IMG/VR virus record: IMGVR_UViG_3300009431_000005
Reading direction: 5' to 3' (one strand)
Source: an uncultured virus (IMG/VR IMGVR_UViG_3300009431_000005)
Taxonomy: Duplodnaviria > Heunggongvirae > Uroviricota > Caudoviricetes
Length of the DNA: 20,000 nucleotides
Shown here: positions 1-20,000 of the stretch, piece after piece
Layout of the letters: each line of letters begins with the position of its first letter
Position numbering within the stretch: position 1 is the stretch's first letter
Position numbers and translations under genes: made by a program
Notes under the pieces: model-generated
The model's input: only the letters and a program-made list of their open reading frames with translations
Databases searched by the model: none
Told to the model about the DNA's origin: nothing

Positions 1-200
1 GCGGGCGGGAGGCCCAGCTCCCGGCGCGTCCTGTTGATCCAACGGATCGCCGCCTTCTTGGCTTTCGCCATCCCACCGTGCGTCGCCGCACCGTGCCACT
101 TCGAGAAGTTCGTCCCGAACGCGCACACTCGTCCGAGATACCCGCGATGCCGACATCGCTGGCTCGGGAAGTGCGTGTCCACTCTTGAAAGGCCCTTCAT
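1..200 (-). CDS. Putative AP2-like DNA-binding protein (partial, runs off window edge)
   Basis: Hand translation from ATG at 200 (ATGA overlap with upstream stop): MKGLSRVDTHFPSQRCRHRGYLGRVCAFGTNFSKWHGAATHGGMAKAKKAAIRWINRTRRELGLPP. Pattern KG.SR.D...G...RV...G....K......GG...A...A resembles bacterial/phage AP2 domains. Third codon positions are GC-rich. Confidence 0.5.
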   Translation of the reverse strand, partial: MKGLSRVDTHFPSQRCRHRGYLGRVCAFGTNFSKWHGAATHGGMAKAKKAAIRWINRTRRELGLPP

Positions 201-361
201 GCCAGCACCCCCATCAAAGCGGCTCCGAGAGCCAAGCCCGTGAGAGCGCAGACAGAGGCGACCACCCACCACGGCAATCGGCGGCGGGGAACCTCGCCCG
301 CGATCCGCGCCGCCATCTCCGGCGAGGCGTAGCGCAGGCTGTCCAGTGTCTGCGGTTTCAT
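197..361 (-). CDS. Small membrane protein (54 aa, C-terminal TM helix)
   Basis: Hand translation MKPQTLDSLRYASPEMAARIAGEVPRRRLPWWVVASVCALTGLALGAALMGVLA*. ATGA overlaps at both ends. Confidence 0.65.
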   Translation of the reverse strand: MKPQTLDSLRYASPEMAARIAGEVPRRRLPWWVVASVCALTGLALGAALMGVLA

Positions 362-498
362 AGTTTCGCTTTCCTCATGGCGTCAAGCCGAGTCGGACGG
401 GAACGCGGCCGACGCCCTACCGCGATCCCCACAATGAAAGCCACGAGGCAAAGCCACGCGACCTCGATCCAATGGAAGGTCAGCTCCTCGCACCCCAT
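358..498 (-). CDS. Small membrane protein (~46 aa)
   Basis: 3' part of ORF 358..744. Hydrophobic stretch WIEVAWLCLVAFIVGIAVG followed by a basic tail; fills the gap in the operon. Start uncertain. Confidence 0.5.
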   Translation of the reverse strand: MGCEELTFHWIEVAWLCLVAFIVGIAVGRRPRSRPTRLDAMRKAKL

Positions 499-884
499 AC
501 GTCGACCTTGTGACGTTCGAGCGAGTCGATCAACTGGTCGACGGCCCGGCGGCTCTTCATCCGCAGGCCGACGGTGGGCACCTCGTCGATGATGAGCATG
601 AGGACCACGGCCTCGGGAGGCGTGCGGTCCGGCACCGGGTCCGACGACCATGAGAGCACGTCGTAGCCGACCAGCGCCATGTCGGGCAGCGGCGGCATCA
701 CTCCCGAGCCGTGCGGTTCCGGGAGAGGTCTGCGCTTCCCGCACGGGAGCCCGCCGATGAACTCCGCCGCGTCCTGCGTCGCCTCGTCGTACCCGTGCCG
801 TTCGCGCAGCACCTTGATGATCGCGGCCAGCTTGTTCCCCAACCGCTCCGCGACCGCGCTGTCAGGTTCTCTCGTCTCACTCAT
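480..884 (-). CDS. Hypothetical protein (134 aa)
   Basis: ATGA overlap with the sbcD-like stop; normal globular composition. Confidence 0.7.
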   Translation of the reverse strand: MSETREPDSAVAERLGNKLAAIIKVLRERHGYDEATQDAAEFIGGLPCGKRRPLPEPHGSGVMPPLPDMALVGYDVLSWSSDPVPDRTPPEAVVLMLIIDEVPTVGLRMKSRRAVDQLIDSLERHKVDVWGARS

Positions 885-1903
885 AGCTTCGCTTGCTCCA
901 GTAGCTCCAGGCCGAGATCCACAAGGCTCGCGGCGACCAGCTCATCCTTCTCCGTGATCCCTTGGTACTCGACGTATGCCGCCAGCGCCTCCTCGTGCGA
1001 GTCGCTGCTGTGAACATCGAGGCGCGGGTCGTCGTCGTCGAACTCGACGACGGTGGACTCGACCTTCTGCGTCTGCGCCACAGCCTCCTCGAACTTGGCG
1101 CTCGCGTCCGCCGGGTCTTCGAGTTGCACGCGCACGAAGTCACACTCGCGCACGCCGGACAGATCGGCATCCGCATCGTTGACGATGATGAAGCGCGGGG
1201 ACTCCGTGTTCTCGACCAGCGTCACGGGCGGAGAGTCCGCAGCGTCATAGATCAGGAAGCCCCGCAGCCCCCCCGCGTCGCCGTAGTGCCACTGCATCGG
1301 CGCACCGCAGTACCGGATCTTGCCGTCCAGGAGCGAGATCGGTTCGTGAACGTCGCCGAGGATGATCCGGTGCCAGTGGTCCGGCATCAGGTCTGCGATC
1401 GCGCGGCCCTTGCCGGTCGGCACCGCGCCCTCCACGAGACAGTGAGAGAGCAGTACCTGCGCACCGCCGTGCTGCACGAGCTTCTTCACGCCCGCGCGGA
1501 ACGCAGCGTCGTCCTCGACCCACGGCATGAACGCGAAGCCCTCCGAGACGGCGGGCTCGTCGTACACGTCGGCCATCCCGCCGAACACCTGCAGGCTCGT
1601 GTACTGAGGCGTGCGCAGGTAGCTGTCGTGGTTCCCGGCGAGGATCTTGACCGGCATCTCAGCCGCCGCAGCCGCCACGGTGCGACAGACCTGATCGAGC
1701 ACCGACACGTCGATCTCCGTGCGCGAGTCGAACACGTCGCCGAGGATGATGAGTCCGTCACACCCCTCCTCCTGCGCCTTCTCGACGACCCACTCGAAGC
1801 AACGCACCGCGTCGACGAGGCGCGTCGAGAGCCCCGTCGAGTTGATGGTGGCGTAGCGGAGCTGCTGGTCGAACTGCGTGTCACCCGTGATCGCCCAACG
1901 CAT
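881..1903 (-). CDS. sbcD: SbcD/Mre11/gp47-like metallophosphoesterase DNA nuclease
   Basis: Calcineurin-like motifs: AITGDTQF, ILGDVFD, LAGNHD, LLSH, LGDVH, then YCGAPMQWHYGD (YxGSxxxxxFGD/E of SbcD) and a C-terminal capping domain. Confidence 0.88.
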   Translation of the reverse strand: MRWAITGDTQFDQQLRYATINSTGLSTRLVDAVRCFEWVVEKAQEEGCDGLIILGDVFDSRTEIDVSVLDQVCRTVAAAAAEMPVKILAGNHDSYLRTPQYTSLQVFGGMADVYDEPAVSEGFAFMPWVEDDAAFRAGVKKLVQHGGAQVLLSHCLVEGAVPTGKGRAIADLMPDHWHRIILGDVHEPISLLDGKIRYCGAPMQWHYGDAGGLRGFLIYDAADSPPVTLVENTESPRFIIVNDADADLSGVRECDFVRVQLEDPADASAKFEEAVAQTQKVESTVVEFDDDDPRLDVHSSDSHEEALAAYVEYQGITEKDELVAASLVDLGLELLEQAKL

Positions 1904-2295
1904 CAGCCCTCCCCCACGTTCCGCGCCGCCATGTCACGCGCCCAGGACATGAGGTGATCGGCCTCGGACTCGCTGGGGTCGCCACCCTTGAGACGCCGGA
2001 AGACGATCGGCCTCTGCGACTCCCGCGCGTGCTGGATGTCCTCGCACACTCCCTGCGAAAGCCCGTTGTCGACGTACACCGCGACCAAGTCGCTCCGGTC
2101 GATCCACGCCCACCCGGCCTCCATACCCCACCGCCGCTGCGTCTCGATGCTGTCGTCGAGAACCTGGGGGTACAGGAGATGCGACGCGAAGGGAGCCTCC
2201 CCTCGGAACAAACAGTCGCGGAGCGCAGCCCGCGCGTAGTCGAGGTTCGCCTCCACGTCCCCGGAGAACGGCGACAAGACTGCGACGTGCCTCAT
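1903..2295 (-). CDS. DUF4406-like / nucleoside deoxyribosyltransferase-fold protein
   Basis: SPFSGDVEANLDYAR...GEAPFASHLLYPQVLDD...R..GMEAG..W....D.V.VY.D.GLS.G matches a common phage family of NDT-like fold. Confidence 0.7.
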   Translation of the reverse strand: MRHVAVLSPFSGDVEANLDYARAALRDCLFRGEAPFASHLLYPQVLDDSIETQRRWGMEAGWAWIDRSDLVAVYVDNGLSQGVCEDIQHARESQRPIVFRRLKGGDPSESEADHLMSWARDMAARNVGEG

Positions 2296-2498
2296 GCCTT
2301 CGCCTCCGCTGCGCGAGCCGCGTCGACCTCGGACTCGTCCACATAGAAGCGGTCGGTGTCCATCTTGCGGAGCAGGCCAGAGATCACCTTCTCCGTTCGA
2401 CGTTCCCCGAGGGAGGTCAGCGCGATCCGCCGGACCTCCTCGTCCGTCTCAATCTCCCGCACGATCAGGTGCGCCTTCGCCTTTTGCTTCTTCGCCAT
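2292..2498 (-). CDS. Hypothetical protein (68 aa)
   Basis: GGAAGG RBS upstream; ATGA coupling to the next gene. Confidence 0.7.
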   Translation of the reverse strand: MAKKQKAKAHLIVREIETDEEVRRIALTSLGERRTEKVISGLLRKMDTDRFYVDESEVDAARAAEAKA

Positions 2499-2709
2499 CG
2501 CCTTCCTCTTCAGGGTCGTGCCCGGGGAGCCACTCGACGCGAGTGCGATCCTCGTACACGTCGATGAATCCGATCTGAGTACCGCCCCGCAGAATGGGGA
2601 GGTTGCCCGTGTTCGCCTTGGTCCTCGTTCCGATCACGTCGTCCGGCTGCAAGCCCATCAGGACTCGCTGCAGGTGCGCGACGGTCACGAATGGATGCGT
2701 AGTGCTCAC
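2449..2709 (-). CDS. Hypothetical protein (86 aa)
   Basis: GTGA overlap with the upstream stop; GGAGGAG RBS. Confidence 0.65.
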   Translation of the reverse strand: MSTTHPFVTVAHLQRVLMGLQPDDVIGTRTKANTGNLPILRGGTQIGFIDVYEDRTRVEWLPGHDPEEEGDGEEAKGEGAPDRAGD

Positions 2710-2897
2710 TCAGGCTCCTCCCGCGTCAGGCGACGAGGACCCGCCGTGCGTGCGCGCTGGTTGGTCTCGTGCATCACCGCAACGCAGACGACCAGCATCG
2801 GGAAGATCGCCCACCACACGCGCAGGCCCGGAGCCCAGCACACGATGGCGGCGAAAGAGAGGAGGCCGCTCGTGGCGGCGAGAGCGTTCGTCAGCAT
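2706..2897 (-). CDS. Small membrane protein, two predicted TM helices (63 aa)
   Basis: AGGAGG RBS; hydrophobic segments ALAATSGLLSFAAIVCWA and VWWAIFPMLVVCVAVM. Confidence 0.7.
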   Translation of the reverse strand: MLTNALAATSGLLSFAAIVCWAPGLRVWWAIFPMLVVCVAVMHETNQRARTAGPRRLTREEPE

Positions 2898-3115
2898 TTC
2901 CGTTCCTCCTTGAAGACGGGGGTTCCCTCACGAATCAGACTGCCACAGCGTCGGACGTTCAACGCGCGCTGTCGACCTCGACCGAGGGAAAGCAGCGAGT
3001 GCCCACACACCGGGCACTGCGCAAGCCGCAGAGGTCCACGACCCGGGCCGCGAACCCAACGGTACCAGTCCATGCAACGCGGGCAGTAGGCGTCGACGGT
3101 TTTGTTCGTCGGCAC
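2891..3115 (-). CDS. Zinc-ribbon protein (74 aa)
   Basis: CPRC...CPVC pairs; GAGG RBS; GTG start. Confidence 0.65.
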   Translation of the reverse strand: MPTNKTVDAYCPRCMDWYRWVRGPGRGPLRLAQCPVCGHSLLSLGRGRQRALNVRRCGSLIREGTPVFKEERKC

Positions 3116-3118
3116 GCC

Positions 3119-3481
3119 TCACTCCGATCGGGCCTCACGCTTCTGCCGCGCCCTCTCCTCCTTCGACATCAGGAGGTACACATCGGGGTCCTTGCCGTAC
3201 ACCGCACGCAGCGCCGGGTCTTCCACGCCGCTGCTCAGGTCGATCACGAACTGCTCGCCGCGCCTCTCCGCCGCGAGGATCGCGTCGCGCGGAGGCATCC
3301 TCCACGCGATCCCCTCGGGAGGGATGACATCCGGGGTGATGATATGCACGTCGGCTTCGGCGTCCTCGGAGACGAGAGGACGGGGCTGCGTCAGGGAAAG
3401 ACGAGTCCCCACGACGCAAGCAAGCCACACGAGAACGAGAACGCCGCAGATGGCGGCGAAGAGAGTGATGTAGGGATTCAT
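3119..3481 (-). CDS. Membrane-anchored hypothetical protein (120 aa)
   Basis: Start reassigned to ATG 3481 (ATGA overlap); N-terminal TM YITLFAAICGVLVLVWLACVVG. Confidence 0.7.
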   Translation of the reverse strand: MNPYITLFAAICGVLVLVWLACVVGTRLSLTQPRPLVSEDAEADVHIITPDVIPPEGIAWRMPPRDAILAAERRGEQFVIDLSSGVEDPALRAVYGKDPDVYLLMSKEERARQKREARSE

Positions 3482-4401
3482 AGGTCGAGACGGACTTTGT
3501 AGTGATGCTTGCCCAGTTGAGCCTCGGAGGGTCCGACCCACTTCGCGGGGATGCGGATGATCTTCCCGGCCGCCTTGGGCCATCGTTCATGGTCTTCAGG
3601 GTACCTGCGGTAGTGAGCCCGGCGGTGGTGCGCCGTCGGGCTCTTTCGTTGGCGACCCGGAGCCTCTTCGACAGGCTCGGGCAGAGGGAGCATCGTGCGG
3701 ATCTCCGTCACGGTGCGAAGGTGGAAGCGCGGACGTGCGTCCGAGCGAGCGATGCGCCCCTTCCGCTTCTCGGTTCGCGGTGGTATCTGCTCGACCACGA
3801 AGCGGTGAGGGGTATTGAAGTACATGATCTCCTCGATCGCCGCCCGCGCATTCCGTACGCCGCTGCGAGTGACCATCTCAGCGTCGTGCTTCGCCACGGC
3901 AGGCGGGACGATCATCGCATTCTTCGTAGCGGTGAAGTTGAGGTCGACCCAGCCCCGGAACTGCGCGCCGAGCTTGGACGCGCGCCCCGGCGTGAGTTCC
4001 TCTCCTTCGATCCAACCCATCGACACCATGATCGCACCCTTCGGGATGCTGCTGGGGTCCCTGGGTGGGCCGTACTGCTGAACCAGCTTCTCCCAGTCCT
4101 CGAAGGCTTCGTTCCGTCCGGGCAGCGGCATCCCCTCGATGAAGTACCGACGAGCGGCGCAGCCTTGCTGGTCGCGCTCCGCATCCCACAGCACGATGCA
4201 CGAGCCTGGGTCCTCGATCGCAACGTAGGGGAAGGGAAGGAAGAACGAGTCCCACACGAACTGCACGTCGTCCTCGTCAAACTCCTTCGGCAGCACCTCG
4301 TGCGCGACGCCGGGGAACTCAAACAGCTTCGCCTGACGCATGACGGGCCTCGCCTGCGGAAGCCACTTCTCGATCACGCCTGCGAGCTTGTCGAAGATCA
4401 C
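3478..4401 (-). CDS. Conserved-type phage protein with C-terminal SPxxHxRRxHxR motif (307 aa)
   Basis: N-terminal LPFPYVAIE and C-terminal RKSPTAHHRRAHYRR...I.IPAKWVG; GTGA coupling. Confidence 0.8.
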   Translation of the reverse strand: MIFDKLAGVIEKWLPQARPVMRQAKLFEFPGVAHEVLPKEFDEDDVQFVWDSFFLPFPYVAIEDPGSCIVLWDAERDQQGCAARRYFIEGMPLPGRNEAFEDWEKLVQQYGPPRDPSSIPKGAIMVSMGWIEGEELTPGRASKLGAQFRGWVDLNFTATKNAMIVPPAVAKHDAEMVTRSGVRNARAAIEEIMYFNTPHRFVVEQIPPRTEKRKGRIARSDARPRFHLRTVTEIRTMLPLPEPVEEAPGRQRKSPTAHHRRAHYRRYPEDHERWPKAAGKIIRIPAKWVGPSEAQLGKHHYKVRLDL

Positions 4402-4634
4402 GCGACGACCTCTCCTAGAAACCGGAGGACCTGCTGCGCGCAGCGGTGGCGAACCTTCAGCGCCACCTGCTCCAGCGCCAGCGGCGCGTTGATGTGTACG
4501 TCGGCGGGCTTGTAGTGGAAGCGCGGGTCCGCCTCCACCTCAGTGATCTCGACACGCGCCCACCCGCGCACAGAGCGCACGCGCTCCGCGTCGGTCTCGA
4601 AGACGAAGGTGGGCTGTTCTCCCTGTCCGGTCAT
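4398..4634 (-). CDS. Hypothetical protein (78 aa)
   Basis: GAGGTAGGA RBS; coupled to the downstream gene. Confidence 0.7.
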   Translation of the reverse strand: MTGQGEQPTFVFETDAERVRSVRGWARVEITEVEADPRFHYKPADVHINAPLALEQVALKVRHRCAQQVLRFLGEVVA

Positions 4635-4652
4635 TGGTCCTACCTCACTCGG

Positions 4653-5015
4653 TCAGATGCTGATCTCCCGCCAGTCCGGCTCGATGCGGTCGAGCCACGC
4701 AAGGTGCTCCTCGAAGTCGCCCTCGGCACTCGGACGCATGAGTCCGGCCTTCACGAGCCCGAGCGGCGCACCCGGGAGTCGCATCTGCTCCTGGCGGCAG
4801 TTGCCGGTGGCGATTCGAGCGGCGGCGAAGCCCAGCTTCCCGTCCATCAAACCCTCGGCAGCCGCGCAGTCGTCGCAGCACTTCCCCGAGCCGTCCCGCG
4901 CGAGCGGGGCACCCGCCCCCTTCGGTAGCGGCATCACAGTCTCGAACCGGATCTCCCCTGCCCGCGCGAGCGCGAGACAGCGGGGACACGGATCTTCGGT
5001 CATCGGCTTAGTCAT
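4653..5015 (-). CDS. Cys-rich (CxxC...CxxC) hypothetical protein (~120 aa)
   Basis: CPRC and CCDDC; start probably ATG 5015 or 5003 rather than 5105. Confidence 0.7.
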   Translation of the reverse strand: MTKPMTEDPCPRCLALARAGEIRFETVMPLPKGAGAPLARDGSGKCCDDCAAAEGLMDGKLGFAAARIATGNCRQEQMRLPGAPLGLVKAGLMRPSAEGDFEEHLAWLDRIEPDWREISI

Positions 5016-5042
5016 GCCAGGAAAGTACCTGCCTAAGAGGAG

Positions 5043-5066
5043 AATCTCCCGACCCGACCGGAGATT
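5043..5066. terminator. Hairpin right after the exonuclease stop, possible terminator
   Basis: AATCTCC/GGAGATT inverted repeat; only weak pyrimidine tails. Confidence 0.3.
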
Positions 5067-5067
5067 T

Positions 5068-6048
5068 TCAGACGGTCGCCTCGGAAACGCGCCTCTCGGC
5101 CTCACGGAAGGGGGTTAGATACCGCTCCGGGTCCCCGAGGATCGAGCCCATCTCCAGGGCAGCACAGGCGCGGAGGAAGTCCTTGGGCCGCAGCGCAGGC
5201 GCGTCCTCCAGGGCCGCTGAGAGGCCCTGTGTGGGGCCGAAGGAAGCCCGGAGGTCGATGCCCGGGATCACCCGACGCAGCCGCAGGTGCGCAGCGAGGA
5301 GCGCCTCCTCGTACTTCCTGCAAGCCCCACGGGTCCGGATGTAGCCGCAGAGCATGTCGAGCTGCTGCGTGGGCTCGCGGAGGCCCATCACGCCGGGGTA
5401 CTCGTCCTCCAGCTCGTTGATGAGTCCGAGCGCGCGTTTCTCCCCGCAGCCCGGCACGCCCTCGACCGAGTCCGACTTATCGCCGACCAGGGTGCGGTAC
5501 AGGATGTAGTGCTTGGGATGGACGCCGGTCACATCGACGAAGCCGTCGGCGGTGACCCAGCACTTCGCGCCGAGGTCCCAGACCTCCGCTCCGAAGAGAA
5601 CGGTCTGGTACAGGTCGCGGTCGCTCGTGATGACGGCCGGTGCTTCGTCGCCCCACAGCCGCGCGGTCGCAGCCACGCCGTCGTCGGCCTCGCGGTCCTT
5701 GTACGCTAGACAGGTCACACCGAGCAGAGGGAACAGCTCCCAGCATCGGTCGATCTGAGCAAACGCCTTCTCCTTCTCCTCCTCGGGGAGCAGCTCGCGT
5801 CGTTCCTTGCGCTCGCCCTTGTAGCCGGGGAGCAGGCGCAGCCGTCGCGCCGGAACACCGCAGTCGAAGAAAGCGACGATGCGCCCCGCGTCCATCTCCG
5901 GCATGAGCAGGAGGGAGCGGAGCATGTTGAGCGAGCCGTAGATCCCGCCGGTGTACGTCCCGTCGGCTTTCAGGTCGCTCAAGGCGGACGCCATCACGTT
6001 CCTGATGATCAGGCTGTTGGCGTCGATGATGACAGGTCGTGCGCGCAT
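5068..6048 (-). CDS. 5'-3' exonuclease / flap endonuclease (PolI N-terminal domain, T4 RNase H-like)
   Basis: IIDANS, AFFD, R..LLPGYKGER, EADD, ITSDRDLYQ, and H3TH LVGDKSDSVEGVPGCGEKRA. Start at ATG 6048. Confidence 0.93.
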   Translation of the reverse strand: MRARPVIIDANSLIIRNVMASALSDLKADGTYTGGIYGSLNMLRSLLLMPEMDAGRIVAFFDCGVPARRLRLLPGYKGERKERRELLPEEEKEKAFAQIDRCWELFPLLGVTCLAYKDREADDGVAATARLWGDEAPAVITSDRDLYQTVLFGAEVWDLGAKCWVTADGFVDVTGVHPKHYILYRTLVGDKSDSVEGVPGCGEKRALGLINELEDEYPGVMGLREPTQQLDMLCGYIRTRGACRKYEEALLAAHLRLRRVIPGIDLRASFGPTQGLSAALEDAPALRPKDFLRACAALEMGSILGDPERYLTPFREAERRVSEATV

Positions 6049-6061
6049 ATCAGTCCCCGTC

Positions 6062-6099
6062 GAAAGTGAGAGGGGGTGCAGGTTGCCCCACACCCCCTC
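6062..6099 (-). terminator. Stem-loop between parB and the exonuclease gene
   Basis: 9-bp perfect stem GAGGGGGTG/CACCCCCTC with an inner GCAA loop on the minus strand, followed by TCACTTTC. Confidence 0.45.
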
Positions 6100-6127
6100 A
6101 GCTCGACACAGGTGGGATGAGGGGAAC

Positions 6128-7363
6128 CTAGTCGAGATCCGCGTCGGGCGTGTGCTTGGCGGCTTCCGCCTTGACCACGGCCATGAACGCAGCCAGCTCC
6201 TTCTGCAGCTTCGCGTACGACGGGTCGCCCTTGTCCGGAGTCAGCTCCGGAGCCACCGGGTCGTCCAGGTCGCCGCGATCCCACAGCGAGTAGGCGATCG
6301 CCCCGAGCAGCTCGTGGTACTCGGTCGAGCCCACGTCGCTCGCGTCGGTGTGCCCCAGCTCGTAGCACATGCGCTGGAGCATCGTCTGCTTCTCGGTCGA
6401 GGAGCGCCACGCGGTGAGGGACCGCTTCGGGTCCTTGCCCTTGGCCGTCTTCTGCGGCTCACCCTTCGCGGCGGCCTTCGCCTTCGTCTCCGTCTCGGCC
6501 GCCTTGCGCAGCTTGCGGATCTCGGGCGCGGTCGTGCTCGCGCTGATCTCACCCGCGAGCTTCTTCCGCATGGCCGGAGTGAGCTTGGCGACCTCCAGCC
6601 CGGCGTCGACGGACATCGTGCCCTTCGAGATGCGCTCCCGCACGTCGGTAGGCGTCTCCATCAGCTTGAGCGCACGGCGGACGCGGGCGATGTTGAGGCC
6701 GGTCTCCCGAGCGATGTGCGCAGGGAGCCACTCCTTCTTCGTGAGCTTCGCCACGACCCCGCCGATCTCCAGCATCGTGAGATTCGTGCGGCCGTCCTCG
6801 GAGTTCTCCGCAACGGCCACGGCGAGGGAACGCTCGTTGTCGCCCACGAGGTCGGTGCGCACCGTGCAGAGCACCGGGTCCTTGTAGCCGAGCTTCTTCA
6901 GCGCGAGATACCGACGCTCACCCGCGACGATCTCGTACTTCCCGGCGGCCTTCGCCGGTCGCACCACGAGCGAGGAGAGCAGACCCTCAGCCTTGATCGA
7001 GGCCATCAGGTCGTCGATGTCCCCCGGCGTCCCGCGCGGGTTGAACCCGGGGATGACAGCGAGCTGCTTCAGGTCGAGCGCAGCGGCGGTGCCTCGCTTC
7101 TTCGACGCGCCCAGGCGCAGCTCGGGATCGCCGGGCTTGCCCTTCGGCATCGAAGGCGGAGCGGCGGCAGTCCGCGCGGCGGCACCGGCCTTCTTCGTGA
7201 CCTTCTTCTTGGTGCTCGCCTTCTTGCGCGTCGCGCCGGTCTTCTTCGTGACCTTCTTCTTGCGCGTCGTAGTCCCCCCGGTCTTCCGGGAGGTGGTCTT
7301 CTTCTTGCCGACCTTCTTCTTGGTCGTCCGCTTTTTGCGGTTGGCGGTTGCGGTTGCAGACAC
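6128..7363 (-). CDS. parB: ParB/Spo0J-family CTPase-fold DNA-binding protein with histone-H1-like N-terminal tail
   Basis: NPR...IDDLMASIKAEGLL..LVVR...YEIVAGERRYLAL (ParB GxRR motif), AENSEDGRTNL, then an HTH (PAHIARETGLNIARVRRAL). AGGAGG RBS before the GTG start. Confidence 0.9.
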   Translation of the reverse strand: MSATATANRKKRTTKKKVGKKKTTSRKTGGTTTRKKKVTKKTGATRKKASTKKKVTKKAGAAARTAAAPPSMPKGKPGDPELRLGASKKRGTAAALDLKQLAVIPGFNPRGTPGDIDDLMASIKAEGLLSSLVVRPAKAAGKYEIVAGERRYLALKKLGYKDPVLCTVRTDLVGDNERSLAVAVAENSEDGRTNLTMLEIGGVVAKLTKKEWLPAHIARETGLNIARVRRALKLMETPTDVRERISKGTMSVDAGLEVAKLTPAMRKKLAGEISASTTAPEIRKLRKAAETETKAKAAAKGEPQKTAKGKDPKRSLTAWRSSTEKQTMLQRMCYELGHTDASDVGSTEYHELLGAIAYSLWDRGDLDDPVAPELTPDKGDPSYAKLQKELAAFMAVVKAEAAKHTPDADLD

Positions 7364-7420
7364 GGGGGCCTCCTGGGGCTATCGGTTCCTAGTCGTAGCG
7401 AGGGCCGGGCGGCCCCCGGT

Positions 7421-7456
7421 GCCGCTGAAGTTACCTCCAGCGGCGAGAGCGGTCAA
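7421..7456 (-). promoter_or_regulatory. Sigma70-type promoter for parB with overlapping palindrome
   Basis: TTGACC (7456-7451), 17 bp, TAACTT (7433-7428); GCCGCTGGAG-GTAA-CTTCAGCGGC inverted repeat over the -10 box. Confidence 0.6.
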
Positions 7457-7462
7457 CGCGGG

Positions 7463-8656
7463 TCAGGGCTCTTCGTCGTCCCCTTCCTCCATCTCCAGGA
7501 GCGCCCTCGCGCCCCCGGCCTTGACGACCTCCAAATACGCGCCCTGGGCGGCCTCCCGGAACTCCGGGTCCTCCTCCCACAGCGCGATCCAGGCGTCGCC
7601 CTTCTCGAACTTCCGGCCCCCGGCCCAGGATCCGGTGTACTTCCCCCCGCCCGTCGATCGGATCCGGTTCGCGTCCTTGAGGACGTGCCAGACCGTCAGG
7701 ATCGGCGAGGGGCCGTGCTTGAAGTCCAAGTACCACGTCGCCTTCTGATGCGGCGGCGCGCACTTGTTCTTCTTCGTCGTCGTCAGGATCAGGTAGCCGC
7801 ACGCCGGGCCGGACGTGCCGCCCTTCTTGACGGTCGAGACGCGGACGCAACGGACGCGCAGGGAGAAGGCGTACTTCGCCGCCTTGCCTCCGGTCGTCTG
7901 CAGCTCGGGTCCTCCGAAGCCGCCGAAGCCCCCGAGCTTCATCCTCTCCTGATTCACGAGGATGACGTGCGCGCGGGCGCGAGCGATCTTCTTGAACAGC
8001 TTACCGCACTGAGAGGACAGCACGCGGGCCTTCGCCGCGACGTGCGAGTCCTCCGAGGACTTCTCATCGACCTCCACCTTCGCGGGGGACGCTCCAACGG
8101 AGTCCCACACGATCAGCGTCGGGTGCTCGGGCGGCTTCTCGATCAGCCGGTCGAGCATCTTGAAGACGACGTCGAACCCTTGCTCCATGTGGTCCGGACA
8201 GACGTACACGAGCTTCTCAGGGTCGATGCCAAGCTGCAGTAGCGTCTTCTTCTCCAGCGCGTGCTCATAGTCGAGGTACACCGCTGTCCCACCCATCCGC
8301 TGACACTCGCGGATCGCAACGTGAGTCAGGGCGGACTTCCCCGAGCCCTCTGCGCCGAAGACCTCGCTGACCCGTCCGACAGGCCAGCCGTTGCCGAAGA
8401 CCTCGTCGATGCCAGCGAAGCCCGTCGGGATCCACTCCACGACATCCGCCAGCGTCTCCGCGTCCTCGGCTCGAAAGACCTCCGCGCCCTTCACGGACCC
8501 GGCGGCCTCGATCAACTCCATCGTGAAGTCGGGGCTGCCCCCCGCCTTCTTCCGGCGGGAGGCACCCTTCTTCCTGGTGACCTTCTTCTTGGTCTTACGC
8601 TTTGCCCTTTTTGCGGCGGACTTTTTTCTTCCGCGCAGGCTGTCCTTGAGACCCAC
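7463..8656 (-). CDS. recA: RecA/UvsX-family recombinase
   Basis: IPTGFAGIDEVFG.GWPVGRVSEVFG, Walker A GAEGSGKS, YLDYEHAL, Walker B IVWDSV, VNQER, TTGGKA.KY..SLR. Start placed at GTG 8656 after GGAGG. Confidence 0.93.
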   Translation of the reverse strand: MGLKDSLRGRKKSAAKRAKRKTKKKVTRKKGASRRKKAGGSPDFTMELIEAAGSVKGAEVFRAEDAETLADVVEWIPTGFAGIDEVFGNGWPVGRVSEVFGAEGSGKSALTHVAIRECQRMGGTAVYLDYEHALEKKTLLQLGIDPEKLVYVCPDHMEQGFDVVFKMLDRLIEKPPEHPTLIVWDSVGASPAKVEVDEKSSEDSHVAAKARVLSSQCGKLFKKIARARAHVILVNQERMKLGGFGGFGGPELQTTGGKAAKYAFSLRVRCVRVSTVKKGGTSGPACGYLILTTTKKNKCAPPHQKATWYLDFKHGPSPILTVWHVLKDANRIRSTGGGKYTGSWAGGRKFEKGDAWIALWEEDPEFREAAQGAYLEVVKAGGARALLEMEEGDDEEP

Positions 8657-8924
8657 TGGAGCCCTCCAGGTACGCAACCAAGGCTTCTACGTCACCATCA
8701 GACCCGAGTGCGTCGTAGCACTCGTTCGTCGCTTGCAGGTTCCGGAGCATGGACTCGCGGAACATCACGTCGAGGTCGGCCTGCATCTGCTCGATGTCCG
8801 CCTCGGGGTCGTCGCCGACCACTCGCGTCAGGGACACGAAGCCAGCGACCGAGGAGAACTGCGTCAGAAAGACCTTGCCCTCGCGGGACAGGCTCACCGA
8901 GTCGCCGGGTTTCAGCGTAGGCAT
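8595..8924 (-). CDS. Hypothetical protein (109 aa) with basic C-terminal tail
   Basis: ORF between ssb and recA; ends in RKKKVRRKKGKA. Confidence 0.7.
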   Translation of the reverse strand: MPTLKPGDSVSLSREGKVFLTQFSSVAGFVSLTRVVGDDPEADIEQMQADLDVMFRESMLRNLQATNECYDALGSDGDVEALVAYLEGSSGSQGQPARKKKVRRKKGKA

Positions 8925-8940
8925 CGCTCACCCCCAGGGG

Positions 8941-10116
8941 TTACTTACCCTTGCCGGAGACCCGACTCTTGATCGAGGCTGCCGCACCCTTCGGCTTGCG
9001 AGGGGTCGTCTTCTTGGCCGTCTTCTTCGCGGTCTTCTTGGCCGTCTTCTTCTTGGAGGTCTTCTTGCGCGCGGGGGCAGGAGCCGGTTCGGGCTCCTCT
9101 TCCTCCTCGTCCTCCTCCTCGACGACCTCACACTCGCTGATCGGGATGCACCACGGCTCGTCCGGGTCCTCACCCTCCTCAACGATCAGGAGGCACGAGT
9201 CGTCTTCGTCGTCGTAGCCAGTGACCTCGCCGACGACCTCGTTCTCATCGTCGTCCTTGAACGTCACGACCTTGCCGACCCACTCGTCCTCCTCGGCTTC
9301 CTCCTCTCCTTCTTCAGCCTCGGCGTCGGGGTCGGGCTCCTCTTCCTCCCCGGTCTCGGCCGCCGGTTCTTCGGCAGCGTCGTCGGACGAGGTTCCGAGA
9401 TCGCCAGCCTTCACGGCCTCGACCATCTTCTTGTAGCGCGCGGGGAACTTGGTCTCGCCCGTCAGCCCTTCATAGATGGCGAGCAGAGCCTCCAGATCCA
9501 CGGCGAAGAAGTGGTCGCGCACCGAGAAGCGGCCCGCGAGGTCGACCCACGCTTCGGCCAGCTCGTCGTCTTCCGAGATCGGACAGGGGTCGAGCTTGTG
9601 GACGTCCCAAACCGTGTCGAGTTGGGCGCCCGTCTTCTTGACGAGGAGATCCCGACCCTCCAGGGGATCGGTGATGTCCTCGCCCACGTCGTCGTCGAGC
9701 ATCATCTTGACGACGGCTTGGTACACGGAGTGCTTGCCCCGCAGGATCCGGACGTTCGGCGTCTCGGCCGTCCCTTCTTCGGCGCGGTCGATCACCGGGA
9801 TCCAGTATTCCACGGAGCGACGGACGAAGGACTTGGCGAAGTCCTTGTCCTCCTTGCTGCCCTCCCGGTACAGGCGATCGAGGTAGTCGAACACCGGGCA
9901 GGGAAGGCCGAACGCTCGGGGCGAAGTCGTGCCCTTGTTGAGCGGCTTGCTGAACATCGCCGGGTACTCGATCCCCGGCAGCTCGTCCTCGGGCGGCGGC
10001 AGGATGCGAATCTGCATCTTGCTGAAGGTCTTGTTGTTGATCCTCAGCCCGCCACGTTCCATGCGCTTCTGCTGGCCGAGCAGCTTGTCCCGCATGGCCT
10101 GGGAGATTTTCGGCAT
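8941..10116 (-). CDS. T4 gp32-like single-stranded DNA-binding protein with acidic and basic extensions
   Basis: IRILPP, CPV, Y.IPVIDR, V.IL, DITDPLEGRDLLVKKTG...T.W pattern of gp32-like phage SSBs; located next to recA. Confidence 0.78.
   Translation of the reverse strand: MPKISQAMRDKLLGQQKRMERGGLRINNKTFSKMQIRILPPPEDELPGIEYPAMFSKPLNKGTTSPRAFGLPCPVFDYLDRLYREGSKEDKDFAKSFVRRSVEYWIPVIDRAEEGTAETPNVRILRGKHSVYQAVVKMMLDDDVGEDITDPLEGRDLLVKKTGAQLDTVWDVHKLDPCPISEDDELAEAWVDLAGRFSVRDHFFAVDLEALLAIYEGLTGETKFPARYKKMVEAVKAGDLGTSSDDAAEEPAAETGEEEEPDPDAEAEEGEEEAEEDEWVGKVVTFKDDDENEVVGEVTGYDDEDDSCLLIVEEGEDPDEPWCIPISECEVVEEEDEEEEEPEPAPAPARKKTSKKKTAKKTAKKTAKKTTPRKPKGAAASIKSRVSGKGK
9008..9066 (-). repeat. Degenerate 12-nt tandem repeat encoding (KKTA)n
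   Basis: GTCTTCTTGGCC / GTCTTCTTCGCG / GTCTTCTTGGCC units inside the SSB tail. Confidence 0.8.
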
Positions 10117-10186
10117 GTCAATCAGTCCTCAGCTCGTCTTGGTTTTCAGGTTTCGGATTGCGCCTTCGTCGGGGCGGTGGTGCGGC

Positions 10187-10684
10187 TCAGCCGCTAGGTG
10201 CCCACTGCTTCGGCGCGAGCAGCCGCTGCAGGATGCGTGCCCTGTGGTCCAGGGCATCCCGTAGCGACCGCAGCACAGCATACTGCCTGCGCAGTCGGTC
10301 CAGCCTCTCTTTCTCGGAATTCAGCTCCGGGAGGATGTCCAGCCGCGCCCGGATATTGGCCTCCGTGGGAACGTCGGTGGTGTGCTCGTCGATGTAGCGC
10401 CTCTGGAGGACGTACGCCTCGCCTTCTTGCGTCGCCACGACCCGCTCTCCGACCCTCAGCGCGTGCAGCGCACGCTCCGTCTGGTACGACCAAAACGCGA
10501 GACGGGCAGGCGCGGTCCGGGCCTGCTTCCGCAGGATGTCCGGGTCATCGCTGATCGCCAGCTCGTCCGCCATTCGCGCCTTGACGGTTCGCCCGTCCTC
10601 CAGCACGACCTTGATCGCCTCGATGCCCGCGAGGTGGTTCTCGCCGTGCTCGATGCGCTTCTTCCGTCTGACCTTCTTCGCCAT
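10187..10684 (-). CDS. UvsY-like helical recombination mediator (putative)
   Basis: All-helical 165 aa with ELAI.D...L......PA..AFW, PTEANI.A.L and ALDHR..IL..L; directly upstream of ssb and recA. Confidence 0.55.
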   Translation of the reverse strand: MAKKVRRKKRIEHGENHLAGIEAIKVVLEDGRTVKARMADELAISDDPDILRKQARTAPARLAFWSYQTERALHALRVGERVVATQEGEAYVLQRRYIDEHTTDVPTEANIRARLDILPELNSEKERLDRLRRQYAVLRSLRDALDHRARILQRLLAPKQWAPSG

Positions 10685-11205
10685 CAGAAAGGCGTCTCCC
10701 CGGTCAGGAAGGGATCAGGTTTGTGCGAGGGGAGTCCATCCCACCCCTCGCGTTTCGCTTGCGCGTCGACCTCGGCCTCTACTCGCAGCCACTCCTCCGG
10801 GTCGTACCCGCAGTAGCCCTGGACGCGGTTCCGGTCGAGGTTGTTCTCCTCGTGCGTCCCCCAGCGCAGGTTACACACGCGGTTGTCCTCCGGGTCGTGG
10901 TTCGGACCGTGCAGCACCTCCGCACCCACGAAGGGCGGCGGCCCAACGTGCGCGAGGAGCACCGCGAGATGCACCGACATCGAAGTCTGCTTCCCTTCCG
11001 CGCGCAGGTTCACGTACGGATAGAGCCCCCGGTACCCGCGACGCGACTGCTTCAGGACGCGCCCCTTGTACCGACGCGGCGCGACCTTCCCGCTCCTCGA
11101 ACGCACCATCTCCGTGCGGTCGACAGAGCGAACGCGGCCGAGCGAGGACGCCTCGTAGCGTCCCGCGAATCCGGGGATGGGCTTCCACAGCTCCTTGTCG
11201 GTCAC
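10684..11205 (-). CDS. NUMOD4-HNH homing endonuclease
   Basis: ELWKPIPGFAGRYEASSLGRVRSVDR (NUMOD4); VHLAV...H...EVLH...DPEDNRVCNLRWGTHEEN (HNH_3). Confidence 0.92.
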   Translation of the reverse strand: MTDKELWKPIPGFAGRYEASSLGRVRSVDRTEMVRSRSGKVAPRRYKGRVLKQSRRGYRGLYPYVNLRAEGKQTSMSVHLAVLLAHVGPPPFVGAEVLHGPNHDPEDNRVCNLRWGTHEENNLDRNRVQGYCGYDPEEWLRVEAEVDAQAKREGWDGLPSHKPDPFLTGETPF

Positions 11206-11390
11206 TTCGAGTCGGTCAGCTTCTCCACCGCAGCCTCGAACCGCTGCAGCTTCTCCTCCAGGATGTGCTCCAGACGCTGCACCTCGCCCGAGATGGTCTG
11301 CGCCGCTCTGTCGATCTGCTCCGCCGCCGACGAGATCGTGCTCGCCGCGCGTCGCACGTCCTCGGACCCCTGCAGGTACACGGACTCCAT
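11202..11390 (-). CDS. Small coiled-coil protein (62 aa)
   Basis: AGGAGG RBS at 11400-11395; MESVYLQGSEDVRRAASTISSAAEQIDRAAQ... heptad pattern; 3' part of ORF 11202..11906. Confidence 0.75.
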   Translation of the reverse strand: MESVYLQGSEDVRRAASTISSAAEQIDRAAQTISGEVQRLEHILEEKLQRFEAAVEKLTDSK

Positions 11391-11398
11391 CACGCCTC

Positions 11399-11689
11399 CT
11401 ATTCGAGCACCCACCGACGGATGCGTCTCGCCGCCCGAACCCACCAACGTCGACGCGGAGCGTGCGTGACCTTCCAACGCAACTGCGTGGCGGTCGGCCC
11501 CTGCATCGGCTGAAGCGGGATCAGGTCCTCGATGAGATTCCCCGGACTCGGGGCCTGGATAATCGGCATCTGGAACTCGCGGAACCCGTCCGCGAGCTGA
11601 CGCCGCGCCTTGCGCCGTAGCCGCCACCGCCTCCAACGGGCTCGTACCCGCCAGATCGGAATGCGCTCGGGCTCTGGACAGAGCGTCAT
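11399..11689 (-). CDS. Small Arg/Trp-rich protein with gp23-capsid-like QPMxGPT segment (96 aa)
   Basis: ATGA overlap with the polymerase stop; PIIQAPSPGNLIEDLIPLQPMQGPT. Confidence 0.6.
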   Translation of the reverse strand: MTLCPEPERIPIWRVRARWRRWRLRRKARRQLADGFREFQMPIIQAPSPGNLIEDLIPLQPMQGPTATQLRWKVTHAPRRRWWVRAARRIRRWVLE

Positions 11690-14565
11690 GCCGCCTCCGC
11701 CATGCGCTCCCACAGCTCGTCGATGTCAAGGTGATCGAGGTCGAGGCCGACGAGCGTCCCCCACGTCGAGCCGACCTCACAGTCGGCGATGATCGGCACC
11801 TGCAGCCAGGACCAGTCGAGGCCCGGCAGCACTTCGTCGGAGAGCTGCGGCAGGTTCTCCATGATCCCCCTCGCCAGCGTCGCCACCTCGATGAACTCGT
11901 CGACATGGCAGTCGAAGATGATCGAGTCGTGGACGGTGAGGATGATCTTGGAGCGCAGGCCGCGCTTCCGCATCTCCCGCCAGATCAGCACGAGGGACAT
12001 GAGCGTCATGTCCGACGCGGTGGACTGGATCGGGAAGTTGATCGCCTGCCGTAGCGCACGGGAGACGATCTGGTCGTCGACGGAGCGCACCTCGGGCACA
12101 CGGCGGCGTCGTCCGGTGAAGGTCTCCAGGAAGCCCACGCGCTTGACGTGCCGCTCCAGCTTGGCGATCCCCGTCCGCAGCGCCGGGCGAACCTTGAAGT
12201 ACCGCTCGATGAGCTTCTGCGCTTCCTCGACGGTGAGGAAGACGCCGTCCTTCTTGAGCGTGTTGACGAGCGCCGGAGGACCACCGCCGTACAGGATCCC
12301 GAAGTTCACCCGCTTGGAGCGTGTGCGCCACGCCTTCTGGTCCTTCGGGTCCAGCGCCTCGTACCCCTCCTTGCCGAGCCCGCTCACGTCGATCGCCGTC
12401 TGCGTGTGAACGTCCGCGCCCGCCTTGTACGCGCGGATCATGCTGGGCTCTTTGAAGACCGAGGCCGCAACGCGCAGCTCGATCTGGCTGTAGTCGGCCT
12501 GAAGGATCAGGCCCTCGTCCCCGAAGCGCGAGACGTATGCGCGCTTCACGCGCCCGCCGTCCTTGTTCGGGATGTTCTGCAGGTTGGGGTTCGCCGACGC
12601 GAGCCGTCCGGTCACGGTGCCGTGCAGGAGGAACTCGCCGTGGAGCAGGCCGAAGGGATCGAGGCGCTCGGACAACGGGCGCACGAAGGTCCCGAGGAGC
12701 GTCTGCGCAGCGCGGTACTCCAGGATCGTGCTCGCCAGCTCGTTCCCGCGACGGTCCAGCTCCTGCAGCACCTCGGCGTCGGTCGAGAAGTGCTGCCACT
12801 CCGCCTTCTCCACCGCGTCGCGCACCACGTCCATGAACTCGGGCGGCTTGCCCTTGCGCTTCTTCGTGTGCGCAGTCTTCCACCGCTTGTACCTGAGCCC
12901 CAAACGATCGAGCCCGCCCTTCGTCAGATGGACGGGCTGCTCGCCGTAGTAGCCTCGGTCGAACAGGACGACTTGAAGCTGCGGCGTGCTGCCGGGGTTG
13001 AATGAGTCGCCCTTCCCAGCCGCCTCGCGGGCCTTGATGAACTTCCGGACCGTCGGCAACTCCTGGATCGCCGTCGCTGCCGCGTCCTGCTCGCCCTGGA
13101 AGTGCTCCTCCAAGTCGGCAGCGACCTCCTGGTCGACCTTCGCACCCTGGAACTCCATATCCGCGAGAACGTCGGAGAGGGCGGGCAGGAACGAGTCCGC
13201 GAGCAGCTCACACTTCTCCGTGAACTCGGGTGACTCGCGCATCGCGCGGTCGACGCGGCAGGTGCAGTCTGCGTCCATCCCCGCGTACCTGAAGATCAGC
13301 TCGCCCGGGATGTTGGAGTACGAGCCGCCGCGATCCGGGTCGCAGTCCGCGTGCGCAGCGATCCAGTCCTCCAACGGCTTCTCGTACCCGCCCATGCCGG
13401 TGTAGGCATACGCGAGCGTCTTCAGCCCGTGGGTGCCGCGCTTCTCGTCGAGGGTCAGGTGCGTCGTCATCGTGTCGCGCACGTTGAGGACCTCGACCTT
13501 GAGCGCAGCGCGGATGTGCTTCGCGTCGAACTTGCTGTTCTGCGCGCGTTTGTCGATCTCGGGGTCAGCGAAGAACTCCGCCAGGGCCGCGATCAGCGCG
13601 GGCCGCTCGTGCTCCTTCTCCCCGCCGATGCGCCACGGCGAGTCCGGGTGGTCGAACGGGACGGTGAAGCCATACCCCTCCTCGTCCGAGAAGCTGAAGC
13701 ACGCGAGCGGGGGGAATTGGTCCTGCCACCAATCGAGAGCGCCCGTCTCCGTGTCGAAGTACACCGGGCGGCCGTTCTCCCTGAACGCCTGTAGCAGCGC
13801 CAGGACATCGTCCAGCTCGGTGAGGGTGAAATACTCCCCGAGCCCGAGCAGCTCCTCGTGCTCGCCCTTCAGGAAGGCGTCAGCGGTGCGCAGCGCCTCG
13901 GCGAAGCGGTCCAGCTCGTGATCGAAGCGGAGGATGTACGCCGGGTGCAGGCAACCGAGCACGCGCAGGTCCGGGAACTCGGGTCGAACGCAGTCGAGCA
14001 GCTTCCCGGTGAAAGAGGTGATCCCCGTCTGCCCGGCCAGGAACTCCAGGCTCCCGTTCCCGAGCGCGACGATCAGGCGCGGCTTCCGTGCGGCGATCTC
14101 GCGTATCAGCTCCGGCGAGCAGGACTTGATCTCGGTCTTGTTGGGGTTCCGATTCCTCGGCGGTCGGCAGCGCACGAGGTTCGTGATTCCCACGCGCCAC
14201 TCGCCGTCCATGAAGGACTCGATCGAGTTCCGTAGCAGCGTCCCCGATCGTCCAACGAAGGGCGTCGCCTTCCGGTCTTCGTCCGCGCCCGGTGCTTCCC
14301 CAACGAAGAGTACGTCGCACTCCGTCCATTCCTCCGAGACGCAGCGCGAAACGACCGTGTGTCCGTCCGGCTCCTTCGCCAGAATCTTGTCGGCGGTGCG
14401 GTGATACTCCCCGCCGCCTAGACAGTCGGGGAAGTCAGCACTCCACGGCAGGAGCGAGCACCAAAAGCAACCGGACTTCGGCTCGACCGTGCCCGGCTCC
14501 ACGAAGGGCCGTGCCGTTGGCAGGCTGCCACTGGCAGACCGCAGTCGAGCTTTGATACCGCTCAC
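11686..14565 (-). CDS. polA: Family A DNA polymerase with N-terminal family-4 uracil-DNA glycosylase and 3'-5' exonuclease domains
   Basis: UDG: CFWC, GEAPGADED, PFVGRSG, TNLVRCRPP.NR.P...EI..C, HPAY. Exo: DTETG, NSKFD, YAGMD. Pol: TVTGRLASANPNLQNIP, DYSQIELR, R..SKRVNFGILYG, NFPIQSTA, VHDS. Confidence 0.96.
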   Translation of the reverse strand: MSGIKARLRSASGSLPTARPFVEPGTVEPKSGCFWCSLLPWSADFPDCLGGGEYHRTADKILAKEPDGHTVVSRCVSEEWTECDVLFVGEAPGADEDRKATPFVGRSGTLLRNSIESFMDGEWRVGITNLVRCRPPRNRNPNKTEIKSCSPELIREIAARKPRLIVALGNGSLEFLAGQTGITSFTGKLLDCVRPEFPDLRVLGCLHPAYILRFDHELDRFAEALRTADAFLKGEHEELLGLGEYFTLTELDDVLALLQAFRENGRPVYFDTETGALDWWQDQFPPLACFSFSDEEGYGFTVPFDHPDSPWRIGGEKEHERPALIAALAEFFADPEIDKRAQNSKFDAKHIRAALKVEVLNVRDTMTTHLTLDEKRGTHGLKTLAYAYTGMGGYEKPLEDWIAAHADCDPDRGGSYSNIPGELIFRYAGMDADCTCRVDRAMRESPEFTEKCELLADSFLPALSDVLADMEFQGAKVDQEVAADLEEHFQGEQDAAATAIQELPTVRKFIKAREAAGKGDSFNPGSTPQLQVVLFDRGYYGEQPVHLTKGGLDRLGLRYKRWKTAHTKKRKGKPPEFMDVVRDAVEKAEWQHFSTDAEVLQELDRRGNELASTILEYRAAQTLLGTFVRPLSERLDPFGLLHGEFLLHGTVTGRLASANPNLQNIPNKDGGRVKRAYVSRFGDEGLILQADYSQIELRVAASVFKEPSMIRAYKAGADVHTQTAIDVSGLGKEGYEALDPKDQKAWRTRSKRVNFGILYGGGPPALVNTLKKDGVFLTVEEAQKLIERYFKVRPALRTGIAKLERHVKRVGFLETFTGRRRRVPEVRSVDDQIVSRALRQAINFPIQSTASDMTLMSLVLIWREMRKRGLRSKIILTVHDSIIFDCHVDEFIEVATLARGIMENLPQLSDEVLPGLDWSWLQVPIIADCEVGSTWGTLVGLDLDHLDIDELWERMAEAA

Positions 14566-14795
14566 CCGACGACCTCTGCCGACTCACGTCTGCGCCAGGG
14601 TTGCTCGTACTCTTCTACGAACGGGGACCCGTGCTGCTTCGGACGTGGTGGCGCGAGGCGATCGAACGGCAAAAGGAACACTCGGTGGGTAGCCGCATAC
14701 GAGTCCCAGCACGCGACGCGAACGTCACAGCTAGAGCACTCTTCGCAGCGTTCCGGTGTTCCGAAGCATTGAGGGAGTCGCGTCTTCCGAGTCAT
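14562..14795 (-). CDS. Small Cys-rich protein (77 aa)
   Basis: CFG....C..C..C.....C; stop overlaps the polymerase GTG (GTGA). Confidence 0.6.
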   Translation of the reverse strand: MTRKTRLPQCFGTPERCEECSSCDVRVACWDSYAATHRVFLLPFDRLAPPRPKQHGSPFVEEYEQPWRRRESAEVVG

Positions 14796-14809
14796 GAGCA
14801 GACAAGCAG

Positions 14810-14853
14810 GCAGGCCACCCCGGTATGTTTCCGAGGTGGCCTGCGCAGGTCAA
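14810..14853 (-). promoter_or_regulatory. Candidate promoter for the polymerase operon with -10 box in the loop of a 14-bp inverted repeat
   Basis: TTGACC (14853-14848), 17 bp, AAACAT (14830-14825); GCAGGCCACCTCGG / CCGGGGTGGCCTGC. Confidence 0.5.
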
Positions 14854-14875
14854 GGATGACCCAAAAAAGTCCCGC

Positions 14876-16597
14876 TCAGGGATTGGGTTCGATGCCGTAG
14901 GCGTCGATCTCCGGGTTCGTGAGGTTGCGAGTGCCCTTCGACATCTTCACACCGGACTGGAAGCCCGAGTGGCCGGAGAGCGGAGCACCCGCCGTCTCGC
15001 GTTCGATCTCGACCGTGCCGTTGTCGATGCCGCCACCCCACGGCGTGTCGAGACAGATCGCGGTGCGATTTCCCTTGATCTCGAAGCCGTCCAGGATCTC
15101 CAGCTTCTCGACGCCGGAGAAGGCCGCATGGTTGCGGTTCGCGTTGGGGTGGTCGCACTTGAAGCCCGAGACGATGACGTGCCGATGGCTGTAGCCGGTC
15201 GGCGTCAGGTACGCGCCGTGACCCTTGTCGGTCCAGGCGACGATCGCGCCGTTCGAGCGGAGCTGTCCGTGCTGCGCACCGTGGCTCTCGCAGTCGACGA
15301 ACGCGGCGAGTCCCCTGCAGCCGACCAGCGTGAAGTCCGAGCCGCCGCCGGAACCCTCGTGGATGCCGCGTGCGATGCAGCGCAGCACGAGGATGTCGCC
15401 GAACTGGCTGGGACCGGACTGCTGCCGGTTGGTCATCTGCAGGAACGTCCGTCCGTTCGAGAGGCCGTCCGCATACGGGAGCACCTCCAGGTCGACGAAG
15501 ACGGAGTCGCCCTGGAAGTTGTCGCCATAGAACGAGTGCTCCTGCGCGGGCTCGAAGGTGACGCGGCGGAGGTCCCACTGCGCGGGTCCGTGCGCGCGAC
15601 ACGCCCACTTCATCCCGTAGCCGCCGTACCCGTTCCGCGACTGCACACCCAGGTGCAGGTCGTACCCGGTGATGAGTCCGACGACGTTGTTCATCGCGGT
15701 CATCAAGGGCGCGTATGCGTGCTGGTTGTTGAAGATCCCGAGACCCTCCAGGCGGAAGCCGTCGACTCCGCCCAGGTTGCCCCAGAAGCTGTACCCGCCG
15801 TGAACGCGAGTCGTGTCCTTGCCTTCGCCGAGCAGCGCGACGTCGCGGATCACGTCCGAGTCGTTCCACGTCGCCGTGAACTGCTTGCCGAGCGAACCCC
15901 CGCCGATCGAGCAGCCGGGATACGGGCGGTCGCCTTTGAGCAGGATCACGTCACCCGGGCGAGCACGTCGAATCGCCTCGGCCTCGGGGTACACGAGCGG
16001 CAGGTGCCACTGGCCGTAGGTGCTGATGACCTGTCCCGTCTCCAGCATCGTGATCTTCCAGTCGCCGGGGCCGTCGCCGGTCGGCTCGATCTCGATGGTC
16101 GGAGTACCGATCGACACCTCCGGCGGAGGCTCGAAGCCGGAGTTTCCGCCGCCGGGCGGGTCGTACGGTCGCCACGGGACGCAACGGCGGTGCTTGCGAG
16201 CCCACCGGATCATCCGCGTGCGAATCTCCGGCGTGACGGTGATCGGACCGCGTCCGGCGATCAGGATCTCCTGGTCGACGCGCGGGAACTTGCAGCCGCC
16301 ACGCGGGCGGATCTCCGTCACCTCCCCGAGCGGTTCGACTTCGTAGTCGACGATGAGACCGCGATCCGTGCGGCCGACTCCGCCTCTCCCGTCCCCCGTG
16401 TCGCTTCCGCGATCGACTTCGCCCTCCTCGCCGCGAGCAGGCTCCGTTTCCGGATCGGGGTCAGTCTCGGGGTCTTCCTCGTGGCCGCCTGGACGACGGC
16501 CCCTGATGAGCTTCTTCAGACTTCGGGCCGACACGCCGATCGAGTCCGCATCCGCAGCGATCTCGTCGAGCGCCTCCCGCACTTCGCGTAGTTGCAT
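14876..16597 (-). CDS. Predicted right-handed parallel beta-helix (pectin-lyase-fold) protein, 573 aa
   Basis: EAIRRARPGDVILLKG...Y cap motif, V.L.GEG...T.V, F.LEGL.I, and Gly/Asn-rich beta repeats. AAGGAG RBS before ATG 16597. Confidence 0.7.
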   Translation of the reverse strand: MQLREVREALDEIAADADSIGVSARSLKKLIRGRRPGGHEEDPETDPDPETEPARGEEGEVDRGSDTGDGRGGVGRTDRGLIVDYEVEPLGEVTEIRPRGGCKFPRVDQEILIAGRGPITVTPEIRTRMIRWARKHRRCVPWRPYDPPGGGNSGFEPPPEVSIGTPTIEIEPTGDGPGDWKITMLETGQVISTYGQWHLPLVYPEAEAIRRARPGDVILLKGDRPYPGCSIGGGSLGKQFTATWNDSDVIRDVALLGEGKDTTRVHGGYSFWGNLGGVDGFRLEGLGIFNNQHAYAPLMTAMNNVVGLITGYDLHLGVQSRNGYGGYGMKWACRAHGPAQWDLRRVTFEPAQEHSFYGDNFQGDSVFVDLEVLPYADGLSNGRTFLQMTNRQQSGPSQFGDILVLRCIARGIHEGSGGGSDFTLVGCRGLAAFVDCESHGAQHGQLRSNGAIVAWTDKGHGAYLTPTGYSHRHVIVSGFKCDHPNANRNHAAFSGVEKLEILDGFEIKGNRTAICLDTPWGGGIDNGTVEIERETAGAPLSGHSGFQSGVKMSKGTRNLTNPEIDAYGIEPNP

Positions 16598-16606
16598 GGC
16601 AATGTT

Positions 16607-16630
16607 CTCCTTGGGAAAGAGGCCAAGGAG
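16607..16630 (-). promoter_or_regulatory. Hairpin occluding the RBS of the beta-helix gene
   Basis: Perfect 8-bp CTCCTTGG/CCAAGGAG; the 3' arm is the Shine-Dalgarno. Confidence 0.6.
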
Positions 16631-16638
16631 GCAGCCTA

Positions 16639-16734
16639 TCAACACGAACGTGCGGCGAGGAAGCACGCGATCGCCAAAAGCGTGACGAGCGTGCCCACGT
16701 ACAGGCGTAGGCGATCCTGGGGCGTCCGGGTCAT
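16639..16734 (-). CDS. Candidate 31-aa single-TM peptide
   Basis: MTRTPQDRLRLYVGTLVTLLAIACFLAARSC*; no clear SD. Confidence 0.4.
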   Translation of the reverse strand: MTRTPQDRLRLYVGTLVTLLAIACFLAARSC

Positions 16735-16759
16735 CGGGGGCGCGGGGGGTCAGATTCCC

Positions 16760-16797
16760 AAAATAGGGGACCGACGGCTCTGCGGGGCCGCCGGTCC
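16760..16797 (-). terminator. Long hairpin, possible minus-strand terminator
   Basis: GGACCGGCGGCCC-CGCA-GAGCCGTCGGTCC followed by CCTATTTT. Confidence 0.4.
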
Positions 16798-16852
16798 AGG
16801 CCCACCCCAGCGGGGGCCGAGAGACAAGGGAACCGTCCTACCTCGGCCGCCC

Positions 16853-16875
16853 CGGGGCCGCAAGCCCCTCTTTTT
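16853..16875 (+). terminator. Short intrinsic terminator-like hairpin
   Basis: GGGGC-CGCAA-GCCCC followed by TCTTTTT. Confidence 0.4.
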
Positions 16876-16901
16876 GCTTTCCCCGGGATCGGTGGTACTG
16901 T
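16874..16901 (+). promoter_or_regulatory. Sigma70-type promoter, plus strand
   Basis: TTGCTT, 16 bp, TACTGT with extended TGn. Confidence 0.5.
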
Positions 16902-16907
16902 GAGGAT

Positions 16908-17110
16908 ACCTACGGGGGACTGAAGCGACCCCGCATGGTTGTGAGGAGCTGAGAGAACCTCCTCTCGTCTTCCTAGACGACGGCCCCCGGGACGACCTCC
17001 TGACGCCCCGGGGGCCACTTTGGTTCCGCCCTTCCCCGGTCTTCCGACCCCTCTGTTCGCCCGGGGTCCGCACACCTACAATGCGCCCCTCAATGTTCCG
17101 AGGCGCGTAG
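16908..17110. ncRNA. Candidate structured RNA / long 5' leader (array of hairpins); strand not established
   Basis: At least six stems: 16913-16933, 16951-16966, 16965-16980, 16982-17016 (perfect 10 bp), 17038-17049, 17081-17108. Five of them carry UCC in or at the loop on +, i.e. GGA on -. Confidence 0.45.
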
Positions 17111-17127
17111 CGTCTCTCAAATAGATA

Positions 17128-17271
17128 ATGGATCACCACTGGAACCTGGAGCCGTCCGAAGCGGTCGCCCAGGAGGAGGTCATCGAGGCGGGTAGCCTGA
17201 ACGACGCCACGCTGGCGGCCATCAACGCGGCCGTCGCTGCGGCCGTCGCGGAGGCCCTGGCTGCCAAGTAG
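17128..17271 (+). CDS. Small acidic, Ala-rich protein (47 aa), only plus-strand gene
   Basis: MDHHWNLEPSEAVAQEEVIEAGSLNDATLAAINAAVAAAVAEALAAK*; strongly GC3-biased codons; followed by a terminator. Confidence 0.65.
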   Translation: MDHHWNLEPSEAVAQEEVIEAGSLNDATLAAINAAVAAAVAEALAAK

Positions 17272-17292
17272 CCGGACCTCAATCTCATCCCG

Positions 17293-17330
17293 AGCCCGGT
17301 CGCCCGACGCGGCGGCCGGGCTTTCTTCGT
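17293..17330 (+). terminator. Intrinsic terminator between the 47-aa ORF and the convergent primase
   Basis: AGCCCGGTCGCC-CGACGC-GGCGGCCGGGCT then TTCTTCGT. Confidence 0.75.
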
Positions 17331-17331
17331 G

Positions 17332-18348
17332 TCAGCGTCCCAGTCGTTGACGAATGCGATCGGCGGTGGACGGGACGCCGCGTCCTTCGAGCAGCATCTC
17401 CAGCTCGTCCCGACGTTCCCACGGGTCGCCCTGGTCGAGTCCGAGCACCGTCACCTCCGGCACGACAGGGAGCAGCGCAGAGTACAGCGCGTCGATCTCC
17501 TTCCCCGCCATGTGGTCGAGTGCGATCACGACCTCCTGCAGTCCCGCCGCGCGCAGGTGCGCGAACAGCCTGACCTGCTCCGGTGAGGCGAACTTCCCGA
17601 GCAGCGCGACCGCGTGCTCGAAGGCCATCATGTCGAACGGTCCCTCGACCACCGCGATGCGTTCGACGCCGAGGCAGTTGTCGTAGTTGAGCAGACACGT
17701 CCCGCGTTGGTGGAAGCCTTCCTCGTTCGGCTCGTTGAGCGACTTCGGGATGCGTTCGTCGTCCGGGTCGTCGCACAGGCGCGTCGTGAAGTACACCTGC
17801 GCGTTCTCCTGGATCACCGGGAACACGAGCCGGTTCCGATACCGCCCCTGCGTGCAGTACCCGATCTGGAAGCGTTCGACGAACTCCCAGGGCACGCCTC
17901 GATCCTCCAGGTACTCCAAGCCCGGACGGAGGCTCGGGGCCTTCAACGTCTTCTTCTCCGCGTCCGCGAGGATCAGGCACGGCAGCGGCAGCTCGCGCGG
18001 CTTCAGATCCGGGAGTGGCTCAGGCGGAGCGAAGACCTCGCGCACCGCACGCGCGACGCTCGTGCGCGGGGGCGTCGTCTCGTCGCGGAGGAGAGCCAGC
18101 TCCTCCATCCGCACGAAGCCACCGTTGAGGTAGCGAAAGAGCTGTCCGAAGCTACCGAAGGCGAAGCCACAGCGGAAGCATCCGCCGACGCGCTTCTGCA
18201 CGTTGATCCCGAGCTTGCGTCCTCGGCTCTCCGTCCCGATGCGGTCGATGCACGCCGGGCAGTTGAACTGGTACTCCGGTCCGCGCCCCGAGTGCGCGCC
18301 CATCCGCTCGTCGAGGTACGCGAGCAGGTTGGTGAGCTTGCGGACCAC
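17332..18348 (-). CDS. DnaG-type (TOPRIM) DNA primase
   Basis: Zn domain CPAC...CFRC, YL..RG, IGYC..G.Y.NRLVFP, YF..R, VVEGPFD, VALLGK, GDP. Confidence 0.9.
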   Translation of the reverse strand: MVRKLTNLLAYLDERMGAHSGRGPEYQFNCPACIDRIGTESRGRKLGINVQKRVGGCFRCGFAFGSFGQLFRYLNGGFVRMEELALLRDETTPPRTSVARAVREVFAPPEPLPDLKPRELPLPCLILADAEKKTLKAPSLRPGLEYLEDRGVPWEFVERFQIGYCTQGRYRNRLVFPVIQENAQVYFTTRLCDDPDDERIPKSLNEPNEEGFHQRGTCLLNYDNCLGVERIAVVEGPFDMMAFEHAVALLGKFASPEQVRLFAHLRAAGLQEVVIALDHMAGKEIDALYSALLPVVPEVTVLGLDQGDPWERRDELEMLLEGRGVPSTADRIRQRLGR

Positions 18349-18351
18349 GAA

Positions 18352-19827
18352 TCACCCCTCGAAGTCCAGCTCCTTCTTGGGCCGGGTGAGCTTCTTCTTC
18401 TTGACCTTCTTCTTGCCCTTCTTCGTGACCTTCTTCTTGCGCGTCAGCCCGACCGACTCCTTGACCGCGTCGACCTTCATCGCGTGCGCCTCGATGTCGC
18501 CGCCGATCCGCGTACCCGCCACGTCGAGAACTCCAGTCGAGGAGATCAGGCAGCAATCCCGTCGGATGTCGCACTCGATCGTCCGGCCGTCCTCAACGTC
18601 CCGTAGCCCGGCAGCAAACAGACGCGCACGACCGTCGATGCGTTCGTCGTCCGTCTGGCAAAAGGCGAAGGCCGCGTCCACGATGGCCGCCTTCTCGAAG
18701 GCTTCCGCGAAGTCCTCGATGGTGATGACCTCCTTCTGCAGCGCGGCCTGCTTCGCCTGCGAGCCCGTCCACACCGCAGCGTCGAACTCGCCAGCGATCG
18801 CGCGCAGGTCCTCGTAGATCCCCGCCTGCTCGTGCCGCATCTCACCGAGCCGCCGCTCCGGCTTCATGATGTCGGCGTAGTCGACGATGATGACGTCGGG
18901 ATAGAACTCGCGCGAGGCCAGGAGTGCGAGGTGCGAGCGCACCGTCGAGATCGTCGCCGAGCGCGTCGGGTACGACTTCACGAAGAGGCGGCCAGGGAGG
19001 AGCTTCGTCGCGCGAGCCTTCAGCTCCTGCACGTACCGTATCGGGTCGCTGCGCTTGTACTTCACGCGCAGCCCCATCAGGCGGTCGTCGTACCGCTGCG
19101 TCACCTTCTGGTCGTTCATCTCCAGCGAGTAGTGGGCGACGTTGAGACCGGACACGTCGCTCAGCGCACCGAAGCCGATGTTGATGAGCGTCGTGCTCTT
19201 GCCGCGCTTCGGCGGTGCCAGGATCACTCCCAGCTCGCCGCGTCCGAGACCTCCCGCGAGAACCGCGTCCAGGTGCTCGATGCCCGTGCGGACGCCGGTA
19301 AACACCTTCTGCGGATCGGTGTACCACACGGCGCGGTCGTCGATGTCGGCCCGGTAGTCAATCCCGATCTCCAGGAGATCCTCACCGACGAGCAGCGCGT
19401 CGTCGATCAGCGGGCGCACGTCGCGGTTGCCCTTATCCAGTCGTCCGGCTGCTTCGACGATCGCGTTGACGAGTGCCTGCTGCTTGCCGAAGGCCACCGC
19501 CTTCTGCATCACGGCGTGCGCGTCCTGAACGTCGTGCCCGTACAGCTCGCCGAGCGCCGACTCGACAGGAGCGAAGTCGTCCTTCCCGACGAGCGGGCGG
19601 ATGTCCTCGATCAGAGTCGGGTGCGTCGGGAGGCGACGCTCTTCGTCGATGTGCGCGAGGAGCGCGCGTGCGATGATCCGGTTCGCGTCAGAGACGAAGA
19701 ACGTGTGGTCGAGTGCCGTGCGGTACCGGATGCAGAATCCCGGCACGCGGCACATCACCGCCAGGATGTGATCCTGGAAGGGAGCGCCGAAGTCCTGGCT
19801 GTAGTTGACCGCCTCCTTCTTCGGCAT
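18352..19827 (-). CDS. DnaB/T4 gp41-like SF4 replicative helicase
   Basis: TGIEHLDAVLAGGLGRGELGVILA, Walker A PPKRGKST, HYSLEM, IIVDYADIM, VWTGSQ. Confidence 0.93.
   Translation of the reverse strand: MPKKEAVNYSQDFGAPFQDHILAVMCRVPGFCIRYRTALDHTFFVSDANRIIARALLAHIDEERRLPTHPTLIEDIRPLVGKDDFAPVESALGELYGHDVQDAHAVMQKAVAFGKQQALVNAIVEAAGRLDKGNRDVRPLIDDALLVGEDLLEIGIDYRADIDDRAVWYTDPQKVFTGVRTGIEHLDAVLAGGLGRGELGVILAPPKRGKSTTLINIGFGALSDVSGLNVAHYSLEMNDQKVTQRYDDRLMGLRVKYKRSDPIRYVQELKARATKLLPGRLFVKSYPTRSATISTVRSHLALLASREFYPDVIIVDYADIMKPERRLGEMRHEQAGIYEDLRAIAGEFDAAVWTGSQAKQAALQKEVITIEDFAEAFEKAAIVDAAFAFCQTDDERIDGRARLFAAGLRDVEDGRTIECDIRRDCCLISSTGVLDVAGTRIGGDIEAHAMKVDAVKESVGLTRKKKVTKKGKKKVKKKKLTRPKKELDFEG
18418..18445. 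repeat. 28-nt perfect direct repeat, second copy at 7241..7268
   Basis: CTTCTTCGTGACCTTCTTCTTGCGCGTC in both the helicase tail and the parB head; encodes TRKKKVTKK. Confidence 0.9.
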
Positions 19828-19830
19828 CGC

Positions 19831-20000
19831 TCACGCTCCCGGACTCCACAGGACTCCGGGAACGCCGGACAAGTCCACGCTCGTCCGAGCAGGTGGTGGG
19901 AAGTGCGACACGACCAAGGCCGCGAAGTCCTCCCAAGCGAAGTCCGAACAGCCCACCCGAGTCGAAAGGCCCGTCTCGAAAGACTCGGCCACCGATACCG
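19831..20000 (-). CDS. 3' end of an upstream hypothetical gene (partial)
   Basis: Open frame ...FAWEDFAALVVSHFPPPARTSVDLSGVPGVLWSPGA* ending 3 nt before the helicase ATG. Confidence 0.55.
   Translation of the reverse strand, partial: VSVAESFETGLSTRVGCSDFAWEDFAALVVSHFPPPARTSVDLSGVPGVLWSPGA

Follow-up and report, generated by a model that had tools for sequence, protein, structure and literature searches.

Several unrelated replication and recombination proteins of one phage carry lysine-rich extensions with similar wording at one end, and this locus raises the question of whether these tails form a sequence-specific address or share a more general property. The window, i.e., the whole 20,000-nucleotide stretch of DNA from an uncultured virus analyzed here, comes from a phage belonging to an uncultured, GC-rich myovirus clade. 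A preliminary description had proposed that six of its proteins bear a common KKKV-type tag acting as a zip-code; the peptides quoted there are all in frame, on the minus strand, and at the claimed terminus. The genes and tails given below lie on the minus strand.

The DnaB-like replicative helicase (491 aa; 18352..19827; Pfam DnaB_C, phrog_19) ends in a tail with 16 lysines in 49 aa and two KKKV copies (18355..18501), the peptide TRKKKVTKKGKKKVKKKK being placed at approximately 18444-18391. The 28-nt stretch that encodes TRKKKVTKK (18418..18445) is identical to positions 7241-7268 in the tail of a ParB-family protein and, with a 23-nt second ParB copy, forms the contig's only dispersed exact repeat of at least 20 nt. 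This ParB-family protein (411 aa; 6128..7363) combines a ParB N-domain containing a GxRR motif (GERR) with a helix-turn-helix and a predicted ParB/Noc/KorB fold, its model matching Noc at an E value of 1e-10 and both ParB and KorB at under 1e-8 in Foldseek. Its N-terminal tail (7151..7363) holds 21 lysines and 6 arginines, with no Asp or Glu, in 71 aa, and contains three KKKV copies at 7324, 7264, and 7213; an Atlas feature search using this tail gave no usable match. The RecA/UvsX-like recombinase (397 aa; 7463..8656) starts with GTG at 8656, its N terminus agreeing with the MGLKD/MSLKD of relatives, and carries an N-terminal tail with 13 lysines and 7 arginines in 40 aa (8537..8656; TKKKVTRKK at 8593); a single-sequence locus scan with RecA matched this phage only. 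The conserved gene orf109 (8595..8924), aligned in 11 phages, is predicted to form a beta-hairpin and two helices followed by the C-terminal tail RKKKVRRKKGKA, with RKKKVRRKK at 8633; fold searches brought up nothing that matched clearly (best Z, 5.3; viral E values of at least 0.03). The ParB and orf109 models, in which pLDDT is <50 across nearly all of ParB residues 1-82 and 46-54 in the orf109 tail blocks, are those from which the tails are predicted to be disordered.

The gp32-type SSB (391 aa; 8941..10116; phrog_1192), matching T4 gp32 (1gpc, 8gme) with a profile E value of 1e-8, is laid out as core, acidic linker, small barrel, acidic run, and basic tail. Its acidic region (9079..9396; net charge, -48) includes the barrel, predicted to be SH3/Tudor-like, at residues ~275-335 (~9112-9294), and its C-terminal tail (8944..9078; net charge, +19) consists of KKTA repeats (9054-9030) with a semi-conserved ASIKSRV end. 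A 165-aa protein labeled UvsY-like in the preliminary description, for which profiles gave a weak match to an unknown family, has a short basic N terminus, MAKKVRRKKR (10643..10684; AKKVRRKK at 10681), that is not conserved. DNA polymerase A contains an internal basic patch (12844..12897), and 3 of 10 relatives have an N-terminal Lys-rich tail on this enzyme.

In in-frame translations, the strict motif KKKV[TRGK][KR]K occurs in four window proteins, the helicase, ParB, RecA, and orf109. For the strict motif, the six proteins proposed become four: the KKTA repeats of the SSB differ from it, as does the AKKVRRKK of the UvsY-like protein, whose N terminus shows lysine enrichment in none of 11 homologues. 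Such patches are indeed absent from the primase, exonuclease, and SbcD of this phage, as had been described, while across 11 records a terminal tail is found on 1 of 11 primases, 0 of 9 exonucleases, and 0 of 9 SbcD proteins. Additional tailed proteins of this phage are SbcC, encoded directly beyond the window, a pre-terminase protein with three KKKVTK copies, a 174-aa protein with KKKVVKKKK, and a ParB-methyltransferase. Among the 77 genes called with our own codon-based caller on the window contig and its continuation (G011), 5 encode the strict motif, whereas none of 300 whole-protein shuffles produced any. KKKV is present in 6 of the 10 tails, for which shuffling within tails gives a look-elsewhere P of 0.001, a value to be read knowing that this phage was chosen for its motif and that the pre-terminase copy turned up in a motif search. 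All 11 KKKV copies use the GTC valine codon, as opposed to 33 of 55 other Lys-Val pairs, a bias that reaches only about P = 0.05 when six independent genes are counted.

Across the 11 records, terminal Lys patches were found on 37 of 149 DNA-class proteins, 0 of 82 annotated virion proteins, 0 of 11 metabolic proteins, and 36 of 638 unannotated proteins, the last including GroES and a gene lying between the capsid and adaptor genes. Counted by family, tails occur in 9 of 19 DNA-handling and 0 of 14 virion families (P = 0.004), the former count having fallen from 10 to 9 when one helicase family produced by a 20-kb cut was dropped. The suspected enrichment on DNA-metabolism proteins is therefore borne out against annotated virion proteins, and the clade has added tails to many DNA-copying and repair proteins, not to recognizable shell proteins. 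Lys-rich C-terminal tails are carried by 70 of 97 clade helicases (79 of 97 are basic) and by 0 of 80 distant helicases, and inspection by eye of the homologues in phage LysYB1 (Herelleviridae) showed no comparable tails. Tail position is kept in homologues of the clade, although the tails are weak in some members (G003, G004, G007, and L008), so that conservation, which the preliminary description had asked about, is seen for the tails within the clade and ends at distant homologues.

Evidence for selection comes from the stretch in which the orf109 C-terminal tail and the RecA N-terminal tail are dual coded (8595..8656). The net charge of orf109 lies above that of synonymous recodings at P ≤ 0.001 in six of eight phages (the remaining two giving 0.026 and 0.11), RecA-frame lysine counts in the overlap are 2- to 10-fold over the null, and lysine is retained there against codon bias. 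Because lysine is retained in both frames of this overlap, we conclude that the lysine tails are under protein-level selection.

The closest parallel is found in GC-rich bacteria, where a single organism can have lysine repeats on many DNA-binding proteins that are unrelated to one another (PMC5714199, PMC3553676, and PMC6821194). Such repeats are enriched among DNA-binding proteins (175 of 554 across 22 Streptomyces proteomes) and are required for DNA binding by the C-terminal domain of Streptomyces TopA (PMC5714199), with further precedent in Ku and in a prokaryote-wide survey. Like the actinobacterial repeats of Streptomyces TopA, HupS, FtsK, and HrdB and of mycobacterial HupB and Ku (PAKKA tails), the phage tails are low-complexity, Lys-rich terminal extensions beyond the conserved core of unrelated DNA-acting proteins in one GC-rich genome, and both are missing from homologues elsewhere. 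They differ in being placed on helicase, SSB, RecA, ParB, SbcC, PolA, and the pre-terminase protein, in having phage-specific dialects and one dual-coded pair, and in being Thr/Val-rich rather than Ala-rich: pooled tail Ala is 7% in this phage (6 to 17% in relatives), below the Ala-rich spacer content used as a filter for the bacterial repeats (at least 10% or 27% Ala; PMC5714199), a comparison of composition rather than of the paper's exact pattern. The best annotated helicase matches (36 to 39% identity) are to Herelleviridae (SPO1-like; LysYB1 and CP-51), which also have a similar module order of PolA, small gene, SSB, RecA, and exonuclease and share, with clade relatives, contractile-tail genes; in contrast, the clade has 53 to 67% GC and places ParB and orf109 inside the module. 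T4 gp32 and bacterial SSB have an acidic C-terminal hub, and the phage SSB shares with gp32 a gp32-type core followed by an acidic disordered region, yet it adds a basic end and an extra small barrel, and the basic tails of its clients have no conserved sequence. The C-terminal domain of linker histone H1 is K/A/T/P-rich, predicted to be disordered, and polycationic; the tails resemble it in composition only, and no Pfam match to the H1 winged-helix globular domain was found among 23 window proteins. In the largely open-access literature covered, searches with all terms required brought up no account of phage replication proteins bearing Lys-rich tails.

Our favored explanation, held with moderate confidence, is that the tails are disordered polycationic tethers, i.e., lysine-repeat low-complexity regions, on the DNA-handling proteins of the clade, most likely binding the DNA backbone. 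By analogy, the best reading is that they work like the lysine repeats of Streptomyces and Mycobacterium DNA proteins, applied across a phage replisome, and they probably keep proteins on viral DNA. Binding would be without sequence specificity and would lengthen residence and increase processivity, and, because many proteins bear tails, helicase, SSB, RecA, ParB, SbcC, polymerase, methyltransferases, and the pre-terminase protein would be concentrated together on replicating phage DNA. The conserved property is charge, not wording. Tail charge does co-vary across the proteins of a phage (rho = 0.83; contrasts, with L140 omitted for lack of ParB, r = 0.70 and P = 0.017, only 6 of 10 being of the same sign), which simple tethering leaves unexplained.

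An address peculiar to each phage and read by a co-evolving phage receptor, such as the acidic SH3/Tudor-like SSB barrel, would account for the frequency of KKKV in the tails of this phage, for which the choice of phage and the motif search must be discounted, and it agrees with the finding that similarity is higher among unrelated tails within one phage (0.882) than among orthologous (0.861) or unrelated (0.847) tails from different phages (within-phage excess, P < 0.001; 13 phages cut, of which the 11 with three or more tails were used, near-duplicate and short records being omitted). This likeness persists inside GC bins and without this phage, so that each phage has its own tail dialect across unrelated proteins, but the dialect is mostly compositional: ordered sharing beyond composition was not significant with this phage excluded (P = 0.10 to 0.32 unstratified and 0.04 to 0.15 GC stratified), and only 1 of 11 other phages was significant individually (G006; uncorrected P = 0.009). 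Of the 97 clade helicases, 1 has the strict motif, which was found in 0 of 15 related records and 0 of 11 further SSBs, and since it is not conserved, it is not a clade-wide zip-code; absence from close homologues, which the preliminary description had held to count against its proposal, applies to the motif and not to the tails. The wording that the tails have in common is, in its exact form, peculiar to this phage and probably not a universal address code. The predicted barrel is visible in most aligned SSBs and resembles Tudor/SH3-like models, but its Atlas structure matches (TM, 0.61 to 0.70) all lie below the naming bar, and an acidic tract replaces it in L136. Moreover, the identical synonymous codons of the KKKV copies point to copying of DNA. 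The helicase and pre-terminase tails share 79 nt at 82%, and, although the mean longest shared DNA exceeded the recoded null in three of six phages, DNA-level sharing was clear only in this phage, where sharing of KKKV beyond composition, with identical DNA, suggests gene conversion; the common wording would most likely stem from slippage together with exchange of DNA between AAG-rich tails. We therefore regard a receptor-read address as unlikely, and we are just as doubtful of its more elaborate form, a histone-code-like system in which the acidic barrel would read the phage's own basic dialect, recruit cognate enzymes, and exclude those of host or competitors in a ParB-nucleated DNA compartment, with gene conversion synchronizing the tags.

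Condensation, in which the polycationic tails would join phage DNA and the polyanionic linker of the SSB in a coacervate-like replication compartment that ParB might nucleate at dispersed palindromes, appears rather unlikely to us. The polyampholytic SSB, the co-variation of tail charge, and the ParB-family fold together with phage-specific dispersed palindromes in the clade fit it, as do shell-less phage replication compartments such as that of SPP1 (PMC10311714); yet primase and exonuclease, expected inside such a compartment, are without tails, and tail charge is uncorrelated with SSB acidity (rho = 0.23, P = 0.49, n = 11), a result that does not support charge matching of tails to SSB acidity. 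Condensation would be an extension of the tether explanation and does not compete with it. A compositional habit, either neutral or set by the host lineage, by which disordered ends would drift, in the phage as in the host's proteins, toward lysine-rich repeats, seems quite improbable. As a low-complexity word, KKKVTKK is common among viruses (73 stretches) and turns up in unrelated gp32, ParB, topoisomerase IA, UvrD, MuF, and GroEL proteins, and the K/R balance of tails partly tracks the proteome; however, drift of this kind does not sit with the absence of tails from all 82 virion proteins and of any Lys patch from a 9.8-kb tail/baseplate contig bearing this phage's palindrome, with the lysine held against codon bias in the overlap, with the lack of correlation with GC (rho = 0.16), or with the absence of the GC-coded word from the 201 Pseudomonadota and 201 Actinomycetota genomes searched.

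The palindrome in question, TGGCAGSCTGCCA (14518..14530), is phage specific and dispersed, with five more copies in G011 and one in L344, and is a candidate ParB site or operator; the window lacks the TGAC-N5-GTCA palindrome found in relatives, this phage having a variant. Past G011, the genome could be extended only by the 9.8-kb tail module, linked by palindrome and not by overlap. A motif defined post hoc, hydrophobic-[KR]-x-[KR]-hydrophobic, occurs at the C terminus of 13 of 24 SSBs (1.9 in shuffled sequences) and 9 of 16 primases (1.4 in shuffled sequences) and is weaker at the N termini of PolA and RecA; we treat it as no more than a lead, since it is what a generic amphipathic helix would show and distant helicases also terminate in similar words. 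The host search found no close prophage among species genomes (best, 29 to 33%), no tRNA in 28 loci and one tmRNA, in G004, and homologues of a unique 573-aa gene bore no informative name.

Polycationic tethering would extend the lysine-repeat principle of bacteria to much of a viral replisome and bears on how phages without a protein shell gather the replication machinery on their own DNA. The dual-coded tails are a direct sign of selection, and concerted change among unrelated genes is signaled as well. With its 97 further helicase clusters, the clade is a natural test set in which the same enzymes have strong, weak, or no tails in different dialects, and this variety could help to tell apart DNA tethering on its own, condensation, and an address read by a receptor.

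The window, part of a 22.6-kb contig from an uncultured phage (66% GC), constitutes the phage's replication module, with genes for DnaB helicase, primase, PolA, an HNH nuclease, a 165-aa protein, a gp32-type SSB, orf109 (8595-8924, no known function), RecA, ParB, an exonuclease and SbcD on the minus strand. The top annotated matches of the helicase are SPO1-like Herelleviridae (36-39%), and its nearer relatives (45-69%) are uncultured myoviruses. The comparison set comprised ten records of relatives, two of them near-complete (156 and 143 kb); the 41 nt that open a 48-kb record located by motif scan (G011) exactly repeat the end of the window contig, and this record was taken to come from the same phage or a nearly identical strain. 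A 573-596-aa gene between primase and PolA (14876-16666) has no Pfam or PHROG match; none of the seven closest relatives was found to carry it, and it has only three distant homologues, one with PF13229. PolA (11686-14565) carries an N-terminal uracil-DNA-glycosylase-superfamily domain. This phage also encodes a Ro60/TROVE-like protein (L331:7436-9037), an HU/IHF-like protein (L331:5872-6333; possibly a second, by eye, at 878-1216) and a NUDIX-domain protein of 2234 aa (L332:10536-17240). Among the relatives, large insertions, probably inteins, occur in RecA of G002 (L251:1683-3740) and the helicase of L142 (L142:9980-12508), and G004 has a tmRNA (L109:13256-13628).

The preliminary description had assigned a shared Lys-rich terminal tag to six proteins of this module. 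Every quoted peptide lies at its stated terminus, but the strict motif KKKV[TRGK][KR]K occurs in only four window proteins, which with one G011 protein make 5 of 77 called genes, vs none in each of 300 whole-protein shuffles. The SSB tail is worded as KKTA repeats, and the 165-aa protein, previously called UvsY-like, begins with a short basic stretch that is unconserved (Lys-rich in 0/11). Tails were further found on SbcC, a 174-aa protein, a ParB-methyltransferase and the protein encoded directly upstream of the large terminase (3 x KKKVTK). In the ParB model, pLDDT is below 50 over nearly all of residues 1-82, followed by a ParB/Noc/KorB fold. The pre-terminase gene (L331:1210-1941 and homologues; 216-268 aa) is conserved, without family match and Lys-tailed in 7/7 examined, and is a candidate small terminase.

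Tails were scored by a fixed rule (15 residues with at least 5 K, at least 7 K+R and at most one D/E, no more than 70 residues from an end) across 11 records, in which they were carried by 37/149 DNA-class, 0/82 virion, 0/11 metabolic and 36/638 unannotated proteins. Labels derive from PHROG matches in two genomes and were passed on to the others by BLAST, position serving to label tape-measure proteins. Since these counts include non-independent homologues, families were also counted (9/19 tailed vs 0/14, p 0.004). Unannotated tailed proteins that depart from this pattern are, among others, the product of a gene lying between those for capsid and adaptor, and a GroES; the GroES of G002 has a Lys-rich C-end (L098:4789-5220). 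Tail position is kept in homologues, at the helicase C-end (70/97) and in further SSBs (10/11), and some clade members have weak tails. A selection of 13 phages that includes this one has tails on SSB (8/12), ParB (6/11), RecA (5/12), orf109 (4/11), PolA (3/10), SbcC (3/9) and the pre-terminase protein (6/6). Distant helicases had none (0/80), and LysYB1 homologues showed no comparable tails by eye. At the helicase end (18355-18390, and the 97 clade homologues P0017-P0113), the Lys-rich linker is in many cases followed by a short conserved RPSKKV-like segment (PSKK in 19/97), possibly a docking peptide on a basic tether. Two post hoc observations concern short words: hydrophobic-[KR]-x-[KR]-hydrophobic (IKSRV, IRQRL, IKARL) at the SSB and primase C-ends and the PolA and RecA N-ends, and LK[DQ]RA in G001 and LK[DT]KA in G002, each recurring in RecA, PolA and helicase.

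The wording itself is not conserved: it appears in 1/97 helicases, 0/11 further SSBs and 0/15 related records, so that the proposed zip-code, understood as a conserved motif, is unsupported, while the underlying observation is partly confirmed and extended. KKKVTKK was found in 73 stretches in unrelated viruses; 9 of 23 scanned proteins had Pfam matches, including gp32, ParB HTH, topoisomerase IA, UvrD, MuF and GroEL. Such tails on a gp32 (L335:4022-5167, G014) and a ParB-HTH protein (L336:16605-17531, G015) of unrelated phages suggest independent origins. Across 64 tails from 11 phages, likeness in composition was 0.882 between unrelated tails within one phage, 0.861 between orthologous tails and 0.847 between unrelated tails of different phages (permutation p < 0.001), a pattern that persists when the comparison is stratified by GC, when K/R are removed and when this phage is left out; every phage has its own tail dialect. 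KKKV is present in 6/10 tails of this phage (look-elsewhere p 0.001, an optimistic value because the phage was picked for its motif; p 0.015-0.035 for the window contig alone), and ordered sharing beyond composition is mostly confined to this phage (1/11 other phages). Exact dispersed repeats of at least 20 nt in the contig are limited to helicase-ParB tail pairs (28 and 23 nt), pre-terminase and helicase tail DNA match over 79 nt at 82%, and all 11 KKKV copies use GTC, vs 33/55 elsewhere (p about 0.05 on six genes). This shared DNA, above null in 3/6 phages, modestly suggests exchange of DNA between tails.

The most likely reading, which we favor with some confidence, is that the tails are non-specific electrostatic tethers; by putatively binding phage DNA, they would prolong the stay of their proteins there and increase local concentration. 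Between proteins, tail charges vary together (rho 0.83; contrasts r 0.70, p 0.017, same sign in 6/10); they follow neither GC nor SSB acidity. That the tails condense with the polyampholyte SSB we regard as improbable, and somewhat more doubtful is a tag read by a receptor, for which the SSB offers a candidate reader: its acidic linker contains an inserted small acidic barrel (9112-9294, residues ~275-335), modelled as SH3/Tudor-like with structure matches under the naming bar. The barrel is seen in most of 23 aligned homologues, with an acidic tract in its place in L136.

A neutral or host habit is disfavored and the least probable explanation, given that virion proteins lack tails (0/82), that the GC-coded word was found in 0/402 sampled genomes of two phyla (which may not be the host's), and that lysine is kept where the orf109 C-tail and RecA N-tail overlap. 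This dual-coding overlap (8595-8656 in the window) is conserved, at 62-191 nt (two RecA starts being approximate) and with the same frame offset in 10/10 phages. Under a null with ordinary RecA codons, the orf109 frame is neutral or acidic and often stopped, and its observed net charge exceeds that null at P <= 0.001 in 6/8 phages (0.026 and 0.11 in the other two). The orf109 frame accounts for the net charge of the RecA frame, but the RecA frame has 2- to 10-fold more lysines than the null. Both frames therefore retain lysine at the protein level.

Palindromes of one family, dispersed, mostly intergenic and in a version particular to each phage, were seen in this phage and its relatives (G001-G010, L136, L142): TGGCAGSCTGCCA here (14518-14530; L331:1180 and 17460; L332:6640 and 13613; L333:6648), TGACA-N3-TGTCA in G001 (x17), TTGAC-N5-GTCAA in G006 (x27), TTTAC-N5-GTAAA in G007 (x17) and TGGAC-N5-GTCCA in G002 (x5). 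They are candidates for a parS-like site of the phage ParB, or for an operator.

Published work describes 554 lysine-repeat proteins, 175 of them DNA-binding, in 22 Streptomyces proteomes and a TopA C-terminal domain that no longer binds DNA once its lysine repeats are removed (PMC5714199), the repeated origin of lysine-repeat sequences on unrelated DNA-binding proteins (PMC3553676), enrichment of Lys-rich low-complexity regions in DNA-binding categories (PMC6821194) and shell-less replication compartments formed by SPP1 (PMC10311714). Our literature search found no paper on Lys-rich tails across a phage replisome. The tails of this clade probably work as bacterial lysine repeats do, and are set apart from the Ala-rich family itself. 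What is new here is that a whole set of phage DNA-metabolism proteins carries lysine-repeat-like tails, in dialects that differ from phage to phage.

Follow-up and report, generated by a model that had tools for sequence, protein, structure and literature searches.

The 20,000-nt stretch of DNA analysed here (the window) comes from a linear virus record of 22,613 nt, about 16% complete, and its recognisable genes, encoding a helicase, a primase, a DNA polymerase A, SSB, RecA, ParB and exonucleases, lie on the minus strand. The candidate RNA region falls within a 735-nt gap between the stop codon of the primase gene (17332) and the start of a gene for a 573-aa protein (16597). The initial annotation placed the RNA between primase and polymerase; the primase side of that placement is right, but the other neighbour is the 573-aa gene, and the polymerase lies 2.3 kb further on. 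No family, PDB or IMG/VR relative was found for the 573-aa protein, which joins an acidic N-terminal linker to a Gly-rich, beta-rich C-terminal part and for which a single-sequence structure model was unusable (pLDDT 31); the C-terminal part is reminiscent of a beta-helix. Alignment of the primase identified 11 related loci, 10 at 41–47% identity and one at 26%, none of which carries the 573-aa gene or any similar DNA. In the 10 loci inspected (all but L015) the slot behind the primase holds other protein genes or almost nothing, and because its contents differ among relatives we regard it as a variable cargo slot. One ORF in this slot (L010, 8297–8629) resembles the GroES co-chaperonin. No primase relative was found in GTDB genomes, and the nearest isolates are Bacillales phages with 36–39% helicase identity, too distant for a host call.

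Several further features were seen among the replication genes. The DNA polymerase A gene (11686–14565, minus strand) is fused to an N-terminal uracil-DNA-glycosylase domain, and full-length relatives of the fusion occur in L007, L009 and L012–L014. An intergenic hairpin at 14796–14875 is accompanied by a TTGACC...AAACAT pair at promoter-like spacing ahead of a 77-aa gene, which precedes the polymerase in 8 of the 11 related loci. In the relative L014 (820–2096) the helicase gene is interrupted at residue 210 by an insert of about 1.3 kb, possibly an intein or intron.

Table 1. Features in and around the gap behind the primase gene (positions in the window)
Feature	Position	Strand	Description
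573-aa gene	14876..16597	-	flanking gene, function unassigned; absent from 11 related loci
Terminator-like hairpin	16854..16875	+	5-bp GC stem with T-run, tail TCTTTTTG; overlaps the -35 element
Predicted sigma-70-type promoter	16874..16901	+	TTGCTT, N16 spacer, TG extension, TACTGT
Folded domain A	16914..17028	+	predicted five-way junction; MFE structure identical to centroid
First ACCTCCT	16957..16963	+	mostly in the 3' arm of its own hairpin
Second ACCTCCT	16995..17001	+	in the open loop (9 nt) of hairpin 16981-17016, the most stable one
Block B	17020..17126	+	non-coding, 107 nt; folds weakly, with a single firm hairpin whose loop is AAUGUUCC
47-codon ORF (P0001)	17128..17271	+	C-terminal stump of an unannotated family, members mostly 120-240 aa
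Terminator-like hairpin	17292..17330	+	13 bp, -28 kcal/mol, tail TTTCTTCG; ends just before the primase stop codon
Primase gene, 338 aa	17332..18348	-	Pfam DNAG_N

The plus-strand promoter that had been proposed ahead of the hairpins is borne out as a pattern and was not returned by a generic search. It is the sole full match to the extended -10/-35 pattern on either strand of the 22.6-kb record, the full pattern appears in 16 of 3000 shuffles of the intergenic interval, and looser forms of it are found in intergenic DNA ahead of other genes at 7456 and 16641, both on the minus strand. A generic sigma-70 scan gave 0 promoters in 15500–18500, the site at 16874 being missed because its -35 hexamer matches at only three of six positions. 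Judged from the position of these elements, transcription would start near 16907–16909, 5–8 nt ahead of the fold, and plus-strand transcripts arriving from upstream may be kept out of the unit by the hairpin that overlaps the -35 element. No terminator lies directly 3' of the folded domain, and the downstream hairpin was not among the results of a terminator scan. The plus-strand reading of the locus rests on the sole promoter match, a start just before the fold and a terminator-like hairpin ending at about 17330.

The initial annotation described about 200 nt of consecutive hairpins and named dinucleotide-shuffled controls as a yardstick. Over the entire region (16874–17127) the folding z-score is -2.29 on the plus strand, with 4 of 200 shuffles as good, and -2.69 on the minus strand (1 of 200). 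The 5' part accounts for the signal: 16908–17030 reaches -4.23 and -4.40 on the plus and minus strands, with 0 of 200 shuffles as good in each case, and the 3' half (17019–17127) folds no better than shuffled DNA (-1.09 and -0.84), so that better-than-chance folding is confined to domain A. In domain A a 10-bp helix that includes three G-U pairs joins four adjacent hairpins into one closed structure, and since the multi-way closure depends on these pairs it forms on the plus strand only. The 3' strand of the closing helix extends across the A-B junction into block B; complementarity of this kind is matched by 184 of 3000 random 12-mer continuations. Among 370 segments of 120 nt, domain A ranks sixth on the minus strand and ninth on the plus strand (12 shuffles each). 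Five 120-nt segments of the record fold better, some of them in coding DNA, and the strongest z-scores in the record (to -7.5, 12 shuffles) belong to 8388–8628, the 5' part of the recA gene. A second hairpin cluster at 16740–16875, which runs up to the plus-strand terminator-like site and also contains a terminator-like hairpin of the minus strand (16797–16768), is non-coding, and its folding is not significant (-1.63 and -0.65).

The stretch from 16914 to 17028 is non-coding. When 12 genes of the window are used to train a codon model, domain A, block B and the upstream DNA fall below coding level in all six frames; the best frame of domain A scores -0.03 versus 0.56 ± 0.22 for coding pieces, a value near the top of those from shuffled DNA (95% mark 0.00). 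The profile of the protein family to which the downstream ORF belongs does not reach into domain A. Domain A was also considered as a decayed gene, and the codon-like GC periodicity that would have indicated one did not hold up. The Ala-rich tail of the ORF raised the question of a tmRNA, a candidate set aside on 0 ARAGORN genes, no Rfam match and the identity of the ORF as a piece of a protein family; ARAGORN likewise found no tRNA in the region. A TPP-like core, suggested by GCUGAGA, likewise has no support.

ACCUCCU is generally the anti-Shine-Dalgarno (anti-SD) sequence of 16S rRNA, and the 16S tail of the host of this phage may differ. Both reported copies of ACCTCCT are present. Dinucleotide shuffling of 16874–17127 gives two copies in 4 of 5000 trials, for a motif picked after the region had been viewed. 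There is no second pair within 254 nt anywhere else in the record, nor any in 244,670 strand-bases of the 11 related loci; shorter pyrimidine words show no enrichment (CCTCC, P=0.41; TCC, P=0.53). The two copies differ in predicted exposure, so that the reported placement in or at loops is accurate for the second and largely not for the first. Each base of the second has an unpaired probability of 0.74–1.0, and all seven are unpaired together with a probability of 0.43. The first (7-nt accessibility 0.08) pairs for the most part with GAGGAG in the same hairpin and is partly looped out in an alternative fold that is 2.1 kcal/mol less stable. The additional loops that had been listed, UCCU (16971–16974) and AAUGUUCC (17092–17099), are predicted to be open, and UUCC is also among the loops. 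Loops holding UCC number 4 versus 0.76 expected (2 of 300 shuffles). An exact-pattern scan of IMG/VR found the 17-mer around the second heptamer in 8 unrelated contigs, all without the hairpin, where it reads as ordinary codons.

A second contig, L002, carries another allele of this locus. It shows 0 mismatches to the window along flanks of 5,708 and 2,857 nt and along a further, partly overlapping stretch of 4,046 nt, about 12 kb being identical overall. In L002 block B is replaced by an unrelated block X of 84 nt (L002 2859–2942), which is coding and in frame with the stump, and the promoter, domain A and the terminator are the same in both alleles. Block X is not the reverse complement of block B, inversion having been looked for, and the rest of the record contains neither block, the longest matches being 11 and 13 nt. 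The replacement of block B in an otherwise identical contig indicates that half of the proposed RNA is dispensable or unstable; the retention of domain A in both says little, since the contigs have 0 substitutions anywhere. Comparison of the two alleles suggests as the simplest history two different deletions from a longer form containing domain A, block B, the gene start, block X and the stump, to which the closing helix crossing the A-B junction lends weak support. Block replacement or assembly error is a possible alternative origin of the swap.

The stump has the codon use of a real gene according to the codon model, and its ATG has no SD ahead of it. AGGAGGAGGT at 17171–17180 had been taken as a ribosome binding site (RBS) matching the loops, a role it loses on inspection: it spells the codons CAG GAG GAG GTC inside the ORF, with no start codon at SD spacing, and the window's four other mRNA-strand copies of AGGAGGT likewise fall within genes. 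The AGGAGG sites ascribed to several genes exist in reduced number, AGGAGG preceding 2 and AGGAG 5 of 26 candidate starts, a set that includes two misassigned starts. Block X and the stump together (76 aa) correspond to the C-terminal half of a family protein. Across 293 homologous proteins the median N-terminal extension beyond this piece is 70 residues, so the gene has lost its 5' end in both alleles, each cut at a different point. A near-identical full-length form was not found among the best 120 of 220 longer proteins, and among the 114 similar-length proteins listed only the 47-aa and 60-aa stumps match at 100%.

The family comprises 182 cluster representatives at E up to 0.001, with 104 loci in IMG/VR and 79 in GTDB genomes, the latter mostly labelled Acidobacteriota, and it was not found in isolate phages. 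Forty members share no common Pfam or PHROG family, and 6 proteins gave no NCBIfam match over the cut-off. An AlphaFold2 model of a full-length member (pLDDT 86, pTM 0.43) shows a single helix of 90 residues surrounded by short ones and has no fold match. Other observations on the family (P0052; loci L016–L099 and L111–L189) include many copies in genomes labelled Bryobacterales, members that repeat a conserved segment internally, and a position directly 3' of a long gene in several loci. At L059 (about 2640–2820) a second family copy seems to end just upstream of the matched gene, as tandem paralogues would. The 90% cluster of the 47-aa stump also holds an unrelated 561-aa protein (P0047), a database oddity.

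Searches for homologues of the RNA were negative throughout. Rfam gave 0 matches at the gathering score in the window, and in 16500–17450 there were 4 matches at E 0.5–7.4, all far below cut-off. Phage records shared only short stretches of DNA with the query: coverage never exceeded 10%, no match was better than E 0.02 among the best 20 of 42, and plasmids gave none. Exact-pattern scans of IMG/VR with a 19-mer of domain A and with a pattern from the stump returned only the contig of L002, and a 16-mer of block B returned 6 loci without similarity beyond 16–17 nt. A covariance model (R1) was run against 78 sources (505 kb), 27 records, 79 loci (340 kb) and 13 loci and matched nothing but the two alleles; these blanks are weak because R1 was built from one sequence. 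The absence of homologues is weakly evidenced in general, since the nearest relatives within reach are less than 50% identical in protein; closer proteins are on record for the primase (P0003–P0013, 51–55% identity) and for the stump (P0314, 74%). The initial annotation had looked to conservation of loops and stems in related phages; no homologue conserving either was found, so covariation lends the RNA no support. No RNA run containing the region was found, and three RNA runs of the same study contained next to no matching words, results that speak neither for nor against expression.

Pairing with the phage's own messages was evaluated with structural accessibility taken into account. Domain A is predicted to bind 22 phage start regions with a mean of -3.0 versus -2.8 kcal/mol for random mRNA; the best predicted pairings are with parB (-9.2), the stump's own AGGAGGAGGUC (-8.2) and a nuclease gene (-6.8), and the 1% mark lies at -9.5. 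The proposed match between the loops and the RBSs of this genome is not supported, since predicted binding to RBS regions of the phage does not exceed that to random mRNA. As bare duplexes, the second loop has a 9-nt match to the start regions of the polymerase and a 307-aa gene (-23.6 and -19.1 kcal/mol), which are two of the five other genome sites of the 9-mer. Both were rejected as specific targets, the gains of -3.0 and -1.9 being background once structure is counted.

Among characterised RNAs, a close likeness is to the cuckoo or alpha-r14 sRNAs (NfeR1, RSs0680; RF02344), with which domain A shares adjacent hairpins (four in domain A) and anti-SD sequence in loops. Cuckoo/ar14 RNAs are described as having 2–4 adjacent hairpins (PMC4615179), and NfeR1 as silencing mRNAs via looped anti-SD seeds (PMC10746234). 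The cuckoo motif CCUCCUCCC, which members carry in every loop, is absent from domain A, compared as an exact string, where the cuckoo paper also lists allowed variants; one CCUCCUCUC, one letter off, is present and mostly paired. Unlike in cuckoo RNAs, the other loops (UCCU, ACCUCCUGA and CCGCAU) differ from each other, a closing helix joins the hairpins, and the element is phage-borne with a gene stump behind it. RF02344 gave no match at the locus; two weak ones, of 7.9 and 6 bits against a cut-off of 58.8, fall in other parts of the record, and covariance models are described as poor for this family. Judged by its loop sequences, domain A is not a member of the cuckoo family, the defining motif being missing.

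Other likenesses are more partial. RsaE and RNAIII of S. aureus use unpaired C-rich motifs (PMC2790875), and domain A similarly presents unpaired pyrimidine motifs complementary to the SD; unlike them it has UCCU/UUCC loops rather than a conserved UCCC, no Rfam match and no terminator of its own, and the only UCCC in the transcribed part (17033) is outside any hairpin loop. The C4 antisense RNA of P1/P7 is described as multi-branched, heading its transcript and bearing loops complementary to an RBS region (PMC12197685), an arrangement that resembles the multi-branched RNA heading the putative transcript here. The C4 family (RF01695) gave no match at E up to 10, and the gene behind the present RNA is not an antirepressor operon.

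Taken together, these features suggest that a plus-strand cargo unit is decaying here and that the locus is its non-coding head, structured and probably transcribed. The unit would be self-contained, with promoter, folded RNA, gene stump and a terminator near 17330, from which host RNA polymerase would make an RNA of about 420 nt. Because the start and RBS of the gene are gone, this RNA would be effectively untranslated. Domain A would display ACCUCCU in an open loop, with the other copy able to open, and pairing of these heptamers with SDs of the AGGAGG type would damp translation initiation with little choice of target, much as cuckoo RNAs and NfeR1 do. We tentatively favour this reading, in which the stable head of a transcribed plus-strand RNA pairs with SDs through an open loop, as a possible and by no means assured account. 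The translational regulator RNA of the initial annotation gains from the non-coding fold, the plus-strand promoter, the one exposed heptamer and the setting in a cargo slot; it loses from the missing terminator of its own, the run into a gene stump, the replaceable 3' half and the lack of a homologue.

A somewhat unlikely alternative is that domain A is an orphaned cis leader, the 5' UTR of the once-intact gene, whose anti-SD copies masked the gene's own SD, comparable also to the C4 RNA of P1 acting on the operon it heads, and which controls nothing now. As this history would predict, promoter, fold, gene and terminator follow one another on a single strand, and pairing of domain A with the stump's own AGGAGGAGGUC lies between the 5% and 1% background marks. 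There is also a precedent in the leader of the type I toxin mRNA aapA3 of H. pylori, described as having two anti-SD copies that mask the toxin SD (PMC6733600); the two anti-SD elements beside a small-protein gene are similar here. Unlike the aapA3 gene, however, the gene here is the stump of a larger, soluble-looking helical family and has lost its SD, and no antitoxin RNA is evident. The intact family genes allow a more direct comparison. In 28 with clear starts, chosen by eye from 39 loci, an SD-like word stands just before the start in 27, strong sites of the kind such a leader would mask, but ACCTCCT occurs 21–250 nt upstream in 0 of 28. The folded RNA is therefore not the usual leader of the family and looks like a separate module. 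R1 likewise finds nothing near family genes, the RBS to be masked is missing, and no full-length allele is among the proteins listed.

It is also unlikely, though to be taken seriously, that the region is inert debris: GC-rich inverted repeats in a decaying slot, whether transcribed or silent, with no selected RNA function and with hairpins that may promote rearrangements at their edges. The absence of a homologue in any search, a gene broken in both alleles with block B lost in one, cargo that is different in each relative, comparable z-scores in coding DNA and a swap junction 3 nt behind the strongest hairpin would all fit. Four hairpins with a closing helix, two heptamers and an intact, well-placed promoter are, on the other hand, unlikely to arise jointly by chance.

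We consider it improbable that the unit is not real in the virus, the junction or junctions being an assembly artefact, or the hairpins acting at the DNA level or when the minus-strand operon mRNA is processed. The combination of 0 substitutions between the contigs with a clean swap of blocks found nowhere else in the record would fit an artefact, as would the fact that the L002 form (60-aa product) is on record from 1 contig. Against this, records of the 47-aa product come from 2 contigs in two sources (the longest 126,207 nt), which may share reads, neither the window's contig nor L002 contains an N, and domain A, promoter and terminator are unchanged between them.

On the minus strand the same hairpins had been read as a CsrA/RsmA sponge of the CsrB/RsmZ type, which would be released from the primase transcript by cleavage or transcribed by read-through as part of it. 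The GGA loops are indeed there: 5 of 7 loops of the minus-strand MFE structure contain GGA versus 0.54 in shuffles (0 of 300), the highest count of 352 segments of the record; three AGGA sites lie in domain A, two of them in loops; and this strand also folds well (z-score -4.40). Several GGA in hairpin loops are what CsrB, RsmY and RsmZ display. These loops are nonetheless the mirror of the UCC loops and no independent evidence, since hairpins read alike on both strands. A terminator-like minus-strand hairpin at 16797–16768, a weak one, lies 180 nt behind the last looped GGA. CsrA-family proteins are described as needing A(N)GGAX (PMC4005645), but that core is present in 3 of 9 GGA, none of the three with the N, and A(N)GGA stands at background density, 1.2 per 100 nt versus 1.0 in the genome and 5.1 in E. 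coli CsrB (3 versus 19 sites). The GGA strand has no promoter pattern upstream and no match to RsmY or other Csr families of Rfam, and no CsrA gene was found in 13 phage records. Phages have been reported to carry RsmA itself, proposed as a repressor of CRISPR-Cas (PMC8450108), an action that a sponge would undo. With the loops upheld and the site density and promoter wanting, we regard the sponge as very improbable.

Returning to the preferred reading of a plus-strand RNA that pairs with SDs, a far-reaching form of it would hold that this is a phage sRNA with an undescribed five-way-junction fold, whose anti-SD loops damp translation in trans and whose constant head acquires variable tails by high-frequency 3' block exchange in a clonal population; we give this little credence. 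A literature search for a phage-encoded anti-SD sRNA turned up one paper, on a host sRNA, and the accessible text of a 2025 review of phage sRNAs (PMC12197685) contains no such case, which together are thin ground for claiming absence. If the plus-strand reading is true, the anti-SD sRNAs known from bacteria would be joined by a phage-borne one of different fold, and phages would have a protein-free means of lowering translation. The by-products of the analysis are possibly weightier: a widespread, unannotated phage protein family, and a clean block swap between otherwise identical contigs.
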